This document shows positions 1-64,000 of a stretch of 64,000 nucleotides of DNA, piece after piece. The notes below the pieces were generated by a model. The model was not told the DNA's origin. It saw nothing but the letters and a program-made list of their open reading frames with translations, and searched no databases. The translations under genes were made by a program, and so were the position numbers. Source of the DNA: Sphagnum compactum (lineage: Eukaryota); NCBI GenBank assembly GCA_965153455.1, contig OZ234493.1, positions 26,650,213 to 26,714,212 on the forward strand. Reading direction: 5' to 3'. Positions within the stretch are counted from its first letter, which is position 1, and each line of letters opens with the position of its first letter.

Positions 1-1094
1 TAAGGGATTTATAAAACATCTTTGTGTTCCAGAGACAAAAACACAATGATCAAAGATATTAAAGCTCGAAATCTTAATCAAATCACCCATCATTGAACAC
101 TGAACCCCCTTACACCAAACACCCCACATCTTCTCGCATCCCTTATCGAATTGAGCAATTCTCATTGCATGGAAGCTCTAGACGAAGGGTTACAAATGTT
201 CTTTGAGCTTCAGAAGCAGAGAAACAATGTCTGAGGATTCGACTTCCTTTGCCTTCTTTAAGTGTTCATTCATTGGAGCATCTACATTAACTCACCCCTC
301 ATTATTCCCCTTCTCACTCCTCTAGGACGCCTAATTACTTCTTATGGCCAATCAAGCTTACTTTGTCATTAATTAGTCTAATGATTGATTTCAGGTTTTT
401 GGATAAGTTTTGACATGTATCTCTATTTTATTTTCAGTTAAAATTAAAATGACGAGTCGCCACTTTTTCTGTGCTCTTACACTCAGGGGAGCCACCTTGA
501 CATTTTTTGTGTTTTTAATCCTTTTATAAAATAAAAAAACACTGCCAGGGACGTTCCATAATACACGACAACAGTCAAAGGATGTGATAAAAACACATTT
601 TGTGGATGAACCTCAACTGAGTTAATATTTGGTTTCACCTTGGTAACCAATTCTGTAGGAAATAGGTCTCTCATATATATAAGTAGATAGGTTAGAAAAA
701 TAGGTAACTACTAGGTAAGTAGATGGTTTAAAGTTTAAACATATGTAAGGGCTTTTTTTACTACCTACCTACTAACAACCTGCTTTGTAGGGTTGTTAGT
801 TTACTTAAGTAGAAAAAGAAAGCAACTGAGGTAATAATCACCATGGTTAGCTAGGGAACTGGAACCCAACAGAAAACTGTTTCCTGACCACTTTCCATTC
901 ATCCTTCATGGGGCGCTGGTGGGTGCTGGTTCACTGTGGCCACTTACAGCCACTGGTGCTTTCCATTGACAAGTCCCGTTTGTCCTTTCGCTCTGTGTCT
1001 GGTGAAGGTGTATTGGAGGAGTACGCTCACTGCAGTGCAGTGAATGAGTGTCCCCGGTCCCCGCCACTCGTGGATGCAGCGACGACGGTGGGCG

Positions 1095-4000
1095 ATGAGG
1101 AGGGGCGGAGGAGCATGGCAATCACCGCCCTCCATGGTGCTGCGTCTTCTGTTTCCAGTGCTTTTTTCGGTGTTGCTCACCTCGCTCGAGGGTGGGAACG
1201 CCGCTCGCTGGGGCAGCGGATCTGCCGTAGACGACGGTGCCCTCACGTCGGGAGACTTAGTTCCCGCTCTCAACGCCGAGACTTTCAATTCCAGCTTGTT
1301 GGCAGCGCCTGCGAACTGGGCTCTTGTGGAATTCTACGCCAACTGGTCAGTGTGCATCTCTGTAGTTCTCTTCTACTTATGAATGTCTCTGTATGTCATC
1401 GAATATCCTGTTGTTTTCTGCCTTTGTGGGCCTGTGTCTGTTTGTGTATCGAGAGGGTTGCTTTGTCGTTTATAACATTTTAAATCGGGAATCCTGCGTG
1501 TGACCAAGCAGATCTCATACCTAGTCTCAGCTTGTTGACAGTCCCCGGCTAGTTACCATCCAATTTCAACTTTGCCTAGAAAATTAGGGTTTCCAACATG
1601 TAGGAGATTTTGAAAATCCGTCTTGTTGGAAACAGTAGGTTCCTCTGTCTCATCGAGTGTGTTATTGACGTTCTTGAGATTCTGCTCTAGCTGGGAATCA
1701 AATGCAGAATATAAAGGTGAGTTGGCCTGCACCACCCGTGGATGTGGATAATACATAGGATCCATCCAGATCTGCCACCTAGAGACCATGAGAAATGGTG
1801 ATTCTTGAGAAATCAGTGGCTCCAACATTTTCATGTTTGTGGAATTCATTCTTTGGGAGCAATATCTTTTTCCCATTCGGATATTGCAATCACAAATTTC
1901 CTTAGCTGGGATTTGTGTCGGAAATTGTAATATTGATGACTGTTTCAACCAGCTACATTTCTTGACTGAGTATTCCAATTGCTTCCAGAAATGTGACAGA
2001 AACTTGTAACAAAGATTTCTGTATCATTGCTTATGTGAAATCTCGAGCAGATTATTGTATACTTATCTACACCCACTGTCAGGAGCTGATGAAGTTAATG
2101 TGGAGTAGTGGCTGCTAATCAATGCCCATTCATGATGAAGGTGATGGTCTGGTACTTTGTGAGCAACACAAAGTCATGACTGCACTCATTCTTATTGGGT
2201 TGGATTTGGTTTTCTGGAACTGACACAGAGTTTTATTGTGGATTTTCTCTGCAATCTCATAGATATGTGCCTGATGCACCAATCTCTGTCAAATCAACAC
2301 AGAGATGTTCACATCCCTGTAGACAGTATTCTAGATGATTTTTTGTATGAAAAGAGTTTTCCCTGAGAGGTCACCTAGTGAGAGATTTTCTAAGTCCTTG
2401 GAATATGCTGTGTGGACCGGCTGCATGCTAATAGTTTTAACAGGTTGTGCAAACTTGTTGGAAGGGTACAGGTGCCCTGCTTGCAAAAAATATAAGGTGA
2501 GCCAACAATATCAAGCCTTCTTGAGAGATTCTCAATGGCAGATATAGGAGGATATGGGAAAGTTCACACTCCCAGTGGATATTTTGCATTGGTGATGAAT
2601 ATCCGTGGATGTATTGCAGCCACATTTTGAGCGTGTTGCAAGACTTTTCACTGGGCCGAATCGTGTCCATGAGGGTGTGGTGTATTTTGCCAAGGTGGAC
2701 TGTGCTGACCAGGTAATTGCTCCACCATGTGTCCACTGTTCAAAGAAAACATTTCATCAAGCTGATTGATGATGCTGTTGCAACATTGAGCTTTTGGGGC
2801 TTAAACTTGATGATGTTGTTGGGAGTGGAAGGACAAGCATACATCTTCATTGTGACATACCATATTGTGTCTGCATGCAAATATATCAGAGTCCAGATTG
2901 GTCTTGAAAGAAAAAGATTCCAGGACCAAATTATCAACATAAGTTGGGTGAGAAGGAAGATGGCAAAAAGACACTGAATCAAGTGTGTGTGTGGGGTGGC
3001 ATGCCAGGCGAGTCAAATACTTTGTGAAAGGTTCTCTATCAGATACTACCCGTCTTTATTATGGGCCCTTCCTCCAGTTCTTGCAATCGGTAGCCGTTCT
3101 GCCAAAATACAGAGTCCTCTGGAAGAGATTACAAATGCACAGACAGCAGAGGCTCTACTGGAGCAGATCAATAAGCGCATTGGCAAGTGTGTACCTACAC
3201 CTTAAATATCCAGACGTTGAGTTATCCCGTTCCCCATCTTTGGATCACCAGTTCCATTTCCAAGATGTCTGTATAGTCCTGGTGATTTTGTGCTTCTTGA
3301 TTCTGCTGCTGTCTGCATTTTTATTTTTATAGCCTCCCAGTTGACATTCCTAGTTACTAGTGTTTTCCTTCTGGTAACTTGGAAAATCTGCTTAGTTGTA
3401 TTGTGATAGGCCTGTGGAACAACACCAGCTTGAGAGAAGATAATGCAAAAGCTTGATGGAGGCCTGACCATCTAGTTTGAATTTGTCCCTGATTTAGATC
3501 CTTCTCCTTGAGTGATGCAACAACAGAGGATGGAAAGGCATCTGGAAGAAATACTTCTGAGCCTTTGCAGGTTTATTTCTCTGGTCAATTCCATGCTTCT
3601 GTTGGAAATTCAGTCGCTTTGCAGTCTGTTTTGTGTTTGATGGCCTCTTTTCTGCTGTAAGCTGTAGTGCAAAACTGATATCATTTGCATCTGTGTTGTT
3701 TGGTAGAGAAGATGCCTGCCTCACTTCATGATGTAGAAGAAGCCACAGCCCAAGCATTCAAAATCATTGTGGATGAGAAGGTTAGTGTCTTTTGCAAACT
3801 ATTTGTATTATGCCACCAAATTGTTTTCTTAATTCTCAATTTCAAATTTTTTTTTGCTCACCTGTACTGTGGTTTCTGGCTGCTGCTCACAAGTTGATTT
3901 CGGTGCAGATGCTGGTTTCAGATAATCGGGGTTCATTTATTCAATTTTTGATGCTTCTGGTGGTCCATCATCCCTCTGAGAGGTTGGTATGCTTTTAACC

Positions 4001-6107
4001 TGCAACATTTCTTCCAGTTGGTGCTCACAGCTTTTGCTCCCGGTTCAGAGACTGAATGTGCTGTGTTCTGAAGAGAGCAGGTGTAGGAAGGGGAGTGCTA
4101 ATTTATTGGTGAACCTGGCAGAGCTGTGGCCAGCTGGTCAGGTCCCCACAGCAGGCTTTCTTGATCATCCCTTATGTGGATCTGGTCTGCCTCGGAACTT
4201 TTGGGTTTGTTTCTCTATCCATCTCAGCCTGCTCCTCATCATTGTACTACCCAACCTGGGTAAAAGTAGGAGAGGAGTGTAGCCAAGGAACTTATTGCTA
4301 AGCTTCTGATTTTTTGCAAAGGCTCCTTTTGTAGTTAGAGTTTGTTGTTCAGTCTTTGCTATTGTAGCAGTACGCTCATCATCAGATTTGGTCATAATTG
4401 CATGCTGAGGGCTCTTTGAATACCTGAAACCTCAGTTTTGTCTAGCCTTGTGTCAAGGGACTATTGTTTTCCAATATTACATGTGGAGTTGCATCTAGTA
4501 TCCAGTTAATATGACTGATACAGCAGTTACAATGCTTAATGGCATGAACTGTTTTGGAAGTAGGGTGTTCCTGAATTGCAGAGATTCTAGGGAATGTATT
4601 GGACCAGGCAGGGGATGGTCTAGGTGTGAGACCAGTTGCTGACTTGAAAACCTGATCTGTGCAGGTCTCATGCCGTGGTGAAAGGCGAGGTTATAGGTAT
4701 ATTGATGATGGTGTCCTTTCACTGTGTTCAGCTATGTAGATTGATATATTCTTTCTGGGCTTGTTTGAGCATCAGTGAAGTCCAAAGAAAAAAAACAGAT
4801 CTGGAGAAGCTTCTTTGGAATTGTCCATCTGTATCTCCAGATTGCAGCAAGAGAACAGGAATGCAACATCCTCCATTGTCCCATGGTTCTTAAGAAAATT
4901 GTGTGCCCTGCAGCTGTGGGTTGTGGCTGCTATTTCACTCCCTATCAGTGCGTGTAGCTGATTCAGAAAGCACTGCTGCATTCTCAGCAATTCACTCATT
5001 TGTGGAGCACTTTTTCAACTGTCAAGAGTGTCGACAGCACTTTCTGGAGATGATCTCAAGGTAGGTTCTATATGTTTCCAGACTAGGGTGTATTCTTCAG
5101 TTATGCAATTTAACTAGCAAGTCAGTTGACCTGGCACATACAGGGCACACCATCTTTGCATCTTGTATGGTGGTCAGTAGCTTGCTTCAGATTTATATTG
5201 TCTTATTGGTGAGAAGCCTTTATAGGTGTGCAATTCAATGAACTATTTTCCTCATCTTTGTCTGCTGTGGACTTCTGCTGCTTTGTCAAAGAAAACCGGA
5301 TGTAATAGCATCACAGGAGGATCTGGTGTTGTGGCTCTGGCATGCTCATAATGAGGTATGTTCTTACTTGTGAGCTTGGATCTGTAGTTACAGCCAGCAG
5401 AGACTGCCATAAAAAACATGTAGTCTATGTGGCCTTGGTTTTCTCTTGTTCATGTGGCATTATGACCTGATATGACTATGATGATACCTGGATGATATTC
5501 TCACAACTTACAATCTGGGTCCTGGAATTAACTCAATAATTTTCAGAGTGTCGTCCCTTCTTTCTGTCTGGGTGATACGTTGTATGCAAGAGCATTATGT
5601 CTGATCCCATGAACAATGCTTGGGGTAGCTAGTATCTAGGTCTATTCTGCTGATTTCTCATTGTGACCTTGCTCAGTTTGCTGATAAATCTTATGTTGGA
5701 ACCAGGTAAATATGCGTCTTGCAAAGGAAGAAGAAGTCTCCAAGACATGGAATCCCAACTACCCAAAAGTGGTGTGGCCAACTAGACAGCAATGTAGTGA
5801 GTGTAGGGTTGTGGCTTCTGTTGACAAGGAGGCAAGCAGTACTGAGGAGCCAGAGTGGGCAGTTAAGGCCGTCTATAAGTTTCTGAAAGATTGGTATGGG
5901 GCATCACTGCTTACTTTCCCAGACACCATGCACGAGGATGTGGAATCTGAGGGTCAGATAGCAGTGAGCAGAGGGGGTGATGAGAGTGGCCGGAATGGGA
6001 GCTCAGCAGTGCGTAACATTGCAGCTGTTGCAATCCTCTTGGCCAGCTGTGGCTTTGGGCTTGTTGCACTCTGGTGGCGCATGCAGCAGAAAAAGCGCAA
6101 GTATTAA
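1095..6107 (+). CDS. QSOX: Quiescin-sulfhydryl oxidase (thioredoxin + ERV/ALR domains, N-terminal signal, C-terminal TM), 12 exons, about 510 aa
   Basis: Manually spliced exons, all GT-AG and frame-consistent: 1095-1345, 2472-2496, 2620-2712, 3008-3186, 3498-3570, 3712-3780, 3909-3982, 4081-4204, 4665-4696, 4914-5060, 5292-5355, 5706-6107. Motifs: Trx active site VEFYANW|CPACK, FAKVDCA, ERV region GYSCGLWLLFHSL...FFNCQECRQHF, LWLWHAHNEVN, WPTRQQCSEC, TM IAAVAILLASCGFGLVALWW followed by a basic tail. The start could instead be the ATG at 1134. Confidence 0.95.
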
Positions 6108-6360
6108 GCAATCCTTTTGACTCCCTTCTTTTGACCAAAATAATTTGCCAGGTTTCTCTGCCCATGCACTTCTTGAGAAGGTTGTCGTGGTATTATCACC
6201 TGTCTGCAGATGGTTGGTGCCCTGCTGGGCAAGCATATCAAGTACATGTTTCAGATCTGCTAGATAGGTGATTTTCATATGTACGCATTACTAATTAGAA
6301 AAATGAGTTTGCAAGCCCTGGCAGGGCTGCTTACAGTTCATACTGCTATGCATATGGCAG

Positions 6361-6382
6361 GCGAAGGCGGAGGCGAATATGA
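6361..6382 (+). CDS. QSOX: Probable alternative terminal coding exon of QSOX (...KKRK-RRRRRI*)
   Basis: Donor AA|gtatta at 6100/6101 and acceptor tggcag| at 6360 join in frame to give AAG CGA AGG CGG AGG CGA ATA TGA. Confidence 0.6.
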
Positions 6383-8618
6383 AGCATAATGGAGATATTG
6401 ATGATATTAAACATCACATTTCAGATTGTCGAGTCAGCTAATGGAGATACTGATGATTTGTTAACTTCAAATTTGAGATTTTCCAAGTTTGCTGGCCACT
6501 GAACATACTATATCACAACACACAACACACAACACAATATTCAGTAGATGGGTTTGAAAGAATGGGCTATGCAATCACTTAGTTCAAGGGGAAAAACTCC
6601 TCTTGAACCAAACTGGTAACTGCCTGTGAAATGATAGCTCAATGAACTTAATTGTAGAGAGTTTTGAATAAACAATCAAAGCTGCATTGGAAGTACAGCC
6701 TATACTGTATCTGCAAGAAGTGGCTATTTGTATGTCATTGGAGCTGTTATGGCATTGAAATAAGTAATTTGTACACCATTAAGCTGACTGCAAGATCACA
6801 AGAAACCTGTTTCTACTTATTGGTCAAACCTTTGGTAGGATGTAACTATATTGTAGAAAATTTCTGTGCTTGCAGATGCTTCCTTTGGTCCATGTTATTT
6901 TAACCATTCAATGTGTGATTGCTACTGCTCAGAAGCCTGGTGATACTGTGGTACTGGCATGATGGATTGGTGTATTCACTGCTTCCCTGTAATATTTTTA
7001 ACTGTGAAACTTTCTATCCATTGCTCTTCCTCAACACCCTTGTGCAGGTACCTTCTGAGGAGTTTTTGCAATCATTTCTCCACCAGAATAAGACCACCAA
7101 AATTATGCATTTGCTTGATAGAACAATATCACATCATTGTAACAATACAGCATCAGGAAATTACAAATTACCATCTAAAGAAAAAAGTGCTGAATAACCC
7201 CTACCCTTACTAACTGTATTGGGCACATGAGTTCTTAAACGGCATCTTAAAAGTCCTGAGTAGTTCCAACTTTAGTCAATTGCCTTCACAAAATTTTGGG
7301 ATTTGTTCTAATGGATGAGAAGACACAGACATCTTCATGAGCATTAACAACAACAAAATGTTGTGATATTCACACCAACCTGACTAGAATTGACAGATGA
7401 ACCTATAATGAGGCATTAGAGTTTTCATATCTAACCACACATCAAAGAACAGGAAACAATGGAATTAATGAGTGCATATAAGATAAACAGCTGAACTACT
7501 TCAAAGTTGTCTATCAGGAAATCTTAGCAAAGAAGATGAACCTAAAGCTTCTGCCACCTTGAATCTACCTAGTGACTTATGGACCTTAGCTCATCCTTTT
7601 AACAAAAAACAAAATTGAAGTTAAGACTTTTCTCTGAACCAACAAGAATTTTGCAACAACTGGACTTATGTTATACCCACAACTTTAGTTGCCTTCAGAA
7701 TCATATTTGACCAACCACAAATGCAAACAACTTCCAATTTACTTTTCAAGGGAAGTCTTGCTTGAACCATAGCAGAAAGGAGTATGTCGTGCAATAGAGC
7801 AGTCACATCTTTAGCCTGCACTGTAGGTAGGATGTCCAACATTGCTGTAAACTTCTTGGATTACTAAGGACACACTAGATGGAAGATTCTGAACAGGAAA
7901 GACAGCTTCAAGCTTTGGATTAAAAAACACCAGTCCCATTTTGCAAAATCATGCTCAGACCTCAGCTCAGTTGACAGCAGATCCATTTAGCTTAGATGCA
8001 ATTGGAGTGCCAGAGGCATCCAAGGAGCATAGAATGAATCTGGTTGTGTAATGAGCACAAACTGCAATGGTCACCTGGTGGCAAAAGCACAGTAGTGCGG
8101 ACAGCACGCATCCCACATTCAAAATGATAGCAACCTGAGCCACTTAACCTCACAAACTTAGCTCTCACATGCAAAAACATTACCAAAAAATGAGCACACT
8201 AGATCAACACTATCTTAACAACACTTGCAGAGGTTCACATGACTGTCTCCAACCAGAATGTTGCCTTCTGTAGCCATGCCAAACAGAGAACAGATCTGCT
8301 TCTTCAGAATTGAGATGAAGCCTACAGCAGCAGACGTGTCCAAGAATTTGGGGTCCATAAAAAATTCAGCTATAACCCAAACCACAGCTATGTGAGGTGA
8401 TCAAGTCAATCAGCATGGAGAGCTGTGGCAAACCCCCGTCTATATCACTAAGCACAAGCAATGACCTAAGCCAAGAAATGGATACCCCACCAGTACTTGC
8501 CATGTACTCTATCCTTTGTGTTGACAACGAAATGTGCTAATCTCATCTCACATATCCAGGTGGTGATCCAGAACAGGAAAGGAGAGGTGGTCACATTTGA
8601 AAGGCAAGAGAGTACCAG

Positions 8619-11600
8619 CTACTCGCCCACTGTCATTCCAAATCCAAACTTGTAGTCCTTCTTCCAGTGATCAATCTGTCAGCATGAAACACTACCCTTT
8701 TAGTATGTGTATAATGGACACAGGCCAAGACAGCATAACTAAGGCCTCTTCCCTGTGCATCAGCGCCAAGGCCCTAATACCCCTCAGTAAAATGAAAGCA
8801 TCAAAAGAGATACAATGCATTCAAGCTCAAAACAGTAGTTGAAAGACTCTCTACTTGACTTTTCATGTATTGCACCCAGAACCTTTGCAACTAAATGAAC
8901 AGGTCATCCTGTCAAAGAACATAAAGAACAGCTGGCCTACAACACTTGCACCAGGTTTAAGCACTAAAACTGGAGCTGCTTGCATTACCACTGAGTAGGT
9001 CCTTCACACGCACTCACACAGACCAGAATCAATAGGTACAGTCCATGACAGCAGTCTGGTTCTGCTTCACTCTCTCCATCAGTAAGTGAATTCTATGGTG
9101 GCTTTAATATACTATGCCACTGATGCACTTTAGCAACAAGGAATTTATGTACATAATACTTCTTACAAACCAGGTACCTACTCTGGCAGAAGTGGAAGGG
9201 TTTAGAGTTTAAGGTTTCAGATGTGCACGTAGACTTGAAAAGGTACCTCTGCAGACAGCAAGAAGTTGACACCAAGGTTGAGCCTCTCTTCAAGAAAAGC
9301 TGCCACGCAACCATTTGTATCCAGCCTACCTCTCAAACGGCACTGCACAGAAACATAACAAATAACATGCTTAACTCAACAGGGAACAGGAGCTTTGTAT
9401 GTTGCCAGTGAAAGATTTAGGCTTTGCTAAGAGTAGTGATATCTCATGTAAGGTCCATCACCTGTTCACAGAACTTTGAAGTAGCATATGCACATGACCA
9501 GGCATGAGCCTATCTAACAGAGACTTTCTTTCAGGACCATAGGACCCCTTATTTGGGTAGTGCAAGCTTCCATGAGTAAGCTTCTTCAAAACAGGCACTC
9601 ACTCTAGTAAGTTCTACTTTGTAAGCAGGCCATTGAAAGTTCATCAAGTTAATGTAAGACCAACACATACATCCAACTAATGCTTCAAACGATGTAACAG
9701 TTATGAAGCCGTAACTTCATCCTAGACAGTCTACCTGGCGGAGAAGGTAGTCATAACCAACAGTTGTAGTTGTCTCCTTGGTGTTCCAATTGTATAGGAA
9801 GTCTGATGCCAATGACACCTGATACAAATGACATCAATTCCATCTTAAATCATGGAGCTCAAAAGAGCAACACAGCACCAAAAAGTAAGCAATCAAACCA
9901 CCCATGTCCTTTTCTTCCCTGTGCTTATAGCAAAACTCATAGAACCACAGAACTGTTTGTATACTGATATAAAAGGCTGGGAGTGCTCAATCTCATTTTC
10001 AGCAAGACTCATCTGCAGTCTAAAAGCTATGGCTGAAAATCAAGGACTGAGAGATATGGAGAAGTTACCTTGTCTGATACCTTTTGCACATAGGTGAGAG
10101 ACAAAATGCCAGTGCTCGCAATTTGTGCTGTAGCTATCTGCATACATACTCCAACTCAGAGTGCAAAGAAAAGGACTGGACCAGAGCAGGTTGGCAGCAG
10201 TCAGAAATGGAGACCAACTTTATCTCTCTTGTGTAGACTGATCTATTTTTCTATAACCATTGACCCAAGGATGCACAGAAAAAAGTACTGCAGCAAGGGT
10301 GGGAACAATCAAAGATTTGGACTAGTTGCAGGGTTGGAAAGAGGCATAATATCTGCACCGCTTTATCTGTGTTGTACCGGCCAGCAAAACCAATGCCTGA
10401 CTTCCGCTGCTGACCCAACCAAAATACTTCACCTCCCAAAGCCAGTGTTGGTGTTACACTCTGTTCTGCCAACCACTTTCTCATTGTTACTGAACCCAGT
10501 GGCATACCTATTCCTGAAAAAATTAGCCTCCACATTATAAGATCAATTCACAAACAAGATAGGTCAACCTCAGAGTTGCCTGCCTTGTGCTAGTGTCACA
10601 AAATGTATGAGTAATAACTACTCTAAGCTCCTCTGACAACCACCAAACCATGGTGTTAAACATTGTCTGTTGAAGCTTTTGTGCCATACACAAACATAAT
10701 CCACCTGGCTGTCACAACAACCAAGGGGGGAATTAGTGGGAGTTTGTTGACTAAGAACCTGAATGTAATTGAACCCATAGAAAGCATTATTCCCCAATTG
10801 CAACTGGGCCTGATAATCACCCCCCTGTCCCAGATTCGGATCAAGACATCCAATACCCCAAAGTTAGCAATTCCACATGAAACAATACATTAACTTGAAG
10901 CTCCTTTCCCTGACAGTCACTCCAGATAGTCAATTGAGTATAACTTACCCTACTGCATGTTTCTATAGCAGGTAATCAAGCTAAAAGGATCAGAAACACC
11001 AGCTTGTGGCTGATGAGACACCCAAATAGCACCAAGCAAGACAGAGATAACAGATCAAAATCACCTACCCTGTAATCAAAATGGAACATCCCTTGTGAAA
11101 AGTGTGGCTCATTTGTAATCTGTTTCCCCCAATACCACCACCTGAACCATAAGTCTTGTAAGAAAGACACTGATTTATTGTCATGAGTTATCAGAACTTC
11201 ATCCTCAGAACATGGGAATGACTTTGGATAAAACATTTGAGGTGTACTTGGATGTTTAGCCAAATGGGTATTGTAGACTTACTTGAGCATTCACTTTGAT
11301 GGAGAAGCGATCGGTGACATCATATTTGACCCGGGCACTCATACGGCCATCCGTCAAAATACGCCCAATGAGCATAGTCATCTGCACATCCATCTCATGA
11401 TCTTAACACCATCTGTAAAAACACAAACACATCGCTGACCTGAACTGGGGAGATTCAAAGAAAAGTAAAAATGCAACAGTGTAAATGTCACCATGGGCCC
11501 TGCCTCAAGTATATAGGCATAATCACAACAAATAGAAGCTACAAAGAAACATTTTAAAACCCACCAAACTCTTTGCCTACTTCCATTGCCAACCATATAC

Positions 11601-13540
11601 TTGTCCTACCAAAGAACGCTATAGGTTGAATTCAACCACATCAACGAACAGCACTTGTGAACCAAGGGAAAAAGATGTGAAATAGATATCCAATACACAA
11701 GATGATGAGAATACAAGATGAGAAAGAGAGTTGAGCAAATAAACAACAAACCCGTTGGTCTATAAGGTTTGCTCCAAACTCATAATGTGCAGCTGGAACC
11801 TTGATGATTTGGGCTCCCTGAGACGGCACCTCCACAGAACCCATGAACAAACTGCACAGATACAACATTGGTGCATCAAGCAATATGGTTTTTCATACCC
11901 CTCTTGCACACATGCTCAGTCCAAATAACTAGGAATGCTTCACTAAGGCCACAGTTTGTTGAGTGCTAAAGCTCATGATCAACACTGTACAGATTTCATC
12001 AGTGAGAACACGTTCACAAGCAACCTAACCATTGAAACACAATAGAACTAGCTTACAAAAAGGGTGGAGCAGAAATGACAATCCAACCATCACAACATAA
12101 TGTACCAACATGCCAGCAAGTAACCAATCTCCAATTGTTGCAGAAGAGACCTCCATCAAAGAATAAACAAGGTGAGAAATAAATAATTGGACTAGAGAAC
12201 CTCCACACCTGTGGCTCAATGAAAACCTTTGATTGAGAGGCTTGGTGAAGTCAAATCGCAGGCCTTCAAAAAGTTCAGGTTTCAGAGACACTGTCCACAT
12301 CACACATGAATTGTCAGCCCTTCTATATGTGTCTACACCATCCTCCCACTCCAAATGACAGAGGTCCTTTCCAATAACCGAGCAACATTCACTGAAGAAC
12401 AACACTAACACATGTTACTGGTCCATGCACAAAACAGCCTGCAAAACAATTAGTCCTACTTCGACATCCTAAACCCTAATAAACTCTACTCTTGATTGGC
12501 TACAGATCCAGTGTAGTCTGTATTGCATATGACACTACAATATAACGAAAAACATGTTCGAAGTCCAGACCGGATCTGTTCTTAAACTAGAGGTTTGAGA
12601 AGCACATCCAAGGATTCTACTTTACCATCATCTGCTGGCTCACAAATGACTTTATCCTTAAACCCTAAAGGGAATATAACCAGATTTCAAGGCTAGAATG
12701 TGAAGGTCACAGGAATGTACCCTGCTTTGAAATGAAGTTACAGAAATGGGAATGCAGAAAATCCTCACACTACACGCAAAACATCTGTGTTCCTTCAATG
12801 ACAGTCTCTTGGGCTCAAACTGAACTCTCTGAGGGTTTAAGAGGGGATTTATCAAATTGATGGCAGTCCTGCAAGATCCTTTTTGGAATCTTGTTGCCGG
12901 AGCTAGAGTTTGCAATATTCCTAACAATGTCATGTGGAATCCAGGACACATTGACAACTCAAGACACGAATTTTACTGAACTAATTTAGCACAAATCAAC
13001 ACCAAATAGAGTGAAAAGTTTCATCTCACTACACACATACCCAAAGACATACACATGAACCTACACGTTCACAAAACTTGGATTCAATTTCCCGCGATAC
13101 CTGGGGGTGCATACAAAGTTTGTAGGGCACATGCAGATGAACATTCACTCTCTGAAAGAAAATGATTAAAGGATGTGGAAGCTTTGCTCTCTTCAGTTAT
13201 ACCAAATCTTTGACTCCAAACCCAAATTTTTCGTGCTACAGGTACGATCAAGGAGACGAAAGGAAAACACTTTCACTTCCAAACATCTTCGCTTCATCAC
13301 TATAAGCTTCTCTTTCCATCAAATCATGCCAACTCCCTGGCATGGCACTAGGGAGAGGCAGGGGATAAGAATAAGACCACGGATCTTACTGATATTTTCG
13401 CGTTGAATCTCCTCATACTTCACGGGACAAGGCAAATTAAGCCAGTCCACAGAGTCCACATCCTTGCTGTGCTTCTCCTCCTTCCCGTCTGTCTGCGAGG
13501 GCTTCACCGCAGCAGCAGCGTAGCTCACCGCTCCCCCCAT
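8619..13540 (-). CDS. TOM40: Mitochondrial outer-membrane import channel TOM40 (eukaryotic porin family), 11 exons, 318 aa
   Basis: Exons on minus: 13540-13390, 12290-12209, 11851-11752, 11381-11283, 11119-11069, 10824-10759, 10460-10359, 10137-10069, 9818-9735, 9342-9247, 8675-8619; total 957 nt, in frame. Translation contains plant TOM40 hallmarks [73 protein letters not shown] and the C-terminal beta-signal [13 protein letters not shown]. Confidence 0.97.
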
Positions 13541-14278
13541 GACAAGAGTTCTTTCTCAGAAAAAGAGAGAGAGAGAGAGGAGCACACGAATATCACTACA
13601 CCAAAACTAATGCTGTAGCGCAGAAAGAAAAAGGCGGGAGAAAAATGCGAGTGGGAGAAGAAGAGGAGAAGGAGGAGCTGGAAAGACAGAACAACCAATG
13701 GGGCAAAGTGCGGAGGCGGTGGAGCCAGCGGCGGATGGACGGTCACACCATCGCATTCTGCAGAGGCAGCGTGCTGGTGCGGAAGGCTGGCTGCCTTGCA
13801 TGAAGCGGGCTGCCATTTTAGGGCAGACAACGAGTACAGGCCACTTTAGGGTATTTGCAGCAGCAAAAACCTACCTGGAAACAAGGAGCCGCTACCAATT
13901 CAATTAGACTAGTGCCCCCCCCCCTTATACAATAACAAGGGGTGTGTCAATTACACTGTTGGCCTTGCCATTTACATAAGAAGAAACTCAAATATATCAC
14001 CATGCAAAACTATCATCTTCAAAAAATCCTCTACGAGAAACCAAAATCCTCTAACATATTATAACTCTGTAACTAATCTCAAGTTTCAATTACACAAGCC
14101 AAAATGTCATCTTTCAAAAATCCATATATTTATATAAAAATAGACCTATTATTATTACCTAGGGTCCAAAATCCATTAAGCTACTATACTCTATAACGAA
14201 TCTAAAGCACAATATCTTTGCCTTGGTAAGCAAGGCCAATAAAAATTTTAACTAGTCTAGCCTGTGACCTTGATATAA

Positions 14279-14425
14279 GTGTGAACTAGTTATTTACCCA
14301 ACTAATTTTTCCTTTCAAAATCATTTTTTTGTAATTTAATTGAATTTTCAATGACAAAAACTAATCAAAAATTCAATATCTCTTGCACCTTAGGTCTAAG
14401 AAATTTCCAACTCGTCCTTCATTGA
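14279..14425 (+). repeat. Interspersed repeat family C (second copy at about 53838-53980)
   Basis: Shared 'gtgtgaact.gtta...c.aact ... tcaaaa(a)ttcaatatct ... tagg/tagtcta ... c.tcat' between the two loci. Confidence 0.65.
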
Positions 14426-14672
14426 ACATTTATGAAACCAACTCAATCCACCCCTTACTCATTGAGGACTTTCCAACAATAAAAAGAGATTGACAAGAGG
14501 CATTGTGGTTTTGGAGATTACAACGCGACAAACAAACAAACAACCTAACTTACCCTTCTCTCTTACAAGCTTACTCTATTCCTCCCAACCATCTTGACCA
14601 AAAAAACTTTGGGTGAAAAAATGGAGTGGAGAAATAAATACCCACCCCTGGCTTGTAATGTCATAGCACCTT

Positions 14673-14870
14673 GGCAGCTTCAACACTAGTTATGTCATTT
14701 GTAAAAATGTTGAAATTTTGAACCAAAAAAATACAAAGAACAAAATTTTTGTGAATGAAAATAAAGAATTTTATTTTTCAATATTTTTTAAAACCTATTT
14801 TTCCACACAGAATCTTCAAATTTAATGAATTAATGAATTAATTAATCAATAGGTATGTGTTGAAGCTGCC
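14673..14870. mobile_element. MITE-like element, family A, copy 1
   Basis: Perfect 14-bp TIR GGCAGCTTCAACAC ... GTGTTGAAGCTGCC around an AT-rich interior; second copy at 51840-52022. Confidence 0.85.
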
Positions 14871-15057
14871 CCTATATACTAGGGTATGAATAGATAGATT
14901 TGCATGGCTGGGAATGTAACCGGGTTTGGTGTCTAATTCAATTGGGGTACTTAGTGGTTTTCCATTACCACATGACAGAATAGCTAGTGTCTTCCCCTAC
15001 TGGGCTCAATGTGTTCCAAGGTGGAGCAAGCCTTACATGGCCATTTACATATTGCCC

Positions 15058-15078
15058 TTAAACCCTAAACCCTAAACC
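15058..15078. repeat. Short interstitial plant telomere-type repeat (CCCTAAA)
   Basis: ttaaaccctaaaccctaaacc; about 2.5 units. Confidence 0.7.
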
Positions 15079-18000
15079 ATGGTCCATTTCATATTGCCAT
15101 CAAGAGCAAGAACTGCAATGTTTAGGCTCCTTGGCTACCTCATTGAGAGGTAGAATTGGAACTTATTGTCTTGACTTGAGTTGTCCTTGACTCGAGAATG
15201 GTTTGTAAATTGAGCCTCGAGCGAAAGCCTCAAGCATAATATCAATAGAATTCACCTGCATGGATGAATATTATTTAATGAGTTGGATAAAATTAATGAA
15301 ATTACAAATGAAATCCATACATAATTTGAAGGAAATCTAGGTCAAATACATTTTACACCCATCTCTAGGGTTTTTCTTTCTCAATTTTGTGAACTAGCCA
15401 AAGTGAGAACCCTCCACAAGAAGCAAGAGCCAAATTTGGCTATAGGTTAAAAGAATCTTGTGATAGAAAAAAGAAAATGTATTACATAGATGTGAAATTT
15501 CATACAATTTTTTTTGCCTGCCCATCTCCATTTTATGTCAATGCCAATATGAATGCAATATGTAGGTGTTAGTATGTCAAGCTATAATGTCACATAGTTG
15601 CGATGGTAAATCAAAATTATGGGGACATTGGGTATGGATTGGTGAAATAGTACCATTTGTTTAATGTGCATGGGATTTTAAGAATTGCTTTTAAGGTAGA
15701 TGGGATGTAGCTCCATCACATAGAAACTAGCCCTAATTAAATCAAATACACAATTGCAATTTGCCATAGAACATCCAAATCAAAATACTAACCAAAGTGT
15801 TATTTAAGTGTTTCAAAAATATACAATTTCAGTTTATGTCAAAATTTGAAAAGCATTTACATGGGAAGTATGCATGGTAGTAAACCTGAGGCTAAAACAA
15901 CACAGTATCAACATACACTAAATCAATTCATGTAATATTGCAACAAAGATGAGATCTAGTTAAAGAATATGCAAATTAATCTTGTATTTTCAATTTATTT
16001 AATGACAAGTTCTAAGGCATTTATAATAAAATCAGTTCTAACCCCAACAAATAAACAAGAAGAAAGCCCAAAAATATGGCATTTATGAGCACAAGTTGGT
16101 TTACATCATATCTGAAAGAAAACTATTTGGGAAAGCAAAATCACAAGCTTTTATAAACATTTTGTTTACAATGTGGAGACTAAAAGCTAGAGCTGGTTAA
16201 CTTGCTTATCGTGCATTAATAAGCATATGCTTGAGCTACCAAAACCATAAGACTCACCATTGGAGGTAGATTCCAAGGCCTAGTGGTCTATGCATGGTAG
16301 AACACTAGTTCACCCTTGTGAATAACACTAGATGGGGAAGGAGAGGGTGACGATTAAGCAACATAAGTGTTCACAAAGGGTTGATGGATAGATGGGAAGC
16401 AAAGGGTTGTTGGAAGGACTTCAAAGAAATCCATGTTCAGAATATAATGGTCAAAATCTTTGTTGCAATAATGTCCTATTATTATACACAACAATTATGT
16501 AAATTAGAACATAGAAAAGCTAGTCTTTCATGCCATTCAAGAATGAAAAATATAGAATGCACTTGCGTACAAAATAAATCCTAAAGATCATGTTTTATTG
16601 TCAAGATAATGTTTTCATCATCCTAAAGCATGTGAGCCTAAGTTTCAGGATTGTCAATGTGGCTCTCGTTGGGGTTAAGGCATAAGGCCACCAATGTTGC
16701 ATGTAACTTTGACCAATTATCCGCATTTGTAAACATGAATCGAAATTTTCTTATGTATGGAACAATACAACAATAACATTAACCGCACCTTGATCCTAAA
16801 ATCAAAACTCTTTTAACTAATGAAAATGTGTATGAGCTTATGTAACAACCTTGTGTACTATACGTACAATAGTCTTCGAAGAAAATGTGCAAAACCAAAA
16901 AATAAGCATTCCTACATCAACATGCAATCAATCAATCATAGAATTTTTAAAACAACCATTGTGAGAAGGTGCATCAATTTGCATTCCCATTAATCAATCA
17001 ATTAAAGACTTTTCTTTTTCTTTTAACCAACTATTGTGAAAAAGTTTATCAATCCATATTTCTTATTATACTCTTATTATGTAAGGTTGTGATTAAATTT
17101 CTCTTGCTAAATTCCTAGTTGGCTCAAATTTGATTACAAGAACAAGGGAAATTTTGACTTTCAAAGCTCTAAAGGACCATCAATCATAATTCTCTAAAAA
17201 GGGTAAGGGGATTATAGGCATTGAAGGTAGGCATCAGACAATTAATTCTTTTGACAACTTTTACGTGATATGGGTTGATGATGCCCATGATCTAGATCTT
17301 GCAAGCCCAACCCATTATTCTTGTATCACATTGGCCCCCAAAGAAAATTTCGTGAAACAATAATCAATCATAGGCCACCTTATGTATGGAGATTGTAATG
17401 TTTTAATGCATATAGATGAACTCAAAGATTGTCAAGTAACAATTGCAAGGGGCAATTTATAATATTTTTCTTTGATCAAATATCAATTTTGAAGGTAAAT
17501 TTAAATTGTTAATAACTATAATAAATTGAGAAATTTCATCAAGTGCCTTTCCACTAACAATCCATAGCCTTCCACTAATAACAATAGGTCTACTTGCCCC
17601 CCCAATCCAATTTGTAAGTGATGCAATGTGATGCATAAATCAATGAACCCACACTTGTTAATAGCAATTATGTTCACAACAACTCAAATAAAAAGGTTTA
17701 CCCCATACTATCCTTGGAAATCCAAAAATTTGCCCTATAATATCCTCAAAATTTTCCAAAAATTGCATCTTACTACCATATGGGTCTCGGGCAAGGCCCA
17801 TCTCCTAATAGGTTTCATTTCCTATGGTGCCTACTCCATTAAAAAGGCCAATGAGAAGTTATTATTGCCCTAATTTCCTCCCATGTGGTCTTACCTTGAG
17901 TGACAAAGTAGTTACCACCAACAAAATTTAATGGCAAATGGTAGGACTACACTAGATGTTAAGGTGTACAAGTCGAATAGTAGTGCTACTCAAAAAAAAT

Positions 18001-18809
18001 GGACCAAAGCAAAAATGAGGTGGTGTAGTTCATATGTGAGCTGGGTAGCCCATTAGAGACAATAATGCCCAATTTTAAGGCCCATGTATCTAAGTGGAAA
18101 GGATGGGCTCTCAAAGCATCTTTGAATGACCACAAGTAGTAATTACACAATACCTTATTGCTAAAGCATTTTATGTTTTAACTAGAGGCAATAGTTGATA
18201 TATGCTAGAAGATGGGGCATATGATGAGAAAAAGGTGAAAAACAATGAAAGAAAAGTTGGAAAAGACCTTAAAGACGACATTTATGTAATACAAGATTCA
18301 TGAAGCCTTGGATGGACAACAAATTCTTATCTACGAGTAAATACTTTTGGAATTTGATGTTGACAAATTAAATTCGTTGTTGCCTCTTGCTTCAAGTCAA
18401 TTCTCCAACTTTAAGTCCAAAATAATGGTGGACATACTCTATTAGAGAAGGTTGAACTTTCTACCTCCACTCCTTCATTAGACTTGATAGTGGACATGGT
18501 TGCCCCCGCAAGGTGTGTTGTTCACCACTATCACTAGGCTAGCATTAAAAAAGACAAATGATAATTTTTCATCAATACATGGTTAATCAAGCAAATGTGA
18601 TGTGGCAATTTAATGTTTGCATTCCCATCAACATAGCATTTCCCACATTAGACTTTCAATCCAAGCAAACATGTGACTAACTTTGACTGTAGTAAAATAA
18701 TTGATCATAGTATTTTATTATTTTATTTCATTTGCATCAAATATTGGGTAATATACAACATTTCTAAGGGAAAAAAACATAATATGAAACATTTGTTATT
18801 TTCTTCACA

Positions 18810-19330
18810 GTCGTATGTAAAAATGACATGATTGTGCACATAAAATAAACAATTTTTCAATACATTTTCTTTATGGTCAGACGTTGGGAATAAATAAATT
18901 TTAAAATTATACTTAATATTGGATGTAATTTTTTATGATCCCACATCAAAAATAAATTCATCAAATCATTTTCATACATTCACATGTAACAAATATACAT
19001 TTTTATTTCAATATTCACGATTACATATAAAAATGTTACTGTCACATGTAGAAATTAAACTTTTCAATTCATTTTATTTACAACCACATGTACAAAATAA
19101 ATTTATGAAGTCATTTTTTCATGTGGTTCACATGTAACAAATATATTCTTTTTTTCCAATTTGTATGGTCCCATATAGAAATGTTACTTGGTAACATGTT
19201 GAAATTAACTTCATTAAAAAAAAATTATAATCACATGTAAGAATTTTTTTTCAATATTTATAATTGTTTATGTAAATCTTATAATCATAGATAGAAATTA
19301 AATTGATTTTATTTTAGTTTCATGTTTAAA
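18810..19330. repeat. Degenerate AT-rich array with recurring CACATGTA core
   Basis: cacatgta at about 18981, 19044, 19086, 19129 and 19232, with variants between them at roughly 30-45 bp spacing. Confidence 0.6.
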
Positions 19331-19799
19331 AAAATTGGGTGTTTTGGGGGTTTCTCATTTTTTTAGTCATGTTTATGTGGGTTATGGTATGTTGGGTGGT
19401 ACCCTATTTAGGCGTCAACAATATAAAATGTCACTATAATCATGTTAAATAAATGTGCACACACATATATAATCAAAATCCTATGCATTCAATGAGGGAA
19501 GAATCCACACATTATTCAATTCTAAATCATGTATTAACAAAATAATTAAACACAAATCACTAGTCCAAAAGTGAAGTGCAATTCACTAGCCTAATTCACC
19601 ATGGGAGGTTGAAAGTGAATCAATTTCACCCCACTTTAGTCATTACACATTGCCTAAAGTTATGTCATTATATGGTCATTGTGTAATCATGTTTCTTTAC
19701 AAGTTCATATAATTCATTATTAATTGAAATAATTCATTATAATAATTAGATTTTTTTTTTTATGTTCTTGTTTTAACATTAATGTATCATAAATTATAT

Positions 19800-21365
19800 G
19801 TTAAATTATTTTTTCTTGAATTTTATTCCACCCTAGATTATTATCTAATAGTTTATTTTAAGTTATTTTACATTTTTATTTTAAATTATTATTGATTAAT
19901 TTCAACTATTTCACCTTAAATTATTATAGGAAATCATACCCTAGGTTATTTTAGTTATTATAGGTTTATCCATTTTAAGTAATTTTAGAATATTGATTAT
20001 TATTAAATTTTTAAATTATTCCACCTTAGGTTATTTTGATCTATTTTAAGTTATTCCATCATATATTATTTTCAATTATTTTAAATTATTATAGGATTTT
20101 CCACCACATATTATTTTTAAATATTTTAAATCATTATACCATAAGCTATACCTAGCCTATGGTGGATTAGTCTATAATAATCAATAATAGCATAAGGTAT
20201 AATACCCTAAAATAGCCCACATTGGAATACTTATAATCACTCAAAAAAAACATAAAATTTAATAACATATAATAGCCCAAGGTGGAATAACATAAAATAA
20301 ATAATAGTTTAATAATTTATAATAGTACAAGGTGAAATGTTTTGAAATAATTGAAAATAATCAAGGGTAGAATAACCTTAAATAACCTAAGGTGGATTAA
20401 TAGTTTAAATAACCAAAAAAATGTAAAATAGCCTAGGGTGGAATAACCTATAATAGTTGAAAATAACCTTTAGTGGATTCATGTAAAATAGATTATGGTG
20501 AAATAGCCTAAAGTAACCAAAAATAACCAAGAAAATCCAAAGGTGGAATAGCTTAAATAACTAAAAAAGCTTAATGTGGTTTAGCTTAAAATGATCTAAG
20601 ATGAAATAATTTATAATAATAATTTTATATTGGATTAACCTAAAATAACTTAATGTGAAATAGCCTAAAATAACATGGGGTACAATAGCTTATAATAACC
20701 AAAGGTGGAATAATTGTAAATAGTTTATAATAATTTATAATAACCCATGTATAATAGCTTCAGAATAACAAAAACTAGCATAAAACCCTAGTTAAAGGTA
20801 ATTTAGAAATAGTTTAAAGTAGCTTACATTAACCTAAGAATAACCTAAAATAGCCTACACCAACTTAAGAATAATTTAATATGACCATTAGAACCTAACT
20901 TATGGTAACCCACACATAAACTTGGGTAGCCTATAATAAATTGCATTAACCTAGGGATAACTTAAAATTATCCTATGAACCTAGTCTATGGTAACCTACA
21001 ATAGATTTGGGTAACCTACACTAACCTAAAAATAACTTAAGGTAACCTATTAATATCTTAGATTACATAGGTATGTAAAGTAGGGTAACAAGGTAACATA
21101 GGTAGGAAATATGCTTATGGTAGATACTTAGGTAAATTAAAAAAAGAATGTTCATAATAATGTGTCATGAAAAATCATATCACTTAATTAAATAATGGTC
21201 CAATGGTTAAGGATTTGCTCCTTAAGCATGGAGGTGAAGGGAATGAAAGGTTTAAACCTTTACACTTGCATTTTAAATTTGTGGGCTTAGTTGACCTAAG
21301 TTCCTTGCTTAGGTTAAATGACCTAGGTAGATTAGCTTAAGTCCTTGGGTGCTTAACCTAGCTAA
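19800..21365. repeat. Array of short degenerate motifs with orientation switches (GGTGGAATAA/TTATTCCACC and AACCTA/TAGGT)
   Basis: TTATTCCACC-like copies in 19820-20110, reverse-complement GGTGGAATAA-like copies in 20160-20715, AACCTA-rich 20830-21050, then TAGGT-rich 21065-21135. Confidence 0.8.
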
Positions 21366-22179
21366 GAATTAGGAGACGGTGAATTAACTATTAATGAATT
21401 TAATTAATGATTTCATTTGTCTATAGTAACTAATCCCCATTCACTACATGGCTAGCCACTTTCACCATGACAAATTTGTCCAAATTCATTCAAAATCTAA
21501 TCAAACATAAAATTAACTTGGACACATAAACACCTTTAAAGATGAGCACTCAATTTCGCAAAAAAAGAATCATCTTGCTCTTCCAATAATGCAATATCTT
21601 CAAGAACCAAAAGGTTCAAACCCATTCACATTAAATTACTATTTAAACCTATTAATCCTTTAATGAAAGGAAACATTTTCAACAACTAAAATGTGTTACA
21701 ATCTAGACGCCTACATCCATAGTTGCCAACAATATAAAACATGTCACAATAATCTTGTTTTAAAACATGCACGCACACATAATCATCCCCTTATCTAGAT
21801 AGTATGGGATGTGTTGTGGGATGACCAAAAATAGACACCTTGGTTTCAAGAGATGAATTCAATAGGCTAGGTGTAATTGTGAGCCCCAAGGTTAGTCGCT
21901 TAATTGTAATCCCCTTAATCTTTGACCAAGTATAATCACGTTCAAAGCCCCCCTTACAACATCCTTATTATCAAATACAACTATAAGTATTCCCAACCTC
22001 TTTACATGTGCACCAAAAGCATAACCAATCTCCTTGGGAAACCATCTCCAAAGGTGGTGTTAAACACCCCATGTGCTAACCCATGGAACATTAATCACAT
22101 ATCACACATTGATAACACCATTTGTAAACCCACATTAACATACATTTAAAACTGCAAGCACCACTGCAAGGTTTGGGTG

Positions 22180-22787
22180 GGTGAAAACACACTACAAGGG
22201 GGAACTTTGGCAAAAAAATGTATTCAAATTTTGGTATTTTTGTACTCTTTTGGAAGCAATTTTTTTTCATTTCATCAAGTGTTTTGAGAAACACTTAAAA
22301 TGAATTTTGGACATAAGGCTTTTAACACAATCTTGTTATCTTTCAAAAGAAAGTATTTTTATACATTTTTTTTTCATACACTTATGTTCGTTTACATGAA
22401 AAACCTCGTCCATATGTTTGTTGTGAAATCACATGAGTGGAACTTTTCATATGGAATTGAAATGATACAATTGATTCATATGCAATGTCTGGCTAAACAT
22501 TTAAACAAGTTTGACAATCATTCAAATGATGTTTTGAAATATCTTTGCACTTTGTAATATATTGTTACGAGTATCACATTTTCACAAATATATTTTTTAA
22601 TCATTTATTAGGAATAAAAATTGTAGTTTTTTTTTACAATTTTTATTCCTTGGGTTTTGAACTAGCTCATAATTAATACAATTTATGAAAATCTTTTAAA
22701 ATGGGTTTAATGGAAGTTCAAACACACATAATTTTGAAAATCGATATGTGTGACAACATTTTTTGTTCATCATAATGTGTTTTCACC
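22180..22787. mobile_element. About 610 bp non-autonomous TIR element (MITE-like) nested in the Gypsy integrase
   Basis: Perfect 12-bp inverted ends GGTGAAAACACA (22180-22191) and TGTGTTTTCACC (22776-22787) around an AT-rich non-coding interior. Removing it rejoins ...LPNIDKRVD to PNLAVV... of the retroelement ORF. The TSD is degenerate. Confidence 0.8.
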
Positions 22788-23844
22788 TAGGTCGACCCTT
22801 TTGTCAATGTTTGGAAGATGACATGGCACACAAATGCACACATGATTTTGCCAGATCATGTCGTTTTGATTTTATAAAATCAAGATTCCTTTTTAATTCT
22901 TAAAATAACACATCCTACTATAAGTTCCAACATTGTAAGAATTGTTTGCTCTAGGTATACATAGTCTCCTAAGGTGTATTTTCAAATATGTGACGAATAT
23001 CTTCCTCCATGTATAGTGACATACCACAATGTGTCTTGATGTTGAACAATAACAAAGTTTTTCAAAAACCATTTACATGACTTTCTTAAAGAGTCATGTT
23101 TTATGATCACATGCATGCATCCACACATTTGGATCATCCACATCCAAAATTATCATTATTTCTTTACAAATGGATGGAGGTAGGTTTGGTTCTCAATCAA
23201 TTAAAAGGAAATATGGCAAGAAGTAAACAAATGATGTTTGCGTGCTAAACTTATAGCCCCTAGCCAACCATGGCAATTGGAGGTTCTAATGCCCCAAATG
23301 TCCTTCTTTGCCAACCATGTTTTTGTAAATATCTTTTGACTATTTACACAACCTTATTTGCCAAATTGTCTACATCACAAATTTGCCATCCCAAAATTTT
23401 GTAATGGAAATCATGCGAAAGTCATTCTTTCATGGGTTCGTGCTTTTTGCACACATATGTCATGTGTCAAAAATATGTATGATGCATGTATAAGTAGGAT
23501 GAATGTATGAACCTACTTATATGTGCATCATATTTTCTATCGTGGGCACAAAAACAATCAAGACAATAAGTTTTCCCAAGGACATGAACAAGGGCATGTT
23601 TAATTTCAAATCTCAAATCATGAAACAAAAACATGACATGTGCAAGATAATATTTCAACAATACTTTATTACAAAATCAAAAACAAAATAGAACAAGGAT
23701 GAACCCAAAACTAATATTGAATAGACTAAAGGTAACGGGGAATTTTCCTTTATTACTCATTAGACACCTAGCTCAAATAACTTCCAACTTACATGTGGCC
23801 CATGTTCACCCATGTGTGGCACATGTCCACCCATGTGTGAACTA

Positions 23845-24085
23845 TGAGTGAATTAAAACTCAACTAAAAATGAATTAAGGCTCAACCAATAATGAATTAA
23901 TAATTAACTATGAATTAACAAAAAATGAACTAAGTTAGCTAAAAATGAATTGAAAGTGATCAAAATTTAACTAAAAATGAACTAGGACTTAATTAAGAGT
24001 GAATTAAAAATTAATTAAAAGTGAACTAGAAGTGAATTCAAACTTAATTGGAAGGTAACTAAAAGTGAACTAAAACTAAATTAGG
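23845..24085. repeat. Degenerate tandem array of about 22-bp 'aaaatgaactaa/gtgaattaa' units inserted in the Gypsy element
   Basis: About ten recurrences of (a/g)tgaa(c/t)t at about 22-bp spacing. Confidence 0.7.
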
Positions 24086-25764
24086 AGTTAGGTACAAATT
24101 TATTACAAGTCATGAATAAACGTTCATATGAATGAACTCCATGGCATTGACAATTGTAACACTTTCAACAAAATTGACAAGTTTAAAAAATGGGTAATTA
24201 GCAAAAACATACATTGGGCCAAATAGATCGATGTTTCTTGGTTTTTGAATGTGTAACTAAGTCCCATTTATTTTCTAATGAAAGAATTCCTATAGTCAAT
24301 AATGAGGTTCAACCTAAAGGTGATTAAATTTGTAAGGTGTTTCGGTATTCATTATTAAACAAATGATTGGAAAGATGATGTGCATGCCATAATCCAATAT
24401 GAACAAAACATCGGCTATCACATAATCTGCCACCCTTTAAATGTGCATAAAAATGGCGCCCATCAATGTATTGTTCCCATTGGAAGGTAGATTAGCTCAA
24501 GGGAAAATATGTAACCAACATGTTGGCTTTGATTCAAATAATTTGGTTGAGACACAACATGACAATGTATGTGAGTAAAAAGCCAATGTTTTTGGTGGCA
24601 TTGACTAAACAAGGAAAACAAGTGAGTTGGTAAACATTGGTTTTTGTTAACTTATATAATATGTTATGAAATTTATTTGCTTCAATGCAAGGGAGGAGAA
24701 AATCCAGTGGCAAGGATCCAAAATTCAAACCTACACAAGATTTTTCAAGTTAAATTTGTTAAAGACGTTACATCATTTTGAAGAAATCAATAGTCTATTA
24801 CCATGCCACAAATTTCTTGCAACTTTGTCGTGTCCATGTTGTAAGGAATTTATTTGATTTTTTACTCCTAATATTTTTAGTTTCCAAACCCAAAGTATAT
24901 CAAGTGGCCTTAAAACATGTTAAACCCCTAGCTTTCCAAATAGATCATATGGCCTATATACTTAATTTAATCGTTAAATTTTTTTCATGAATCTTGAAAT
25001 GCAACTTCAATCCATGGGTTTTCAATCATTAAAAAACTCAATGTAGGTGTTTCTCACGCATTTGCATTGTAACATTGGAGTTGATGATGTCATTAATGTA
25101 ACATCAAACATAATCCATCCATCTTAAAATCTTGTCCATAATTACATGGTATTCTACATGGGCATTTTTCAACCCAAATAACAAGAATTACCATTAGTAG
25201 AACCAATCCTTTACATGTTCATAAATTCCCCAAAATGTAGTTTTATATTTGTCCACTTCCTTGATAGGTGTGAGGTGGCACCCAAACTTCAAAGTTCCAG
25301 GTGCTAAATACCCTAGCATGCCCAATGGCATCAAGGATTTCCTCTAGTGTTGGCATGGAATATTTATCAAATTTGGTTTATTGATTCACAAGTTGATAAT
25401 CCCCATACATTTAAAATATGGCAAAATAAACAGGATTAATAAAATTGTGATAAATTGCACCAAATTTGAACCATAAACAATAATTGTTGTTAGATATCAA
25501 ATATAATGAAAATTATACCATATGCATTTTCCATAATTTTAATAAAGTGTTTTTGAAATGAAATTCAAAACATTTTCAAACTACAAGCATAAGAACTAGT
25601 AGATGAACATTATTTCATATGTTTTCAAACACATAAAAGACATATAGATTCAAATTAATGCTAGCTAGATGCCAAAAAAATTAGGAAACATTGAAATGTT
25701 TCAAAGTTATGTAACTTAAGATGCATGTGTATGAATCTTAGCCAAAACTAACTAAAATTGTTTT

Positions 25765-25767
<3 letters not shown>

Positions 25768-25802
<35 letters not shown>
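25768..25802. repeat. (TA)n microsatellite
   Basis: About 17 perfect TA units. Confidence 0.95.
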
Positions 25803-25807
<5 letters not shown>

Positions 25808-28800
25808 TAAATACTAAATCTTAACAACATACCCTAATCATGAATGTGGCATAAAGCTAATAATCTAGGTCAAACAATTGAGGTCCACTGATTGACCTAA
25901 GACTTGTTGATGAAATGCCCCATTTAAACATGGTTGGTAATAATGCCGATAAGAAATCCCATTCATGTTTCTTGGCCAAAAGCCTTGTTGATGAGGATCC
26001 CAAGCAAGTCTTGGTTAATTGTCCCAAAAAACATGAGATATTGGAAAGTTAAACAAAGTTGGGAATGCTATTCATGGCCACCCCATTTTATTGACTAATG
26101 CCAATGGTGGTTTGTTAGTAAACATAATTAGTTATGACAACCTCCCTTTGTCCAAAATGTTGCTAATAATGAATAGTGATGGTCTTTACACCCTATCATA
26201 TTTTTGTTTGAATACTTGTGGTGGTAAAGATTTGTGACCAATGAACTTTCAAACCTACCATTGCTGCATGGACCAACATGACTTGTTCAATCCAAAAGCA
26301 GAGTTGGTGAATACTTGCCTTGATAACTTGGTTTGAGAATCACCCATCAACAAGTTACAACACATTCTTTAAAATGTAAGTTGAAAATTTGTTTAAAGCA
26401 ATTATAAATAGTAGAGCACCCACAACATCTCAACTTGTAAGATGCAATTTCCTTCCAAAAACCCAATGTGAAACCCATGGGATACAAAATTGCTCCACCA
26501 ATCAACACATCATATGACATGACATTTGCCACAATGGTTTTGATTCTCATGGTGAAATCATTGGTAGGATCATTTTGTTGCAATTTCACATAAAATGTTT
26601 GATGTGTGTTCCAATGAACCTTTTTTGATCCACCCAAGGAAATTTGTAAATTCTAGAATGGACAAGGTTCCATATTTGCTTATGTGAGGCCTAAATTGAC
26701 CATGATTGTTTGCCCTAACATTAGTGATTGAACTTTAAAATCCAACAAAACTCATGTTGGTTAAAACCTATTAATTGATGAAGTAGTCAAATACAAAACC
26801 TTGTGTTCATTATCCAATAACACCACTTTCAATGTTATCATTGCAAAATCAATTATTAGCTCCTAGCATTCAATTATTGTAGTTTTGCAATTGTTGCTTA
26901 TAATAGTGCAACAAAGGTTGTCTTCAGAGCAATGTCCACAAGTTCATTTCATGCCACAACATCTACCAATCTTACAAATGATGTTGGCATCTCCCCATTT
27001 GAACACAATAGCGAGTCCAAATCTTGATGTTGCAATCAAAGTTGTAAACAACGAAATTTTTTGACAAATTGTGGTTGTCACCCTTGACAAAATGTTGGCT
27101 TTTGTGATGGAAATCAAGGGTGCACATGATGTCCCTTGTTCTTAATTGAACAACTTGTTCCAATTTAAGCACACTTGGTTGAATTGCATGGCGTGGAAAA
27201 GGCTAGCATAACTTCTACCAATATGTATGATCATAGAAGGTGAACTTGCTAATTAGCTTTCCCCTTTGTGGATCCAACACCACACCTATTCCTCGAAGTT
27301 CTTGAACTTTATTAGTTGATGAAGTAACCACCATTGCAAGATGCATAAGCTTTGGAATGTATCTGCACATATGAAACCCAATCCTGTCAAGTTCACCACA
27401 ATAGATGAGTTAGGGTTCCATATTGAATTTGGTGCCCTTGGAGCTAACAACACATGAATAGTGGATGTTGCTAGAAGTTGTTTATCCAAATTGTGCAATC
27501 CAGTTTGCCATACCTTGATTTATACGACCTCCATAGCTTCGACCTTGGTTTGAATTATGTTTTGTATTTGTTTTTGGCCATCTTCTCTAGGTAGCACCAT
27601 TTCCTTGCCCTCGGCCACCTTGATTGCCACAATTTGAATTTGGTCATAACTTGGGATGTACATCATAGTGATGCACTATGTCATGACCTAACTTGCCACA
27701 ATGCCCACATTGTGGTTGGGTCACAACAACTTGCCAAGGGACAAGTTCATGATAGTTCATGTTCAAGGTGGGTCATGATGATGACACCAATTTTGATTCC
27801 CTCTTGAAGACCCTTGAGATATTTGTGGAACAATTTTGTTTAGTTGCCCATGTTGTTAAATTTGTGGTTTAAATGGTTGGATGTGCTAATTGTCATCGTC
27901 ACCACTTTCTTTTTCGCCATGTTCAATTCAATTTTATTTGCTAGTAAAAACACATTTACTAAGGTAGGTTGACCAACTTGTAATATAGTAACATTTCATA
28001 TTTTTTGCCTAAGTTCTTTGCCCAAGATTCCATACCAAAACTTGATGACTTAAACTTTTACAATCCCTTAAGTTACAATCATCAACTTCAGCATACATGC
28101 ATATATATTAAACAAACTTTCATTTGTTTTGTGTTGAAACTTCTACAAACTTCATAACTTTTTTGTTTGAACCCCTTGGTAGTTCTTTCACAATTCATGG
28201 AAGAATTCCATTATGGGGTTAAATAAATGTAATGGTCCTTATTCACTAGGCAAAAGGCCAACATTGACACCTCCACTTGTCAAATTTCCATTTGAAATTG
28301 ATGGAATTACTCCTATAGCAATAATGTTCATAATGATTCAAACATAATTCAATGACAATTTTTAATTTGCACCTTGTGGGTCTGTTTAAAATCATGGTAA
28401 ACATCCATAGGTAGCTTTTCTAGATGTTGAAACAAACTCTTCCATGCAATGAAAGGTGTGAATAATTATGGATTTCACATTTATTACATATCACACCAAT
28501 TGTCCAACTCTTGGATGAAATCAATGAGCTCAATGATGCCCACCATTCCAAGATATTACTACGGGCCCTTCAAGGTTCCATAAACATTTTCCATGTTCGA
28601 TAATAATGGTGTAATAACAAAAGGAATAAAAATAATGGTTAGAATAAAAGTTTTTTTTTTGCCCTTTAATGATGTTGGTGGTATGGGTGGTTTGAACCAC
28701 ACCCTTCCTTTTGTAACCCACTAGTGAACTATTAAAGCACCCCCTATTCATGAACCCTTGCCCCCTTTGTGGCACTCTAAAACCTTAAAACCTATTCCAA

Positions 28801-31800
28801 AATCTTAACAAAAAAGGATGTTGCATATGAGTGGCTATGACCCAACACTAAATTTACAAGGCACTTACATCCACCAAGTATGCTTCACATGGCCAAATAG
28901 ACAATCATGAACATGATGAATGTGGTTTATTGGTCATTAACCCAATCTTACCACCGCAAACAAACAACAATGTGATCGTCACTTTTAAATACAACCTACA
29001 ATTGAATTCCAAATAATGACACAAATGGTATTTATAGTTTCCTTCAACACTTAATCCCATTTTTGTAAGTTTCAACTCAAGACTTATGACAAACATCGAC
29101 GCAAAAATTGAAAAATGTTAGTGGTGTGGCATTCCACCATCTAGAAGCTTATGTAACAAAAAAGACAAAAATTAGGCTAGGTCTTCATTATTATTTGTAA
29201 TGCCACTTTGATGAAGTTGTTTCAACGTGTTCACCCCACGAAGTTTTACTCCCCACAATGATGAATTTGATGCTTTAAAAATCACTCCAAACTAATGTTG
29301 TTCAAGGCTACAATGAAATTCCAAAAAAAATACCCAAATTAAAAAAAAGTCCTCGTGTCATGACATGAGTTTTATATGGCAACATTCCCATGATCATGTT
29401 ATGACTTTTCATATCATGAAGGTGAAAAACGCACTCAATGACCCCCTTTGTGGCACTTTTGGGTTTAATATTATTATACATACATTATAATAGTTCCAAA
29501 AGTATGGTACATGGCATGGACATTTGGTCATTAAATGAAAATTGTTCAAATTGTTTTTTAAAAATTCCAATTAGAAGTTATTATTTGGTGAATTACCTAG
29601 GATTAAAATGAAACAAAAAATGAAAATGTTCTATCCATATATGGATGAAAACCCATGTTTGTAATGAAAAATGTAATTAATAAATCAAACCCAACAAATT
29701 GGAAGGTTTATTTATTTTTAAATGTTGGCAAGTTTGGATTGGTTACAAATGTCCCCTTTCTTTAAACTTGGCACAAATATGGCAAAGTTGTTGAGGCGAG
29801 ATGGCCGTGACAATTGAAGAAAAAAATGAAGAAGGTGGTTCATCTTGTTGAATTTGAAAACCAATTGGATTAGCTTGGAACTCCTAATGTTAATGTTGAT
29901 GATGGTTTAGTGCTAATGTTGCTTGTTGTTATTGTTGGGTGTTGTTTCGCATGAAGAAATGCCAACAATTATCAATGCAATGTGATTTTTACCCAATTTT
30001 ATGAATGTCAAAACAAATAAATTCACCCAAGGCTCAAGCATGGACCTATACACAAATTATGCACAGGGTTCTCCTCCTTTTATTTTCCATTCAATCCCAC
30101 AACCTAGGCCTCAAGTGAGGTTCAATTCCTCATAGGGTTATTGAGATCAATAAATCAATAACATAAAGGAAATGAAAACAAACTTTTGAGAAACAAACCT
30201 TCAAGCTTCTTGAACTCAAGGAAACAAAGGAAGGGAATGTCATAACAAAACAAGAAATTCAAGAAACACAAGAAAAATTATAAAAAACTCCCCTCTAATC
30301 TTCCCAGGCTCAACAAACAAGATAATGTTGCAACAAAACAAGACAAATCACAATATGAATTTTCTTGAAAATTGACAAAACAAAACCAAAACACAATTTC
30401 ACAATTCAACAAGCTTTCAAAAATTAAGAAAACTAAAACAAAAAATCATGGCACTTGTCACAAACCACAAATCTTGTGCAAACATAAACTTTTTATTTAT
30501 TTATTCATGAAATCTTTTGTGAAATCCAATTCATGTATGTGGGTTGATATCACATGTTAAGTTTTTCAATTCAATTTAATTTATTATGAATATGAAAGAT
30601 AAATATGGGGTGTTGCCATTTTTCTAGGAAAGGGGATTAAGGAGCCTTTAGATTAAATGAGAAAGAATTGTTTTGGTTCCCCATTCCTTTTCTACCATAT
30701 TTGTTTTGTGGTGATAGAAGTTGTTCATGTGCACATTTGTGGAATCCAATGAATATGTGTGTATACATTTTTTTAAAAGGTGGTAGTTATAGTAAGGATA
30801 TAATTACTTAGATATAAGGATTCTTTTGGTTATTTTAGGATAGATTTGATAGGAGGATAGATTAGATAAACGTAGGAAATAATAGGGACCTTTTATTGGG
30901 CTTGTTTCTAAAGTTTTTTCCTTATATTGGCTTGGTAGTTTGTGTGTAGCCTTGGATGGTAAATTCTTTGGGTAATAAATCATTGATTTGCTTTTGTACT
31001 AGCTCCAAAACTATCAAGATTATCATGATTGATAGTCTTCGTGATAATGTCATTTTTTGTTAAATTTTTTTTTAATCACTTTGACTACCCAATTTCTAAT
31101 TGAGGTTTTATGACGTAATGTTAGGTCCCTTGTTGGATCTCTTTTATAGTGGAAGACATACATAAATGTTTAAAAGAAAAATCAAATGTTGTTCAAATCA
31201 TGTGGAATTAAGGTGAATTTCATAGACTTGCACTTTTCATAGGTGGATGAACAACAACAAATCAAGCTTGAAATCATCATTGAGCCTAACACATTTGTGG
31301 TAGAACAAACAAGTTTTGCACCTAATGGGAATGTGGCTACAAAGAAAAAGATGGCTATAAGCACAAGGACACCATCGTGAGCAAGCTCTAGAAGACCAAT
31401 TGTATGATAAGATTACAATTTTAAAGAACTCATAAATTCTTCGCTTACATAAGGATCACTAACAAAATAATGTTTTGCATCTATTCCATTCCATTGTGCA
31501 ACATGGGTTGTCCATGAAAAATTGAAGTGTGAGGTTTTCTTTGCAAACTAAAAGGATGTGGTGAAAGAAAGAAGGAATTCATCTTGTTGGAATGCAATGG
31601 AGAATTGTTTTAGGAAGGTGATAAGAATAAAAACATTTAGTTATGGAAAGTGAAGTATTGTTGGGGTTGACATAATTGGTTGATGTTCTTGACAAATATA
31701 TAATTGAAAACATTGATATAAAAGGAGGTGTTCCAAAATGGAACAAGTTTGAAACAATTGTAGTACATGGGCGACTTTGGCATTAATTAAATTATTTTTT

Positions 31801-33589
31801 ATTTTGCTGAAAATTTTGAAAAATATTTAGCCATGTTGTCAAAAATTCCAAAAATTTAAATTGTAGAATCTGGAATTGAACCTTGACCTAGTATAAATAA
31901 ACACATTAGTAGTGAACACATTGACCACAAGGACAATAAGAGAACTTTGAAGTTAAAATAAAATTTAATATGTAAATTCATTATATGTCAAAAAATCCAA
32001 TATAAAAAATTCACATGATTTTTTTTGAATTTCAAGATAAATGAATTATTTAACATTTGTGTGTCGAACCCACCTAAGTATTACAATAATGGAACCATGT
32101 AATGATGTTGGTGAACAATATTGTGCTTGATGATGGATGCTTTGTTTTTATGTGTGGTTTGGAATATTGTTTTAAACAACATTGCCTTGAACACAAATTC
32201 AAAAGTTATGTGAGGGATTGGATGATTATAAATGAAATGCTTAACAACTATGAAGCACAAAAAGACAATTGCATTCACAGGTTTGGTGTTATGTGGCGGA
32301 GGGCTCAAGATTCATCTCGTCACATTTAGCTAAATACATTGTCCACTTTTGCCAAGTCCCACACATAAGATGTATTGTATAATTTTGTAACTAATGACAA
32401 TGAAGAATTCAATGCATCCATGGAGAGGAACAAAGGAGAAGTTGCTTGTCCATATGTAGAATATTCTAAAGATATGCAATTTTGCAAATGTTTATGCGCT
32501 TAACATTTTGGTCCAAATAAGTACATGAAGACACCTTCAACCTTACACTTTTAATAAGCCCACAAATTGGTGCACAACTTGACCAATTTGCTATGACCAA
32601 GCTTAATATTAAAGGCAACAAGACTCCAAATTGCATTTCTTTGGAATGGAAGGAGATGCATACTTGTTCAACCAAATCTTGAAGCCATTGTTCTAAAGTA
32701 AAATTGCAATTGATTTGAGTTGTTAAGAAGCAATATATTTTGTGGACAAAAATGAAGTTATTGTAGTGGGCACCCAACATCTTAAAGTTCTCTTTGGAAA
32801 ATAGTGAATGTATGTTTCAACATTTTGAAAACACTATCATTCAATATTAGTTGTTGATGTGTGGTTTGGTGAAAACATTTTTCAATGTTGTAGAAGATTC
32901 TTGGTAGTCCAAAAAATCATTTTGTTCAAAAAAAATTTCAAGGTTCACATTGACATTAGATTTGAAATTGCCGTTTTGCCCCACAATACCTTCCACATTT
33001 TGAATGTTTTAATAATTTGATCTTTTGAATTAATTTTTTTCCAAACATTCAACTTCACCTTTTGATGGTGTTCATGAACTTCTCTTCCAAATCATTTTCG
33101 TCAACCTCCTTTTTGAATCCTTATTCATTGTTATCTAGGTCATTCATACATTAGAATTGAAATATTATGCAATCTTTAGTTTCAATGGAATTAATTTGAC
33201 TGACAAATGATTGAAACAATGCCTTTCTCTTTGTGCACTTTCAAAAACCAAGAGGATATAACCAATGTGAGAACAATGGAATTGAGATTGAAAAATCCAA
33301 AATGAATAGTATGATGACAATCAATATTTTTTTTTTCACCTTGCACTGGGTTCACAACTAGGCACACGATTACTACAATTAGTTGTTTTCCCACATGTCT
33401 ATTCGTAAACATTACAAATGACACTCACTTCATAGGTCTTCCATCAATTGTTTTATCAACATTCACATATTTAGAAACCCAACTTTGAAAGATAGGCATA
33501 TTTTTCCAATCCCACAAACGTTGCATGGTTCCCATCTAATCTATGTATAGACTTTACCTCTCTAGCATTGTCCAACATCCTTTTAAAAT

Positions 33590-34700
33590 TCAGGTGGTAT
33601 TACAATATTAGGCTTTCCATTTGGTTTTCTTTTATTTGTGTAGCTACCCCATTAAAGACACCTTAGTGGAAGACATTTGACATATAAGTTTCTTTTCTAG
33701 GTTGGGGGATGTCTTGATGGCCTATAGGATTTTAAATCATCGTTTCATGTAACACTCATCATACTTGTTACATTGTGTACCCCCTCTTTTGCAATTTTAG
33801 ACCTTTTTTCATGATTTGACTCCTATCTTTCACAAGTTATTAACCACCTTTTAGGTCTATGGTCCTTTGAAAGCCTAAGTGGGATCTTAACTTTGTGAGT
33901 ATGCTTTGTTCCAAATATCACTTGGAGGTATCGAACTCATATCATCAACTATTGTCACCCCAACAACCTATTTAATGAGTTGAACCTTTATAGTTTCAAC
34001 CATATCATATATTTTCTTCCTCAATCAATGTCCCTTCTCTTTGAAACTACAGTTCATGTCAATTATAACATCTTTCCTTTTGAACAATAGCTTGAAATGG
34101 CTTCTAACCTTTTGCCACTTCTAGCACACTTGTTTGTCACCATTTGAATAATTTGGTTTGACCTTAATCTGCCATATTAAAACATTTGCACCATCACATA
34201 TGACAAGTTTGCATCCATTGTTCTTAAGGTTGGCTTCCAAGTGAGATGAAAACAACTATATGTACTTCTTTAGCCACATTCAAGTCCTCTTGTCAACGAA
34301 GTTAACATCATCCTTTCCAAAGGTGGGGTTTGCACCTTAATTGTTGTCATAATTGATCAAACACTTACAAACTTCTTTGATCATGTGTTACACAAGGATT
34401 TGTTGCTTCAAAAGTGACACATGTAAAGTAAAGAGTTATTGCAATTGACACCCAACAAAAATCAATTCCTCCCTTTAGTTTTTGGTATTTTGATGTTGAC
34501 AAAAAAAAATTGATGTCTTTTGACATGACCATGGCAATACAAATCATTTGGGGAATGAAACGGCTAGACAATTCCCCAATTTCCATCTTGGTCACCTTCT
34601 ATTGCCAACAAGTTTCCATTACACTACAAAGATGTATGAATCTTCCATCTTAAGTTGGATGGTAGCAATGGGTTTGGCCACCTCTTGAATTTCCTCCCTC
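33590..34700 (+). mobile_element. Degenerate non-LTR retrotransposon 3' part with restriction-like endonuclease (CRE/R2-type architecture)
   Basis: Plus-strand remnants: RLGDVLMAYRIL (about 33700), GGIELISSTIVTPTTYLMS* (about 33925-33985), a V-N-I-I-L-S-K-G-G-V-C-T-L-I segment resembling the R-x-D...D RLE motif (about 34295-34360), and C-terminal ...LVTFYCQQVSITLQR...SILS (about 34585-34660). Frameshifted and stop-ridden. Clade assignment is from motif resemblance only. Confidence 0.65.
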
Positions 34701-36275
34701 CCAGACCCACTCCTCATTTGTTGGAAGCATTTGGCACTTGAGTAGGAGCTCCAGTATCTTTCCCTACTCTTGGACATTTGACTTGTAGCAGGTCAAGTTG
34801 GACTTAGGTCCCCTCTTATGCTTCCACTTCCTCTCCAGATTGGTGGACCTTCAGTAAATAAAGTTTGACAGGTTACAAATAAAACAGCAAAAAAGATTTC
34901 AGTTAGAATTTGAGTTTTGTGCTTGATTGTCAACATTCTTTTAACTAAGCTCATTTGCATAATGGCTTTGTCCCATTGTGGCAAGTTCAAACTAGAAGCA
35001 GTTAAAAAGTTAGAAATGTTCCACAGAAGTTCCCAAAAACCACACTCACAGTTCATACAGTACCACCTGGTGAAGATTGTTTTGTGACAGCTCCCAAAAA
35101 AGATCTCATAGTTCACAGAGTACCACCACCTGGTGAATATCCTTCAAAATGTGGCACCAAATGAACTCTGCATCATTTCAAGGTCTCTCCCTTATTGGGC
35201 AGAGCCAATGAACGCATATTGGAGCTGAATGTTCACAATCAAAATTGATGTTTTCCGAGGAAAATTTGGGAATAATACAGGGTAATTGTAGTTAAACATG
35301 TCTGCACAATGGAATTTCTGCAACAGAAGTCCAAACCATCTGAGTGAGCATCCATTTCACGGTGTGTGTGGGAGAGAGAATCCTCAATAACTTCTACAAA
35401 GAAAAATGAGGACACTTCCAACAATCACAATAGATAGATACCTCTCCCTGTAGCAATAAGCTGTGTCTTCAGTATTGATGGTTCAGACCTAGCATTCACA
35501 AGTTTCCTGCATAAGGCCAAATGCCACACAACAGATTCAGTCTAGACATACAGGACTTGGCATCACAATGCTGTAGAACAACTTTACATGGGGCAAGAGG
35601 AAATTTTGAATCTTCAGAACATGATGCTATCCAGATACACATCTTACAAAAGGGAGACATTTCAAACAGATGCAGTTTATAGGTAATAAACTGCTCAATA
35701 TATTTGCCATTGATGACCAACCATCACCCATCCTGCTGCAGGTATTGAGAAAGGTGAGGTAACAATTCTGCCTACAATCACCAAAGTGTCAACAAAACAG
35801 CTTCTACAGTAATTTGCCCATAGAAAGTTCTTGCACACATCTGTGTGCTGAAATCTACATGCCCTGGACATTGTGTTTTTGGTCTAGGCACCCAAAAAGA
35901 AAGAAAGAATTTAGGTGAAAGTGCAGGTGAAAGAGAAAACTGCTCCAAAGCAAATCACCAATTTGGTGATGTGCCTTACAACACTTTTTTCATGAGGCTT
36001 GATATTTAAATTCATGTCTAGAGGGTTAGAATCTTAACCTTCCATGACACCAGAATCTGATGTCCTTTTCTCTGAAGTGCCCAAAGCCTACTAAACATAT
36101 AAGGATTGCCGGCATGGCCATGGTGGTGGCCCTTGCTCTTGCTGTTATTGCAAAGAATTGCATCTAACTATGACCCAAAAAATTGAAGCCCTAGTTTCAG
36201 CATTACTGTACAGGCAAAAAAAAAGACTATTTTGTCCCAACTGAGCAAAGTTTCAGGAGAGAGGAGGCATCCCCA

Positions 36276-39200
36276 TCAATGCCGGTTTTCACTAATTGAC
36301 TTCTTCTCAGTGTACATCATGACTTGCATGTCCACATACGAGACCACCTTGTCCAGCAGTCTGCTCCTAAGAATAGGCTTCACAGTGCCCTGCATGGACA
36401 GAACCACCATGATGTTAAAACTCCTCTCTTGAACCCACTTAAACCCTTATTTGCTTTGGTCTCATCAAACATCACATATACAATTGAGCAGATCATGGTC
36501 ATGGTTCAGTGAGAAGACATAAAGCATAGAATCTGGAGCATTATCATCTTCATCTCACCTGAATTCTGCTGTCCCTGTACTTCTTGATCTCTTTCTTCAC
36601 CACGTCCTCAGTCAGCTTGCTACAGAGCCTTTCTGTGTCCTTGAGATTTGCCTGCAAAATAAATGTCCAGACATTGTAGAGTTGTGGATGCGGAAGGGTA
36701 CAAGTCACAGTTCAAACCATGGGGTCCACAGATACTTAACAATCTGTGTCTAAGCATTACATCTTACTTATGTTTTCTTGATACTTACCTTGTGATGTGA
36801 GTCTACTCGATATCTGACCATAGCTGAAACCTGCATACCAGCACAACAGAAATGAGATTTAAGCAGAATAGAGTTCTTGCAGAACACTCTAACTATGAGA
36901 ACACCTCTCCACAGAATATGCAAATGGGGCTTCATGTGTTATTTGCACAGCTGAAAGCTCACATGCTGTTCAAAGCTTGAACACTCGGGTGTCTCCCAAG
37001 ACACAATCGCACCCAACTCATCAACTGTGTAGTCTGACCTCCTGTATACATGGTTCTCAGTCCAACCACTAGCCTCCTGTCCAGATCCCTGAGGATGCCA
37101 AGATTGGGGAAATCGATTCTGCACAATGTGAGGTTCCTTCTGGTCTACATGTGCTCTTGAAGAAGGAGTCTCTTTAGTTGGCAGAGCTCCTGTGCTTGAG
37201 TGGAATGAGCATTTTGCTGTGTCCTCCTCTGATTGTTTTGCAGGACCAGCAGCCTGATACATTGCACCATATGGTTTCTTACTTTGCCTACTGGAACTTG
37301 GACCTTGTGAGGGTCCTGACAATGACCCCCTATGAACACTTCTATGTGAATTCAGACCGCTTTGAGCTCTCACAGGAGATAACCCAGGTACAGGTGGCTC
37401 AGGCTGTCCCTCAAGACCCTGTGATTCAGCTTGCACAACCTTGCTGCCTGTGCATGAAGACCCACTATGTCCATTAGATGCTCTGCTAGCTTCTTTACCT
37501 GATGTTGAACCACGCTCCCAGGATCGGGCACGCTGGGATGACCATTTTTTGGACCAGGAAGCCATGGGATGAGCAGGTGGCCTTGACTGACCAGCAATCA
37601 TGAAAGATGCACCACCTGCAAGTGGAGCTTGTCCACTTGGTTGCATCTGCCAAGGCACATAAGATGCAGCAGGCACTATAGACACTGGTTGGTGAACTCC
37701 TTGGGAAGGAGGACCTGTTGGGAATCCAAAAGGCAAGGGAGGGGCTGTAGCCAAGGACATCTGTGGGAGCCCTCCATGCATAGGTGGATTAGGAGGTGCT
37801 CCACCAGATGGAGGGACCAGAGTTGTTGGAGGTTGACCTGCAAACAGGTTGGAGGCATGTGTAACCACTGCCATACCATTCCCTAACGGAATCACCTGCA
37901 TGCCCATGTGGACAGGTCCAGGAGGCAAATGTGTCACTATGGGCATTTGTCCTGGTATCCCAACAAATATCTGAGCAGGCATAGCAGGTTGTCCAGGTAG
38001 GACCACCATCTGTTGGTGTCGTGATGCATGCCCTCCTGTAGCTTGGCTCAATGGTGGGATATTTGCATGGACTGAGGGCTGACCTGGTCGAGGGGGCCCT
38101 GCTGGTAGTTCAACCAATGAGGACTTTGTTGAGAGGGTAGAGGCAGCTGGTGTATATATTTCTGAGGAACTCCAAGCAGTTTGCAAGGATCCTGATGAAG
38201 CTACTGTTTTACTGTCCTGGTCCTGAGAGCCACCCAGGTGACCAGGCGATGCTTCAAACTGGGGAGATCCAGACTCACAATCTGACATAGGCAACTTAGT
38301 TACTTGGCCTTGTGTTCTGCTGTTTGAAACCTCCAAGGATGTCACCTGCTGCTCACAGGGAGCTAATGAAGACGGCTGCGCCTGCCACACTAGACCAGCA
38401 GCCCCATTAGTTGAAAGGGCAGCTGTCACTAGGTCAATGGTTGCTGCTTCAGTATCTGGTCTATGAGTGCTACTCAGCGTGTCCCAGCGACTAGGCCTCT
38501 TCCGCTTGGTGGTTGCTGGCCCCACTGGTTGCTTGCTTTTGATTGCTACAGAAAAGGGATCTTGTGTTGCAGTTAGATCCTTCTGCTTTGCTTGTTGCTG
38601 TTGTGGCATATTGCATGCAGAATATTGAACAAAACAAGACTTGGGTCCTGATTCCAGAATATGCTCCGGGACCAATAATGAGGATGGTTGCTGCTGCCCC
38701 GGTCTGGAAATTGATCTGTCAGACTGGATATTATGTGAGCCCTGACTGGGAGATGCCATATGTAGTTGGTGTTCCTTTGCTCTTTCTGACACCTGATCAG
38801 AAGGCTGTGAGCGTAGAGGTGATGCATGCCTGTAACCATTCCCACTCTGTAGATCCATAGACTGCAGTCGTGGAGGGACATACTTTCTTCGAAAGCTACG
38901 AGCCATTGTGTGCACCTGTATCACAAGTAATCCAGCATCAACATTTATGTCAGACTGTGAAGGTCTCCCAAGGGCCACCAAGCTGCTGACATACTAGGAA
39001 GTTTCCTTCTATGGACCCATCTTTCCTTGCCTACAATGTCAGTGGGTCCTCCCATGTGATCACAACACTAGGTCAACAGATCCTACTAGATCATGCTTCC
39101 ATTGAAAGATCTGAAATATGCCATCAGCATGTGTCTCTTGACCAGATTCAATGACCCACTAAAAATGATGACAGAACCATATCCATCCTCAGAGATCTTC

Positions 39201-42200
39201 TGCATTTCAGGTTACATCTGGAGAGTTGGGCTCACCTCTACATTTTTGTGCTTTGAAAGCTCATAAAGTGAGTCTGAAAAACTGCAAGTCCAACACAAGG
39301 TTAAGCACACCCTTGCAATGGAAAATATAGAGAACATTTATGCCCCCAGTCCTCAGTCCCAACATCCTGGGACAGTCACAGAATCTGCTTGGAGATCAAG
39401 CCTTTCTGCTTTGCTCATGACCAATTACTCTTAGCTTGAAACAAAACTGAAAAATACTGTAGCACAGAGGTCTGGGCTAAAGTTGAATGAGGCATCCAAA
39501 CACCCAGTAGTCAACAGATGATTTGCCAGACAATCATCAGACAAGACTCCTATAGGAACCTTCAGTTCTGAGAAATATGCCATAATCAAGGACTGATCCC
39601 CAGAGACATCCAGTGGTTTCTGGCTACATCTTGAACAATGGTGTATGACAGGTACATTCTAGACATGGTAAACTGGTTTATATGCTATATGGTGACAAAT
39701 TCAGGTGACAATCTGGTGTTAAGGAGCAACCTTTCAATGCCATCACGTGGTGGATTTGCATAAATATGCTCCACTGTGAGAACCTTATGCACTGCCAAAT
39801 GATCCAGCACCTGCCACAGAACCAAGATGGCCCCCCCCACACCAACACCTCAATATTGGAACATGTCCTACAATAGAACCAGAAACATTTTTCCATCCCC
39901 AACATCTTTCCACATACTTTGATCTCATATTCTCTCTCCTGTAATGTCCCACTGATGCATTCTCATATAGCTACATCTTTCAAATCATATTTATGAGATT
40001 GCAGAGAGAATCCACAATAACACTTTGAAGGTAATGCTCATGTCAGTTCCAGCAAAACCACAACTAACACAAAAGAATCAGTGCCACCTAACCTGATGAA
40101 TGCCACTCACAAAAAATGGGAACAAAACCTTAATCATGAATAGCAGTGACTTGCTGACATGACTCCCCACTGACTTTGTCAGTAGTGAGTGTGATCATTA
40201 TGTTGAAAAGATATGCCCAAGATTTCAGGCAAACAATTATACAAATATATGCATCTGAATTACCCACAAGCAATGGGAAGACTCACTCCTGAAGGTCATT
40301 ACTTCTTTCAAAATGCCCAAACAACAATGAAGCTATTGCAAATACACAGTTCTGTAAAAGAGAAAGGACCTTCAAGAGCTTGCGAAGAATGGGTATCTTT
40401 TCCCATTGCCTACGGAACTGCTTGATCAGATTGTGAAAAATTTGCAGACCTGGAGTTCATAAAATTAAGTCACATAAGTCAATCAGCAAGCAGTCACACT
40501 GTATCCTCTTCTTGGGTGTGAAACACAACCCCTATGTTCCTTGCCAACTAACCACTTGTCTTCTACTGTATTGAAGACCGCATCACCACCACAGCATAAC
40601 AACACCAGATGCCCTGGCAGGTCAATGTCAAGTTTTCCTTATTCTCTGATCTTGTAAAAGTTTTCTTCCCATTCCCATATATGTGAAGTACCATAGAGTC
40701 ATGACTCTGAAAACTGTGCTCACCATTTTTGTTCATGATATCTTTCAGTACTGCCCCCTTGTTGGTCTGCAGAAGTCCTTCAAGCAGCAGAGACAAGTCC
40801 CGCATACTACAACCCATCCAATCCAGACTTGGTTAATACCAAACCTGACACACCTGATTCGAAAGCAGCAACAATCAGAACAAAACACAATACTAAACAT
40901 CACATCTGATCTGGAGATTTATTGTTGCATAACAAACCTGCAAGCAGCAGTCCCATTGACAGAGTCGCCTGAGGTGGCTGTAAGTACCAACAGCTTCAGA
41001 TAATGCTTTGCAGCATCCTGCACAAAATTGTTATCCCAACAGAATGAGTTGTAGGTCGCTTTCCACTGTGCACGTTATTGTCTCATGTTGGTTAAATGGT
41101 CAGTTTTGTTGGGAGGTAAATCAACACCCTCCATCAAACACATGAGAACAAAAATCACCCATTGCTTCAGGTTGAGGGACACAAACATGAAAGAAAAATG
41201 AATCAGATCAAGGATGGAATGTGACAATGACTTACCCTTCGGTTTTGAAGTCCTCCATGACTATCTGACATTTCTCCTAGCTTCTCTTCCACTGCAGCAC
41301 ACAAAGATGACAAGGTATTAGCAGACAATGTAGGTATGAGACTACCTCTCCTGAAAACTAGCGAACTTGTGCAATTCAAACTGATGTAATGAACATTGCT
41401 GCTTCTGAATCACTTGTTGGCAATGCTCTACTACCACTGTAACCAGGATACTGTCAGAACCACTGTAGAGGAGAGATGAAACTGATTGCATGCTGACATC
41501 CAGAAAGTGAGCAACACATAGCCTCTGGAAGGTACCTTCACTGTAGTGCATGTTACGGATGAGTGAGTGACCCCCATTTGCATGTATATCTCTGCTCACA
41601 TTGATAGTCAGGCCCTTTGATTGTGCAATCTTTGCACCAGATTTTTTTGGCAATGCTATTGTCTTCACACGCTTCACACTACCCTTCCCTTCTTTGGCCC
41701 CCGAAGACAAAGCTTTGCGTTTTACACCTTGTGTGGCCTTCAAAACCTTCACATCTTGGACATCACTATCTGAAGTCATCCGGAGTTTCTTTACTGGTCC
41801 TACTTTTGATCCATTGAGTACATTATGAGGTTCCTCAATGTCATCTGCTTGAAGCATGATGGGCTCCAAGTCTTCATCCTCATCAGATTCATTCTCCACC
41901 ACTGTACGTGGAGTATCCGGGTCACCTCCAATGAAGCCCCGGCAATTGACAGCACCACACTCACACTTCTTGGCAACAGCGCCACCAACACGTTCATAAT
42001 TGTAGTTGAAGGTAATCTCTTCTCCCTGGATTCAAATACTCCACCCACTATGTCAGCTGTTCAGGTGTATTGTGTATCATGTACCCAAAAAGCCTTAACA
42101 AATGCCAACACATTTATATCAATGAGTTTCAGGAATCAAACAGGGGCCAAGAACAGTACAGCAAGAAACACTAACATGTTATAGCAACATGTAGCCAAGT

Positions 42201-45200
42201 ACAAATATCTTTCCCAAGACCTTTCCCAAAGCCATAATCAACTAACCAAGCAACTGACCTGCAACGCCACCCCTTCAACATGCTATGTTTCAGAAACCAC
42301 AAATCACCTGAACCAATCATGACAAGCAACATAGTGAAGTACCTCTATGAGGTCCCGGTTTGCAAAGAGGCCAATGCACACTTCTCCATCCACTGTCCAC
42401 TGTTACATGCACTAGTCACAGATGAGAAGCAATAGGAGAAAGGATCCTATGACTCATCTCAGTGCAATGCTTCGAGCAAAATTCTTATCAGTCCAAGGCA
42501 CTCACAGGGTCATTGAGAATCCAACTACTAACAGAGGGATACGAGTCTTTCTGAGCTTTGACACCCAAAGATCATTCACCACAGGCAGTATAGCTTTGTA
42601 GGAAGACCTGAGCCACTTAAACACATCCATAAGGGAAGTGGAACTAAATTTGGTTTAATCAGATTCTTATGAAACTTCCACACAGCACAAAGAAACAGAA
42701 GACATGGACCATACTTCCCATTTTTAATCCTCCTTCATCCCTAAAACCTGAGGAAGGAGGATTCAAAGCAGCAGTATGTCCACAAGAAGCAGAGAATGCT
42801 TCTGTGAAACATGATCAAGAGTAAAGGTTAGAGACATTTCTCCACGTTGGACCAAATTAGGCCACCTTCTTTGCAGATAAAAAAGAAAAAGAAAAGGACA
42901 AGGGAGTTTGGCAACCTTTTCTGTGCGGCAGTTGGGTTCACAGCTATGGTTGATGAAACGACCCAAATTGCCTTTGATACAAGCATCAATCACCTGGAGA
43001 AAAGTACCCAGTGCCTCTTTTCAGTTGTGGGAAAACACAAACACCTTTACTTGAATATGTAATTACAAGCTGGTCCTAATGTTTTATGTCCAAGGACCGA
43101 CCTTTTTGTTGCAGGTCTGAATTGTAGGGTGCTTTCTCCAGTCAAAAGTTAGGAAACCTTTCATCCAAAGAAGAGAGAAAGAAAATGGCCTTCGGTGAAG
43201 CTATGGCAGGGTTTTCACTGTTGGCTACTTTAAGAGAATATTTCAGACATGTCAATAGTAGTACCACAAGATGAAGCAAGAAACAAGTAGGCCCACAAAG
43301 GAGTGTGAAGAAAATACCTCACTGCTGCTCAAACTCATGAAATAGAAGTGTTTTTGACCCTTCATTGCATACTCTTTCTGTCGTGCCTCATAGGCCTGTA
43401 TATTCAACACCTGCAGGAATCTCATTCAAGAGAAATTGTTTCAGAGCCTTGTAGCTTTGACACTTTGAGCCAAATGAGAATGGAAGCATAATGAAAGATG
43501 AAGGAAAACAAAGAGAGCACACCTCACCAACATACTCGATGATGAATGAATCCTTGCATACATTTTCCATAATCTTTAGTCCGAATCCCTTCTTCCCACA
43601 TCGAAACCACTGAACTTGTATGTGTGCTCCCTTTTGAAACTGTTACCATAACACAATCAGTTTGTACAGCTGTGAACAAACACAAACTTCTGAAGTAGAA
43701 ACCTTGCTGGCAACAACTGGTCCAACATGTGCATACATTTGTCAGATTGATGTCCTGATGTAGCACATGTGCATGCAACATGATTTAGTTCCTGCTTTCT
43801 TACCAGCTGTGACAGCGGATCATGAAGGTCCACCTCATGCAACACAAGAACAAAACAAGGTGTTTGACTAGATCATGGACACCCCTCTTCACACCTGCTG
43901 GTTGGAGCAATCTGTTAAACACGGACATTGCTGTGACAAGCACTCAATGCTGAGCATTCGATTCAAGCAGTTTTCTCCACATGCCACCTCCCCATCAGTT
44001 GGTGTTCTACATTGACAAACCATTGCCTGTTGCCCATTTTGAAATACTCAGTAACTCCAACAAACACTTTGTTAATTTGCCCCAATACTCATAAATCATG
44101 ACATGACCAAGGGTGCAAGTACAGCAGGAACTAACTACCTTTCCTGAACAACCAATATTCTGTTCAGGAGCAACAATTAAAAGAAGAATATGGTGCAGGC
44201 TTACCTCATCTGGATCCTGGTGTTTCCGACTGCGATGGTTGAATATGTTGTGGTGAATAAGGGTCCAAACAGCTGGGCGGGTCTCTAGCACATTTTCACA
44301 TACCACACTTTTCAGCTCATTTGAATGCTTAAGGACCGATATCCATTAGTAAAAGGTGTAGTGAGTGTCAACTTGCTGGACATGTCCACCCACCTTGAAT
44401 ACAGACTTCCATTGGCTTCTCACAAGTTGCATTAGTACCATCCTCTTCATCACACTCTGAATTTTCTGATATCTCCAGCTCCCTATTTATCTCTGCATCA
44501 CTTTTTTCTTGAGGTATGCAGCAATCTGCAAACTCTTTGTTGGGGTTATCACTACAGGACCTGCAATCATGTGGCAAGTACACATTACCACCCATTTTGA
44601 CTTGAAACTTGCAAATTGGATCTGCATGGTGCTCAGCTATCATGCATAGTCTGGCCAGTAGCATGCAAACACCACAAAAACATGACAGCAGCAATGCAAG
44701 CCTCATGCTCTGAGCAGTATCATTCATCTTTCACTTTGAAGAGAGACACATGACATGAGCCCACAATTGAAGTTCACAGTTCAGGAAGTCTGTTCTTCAA
44801 TCACACAACAAGCTCTACTTTGCACTGATTTTGTTTCTATGCTCCCTATTCTTCATACTCACTAGCACTATTAATCACTCCTTGAATTGTCACTGCCACA
44901 TCAGAAAACAAACTAAGCGTACCAGTAGCGATTCGTGGCATCAATCTCATCAGCAAGATCAACAGGGATGCACCGCCATTTGCCACAATTATCACATAGT
45001 ACCCAGCTCACCCTTGGGGTAGTGCCAGCACTGGCATCCACCTTATCCCTTGTGTTTGGAACCCCCTTAGTGGATTCACTTGACACCTCTTCTCTTACTG
45101 CAGCATTGTCTGTGTCTCTTGCCAGGCCTCCCAATGCACCTGTGCACATGGAAATCTATGATATCATTCTCATCACTATGCTCTAATTTGCTACAGCTCA

Positions 45201-48200
45201 CACATATCCCGATTGAACTTCTGTTTTCTTAATCATCACAAAAAAATAAAGACACTGAAGACAACTTTACAATTCATACCCAGCTCTTCTGCAAATGCAA
45301 TAATATAGCTGCTCCTTGGGAAGAACATTGGAACCACAGTAAGAGAGGAACAAGATGACAAAGTTCAGATTTGACAGCTCATGGAGCCAATAGAGTAATC
45401 AGCACAGGGCAATCAGCAACCTGAAACTCCTATCGCCCAACTAAACATTCCCTAAACTGAATGGCCCCATGAAGGTAGACTGCAAGGCACTGTTAGTCCT
45501 TACAATAATCCTTGCTGCTGTATCAACCACACAAAGCCACTAACCACTAACACCATAGTAAAATAAAAACAACAATGGTGATGGAAACACTGACCAACAT
45601 TGGTCCCTCTCCTCAAAGAGCCAAAACTATCCACACAAGCCCTTCCCATCTCTTCCTTCATCAGGTTGGCTGCTGTACTCAGATCATTTACAGCTCCATG
45701 TGCAAGGTCTGATGACAATTCATGACTTTAGGACCATTCAGCAGAAAGGAAGAGAGGGAAGATATATTTCATGAGCATTTGCAGTTGGCAGCCTACCTTT
45801 CTGCAAAGACTGTGCATCACCTCCGGTGCAGTTCCCATCTGAAGTAGAATTCTTTTTCAACATCGGCTCTGGTTGTTTTTTGCACGTACTTTTCTTAGTT
45901 ACACCTGGAACAAACATTGATAACTGTCAGATTACATCAAAGGTCAGAACTGTGGGTGAACACTGAGGAGCTAGAAGTCCCCAGTTACAGGCCATTCTCG
46001 TTTTCACCCACAATCTCACGTAACGGTCAAATATTCACCTCCCCGTCAGAACACTGCCTACCTGACATCCAGCGTCCTTGCTTGGACAGAGCAGGGGCCT
46101 CTACAGCCACTTGACATTTTCTTGATGCAGCAAGAGGTTTGACAGCTGGGGTGTTACATTTGCGAATTCGTACACTGCCTGTAGACAACACATCTACTTC
46201 AGTGAAGTTGTTGAGCAATATGTTATTCACCGATGCACCCAAAGCTCATGCACCTCATTCCCCACATCCACCAAGCTCACCTCTGTGCACAACTTGTGAG
46301 GCCTGGCTCCATTTCTCACAGATTCCCTTTCCTGATGATGCCAAATCATCAGCAGTTTTTGCAACCTCATGGGACAAAAAACCACCCTCAGAAACTTCAA
46401 GAGGTCCTTTCTCCCCTACCAGGCTCTCCTTTTCAACATGTTTCCCCACAGCCACCTTGCTTTTTTTGCTACAGGACATCGGCTTGTGTCCCACTTCTAA
46501 TTTTTTTGCCTTTCCAGCACTGCAAGTATCCCTTTGAGCCTCAGTGACTTGTCCGAACTTTCCCTTTCTGTTTCTCAAGGGCACCTTCCCATCTTTTGGG
46601 AAGACAGCATCTGAGGCTGCCACAATTTGTTCATTCTCTACGTTGGTACCTCCAGCATCTGGACAACCAGCAATCATTGCTCTAAGCCAAACAACAATAA
46701 ATTTATGCCAGCCAGAACCAGTGTGACTGAGAACCCCTTACCTACACCATAGGTACTGCATCCTTCTCAGAAGGCAGGCACTGAGCTTCACAGGTGGTCA
46801 TGCATCTCAGTACATTTATCAACCAGTTGAACTTCAAAGTCTGGATTGGATCTGGTTTATCCACTCATCTCTGTCTAGCATACATAAGACCAAGAAGGTC
46901 TCATCCTTTCAACTCAAGAAATAAGAAGCACTTGCTTCAAGTGGTTCCTTACACCACAAAGCAGCCAAGTAGCTGGGTGCAAGAATTCAATGATTGAATT
47001 CAGGTAAGCTGCAAGTCTCGCACTGTTTCCATGAAAAATGCCTAGTGCTGTGGAAGTTCATTTCATAAGGAACCATCCTGAGCAACCAAAAACTTCTACA
47101 GCACCACATTTCATACTCTCCACAGCCACAAACTTGATGTCTAGCATTCCCTGCCTAGATGTCCCAGATAAGACTCAGCAGGTTGCTACATCCCTTAATG
47201 CCTCACAAGAACTATAAATGAGACAAAGAGCCTGGAGTTGCTGACCAGTAACAAGAACAGCTGAGTGATTCAATGCACAAGGCTCAATCTATGAGCAAGA
47301 TTAGAGCAAATGAGAAGGAGGATGTGACTAAGTTGCAAGAGAAGAAGCAAGCAATTAGGGTGATGAAGTGCAATGCATTTGAACCTGTAACATTGTCACC
47401 AGCAATGCCTTCAGTTGTTCCATCTCCATGTCCAAATGACTTGTGCATTGTAGCATCCCAGGAAGTCACAGAAATGGCATCCTCCCCAGACAATCCACTT
47501 GATTTTCCCCATTGACAGCTGTACTCTTCTTTAGCAGTGTGCTCAGTATGTCCAGCTTCCTCCTCTCCAGGCTCCAATGTTGTTGGAGCCTTAAACATAG
47601 CCTCAGAGACAGCAACAGGATTTGCTTGGATATTGATCAGTCCTGCCTTCCCAACATCAACAGGTTCCTCTTCCCCTCCCTTTCTTGCAAGAGCAAAAGG
47701 AGTATGACTGATTTCCTCTACAATCCCTCCATCTCCACTAGTTTTAGATTCTAATTGGTCCTCAATCTGTTGTGCATTACCTGCCCTAATCTTATTTCCT
47801 GCCATTGCAGCTGATAAATTATGAATCCTCTCTTGTTTCTGCACATTACAAGCCTCCTTTAAACCCCTAGAGAGACGTGAAATCTGATCCATGATCAATC
47901 CAGACTCTATCTCTTCTCTTTCCCCATTGTGACCTGTGTCATTCTGACAGCCCAAGGCATCCTGTCTTATTACTTCTTGATCCGTCTCTTCACCTTGCTC
48001 TTGGCCAAATGAAGCTGTACCATTTGCCCCAGAGAGACAATTTGTGTTGACAGCATTGCCATCTACTGCTGTTTCTTGCCCCAAAAACCCAGCCTTTGTG
48101 CTGACCCTCAGTTTTTCAAACTGTCCATCAACACATGCTAAACTCTCAGGTCCCTTATGCCTCTTTCCACTAACCCGTCCACCACTAGTATGCACATCAT

Positions 48201-50820
48201 TTATATGAGAAATTTCCTGGAGCTGAGAGTTATCCAGTGGCTTAGCTTCCTTTGCAACATCCTTATCAACTCGGCATCTACTTCGTTGACTTCCAGTTGA
48301 GCTGCTTTCCAGAATCTTGTCCACTTCCAAGGCATTCAAATTATCTTCCTGACTTAGCTTTCCCCCTGGCTGTGCCAGTTCTGTTGGCCAATTGGGACTG
48401 ACACTGTGACCAATTTCATTTCCATTGGACATTCCCTTTCCAACAGCAATTCTCCTCTGATTCTTACCTCGCCTTCGAATGTTTTTATGCTGGATGGTTC
48501 TGAGTGGTTGTAGCTCAGTCTCTCTGCCTTCCATGCTGACTGGTCCCTCATGCTGGTGATGACTTTTCTTCTTAGCCCAGACAGTTCCTTCCAATTTCTT
48601 CTTTAGAAAGAGCCTCTCCACTGGACCCCGAGCTTCAGTCATCTGGTCTGATGCCAAATCAACATGAGGACCCTCCAGTCCCCTGTTCATGGCAGGACCA
48701 GGAACATCATTACTCTCTGCAGTATGAACAGTGATGCAGTTGCCCCATCCTTGCCTGCCCCCTCTGCCAGCACTCCGCTTCCCGGTCTTCTTTCCTGTGA
48801 TTGTCTCAAACAAGATTCAGCAAGAGAGACCCAAAAGCTACAAAAACACATACCAAAATTGCTTGGATCAACAAACTGCCCAGTTCTCTAACCCTACTTA
48901 TCTTGCAGTATGTGTCAAGTACCAGAAATGCCCATGCTGTAAAACAGTTGCACTCAACACAGATTACCCCAGTAGAGTCTTACCTGGAACAAATACCACA
49001 CCTTTAGGGCATGCTGACTCATGATCAGAGTCTTGATTCTGGCAAATAAACCTTCCTGTGGCCCTACTTCGTGTCACGCGAATCCTCCCAGTTTCATTCT
49101 GGAATCTGAAGCCTTCTGCCAAGGATCCATCCTGAGCAGCACCACCATTGCTTTCCTCCACCTGGAAAGCAACCTCTTTGCTTCCAGTTTGCTTTCCATG
49201 AAAACCCTTTCCAGCTCTTCGAGGCCTCACCACCTGTGCATCCAACAGTGCTCCCAGCTCTCGTGACACTCGCCCACTCTTTCCACGGGTTGATGGCAAA
49301 GTAGGAGTACCTTTTTCCTCAGGCAACTTCTGACTATCTTCCATCTTCATTCCTGCACCTGGTCCGGCATCCACAAGCAAAAACATTTAGCAGAATTCAC
49401 CAAATAGGGTTTATACTGTGCTAATAATCAGAGTCAATATGTGGAAGGCAGTGCACAACAATTCATCAAATAGGGTTTACAATCAGAGTCAATATGCTGA
49501 AGGCAGTGCACAACAAGGATGCACTAGCATTGCAGGAAATGATGCATCAATGTGAATCTCCCCCTTCAGTGCAAAAGAATATTCAATCTGTAACCCCTGC
49601 AATATCACATCTCAACTTACCTGAAACCAAAAACCCTAAAAGGAGGTCCAGGCTTGGTTTCCAGTCAATGACCAAACCCAACTCCATGCTGCATCTGACA
49701 AGAGTCTTCTCTCACATATGATTGATTGATTCTTACCTGCTACTATACAAGTTGGAGGGTGCGCAGCAGGCTCTTTGCATATGCTTGTAGCATGATAGAT
49801 TTCCTGCTTGGCATTTCCCCTTTCAACAATTGTTTCTTTGAAGGCATGGATCTTGTTGAAGATTCTCAAAGGCCTTGGCTGTGATTCTGGCTGCTGCTCG
49901 AATTCGGTAGCAGCTACTCCAGCCTGAATGTCACCCAAAGAACAGGGATCCTGCAGCATGTCGCTGCATTCTTCTTCTTCGCCCTCGTCAACCCTAACCC
50001 CAGAAGAGGACACACACCCTACCAATCCTCCATCGCCACCACCCACTTGGCTCCCCTCCTCCTCTTCTCGCCCACGGACGTCGTCATCATCGTCGAAAAT
50101 CGATTGAATCTTCGGCCCAAAGGAGGAAGAACAACCCATCAAGGGAACATCATCCCCATGCAAAACCCCGAACTGCAACCCATTCGCATGATCATCATGG
50201 CCAGCTCCACAGCCCCCACTACCATAAGGCCCTTGGTAATGCTCTGTGTGGAGAGCTCCTCTACCTAAGCGCTCTTGTGCCTCCTGTCCACCCGCCGCAT
50301 TTGGGATCAATTCCCCTCTGCCCCCATATTCGCCATACTCAAAACCTCCCGCCCCTCCTAGTCCCCCACAATTTCCACCTGCGTACTGATACTGCTGAGC
50401 TTCGCCCTGATTCTCAGAACCCATCGCCCCATTCTCGTCTTCCTCATCCTCCTCGTCCTCTTCATCTTCCTCTTCCTCTTCCTCTTCTGTTCCCGCAGCC
50501 CTGAACCCTAAATAATCCGGACCTTGATCTCCTCCTCGCAAATTCCCAAGAGCCGCAACACCAGCTGCGCCACCAGCTTCTTCTACTCCTAGCTCTTCTT
50601 CTTCTTCTTGTGATCCTCCTCCTCCTCCTCCTTCGTCGCTGCTCTCCAATTTGAACAGATTCGCGACATCATCCCGTTGTCCACCACCAGAGCCGCGGTA
50701 TCGGAACCGCTCCACGTTCATGATCACCACGCCGTGCGCCAATTCCAAAGAAGCTGGAAACTCCAGGTTCTTCGCCGTTGCAAAATGCTCAAACAGCGGC
50801 CCCGTCCCATCATCCTCCAT
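36276..50820 (-). CDS. ASHH2: Histone H3K36 methyltransferase of the ASHH2/SDG8/EFS (Set2-like) class: long disordered N-terminus, CW zinc finger, AWS, SET, post-SET, helical domain, Pro-rich region, SRI-like C-terminus; more than 25 exons
   Basis: [18 protein letters not shown]...[19 protein letters not shown] (45139-44923, 44560 to about 44394). [45 protein letters not shown] (about 44026-43896). [46 protein letters not shown] (42993-42916), GEEITFNYN. Post-[18 protein letters not shown] (about 42025-41930). Also [27 protein letters not shown]. Last exons about 36830-36790, about 36651-36559 and 36389-36276 (TGA). N-terminal exons 50820-49737, about 49355-48984, 48794-47385, 46658-46281, 46178-46062, 45905-45798 are joined by phase-1 introns; some of these boundaries are approximate. 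Confidence 0.93.
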
Positions 50821-51207
50821 TGTTCTCTTCTCTTCTCTTCTCCACAACACACAAACACACACCCCCTCACTCGACTCCCAAAATACCCACAAAATCAACA
50901 ACTAAGTCCACAACAAAAACAAACCCAAACTCCTCCGAATTCATTCCAAGTCTCCTCATCAGAAGAAAAATCAACAGCAGCAGCAGAAGCAGAAGACATG
51001 TGCACGAAGACTACTGTCTCATCAACCTATTAAGAAACAACGGCTACTGCTGATGCTCCAGCGAGAACGATACTCTTAAAGCCCCCAGCAGCAGGCATAC
51101 AGTAGTCCCAGGACCTTGTTGTTGGATCTTCTTCAACATGCTTCCTGCTGCTGCTGCTGCTACTGGCTGATTATAAGCACTTTTCACATCATTTTCCCCA
51201 CACCCGA

Positions 51208-51312
51208 GACTGACGAACGATTTGCCATGATTTGTCTATAACCAAGTCTGACGAACGATTAGCAACGATTTTATAACGATTTGCCTATACCCAAGTCTGA
51301 TGAATGATTTGT
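51208..51312. repeat. Three-copy CTGACGAACGATT repeat upstream of the ASHH2 start codon
   Basis: ctgacgaacgatt at about 51210 and 51248, and ctgatgaatgatt at about 51297, linked by 'gatttg.ctata.ccaagt'. Confidence 0.8.
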
Positions 51313-51839
51313 TGCAACACGATGAGCCAGATTTGAGGGCATAAGAGCAAAGGAAACGCAAGGCAAAGCAAAGGCAAGGCAAGGCAGAAGCCGATGGTTG
51401 CTGATGCTTCTTGGGTTTCTTGTTGTTTGGGGGGTTTTGTGTTCTTCTTATAGCGATGAATCGAGGACGACGATGAATGAAGGCGACGAGGAAGAAGAAG
51501 AGGAGGAGGAGGGAGTGACGGAGAGTGGCTGGAGGAGACGTCGTCGTCGTCGTCGTAGCAGCGGTCGTAATTGGAGTGGGCTCATGAAGTAGATGAGAAG
51601 AGTGGGAATGGGTTTGCCACTGCTGCTGCTGCTGCGTTGTTTTTGTTGTTGCCTTTAATGTACGTAACTACGTAAAAGGGACCGACTGCGGCTTGTGGCG
51701 GCTTCTTCTTCATCTTTTTTTCTTCTTCTTGTCAATACCAAACCCAATCAAATAAAGAAAGAAAGGGAAAAACAAAAGCGCATGCAATTTATTTCTTATT
51801 TCTTCTGTTTTCTCCTTGTGTTATGTACTGTAGTACTTT

Positions 51840-52022
51840 GGCAGCTTCAACACTAATTAAATTATTTAGAAAACATTTAAAATTTTCAAAAAAATATTTC
51901 AATGGAATTTATTTTTTTGAAGGAAAATAGCAAATCCAAGAGATTATTTAAGAGAATTCAAATTTTCAACATGGAATTTTCAATTTTAGTTAATTATTCA
52001 ACAAACATGTGTTGAAGCTGCC
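51840..52022. mobile_element. MITE-like element, family A, copy 2
   Basis: Same 14-bp TIR GGCAGCTTCAACAC / GTGTTGAAGCTGCC, similar length and similar immediate flanks to copy 1. Confidence 0.85.
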
Positions 52023-52264
52023 CTTGTATTATGGAAGCCGTGCTTTTTTCTGGGGCAAATTTTTGCACCTGAGTGACCAAAACAAAACAAAACCACAGTG
52101 CGAATTGTACACAGGACTTTTTTTAATTTTTAAAGCAACAAAAAAGCAAAAGTAACCAGATTGAGGGAAAACAAAAGTCACGTGTTGTCATATCTAACAA
52201 TGAGTTCTTATTGGTTGCCAGAACCAGGCAGGATTATTTTTTAAAATTCTACTTTACTGTCTGA

Positions 52265-52490
52265 CATATAGCCAAATTTGGCTCACTCCTCTTGTCCATG
52301 ATCCCCAGTCCACATACTTGACAGAATTGATTAAATTAATAAATTTTATTATTTAAAAAGAAAAGAAAACCCACCCTCTTGTATGTATGTATACAATGTC
52401 CCAGTTGGACCATGGATTTTTCCAATTTTGCGGTGTAGCCAAACTGGAGATCATCCACAAGAGGAGTTAACCAAATTTTAGTTATACACC
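52265..52490. repeat. Inverted pair of an interspersed repeat (family B, 'tagccaaatttggct...cttgt..atgat' core)
   Basis: 52265-52330 is the approximate reverse complement of 52420-52490. Related single copies at about 15380-15450 and about 53365-53440. Confidence 0.7.
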
Positions 52491-53180
52491 ATATATGATG
52501 ATAGAAAAATGTAAGAATCCTTATGTTAGGTTCAGCACTAAATAATGAAGACAAAAGTAAATTCAATTCAGAACTTGTGAGAAATTATTAACAAGTACAA
52601 AGTAAAAAAGGATACCTTAGGAGTTTCATTATGGTTATGCTGGAAACTTATGGGAAAACATTTTTAAAATATTTGGCATCAAAGTGAGAAACCCGCTAGG
52701 ATACTACTACCATATTGGCCAAAAACCAAGAGCATTGGACCCTTATATATTTCAGCATAACTGTTGGAACCCGTTGTAGAAATCTGGCAACCGTGTCTTC
52801 TCTGAAATTTGGTGAATTAGGTCCAATTTTTTCTTTAAAATGGGAATATTCCCATATATTCCCTATTTCCCTTCACCAAAAAATTGTTCTTTGAAAAAAT
52901 CTTTTGGAAATTTCTACATTTCTACAAATAATTTTATTAGTCTGAAGCTGCCAGGGTATACTACTACTTTACATAAAATGTTGCATGTCTTTTGGAACAA
53001 GAAAAAAGACCAGGCAATTTTTTTAAATACTAACTTAACTTAACATCCTGTCTCTAATTTTCTTCTTAGCCTGCCAACATCGTCATTCTAGCATCATCAT
53101 TTTTTTCTCTGGCAAACTAAAAACAGAAAATGCAATATACAAGTAGTGTATTTTATTGGGCTTTTGCATTTTCTTGAAAA

Positions 53181-53209
53181 ATATATCTATATATATATAT
53201 TTATATATA

Positions 53210-53256
<47 letters not shown>
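53181..53256. repeat. Interrupted (TA)n microsatellite
   Basis: About 75 bp of TA repeats with a few TT/TC interruptions. Confidence 0.95.
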
Positions 53257-55265
53257 TGCCAGATTTTGAAAAAAGTGATCCAAATCCCAAGATTTTTTGC
53301 ACTAGGTTTTGTATTGTAGTTAATATTATAGAAAATATGCAAAATATTTTTAACTTTTAAATCCTATTTTATGGCTAAACTTTGACTAAACCTTCTCATA
53401 CCTAGATGATTGCCCCCTTAGATTACATCACAAAATTGAAAAATAAAACACTGAAGTCACTCCTACACATCTGAGATCTTTTTCAGGGAAATGTTTTTCA
53501 CTGTGACCACAAAAAAGTTTGAAATTTTTTGGAAATTTTCGCTTTTAAGTGTAAATTCAGAAATTTTTTGCTAAAATTTTAGGAAGAAATCACCAAACTT
53601 TGGAAACCACAAAATTGGAAAAAAGAAACCAAAAAAAAAACACTGCTATACATACAAATACCTTTTTCCTTGCCCTTGTTTTTGGCGCCCCTTTTTTCTT
53701 CTCTTTGCTAGATTCTTTTCCTTGTTTGGCTTAAGATTGTTGCGTTGGCTTTGGTTGGATTTTGGGTGGTGAGGAAACTAGTGACTCATGCGAAGCAATT
53801 ATTATCAACTAGTGTGACTTTTGTGCGGTTGCCCAGAGTGTGAACTTGTTACCTAACTACCATTTCTTCTCCAAAACCAGATTTTATAATTTAGTTTAAT
53901 TTGACAAAGATTATTGATTATCAAAATTCAATATCTTCTCTAACTTTAGTCTACAATTTACAACATCATCCCTCATAAGATGATTCTCGTCAACTTAAAG
54001 AAAATGATGTGAACCTGTCAAACTTTATTAATGAAATAGTGCACCAGTGCACAGTATCGTAGTCGAATAGCATAGAAGGTTTGTTGAGTCTCCATCAAAT
54101 AATTGTTTAATTTTGAAGATTTCATTTCAAACGTATAAAATATTCTCAAACATTCCCAAAAAAGTGCTTCATTTTCCTTCTCAATTTTTAATTTCTTTGA
54201 GAAAAATATTTTTTGAAAATTTCAGCATGTCTAAAATTTATGTATAAATATATATACACACTCACACACATTTGCCAAACCTGCTATTCAAATAGGGTAG
54301 TATGTACATTACAAAAGGAAGGACGAACTTAAGAAAAGTCATCAAATGCAAACTCACATACTCACGCACCTAATCTGTTCAGGTAAGGACCTTTGGATGG
54401 GTGTGTGGTGTCTGGGAGGGGCCCATTAGGAGTGCAGATTGGCACTTGGGTTTGCTGGTTGCTCATCCACTCATAGAAAACAGAAACTTGGCTACTTACT
54501 GTGTACCACATGCCTTTGGGATTGTTCTTAATGAGTTCCCTAAGTTCCCAATGTGTTCTTCGACATGTTCTTAGCAACACTTCACTTCGTCCCATATTAT
54601 GTGTGCAATGTATTCCTCTTAAAACCTAAATTGGTGGACAAATATTGGGACTTATGTTTTTATGTTTAGAGTGACTACTCCTGTATTGAGGAGTCTCTAA
54701 AGTTTCAGAACTGCTTTTTTTTGTGATGGCCCAATGAGAGAGGCTCATTTAGAAAAAAAAATCCTGAACTTGGAAGGCAGCCCCCAACTAACAAATTTGG
54801 ATCACACTAACATAACATAACTATGTACATTACATGACATTTAGAATTGGATTAGTTCTTTTAAGGTCCATTCAGACCTAGAGGTAGCATATCTCAAAAA
54901 CGGCCATAAAGTTAGGTTAACATAGGTGATTTTTTTATTAAAAAATGAAAAGTATCCTATCCCTAGCAGACCCTATTTTACGACATTTTAGGACAATGAG
55001 AAATTGCTTAACTCTGCTCATACATGGTATGCTTATCGCTCGTAGTTAGGGCAACTTTAGGTTTAGGCTAGTTGTTGTTCACGATGATTAGTCGAAAGTT
55101 AGGCGTTGTCATCATGAACACACATTTTTCTCACAATGTGTTGGTAGTCATTCTTTGCAACTTCATTTGTGTGTTTTTGTTTTTCTTCAACTCTTCACCA
55201 TGACACCTTTGAAATTCTTTCTTTCTTTTTAGCTTGTGCAAGTTGTTTTGTGAATTCAAGAAGGC

Positions 55266-56382
55266 TTGCAATTATTTTGTGAGATTGAAAATGAAGAAAT
55301 GAAAGATTTGATGGTAGATTGTTGGGAGGATGATCACAAGTTGTTGTTTGAAATCGTGAAAAATAACATCATTCTACATCAACATCGAACCAATTGTAAT
55401 TTCGACCTGATGATGAGCATGAATATGGGCGATTGGGTCAAAACACGAAATACAACATGGTATTTGCACTTTCTCATTATTCAATACAATAATCAAAGGT
55501 GGGTTGAACATTTCAAAATGACTAGAAAAGTTATTGTGCAAATTATTAGAAACCTCAAATTGTTAATTCAAAGAAAAGACACAAAGCATAGGTCTGTTAT
55601 TCCTGTTGGCATTAGGGTTGTGTGTTTTTTTTATAAATTTTCTCATGGGATTGATTACCTACAATATAATGAAATGTTTGCCATTGGAAAGTCTTTAGTG
55701 AACATGGTACTCCATGATTTTATTTTTGCTATTAATGAGGCTTTAGAAATTAGGTTCAATGGCCACAAGGTGAAGATTCATTTCAGGTTATGATAGGGTT
55801 TAAATATTTGTGTGGATTGTTTCTGGTCCATGGTGCAATTGATTGCACACATATACATATTCAGAAGCTAACATGTGCATTCGTTGCTAATTTTTATCCT
55901 ACAAATTGAAGGCACACAGCCTCCAATTTCAAGTTGTTGTTGACTATGACAAACACTTTTGTAGTGTCTTTGTGGGCCTATCGAGTTCCATGAATGACTC
56001 CATGATACTATGGCTATCTAATTTCTACCAATAAACAACTTACAATAGCTTGTTCAACCTTGAGCTTAGATGCCAAGATGGAATATGTCCTTACATTCTA
56101 GGGGATAAAGGTTATTTTATGTTGCCATGCCTAATGATCCCCCATAAACAAAGTCCCAACATTCGACACACAATTTTGGAAGATGTCTACAATAGGCAAC
56201 TTTCAAGGGTAAGAAATGTTGTCAAAAATACATTCAAGATTCTTTCAAAAACTTTTAGAAAATTGTTAATGAAGAATATTGTTCTAGTTCTTTCCATACC
56301 TGATGTAATTGCATGTTGTTGTATGTTTTACAATCTGATCCTGGATGGTAGGGATGTCAAAGTCAATGCATTGATGTTTTAA
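55266..56382 (+). pseudogene. PIF/Harbinger (HARBI1-like, DDE_Tnp_4) transposase, inactivated
   Basis: WVEHFKMTRK...FAIGKSLVNMVL (HTH region); after a frameshift VQWPQG...CGLFLVHGAIDCTHIHI, QVVVD...VFVGLSSSMND, YILGDKGY, YNRQLSRVRNVVKNTF (third catalytic E appears as K), IACCCMFYN. In-frame stops and at least two frameshifts. Confidence 0.92.
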
Positions 56383-56609
56383 TTAAAGCCAGAAGCTCAA
56401 CACGATCCTAATGTTGTAACAAGGAAATGACGAAACAATATGGTAGGTTCGGGAAAAATGGAGCAAGAATGAAATTTCGGGATCTAACCAAAAACTCCTA
56501 CTTGAAGCATCACATTGTTTTCTCTTCAACTCATGTGTATTGGTTATTCACCACTAGTTGTTCATCCTCATCATATTTAAATAGGTGTATTGGAGGTGGC
56601 ACAAGATTC

Positions 56610-57500
56610 TAGTCCTTGAGGTTGGATAGGACATTGAACATGTTCTTATGCATTTTGTGAGCTTTCTTATCTCTTTCTTTCAAATATTGCAACTACTGCT
56701 TGAAAGTCTTCTTTTAAAATTTAGTCCTATTTTTGTCAATGTCTAGTTGCACAAAACTAATCTAATCCATGGCTTTCATAATTACTTTGTTGTTTTGATC
56801 CATGGCCTCAATGACGAGTGTAAAGATTGATGATCTTTTCACCTTAACTCATGTGCTTTCAAAAGTTGTTCCAACAACATTTATTGGCGGTTTGTTTCCT
56901 CTTATTGGTGTTTTGTGAGTTGGAAAATTAGAAAGGTTGATCACCACAGGACGTTGAGGCTAAGTTGGTCCAACCAACTATGAATATTTTTCGAGATTGA
57001 TCACAGTGCCTAGATTAAATCCTACATTAGGACCTTGATTGAATTCCTGAGCATCTTGCTTCTCCTCTAGAACGAAGTCATCTCCACAAAATTCTTCCAT
57101 GCATGAGCGAATTGATGGAGTTAATGGACCTACATTTAAACTTTCTTCCAATTATTCTCTTGTTGGTTGGCCATGAAATACATTCCATCTCTTTGCTGCG
57201 AAGCCTCATAAAGGAGCCTATACTTTATTATGTTTACATTTTCATCGAAAAGGTGGGAAGTTGGTGCAAGCTGATATTTTGGGGAATAAGAAACTCCCAT
57301 TGCTCATTAAGAACATTGTGTCAACTTTTACAAAGGATCGCTAGCATTATAAGAATGAGATCTGCTTGGAAGTTCTAGCAAAAAAATTGGAGTTCATTTT
57401 AAGTAGCGGCATGGTTTGCTTGAACATCTTCAAAGGAGTCGTGACATATGTCTACTTGGTCATTTTTGCATGTTTATGTGGCATTTCCATTTTCCTTTGT
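56610..57500 (-). pseudogene. Degenerate convergent second ORF of the Harbinger element (putative Myb/SANT-type partner; only the coiled-coil C-terminus is legible)
   Basis: Minus-strand 56835-56610 reads RSSIFTLVIEAMDQNNKVIMKAMD*ISFVQLDIDKNRTKF*KKTFKQ*LQYLKERDKKAHKMHKNMFNVLSNLKD*, a heptad-like helix, tail-to-tail with the transposase as expected for two-ORF PIF/Harbinger elements. A Myb domain itself was not recognised. Confidence 0.5.
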
Positions 57501-57899
57501 GTTGATTTCCAGCTCACAAATGTCACATTCTATTGAATAAGAAAACAAATGTAAAGTTCTTAAGATCATCCCTCATGATCTCGAGGGGAATAACTATGAA
57601 ATCATTGCCTTTGTTTATTTTCGGATGCTTTATGGTGTGGTTAAAAAAAATGTTACAACTAATGCAAATGAATAACCTCTCCACATCACAAAAGGTGTGC
57701 AAATGGGTGATGTTGATGTAAGTGAGGAGCCAGGTTCTCATCAGAGCAAAAGAGAAAACGATGTGAACAAAATCTTGAAAAGAGTAATGAAGTTTGAAAA
57801 GACCTCACACGATTTGGTTTTATGAACATACATGATACAACCACACAATTGATGTTACAAATAACTTCATGCAAGGAATGGAAATGCAGGAAAGACAAC

Positions 57900-58660
57900 T
57901 TGTAACAACAAACTTTGAATCATTCCAAGACATGTTAAATCACCTAACTACAACAATTTGGAAATCTTAGACAATGAGGAAATAATACAAATCCTAGCAA
58001 GTTTTTGTCATTCATGATAGTTATAATAACAATTGTTGGCAATAACAAGGTTAAATTGTCCTATCAAACACTTTTCAAAATACTACTACATGAAGAAGCC
58101 ATAAATTTAATAGTTCCTCAATAAAACGGAACGTGTCATGTTGTTAACATTTTACATAAACCATGCAAGCAATAAAGGCAAAAGATGGAACACATGTGAT
58201 TATCAAAGTCAAAAATCTAACAAAGGAAATCAAGATGGAAATGAAAGCTTTGAACTAATAGCCAAAATGATTACTTTTGTTTTTAAATGCCTTTTTTATT
58301 GTAATAAGAAGGGGCACATCATAACTAAATGTAAAAAGAAGGCCCAAGAAATATAACTAATAGGATTTTAAAGTCCAAACTAATACAAAAGATTTTAGTA
58401 ATAAAATTGGAGTTTAATTGTTCATTGTTGGTTTATTTCATGTTTAACATTATTTCCAAAAATACATGATATTTAGACCTATAATATTTATGTTCCCAAA
58501 TAAAACATGGTTTAGTGCCTACCAAAATTTTGATTTTTCAATACTAATATTTCAATTTTTTAGGAGATGATAACACTCAACATGCTTTAGGATAGGGCAT
58601 AATAACAATTTTGTACAAGTTTTAAAACACAAATACATTATGTGCTTCATGTATTAAAAT
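57900..58660 (+). mobile_element. Ty1/Copia gag-protease remnant
   Basis: CCHC knuckle C(L)FYCNKKGHIITKCKKK (about 58288-58340), decayed W-YLD protease motif (TGA TAT TTA GAC at about 58468) and LGDDNTQHALG*G (about 58560-58598), typical of the Copia protease region. Left boundary uncertain. Confidence 0.65.
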
Positions 58661-59495
58661 TGAAAAATAAATTATTACAATCTATTAACTAATTAATTAG
58701 AACACGTTTTGAAATTGCACTCAACAATTGTATCATAAAAGTAGCAATTGGTTATAAACTAACAACTTGATCATAAAATTAAAATTTGAAAATAATACAC
58801 ACATTGCCAATAGTGGATTTTCCAAACGTCAAAATTGGTCATTAATTTTACAAGTCCTTTCAAAATGGAATCAATTTTGTTTTTCTCAAAATTGAAGTGT
58901 TTCATGTTTTAAAATTCTCTAAATGGGCTTTCATTCATGTGAAATTTATTTATGGGTTTGTTTTTATAAGATCTAAATTGATGATATTGACATTTTTTTA
59001 TATGGGTTTTGATTTAAATTTAAGAGGTTTCATAAGTGCAAATGAACATTTAGTAATCAAAGATTATAATTACAAATATTTTAAAAATATAAACCATGTC
59101 CAGTTGAATATTCTTTCAAAACTAACTAAGGATTTGTATGGAGTTTGTGTATATTATATAGTACATACACCCTAAATGGCACAAATGTCATAGTATGGAA
59201 GATGAAAATTAAAATAATACTACTAAAATTATTTAAATTAGATGTGATACTTATATGTTGCAAAAACCATGTTTCCTCAAGGATCCACAATTTGCTTTTG
59301 ATAGACATGTTTTTTGTGTTTACAATCAATCAATGCAAGAATCTCATCTAAATTCCAATTACCATGGCGGTTGTGAATTACCTTCGCCTACTCTTCCTCT
59401 TCGTCTTCCCCTTGTAGCTTCCATCAACACAATTTTTTTGCCCACATTGTTTGTTGCATAGTCCATTACAGAACTTGATGATGTGATTAGCAAAT

Positions 59496-59612
59496 TTGAA
59501 GTGCGATAACAACAATGATGGAAAAGCTTTGAAGTGTGGTAGTAGCAATGATGGAAGAGCTTTGAGGTGCAACAATAGCTTGAGGTGTGACAACAGTGAT
59601 GGTGGAACAGCT
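59496..59612 (+). repeat. 33-bp minisatellite (3 full units + 1 partial)
   Basis: Units ttgaagtgcgataacaacaatgatggaaaagct / ttgaagtgtggtagtagcaatgatggaagagct / ttgaggtgcaacaatagc / ttgaggtgtgacaacagtgatggtggaacagct. Confidence 0.85.
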
Positions 59613-62600
59613 TTAAACTACGCATCAACGATGGCAAAAGTGCAAGAAGAAGTGATTGTCGTGTTGATAGATTACTACATATTAATCCATGGTGTAAATG
59701 TAACAATGTTGTTAAACAATAAAATCTAAGATTTGGCAAGATTTTTAACTACATATCAATACCTTCAATTTGGAGTTAACATAGAAACTTAAAATGAATG
59801 TTAAGCTGTCATGTAGACTTAGTTATTGATAATTTTGCGCATTTTTTAACGTTGTTAACTATTTACCTTTTTAACGATTCCATAATCACCATACCTTTAT
59901 TAGACAATTTGCACAAATGAATGGTGTTCTCTTTGTTTACCAATGAAGTTTTGTTGGGCCCTACCCTCATAGGGGACAAGGACTATTGGATCGGGAAGAA
60001 ATTTTCAATTTTTACCTTAAGTTAGTTAATTTCACATTGGCAGAAGTTGGTTTTTTTTGTGGGATGAAAGTTGAAGGATTAGCGTTATGGGGGATTCAAA
60101 TGTCCAATTTAATATTTTTTTCCTTTTGCCCCTCCACCTCCTTTCTTGAATTTCTTGCATTAGATTTTGTGGTCTTACTCAAGGTTGTGGGCTAGGTTAT
60201 GTGGATGGTAAGGGTTGTCAAAGTGGTGAAGGTGTATCTTGAGATACGAAAATTGTTGGAAGATCAAGTGTGGGTAAGTGTATGTTCTCTTTTAGTGTTA
60301 ATATACACAATCATATGCTTACCATTTCCAAAACCATTGAAAAGGTTTAGTGTTGAAACTAATGTTTGTTGCATCATGTTTTGTACCTCACGTTTGAACA
60401 ATCAACAAAATGTGCAAGTATCGCATGTACAGTTTGGATAGTATGGTGCCTTGTCTTGTTGTTTGATCACATTTGTTATCGATTAGCTTATATCAATGAA
60501 TGATCAAGGTCCAATCATAAGGAATAAAAGTATAGGTGTCTTTTCAAAGGAGTGCACTTGCCAACCCAATTTATTTTCACAAATCAAACTTCTTGTGGAG
60601 GATTGCAATTTTCTACACCCTTGCTAGGAAAAGAAAATTGGCATTTTTTAAGGATATGCCTAATGTGTGGCATGGGGCTTTAGAGTAGGGTTTTGCAACT
60701 CCATCATCACATAAGTTGTTGCCAAATTTGTGGCCCCTTGAAGCAAGAATTTTCACACTTGTTTTGGACTTGAATGAAACATTAATCCACTCAGATTGGA
60801 AGGTGAATATTCTCACCATGTTTTAGATTTTGTTGAATGGGTATTTCTTATTTTCCAAAACAAAGTTCTTGTTTATAGTAGTGATCTTTGCATATCAACT
60901 TGGATAAAGAATTTGACTCTAGTTACAATTAGCATATTTGGTAATGTTTTCATCTTAGTTGCGTGTTTTCAAGTATCATTTCTTTTCATTTTACAGCTTT
61001 TCTTATTCTGCATGAAACTAGAACAACTGACAACATTTCTATAGGTGGGCACATGTGTAGGATCTGACAAAGCTAAATCGAGATTTATCACATGTCATCT
61101 ACCTAAATGGGCATGTATTGAAATCATGTTTATAGCTTGTGAATGCATTACTTGTGAAAACGCAGAAGCTTGAAAACGATGATACATCTCTTTTGGACCT
61201 GCTACCTTTTCTTAAATGTATAACTACCTTCGCCCCCTTCCAAAATGTAGTTAATTTATCTTTGCTTTTCTCTTTCAATGCTCTTGCAATTTTGGGGATG
61301 TGAAGGAAGGTTATATATCTTATTGGCAAACTAATTTTATTTTTATTTTTTGACATCATATGTACATGAATTTGAATGGCAAGAAGTTCAATAGTGCTAT
61401 TTTGTGGTTTTGATTGGTGAAATTCATATGGACAAGAAGTTGCAGAGACAGAAAAAAATTTGGAGAAGACCTTTAGGGAAGTGAACACCAATGCTTCAAA
61501 ATGTGCCAAGGATGGAGGATTTCCATTGCTAGGCCTTCAGATTCTACCATGATTGTTGTACACCAAACATAACAATTATAATTATGTCTATTTGTCTTTG
61601 CATTTGCCCACTTATTTGACTTGCTTTGGCTCTTAAGCTTGTGCAACCAACTATGCAGGAAACTCTTGCTTCAATAACAACAATAGCTTTAGCTCTAAAT
61701 CCTATATTAGCTTCATTTGTTGAGAGTCAACATGAGATCTTGCAAGTACATTCCAAATTCAAAAACAAAAGGTTAGTCTCTTCAGTTTTCTTTTAGTTGG
61801 TGTTTCTATTGCACATGTCAAAATGAATAATAGACACTAACCTCACGGCTTGCAACTTAGAAGGCAACACATGTAACAAAAGTAGCACAAGCATGCGAGA
61901 CAACTTGCAATTTGATTAAACCACAGGTAAAGCTAGTTAGTACACAAGAGCTAAACATTAAAGTTGGAGATTTAAAAGGGGAAGGTGCAAATGCTGATAC
62001 TGAAGCTCTTGTAGAAACTAAAGGAATTACTATAGATTAATTTATAAAAAGTGCCTTCACATTTTCCACCCAAATGCCTACTATCCCTAATGCTGTAACT
62101 AGTGCATGCATGAAGTCAAGCAGGGCAGTACCTCTCAATAGTTTCATGGTTGGACTTCTCCACCCAATTTTCTTATTGCAAGTCATAATCCAACCACTAT
62201 TTCATGATTTTGTAACTTCAAGTGATGGTGGAATGAAAAATTGATTGTCATAATGTGTTGCCATTGTAATACACAATATTTTAGTGGATCAAATTAGGCT
62301 TTAATGATGACCAATGATGGCATGAAATATTGTTACAATACAAAGTCATAAGTCAAAATTTTATACACAAGTGTGGGATGTGGCAGATGTTAATGACATG
62401 CTACTTGTAATGGAGTTTATTTAGTGCATTCTTGACAATGAAATATCATATGCACGAGTAATTTTGTTAGTTTGTTGTGAATGGCAAGTAGAAAACATCG
62501 CAGATGCTTAGAGAATGTTTAGAGGTTTACCCTAAGCTCCTCCCACATGTAATGTAAATGTAGTGTAAATGTCATTATTGTTTAGGTGTGCTTAGTTGTA

Positions 62601-64000
62601 AGTTTCATGGGTTTCAAATTGTAAAACAATGAAATGTTAGATAATTCCATAGGGCCAAGGAATTTAAGAGATTTGATCACTTATAATAACTTGAGTGAAT
62701 AAGGATTCTTAGATGTCCTTTGATTCTAACAAATTATTTTGAACATGATTATAAAATTGTAAAACAAGGCAATGTTAATGTCATAATTCAATATGTTCAA
62801 AGAATTTAAGGTTTTGATCAAACAATAATTTGTTTGATTCAAGATTTCAATACATCCTTTGAAGGCATTAAATAATATTGAAACATCATAAACTTATTCG
62901 AATGTTGGTACTCCGAATGAATCCTTGTAAAGTTTAACAAATATTAATATTGATAGTTTTGTTATAATTGCAAAATGAGGTAATTAGTCTTGTTCACTAT
63001 AACAAACCCAAAATATGAAAACAAAATTCTTATATTCATATGGATTAATAAAATAAAATAAAACCCAAATTATTTGTTTTGAAAAACATTTGACTTGATA
63101 TTATATAAGTAAGTTTTTTTATTCAACTCTTGTTTCACCTAGTCACATCAATATAAGGTTGTAAATCAATTCTTTTTATATCTTAATACATAAAGAATCG
63201 GTGATTTTTTTTACTTCGAGGTCTTTGTTGATTCCATTAAGTTCACATATCAACTACCATAATACATAACTTGGATGTTAGGGACTAATTAATTATCTTT
63301 TAAAATTGCCAAAAATTTGGAAAAATAAATGTTTACCATGCCAAAAAACTCAGTAAAGCTCATGTTGCATATTTATATATATATATTTATTTTCCCAATA
63401 ATAAAATTCATTGTATGGAGTCACATTAGTTTCTGTATGGGTAATATGAACTATTAGAAAATTATAGTTTCATGTATGGGCTGTTGGAAAGTAATAGTTT
63501 ATTGTACTTTTAATAGATTTTCTTGTAAGAATACAGAAACACATGTCAACAAATGAGAACTAGTTTTTTATGCATGCTTAGTTGGAATTAAAACAATTAA
63601 TGTTCACTAGACAAATTTCAATTCACTTCTTGTTGAACCCTACAAGATGGGGTGGTAACCTTAAATCTAAAGACCTAAAACCTAACCCTAAAACCCTAGG
63701 GTTTCAACCTATTTCATTATAACAACTATATTGCATAAAGTTTAATTTTTGTTTTTGAGGTTTAATAATTCAAAAACTATGTTTTGCTTCCAATTTTTAA
63801 AAGATTCTATAAGTTATTGTAAGTAATGTGCATATTTGCTTTTTGAAGTTGAAAAATCTCATAAATGCTTTTGTTTATAGCTTCTCAAAAGAATTTAGGT
63901 AGTGTAAAGTATTTGGGTTCAACTTTGAATTATTCTATAGTTTACAAATCTTGGGAGTGTAGTGTCTTATCACCAATTTCCAGTTTTTGCCTTGTAAGAT

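What the first reader, a model, noticed from the sequence alone, without database searches (positions are those of the whole stretch)
22005..23050. Gypsy integrase that ends in a PHD finger rather than a chromodomain
Seen: the minus strand at 22177-22005 reads PNLAVV...KCML(fs)CG...CVICD*CSMG*HMGCLTPPLEMVSQGDWLCFWCT, a full C4-H-C3 PHD pattern with the LxPPL and WxC signature. It continues directly from the integrase tail (GDYVYL...CVPCHLPNIDKRVD) once the 22180-22787 insertion is removed. Established: chromoviruses use a C-terminal chromodomain to read histone marks and bias integration, and PHD fingers read H3 tails (H3K4me0/me3). Inference: this lineage may use a PHD finger as an alternative chromatin-targeting module. 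The ORF track misses it because of stops, a frameshift and the nested element. I cannot tell from the sequence how well this fusion is already described.
Basis: partly seen in the sequence, partly recalled or inferred. Interest (0 to 1): 0.75.

Follow-up and report, generated by a model that had tools for sequence, protein, structure and literature searches.

The report
Moss retrotransposon integrase with PHD finger
This is a dead copy of a widespread green-plant jumping gene whose insertion enzyme ends in a histone-tail-reading PHD finger and which also carries its own DNA methyltransferase; the fusion is real and old, similar add-ons are already known in algae, and a role in steering insertion is likely but unproven.

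Summary
Confirmed. The PHD remnant at 22010-22144 (-) hits Pfam PF00628 (E 4e-5) and joins the integrase tail across a 610-bp MITE. The window holds a whole decayed element: gag, protease, DNMT, RT, integrase C-half, PHD. Young relatives in this moss-like genome carry one 2483-aa frame, gag-PR-DNMT3-like-RT-RH-INT-PHD. The INT-PHD fusion recurs in liverworts, Klebsormidium and chlorophytes (116 of 120 long homologues), and the finger is under purifying selection. It is not an H3K4me3 reader: 0 of 167 have the cage tryptophan, 156 keep the H3R2-binding aspartate, and the nearest structures are unmodified-H3 readers. The window's own lineage lacks the other acidic residues. The element is not a chromovirus. 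It is kin of KnitGypsy-Dnmt3, with split repeats (A...B-A-B), 4-bp target duplications and Tf1-like self-priming. A variable A|B junction suggests integration by opening an end-joined circle. A PHD in a Gypsy polyprotein, with the same targeting idea, is published for Chlamydomonas Gypsy-7a. Targeting is not shown: the flank bias is weak. This scan had already noted the family several times in this genome.

The parts
22010..22144 (-). Decayed C4-H-C3 PHD finger, the C-terminus of Pol (two stops, about three frameshifts)
   Evidence: Pfam PF00628 E 4.3e-5; tblastn E 2e-7 to the L059 INT-PHD frame; breaks located
22145..22178 (-). Spacer between the integrase C-terminal domain and the PHD (PNLAV...)
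   Evidence: Colinear with MITE-free copies L002, L003, L007, L013
22179..22788 (.). 610-bp MITE-like insertion with GGTGAAAACAC terminal inverted repeats and a 4-bp near-duplication; inserted after the element decayed or while it did
22791..23376 (-). C-terminal half of the integrase: end of the core, linker, SH3-like domain (fold name inferred), CAPCHLP-type motif; frameshifted
   Evidence: tblastn E 6e-30 to residues 165-363 of the L059 INT-PHD frame; no Pfam hit of its own
24993..25410 (-). Reverse transcriptase remnant
   Evidence: 50-51% identical to family-A RT, E 9e-31
25868..26390 (-). DNMT3-like cytosine methyltransferase remnant
   Evidence: tblastn E 8e-4 and 0.005 to the DNMT regions of families B and A, in the expected place between PR and RT
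26431..26853 (-). Aspartic protease remnant
   Evidence: E 9e-23
27897..28696 (-). gag remnant
   Evidence: E 3e-57
21795..22005 (-). 3' untranslated region shared with other copies
   Evidence: blastn to many family loci
21522..21785 (-). Probable B1 (21785-21690) then A2 (21667-21522) of the split terminal repeats
   Evidence: The same two segments lie in the opposite order (A then B) in L012 and L015; inference, exact ends not found

Best explanation
The stretch is the 3' end of a dead copy of a green-lineage Ty3/Gypsy-type retrotransposon of the Gypsy-DNMT3 (KnitGypsy-Dnmt3) kind. The PHD finger is the normal last domain of its Pol polyprotein, gag-PR-DNMT3-like-RT-RH-INT-PHD (shown). After processing, the finger would stay on the integrase (inferred). 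Its residues fit the class that binds the free, unmodified H3 N-terminus through R2 and not H3K4me3 (sequence shown, binding inferred). It most likely tethers the integration complex to nucleosomes lacking H3K4me3, away from promoters and into quiet, methylated DNA (inferred; weak support). The DNMT probably methylates the new copy (inferred from de Mendoza 2018). Replication, inferred from the anatomy of intact copies: the RNA primes itself Tf1-style; reverse transcription defines B-GC-A as the true LTR; the cDNA ends are joined; and the integrase opens the internal palindrome CA-GC-TG and inserts with a 4-bp duplication, giving A...B-A-B. My odds: identity of the element and reality of the fusion 0.95, H3-tail binding by intact fingers 0.65, insertion bias caused by the PHD 0.45.
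For: One 2483-aa frame holds protease, PF00145, RVT_1, RNase H, H2C2, rve and PHD (E 1.6e-11). Family-A frames of 383 and 423 aa hold rve plus PHD. The best PDB hits of the methylase are DNMT3A. 116 of 120 listed long homologues carry PF00628. Named homologues come from Calypogeia, Marchantia, Riccia, Sphagnum, Klebsormidium, Haematococcus, Tetrabaena, Pleodorina and Chlamydomonas eustigma. In 22 family-B copies, shared PHD variants are 11 synonymous to 13 non-synonymous on 28 and 110 sites: ratio 0.30, p 0.004. PHD and integrase-core distances correlate (rho 0.26, 0 of 200 permutations as high, n 162). Two residues before the His, 156 of 167 have Gly and none has Trp; 156 have Asp just after Cys3, the place of UHRF1 D334. 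PDB neighbours include BAZ1B, KDM5-PHD1, ATXR5, BAZ2A/B, UHRF1, AIRE and PHF21A. The flanks of 35 family-B insertions are GC-poorer (p 0.02-0.06) and CWG-depleted (p 0.01) against 20 fixed positions; 0 of 35 reach GC 0.45, against 4 of 60 control pieces. Exact 4-bp duplications in 22 of 23 family-B copies. The A2|B2 junction is imprecise in 13 of 29 scoreable family-B junctions, while the B-A spacer is 2 nt in 23 of 23 copies not selected for it (read). A 16-nt match pairs the sequence after A1 with the sequence about 30 nt past the TATA box in both families.
Against: No binding or targeting was measured. The window's own lineage (A-like) lacks the acidic-wall and N-terminal acidic residues in 9 of 9 database members, whereas 6 of 6 B-like ones have them, so H3 binding may be weak or changed in this branch. 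Selection on the PHD (0.30) is no stronger than on the integrase linker (0.32) and weaker than on the core (0.16). The flank bias is small, CpG depletion does not differ (p 0.5-0.8), no PHD-less transposon was used as a flank control, and selection against genic insertions would give the same picture. The excess near chromosome ends (17 of 43) is matched by a chromovirus family (13 of 39, p 0.65) and absent in older copies (2 of 54). The circle model predicts the mirror form A-B-A...B; it was seen in 0 of 34 family-B and 0 of 9 family-A left ends. Only 31 of 123 PHD fusions bound H3 in one published screen.
Confidence: 0.6

Rival explanations
1. The PHD serves the DNA methyltransferase rather than site choice. 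Like the ADD domain of animal DNMT3 (recalled), it senses unmethylated H3K4 and aims or activates the element's DNMT at the new insertion.
For: PHD and DNMT travel together: 111 of 120 long homologues hit the DNMT query (112 with the single query). The finger is of the K4me0-compatible type. In 101 of 120 homologues the DNMT lies between RNase H and integrase, so it could remain on the same processed chain as the PHD.
Against: In this genome the DNMT sits between protease and RT, about 1000 residues from the PHD, and would probably be cut away from it. Gypsy-7a_cRei is described with a PHD and no DNMT in its domain list.
Confidence: 0.2
2. The finger is kept as a structural or DNA/protein-binding part of the integration complex, for example in recognising the internal CA-GC-TG junction, and does not read histones, at least in the window's lineage.
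For: A-like fingers lack both acidic determinants (0 of 9). The element has an unusual end structure that an ordinary integrase tail might not handle.
Against: The R2-binding Asp (156 of 167) and the LxPPL and G-x-W motifs of H3 readers are kept across chlorophytes and bryophytes. B-like fingers keep the acidic wall.
Confidence: 0.14
3. The PHD is an H3K4me3 reader that steers insertions to active promoters.
For: Most H3-binding PHDs in a published screen prefer H3K4me3 (18 of 31), and the Met of the ING-type cage is present in 148 of 167 (cage position recalled).
Against: The cage Trp, required according to (its place two residues before the His is recalled), is absent in 167 of 167. Insertion flanks are AT-rich and CWG-depleted.
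Confidence: 0.04
4. Chance adjacency, or a host PHD exon captured by this one copy.
For: In the window the two parts are separated by a MITE and several breaks.
Against: 143 of 150 scored genomic matches span the junction; open reading frames hold both domains; the fusion exists from chlorophytes to liverworts.
Confidence: 0.01

Closest known systems
KnitGypsy-Dnmt3 / 'Gypsy-DNMT3' of streptophytes (de Mendoza et al. 2018, PMC5890265, passages read; label also in bioRxiv 10.64898/2026.05.21.726589)
   Same: Dnmt3-like domain inside a Gypsy Pol; repeats laid out as in DIRS elements. Klebsormidium INT-PHD proteins are 53-62% identical to families A and B in the integrase core.
   Different: Described there as an acquisition in the Klebsormidium lineage. 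The main text has 0 hits for PHD, moss and Sphagnum; Figure 4c, which may draw the PHD, could not be seen. Here the element is in land plants with young intact copies. Target duplication, self-priming and junction variation are not in the passages I read.
Gypsy-7a_cRei of Chlamydomonas reinhardtii (Craig et al., bioRxiv 10.1101/2022.06.16.496473, section 17 read)
   Same: Gypsy Gag-Pol with a PHD finger; intergenic insertion bias (2.6-fold) and the same targeting hypothesis.
   Different: Two near-complete LTRs, no DNMT listed, and the legend lists PHD before INT; whether it is related to this clade was not tested.
Chromoviruses (Tcn1, Chlamyvir, Tf1/sushi; REXdb, PMC6317226, passages read)
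   Same: A chromatin reader at the integrase C-terminus; self-priming as in Tcn1 and Tf1.
   Different: No chromodomain; RT-RH outside the two chromovirus lineages sampled from this genome; split repeats; DNMT. The REXdb text has 0 hits for PHD and for methyltransferase.
REM1 of Chlamydomonas (Perez-Alegre et al. 2005; not held; recalled, and cited)
   Same: Gypsy-related element with a PHD finger proposed to give target specificity.
   Different: As recalled, the PHD and a chromodomain lie in a separate antisense ORF, not on the integrase.
PAT/Ngaro/TOC1-type DIRS elements with split direct repeats (recalled)
   Same: A...B-A-B layout and a presumed circular intermediate.
   Different: Those use a tyrosine recombinase and leave no target duplication; this element has a DDE integrase, TG...CA ends, a polypurine tract and 4-bp duplications.

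Membership tests
PHD finger | C4-H-C3 ligands and profile match | tested here: met
   Window E 4.3e-5, just under the cut-off because of breaks; intact relatives E 1.6e-11 to 1.3e-9, over the cut-off
H3K4me3-reading PHD subclass | Conserved cage tryptophan | tested here: not met
   0 of 167; requirement; position two residues before the His recalled
Unmodified-H3 PHD subclass (BAZ2, KDM5-PHD1, UHRF1) | Asp after Cys3 that binds H3R2 | tested here: met
   156 of 167, and present in the window copy
Unmodified-H3 PHD subclass (BAZ2, KDM5-PHD1, UHRF1) | Acidic wall or N-terminal acidic residue for K4me0 | tested here: inconclusive
   6 of 6 B-like, 0 of 9 A-like, 62 and 99 of 167 overall; column placed by counting from Cys3 against a recalled BAZ2A layout
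Unmodified-H3 PHD subclass (BAZ2, KDM5-PHD1, UHRF1) | Measured binding to the H3 tail | not testable with these tools
   Needs a binding assay
Ty3/Gypsy retrotransposons | Order PR-RT-RH-INT with a DDE integrase | tested here: met
   D, D and E motifs present in families A and B
Ty3/Gypsy retrotransposons | TG...CA ends, polypurine tract, target-site duplication | tested here: met
   Exact 4-bp duplication in 22 of 23 family-B copies; G-tract before B1
Ty3/Gypsy retrotransposons | Two complete direct LTRs | tested here: not met
   A...B-A-B in 25, A...B in 8 and A...B-GC-B in 1 of 34 family-B copies with both ends placed
Chromoviruses | Chromodomain at the integrase C-terminus | tested here: not met
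   No PF00385; one weak hit in 1 of 18 proteins scanned, P0055, after a second SH3 domain and possibly a fused gene model
Chromoviruses | RT-RH nested in the chromovirus clade | tested here: not met
   Quick tree, 47 of 115 rows: 4 chromovirus rows form a group (SH-aLRT 98) that excludes the PHD elements; only two lineages sampled, no named REXdb references
KnitGypsy-Dnmt3 / Gypsy-DNMT3 | Unrearranged Dnmt3-like domain within Pol | tested here: met
   PF00145 E 8e-8; best PDB hits DNMT3A, motifs I, IV, VI, VIII, IX and X in order
KnitGypsy-Dnmt3 / Gypsy-DNMT3 | DIRS-like repeat layout with Gypsy domains | tested here: met
   for the window copy only the B1-A2 order is supported
KnitGypsy-Dnmt3 / Gypsy-DNMT3 | Orthology to the published Klebsormidium element | tested here: inconclusive
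   Klebsormidium INT-PHD proteins found, but they are partial and not labelled KnitGypsy-Dnmt3
KnitGypsy-Dnmt3 / Gypsy-DNMT3 | Methyltransferase activity | not testable with these tools
   Catalytic Cys and the EN motif are kept; no assay
DIRS / tyrosine-recombinase elements | Tyrosine recombinase, no target duplication | tested here: not met
   rve integrase and 4-bp duplications

The most novel reading that the evidence does not exclude
These elements form an unnamed, ancient green-lineage group of Gypsy-like retrotransposons outside the chromoviruses. They carry a reader-writer kit: an integrase-tethered PHD that seeks nucleosomes without H3K4 methylation, a DNMT3-like writer and, in chlorophytes, a further Tudor-like and N6-methyltransferase-like tail. 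They integrate by a route not described for eukaryotic DDE retroelements, in which the integrase opens an end-joined cDNA circle at an internal CA-GC-TG palindrome.
Probability: 0.3. Interest if true: 0.8.

Novelty: new variant of a known kind. Interest (0 to 1): 0.47.

Why it matters
Chromodomains are the textbook way for a Gypsy integrase to read chromatin. A PHD conserved at the same place from chlorophytes to bryophytes would be a second, independent solution, tuned to the absence of H3K4me3 rather than the presence of H3K9 methylation. It is paired with a DNMT3-like writer whose purpose is an open question in the literature. The genome has young, near-identical copies with known insertion points, so targeting can be tested on natural insertions. 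As a bare observation, a PHD in a Gypsy polyprotein is already published, which limits the surprise.

Tried and rejected
Complex prediction of the family-B PHD with the H3 tail and zinc gave no verdict (0.33 against a mark of 0.34) and is not used either way. RNA runs: contigs from three moss or plant RNA libraries cover the integrase-PHD stretch, but no silent stretch was laid as control and contigs show no starts or ends, so transcription is not shown. Chromosome-end enrichment as a sign of targeting was rejected because a chromovirus family shows it too; the 1.5-Mb limit was chosen after seeing the positions, and copies on contigs C15, C19, C20 and unplaced contigs were left out. The careful tree search did not finish; the quick tree is reported, and two of six chromovirus frames were dropped for covering under 250 residues of RT-RH. 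The window copy's left terminal repeat was not found. Pfam found nothing in the window's integrase piece or in six long ORFs of the window. The mirror form A-B-A...B was sought and not found. A...B copies cannot tell one-LTR circles from recombination between B1 and B2. The host gene that gave the PHD was not sought. Paper searches found no description of an integrase-terminal PHD in a DNMT3-bearing Gypsy element or of such elements in bryophytes; the library lacks most subscription papers, Repbase reports, theses and figures, and bioRxiv supplements were not seen.

Full report
What is in the window. The single-frame part of the finger, read with X at stops, matches Pfam PHD at E 4.3e-5. The interruption is a 610-bp element at 22179-22788 with terminal inverted repeats and a 4-bp near-duplication; it is repeated in the genome (40 of 40 scored candidates of 300). 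The finger also has about three frameshifts between about 22145 and 22103. The integrase piece at 23376-22791 has no Pfam hit itself but matches an open-frame relative at E 6e-30. Upstream lie RT (25410-24993), a DNMT remnant (26390-25868), protease (26853-26431) and gag (28696-27897), all on the same strand and in order. So the window holds a whole, old, dead element, closer to family A (RT 50-51%) than to family B (32%).

The fusion is family-wide. Other copies join the integrase tail and the PHD with no insertion. A protein search of the genome scored 150 of 541 candidates; all 150 matched and 143 span both parts (this selection favours long matches). Family B has young copies with one 2483-aa frame holding protease, C5 methylase, RT, RNase H, H2C2, rve and a terminal PHD. 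Family A has 383- and 423-aa open frames with rve and PHD, and a methylase upstream. The methylase's best solved relatives are DNMT3A. Database searches gave 188 long homologues among 1660 candidates (116 of the 120 listed carry PF00628) and 397 shorter ones among 5810. The named ones come from Calypogeia, Marchantia, Riccia, Sphagnum fallax, Klebsormidium, Haematococcus, Tetrabaena, Pleodorina and Chlamydomonas eustigma. The family-A finger is 92% identical to the Sphagnum-labelled protein, so the host is probably a peat moss or close relative (inference).

The finger is maintained. In 22 of 23 family-B loci with enough cover, variants shared by two or more copies are 11 synonymous and 13 non-synonymous on 28 and 110 sites (ratio 0.30, p 0.004). 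The integrase core gives 0.16 and the linker 0.32, so the finger is constrained but not exceptionally. Integrase-core and PHD distances correlate across 162 homologues (rho 0.26; 0 of 200 permutations as high), as expected if the finger has travelled with the integrase.

What it could read. 167 of 240 homologues fit a strict C4-H-C3 pattern. Two residues before the His, where H3K4me3 readers have their cage Trp (position recalled; requirement from passages of PMC5415848 and PMC3214078), 156 have Gly and none has Trp. 156 have Asp right after Cys3, the place of UHRF1 D334, which binds H3R2. The top solved relatives are KMT2D/C, BAZ1B, CHD4, KDM5-PHD1, ATXR5, EHD3, BAZ2A/B, DPF, KAT6, UHRF1, AIRE and PHF21A. 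KDM5A/B-PHD1, PHF21A and AIRE prefer H3K4me0 according to PMC6979384 (passages). Against a simple story: the acidic wall and the N-terminal acid are present in 6 of 6 B-like but 0 of 9 A-like fingers, and the window belongs with A.

Is there targeting? The 3' flanks of 35 family-B insertions are GC-poorer (median 0.33 against 0.37; p 0.02-0.06) and CWG-depleted (0.36 against 0.54; p 0.01) relative to 20 fixed genome positions, with no CpG difference. This fits insertion into methylated, gene-poor DNA, but also selection, and no PHD-less element was used as a control. The excess near chromosome ends is shared with a chromovirus family. Targeting stays a hypothesis.

Not a chromovirus. A quick RT-RH tree (47 of 115 rows; the careful search did not finish) sets the PHD elements apart from four chromovirus rows and two insect-type rows by a branch of SH-aLRT 100, and the chromovirus rows group together at 98. 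Only two chromovirus lineages and no named references were available.

An unusual element. Intact copies run TG...A1, internal region, G-tract, B1, GC, A2, B2...CA, with exact 4-bp duplications in 22 of 23 family-B copies. No tRNA-type site follows A1; instead 16 nt there pair with the sequence about 30 nt past the TATA box in both families, as in Tf1-type self-priming, which REXdb predicts for Tcn1. The B-A spacer is 2 nt in 23 of 23 copies not selected for it. The A2|B2 junction has additions or deletions in 13 of 29 scoreable family-B junctions (three unscored) and differs in 4 of 8 family-A ones (read). One copy has B-GC-B, and one free B-GC-A piece with 7 nt of the priming site lies inserted elsewhere. 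I infer that B-GC-A is the LTR made by reverse transcription, that the cDNA ends are joined imprecisely, and that the integrase opens CA-GC-TG. Unexplained: the mirror form A-B-A...B was seen in 0 of 34 family-B and 0 of 9 family-A left ends. Of 34 family-B copies with both ends placed, 25 are A...B-A-B, 8 are A...B and 1 is A...B-GC-B. In the window itself only the B1-A2 order is supported.

What is known. De Mendoza et al. 2018 (PMC5890265; passages; supplement search; figures not seen) describe KnitGypsy-Dnmt3 with a Dnmt3 in Pol and DIRS-like repeats, with no text hit for PHD or moss. Craig et al. (bioRxiv 10.1101/2022.06.16.496473; section 17 and passages) report a PHD in the Gag-Pol of Gypsy-7a_cRei with an intergenic bias and suggest targeting. 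PMC6673714, PMC8557442 and bioRxiv 10.1101/2021.11.30.470311 (passages) call PHD a common transposon accessory. The REXdb paper (PMC6317226, passages) has no hit for PHD or methyltransferase. A 2026 preprint (10.64898/2026.05.21.726589; passages and section 7) names Gypsy-DNMT3 of streptophytes and dual-methylase elements with chromodomains, not PHD. REM1 is recalled only. My paper searches found no account of this fusion in bryophytes. Earlier notes of this scan reached similar readings on other copies in this genome; my reading of the repeats and the priming was noted before I looked, and those notes are not counted as support.

Verdict. It is a variant of known things: a PHD-bearing member of the Gypsy-DNMT3 kind, extended to land plants. 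The likely job of the finger is to hold the integrase on unmodified H3 tails, which is inferred and not shown. Interest 0.47.

Noticed in passing
Database homologues P0013, P0031, P0037, P0061 and others: Chlorophyte-type relatives have the order RT-RH-DNMT-INT-PHD (101 of 120) and often a shared tail of 250 or more residues after the PHD (79 of 240). The tail has a Tudor-like stretch (by eye) and an N6-methyltransferase-like part: Atlas 0.94 to an N6_Mtase cluster, Pfam D12 only E 0.12-0.15, motifs in about a third. Possibly dual-methylase elements with a PHD, not named in the parts of the 2026 preprint I read.
   Followed up: partly
L059:7415-8683 and L051:1267-8715 against P0126, P0149, P0204, P0214: Family A's integrase core is 82-84% identical to Calypogeia and Riccia proteins and family B's 89-91% to Calypogeia, while A and B share 59%. 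Possible horizontal transfer between mosses and liverworts, or contamination of those assemblies.
   Followed up: no
L184 (G000:C27), L185 (G000:C339): Unplaced contigs hold Gypsy pol frames that look insect-type (errantivirus-like; label from recall), probably contamination of the assembly.
   Followed up: no
L093 / L059:5667-6116: A free B-GC-A unit with 7 nt of the priming site is inserted in reverse inside a family-A copy; it looks like captured plus-strand strong-stop DNA.
   Followed up: partly
L122 and L091/L092: One copy ends B-GC-B with A missing, and one ends B-A-B-A-B.
   Followed up: partly
window 22179-22788: The MITE family has GGGTGAAA(A/G)CACA(C/T)TA ends and about 610-620 bp; exact 4-bp duplications in 2 of 9 other copies read, so the superfamily is unassigned.
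   Followed up: partly
window 36939-38993, 47284-48816, 49636-50901 (-): Long open frames of 684, 510 and 421 aa with no Pfam hit at E 0.1.
   Followed up: no
window 19870-20850 and 23830-24113: AT-rich arrays of short degenerate repeats (about 25 and 11 bp periods); the second lies inside the element between integrase and RT.
   Followed up: no
G000:C17:6.33-6.42 Mb and 9.0-9.15 Mb; contig C20: Young chromovirus copies cluster at these places, three of them 24.0 kb apart.
   Followed up: no
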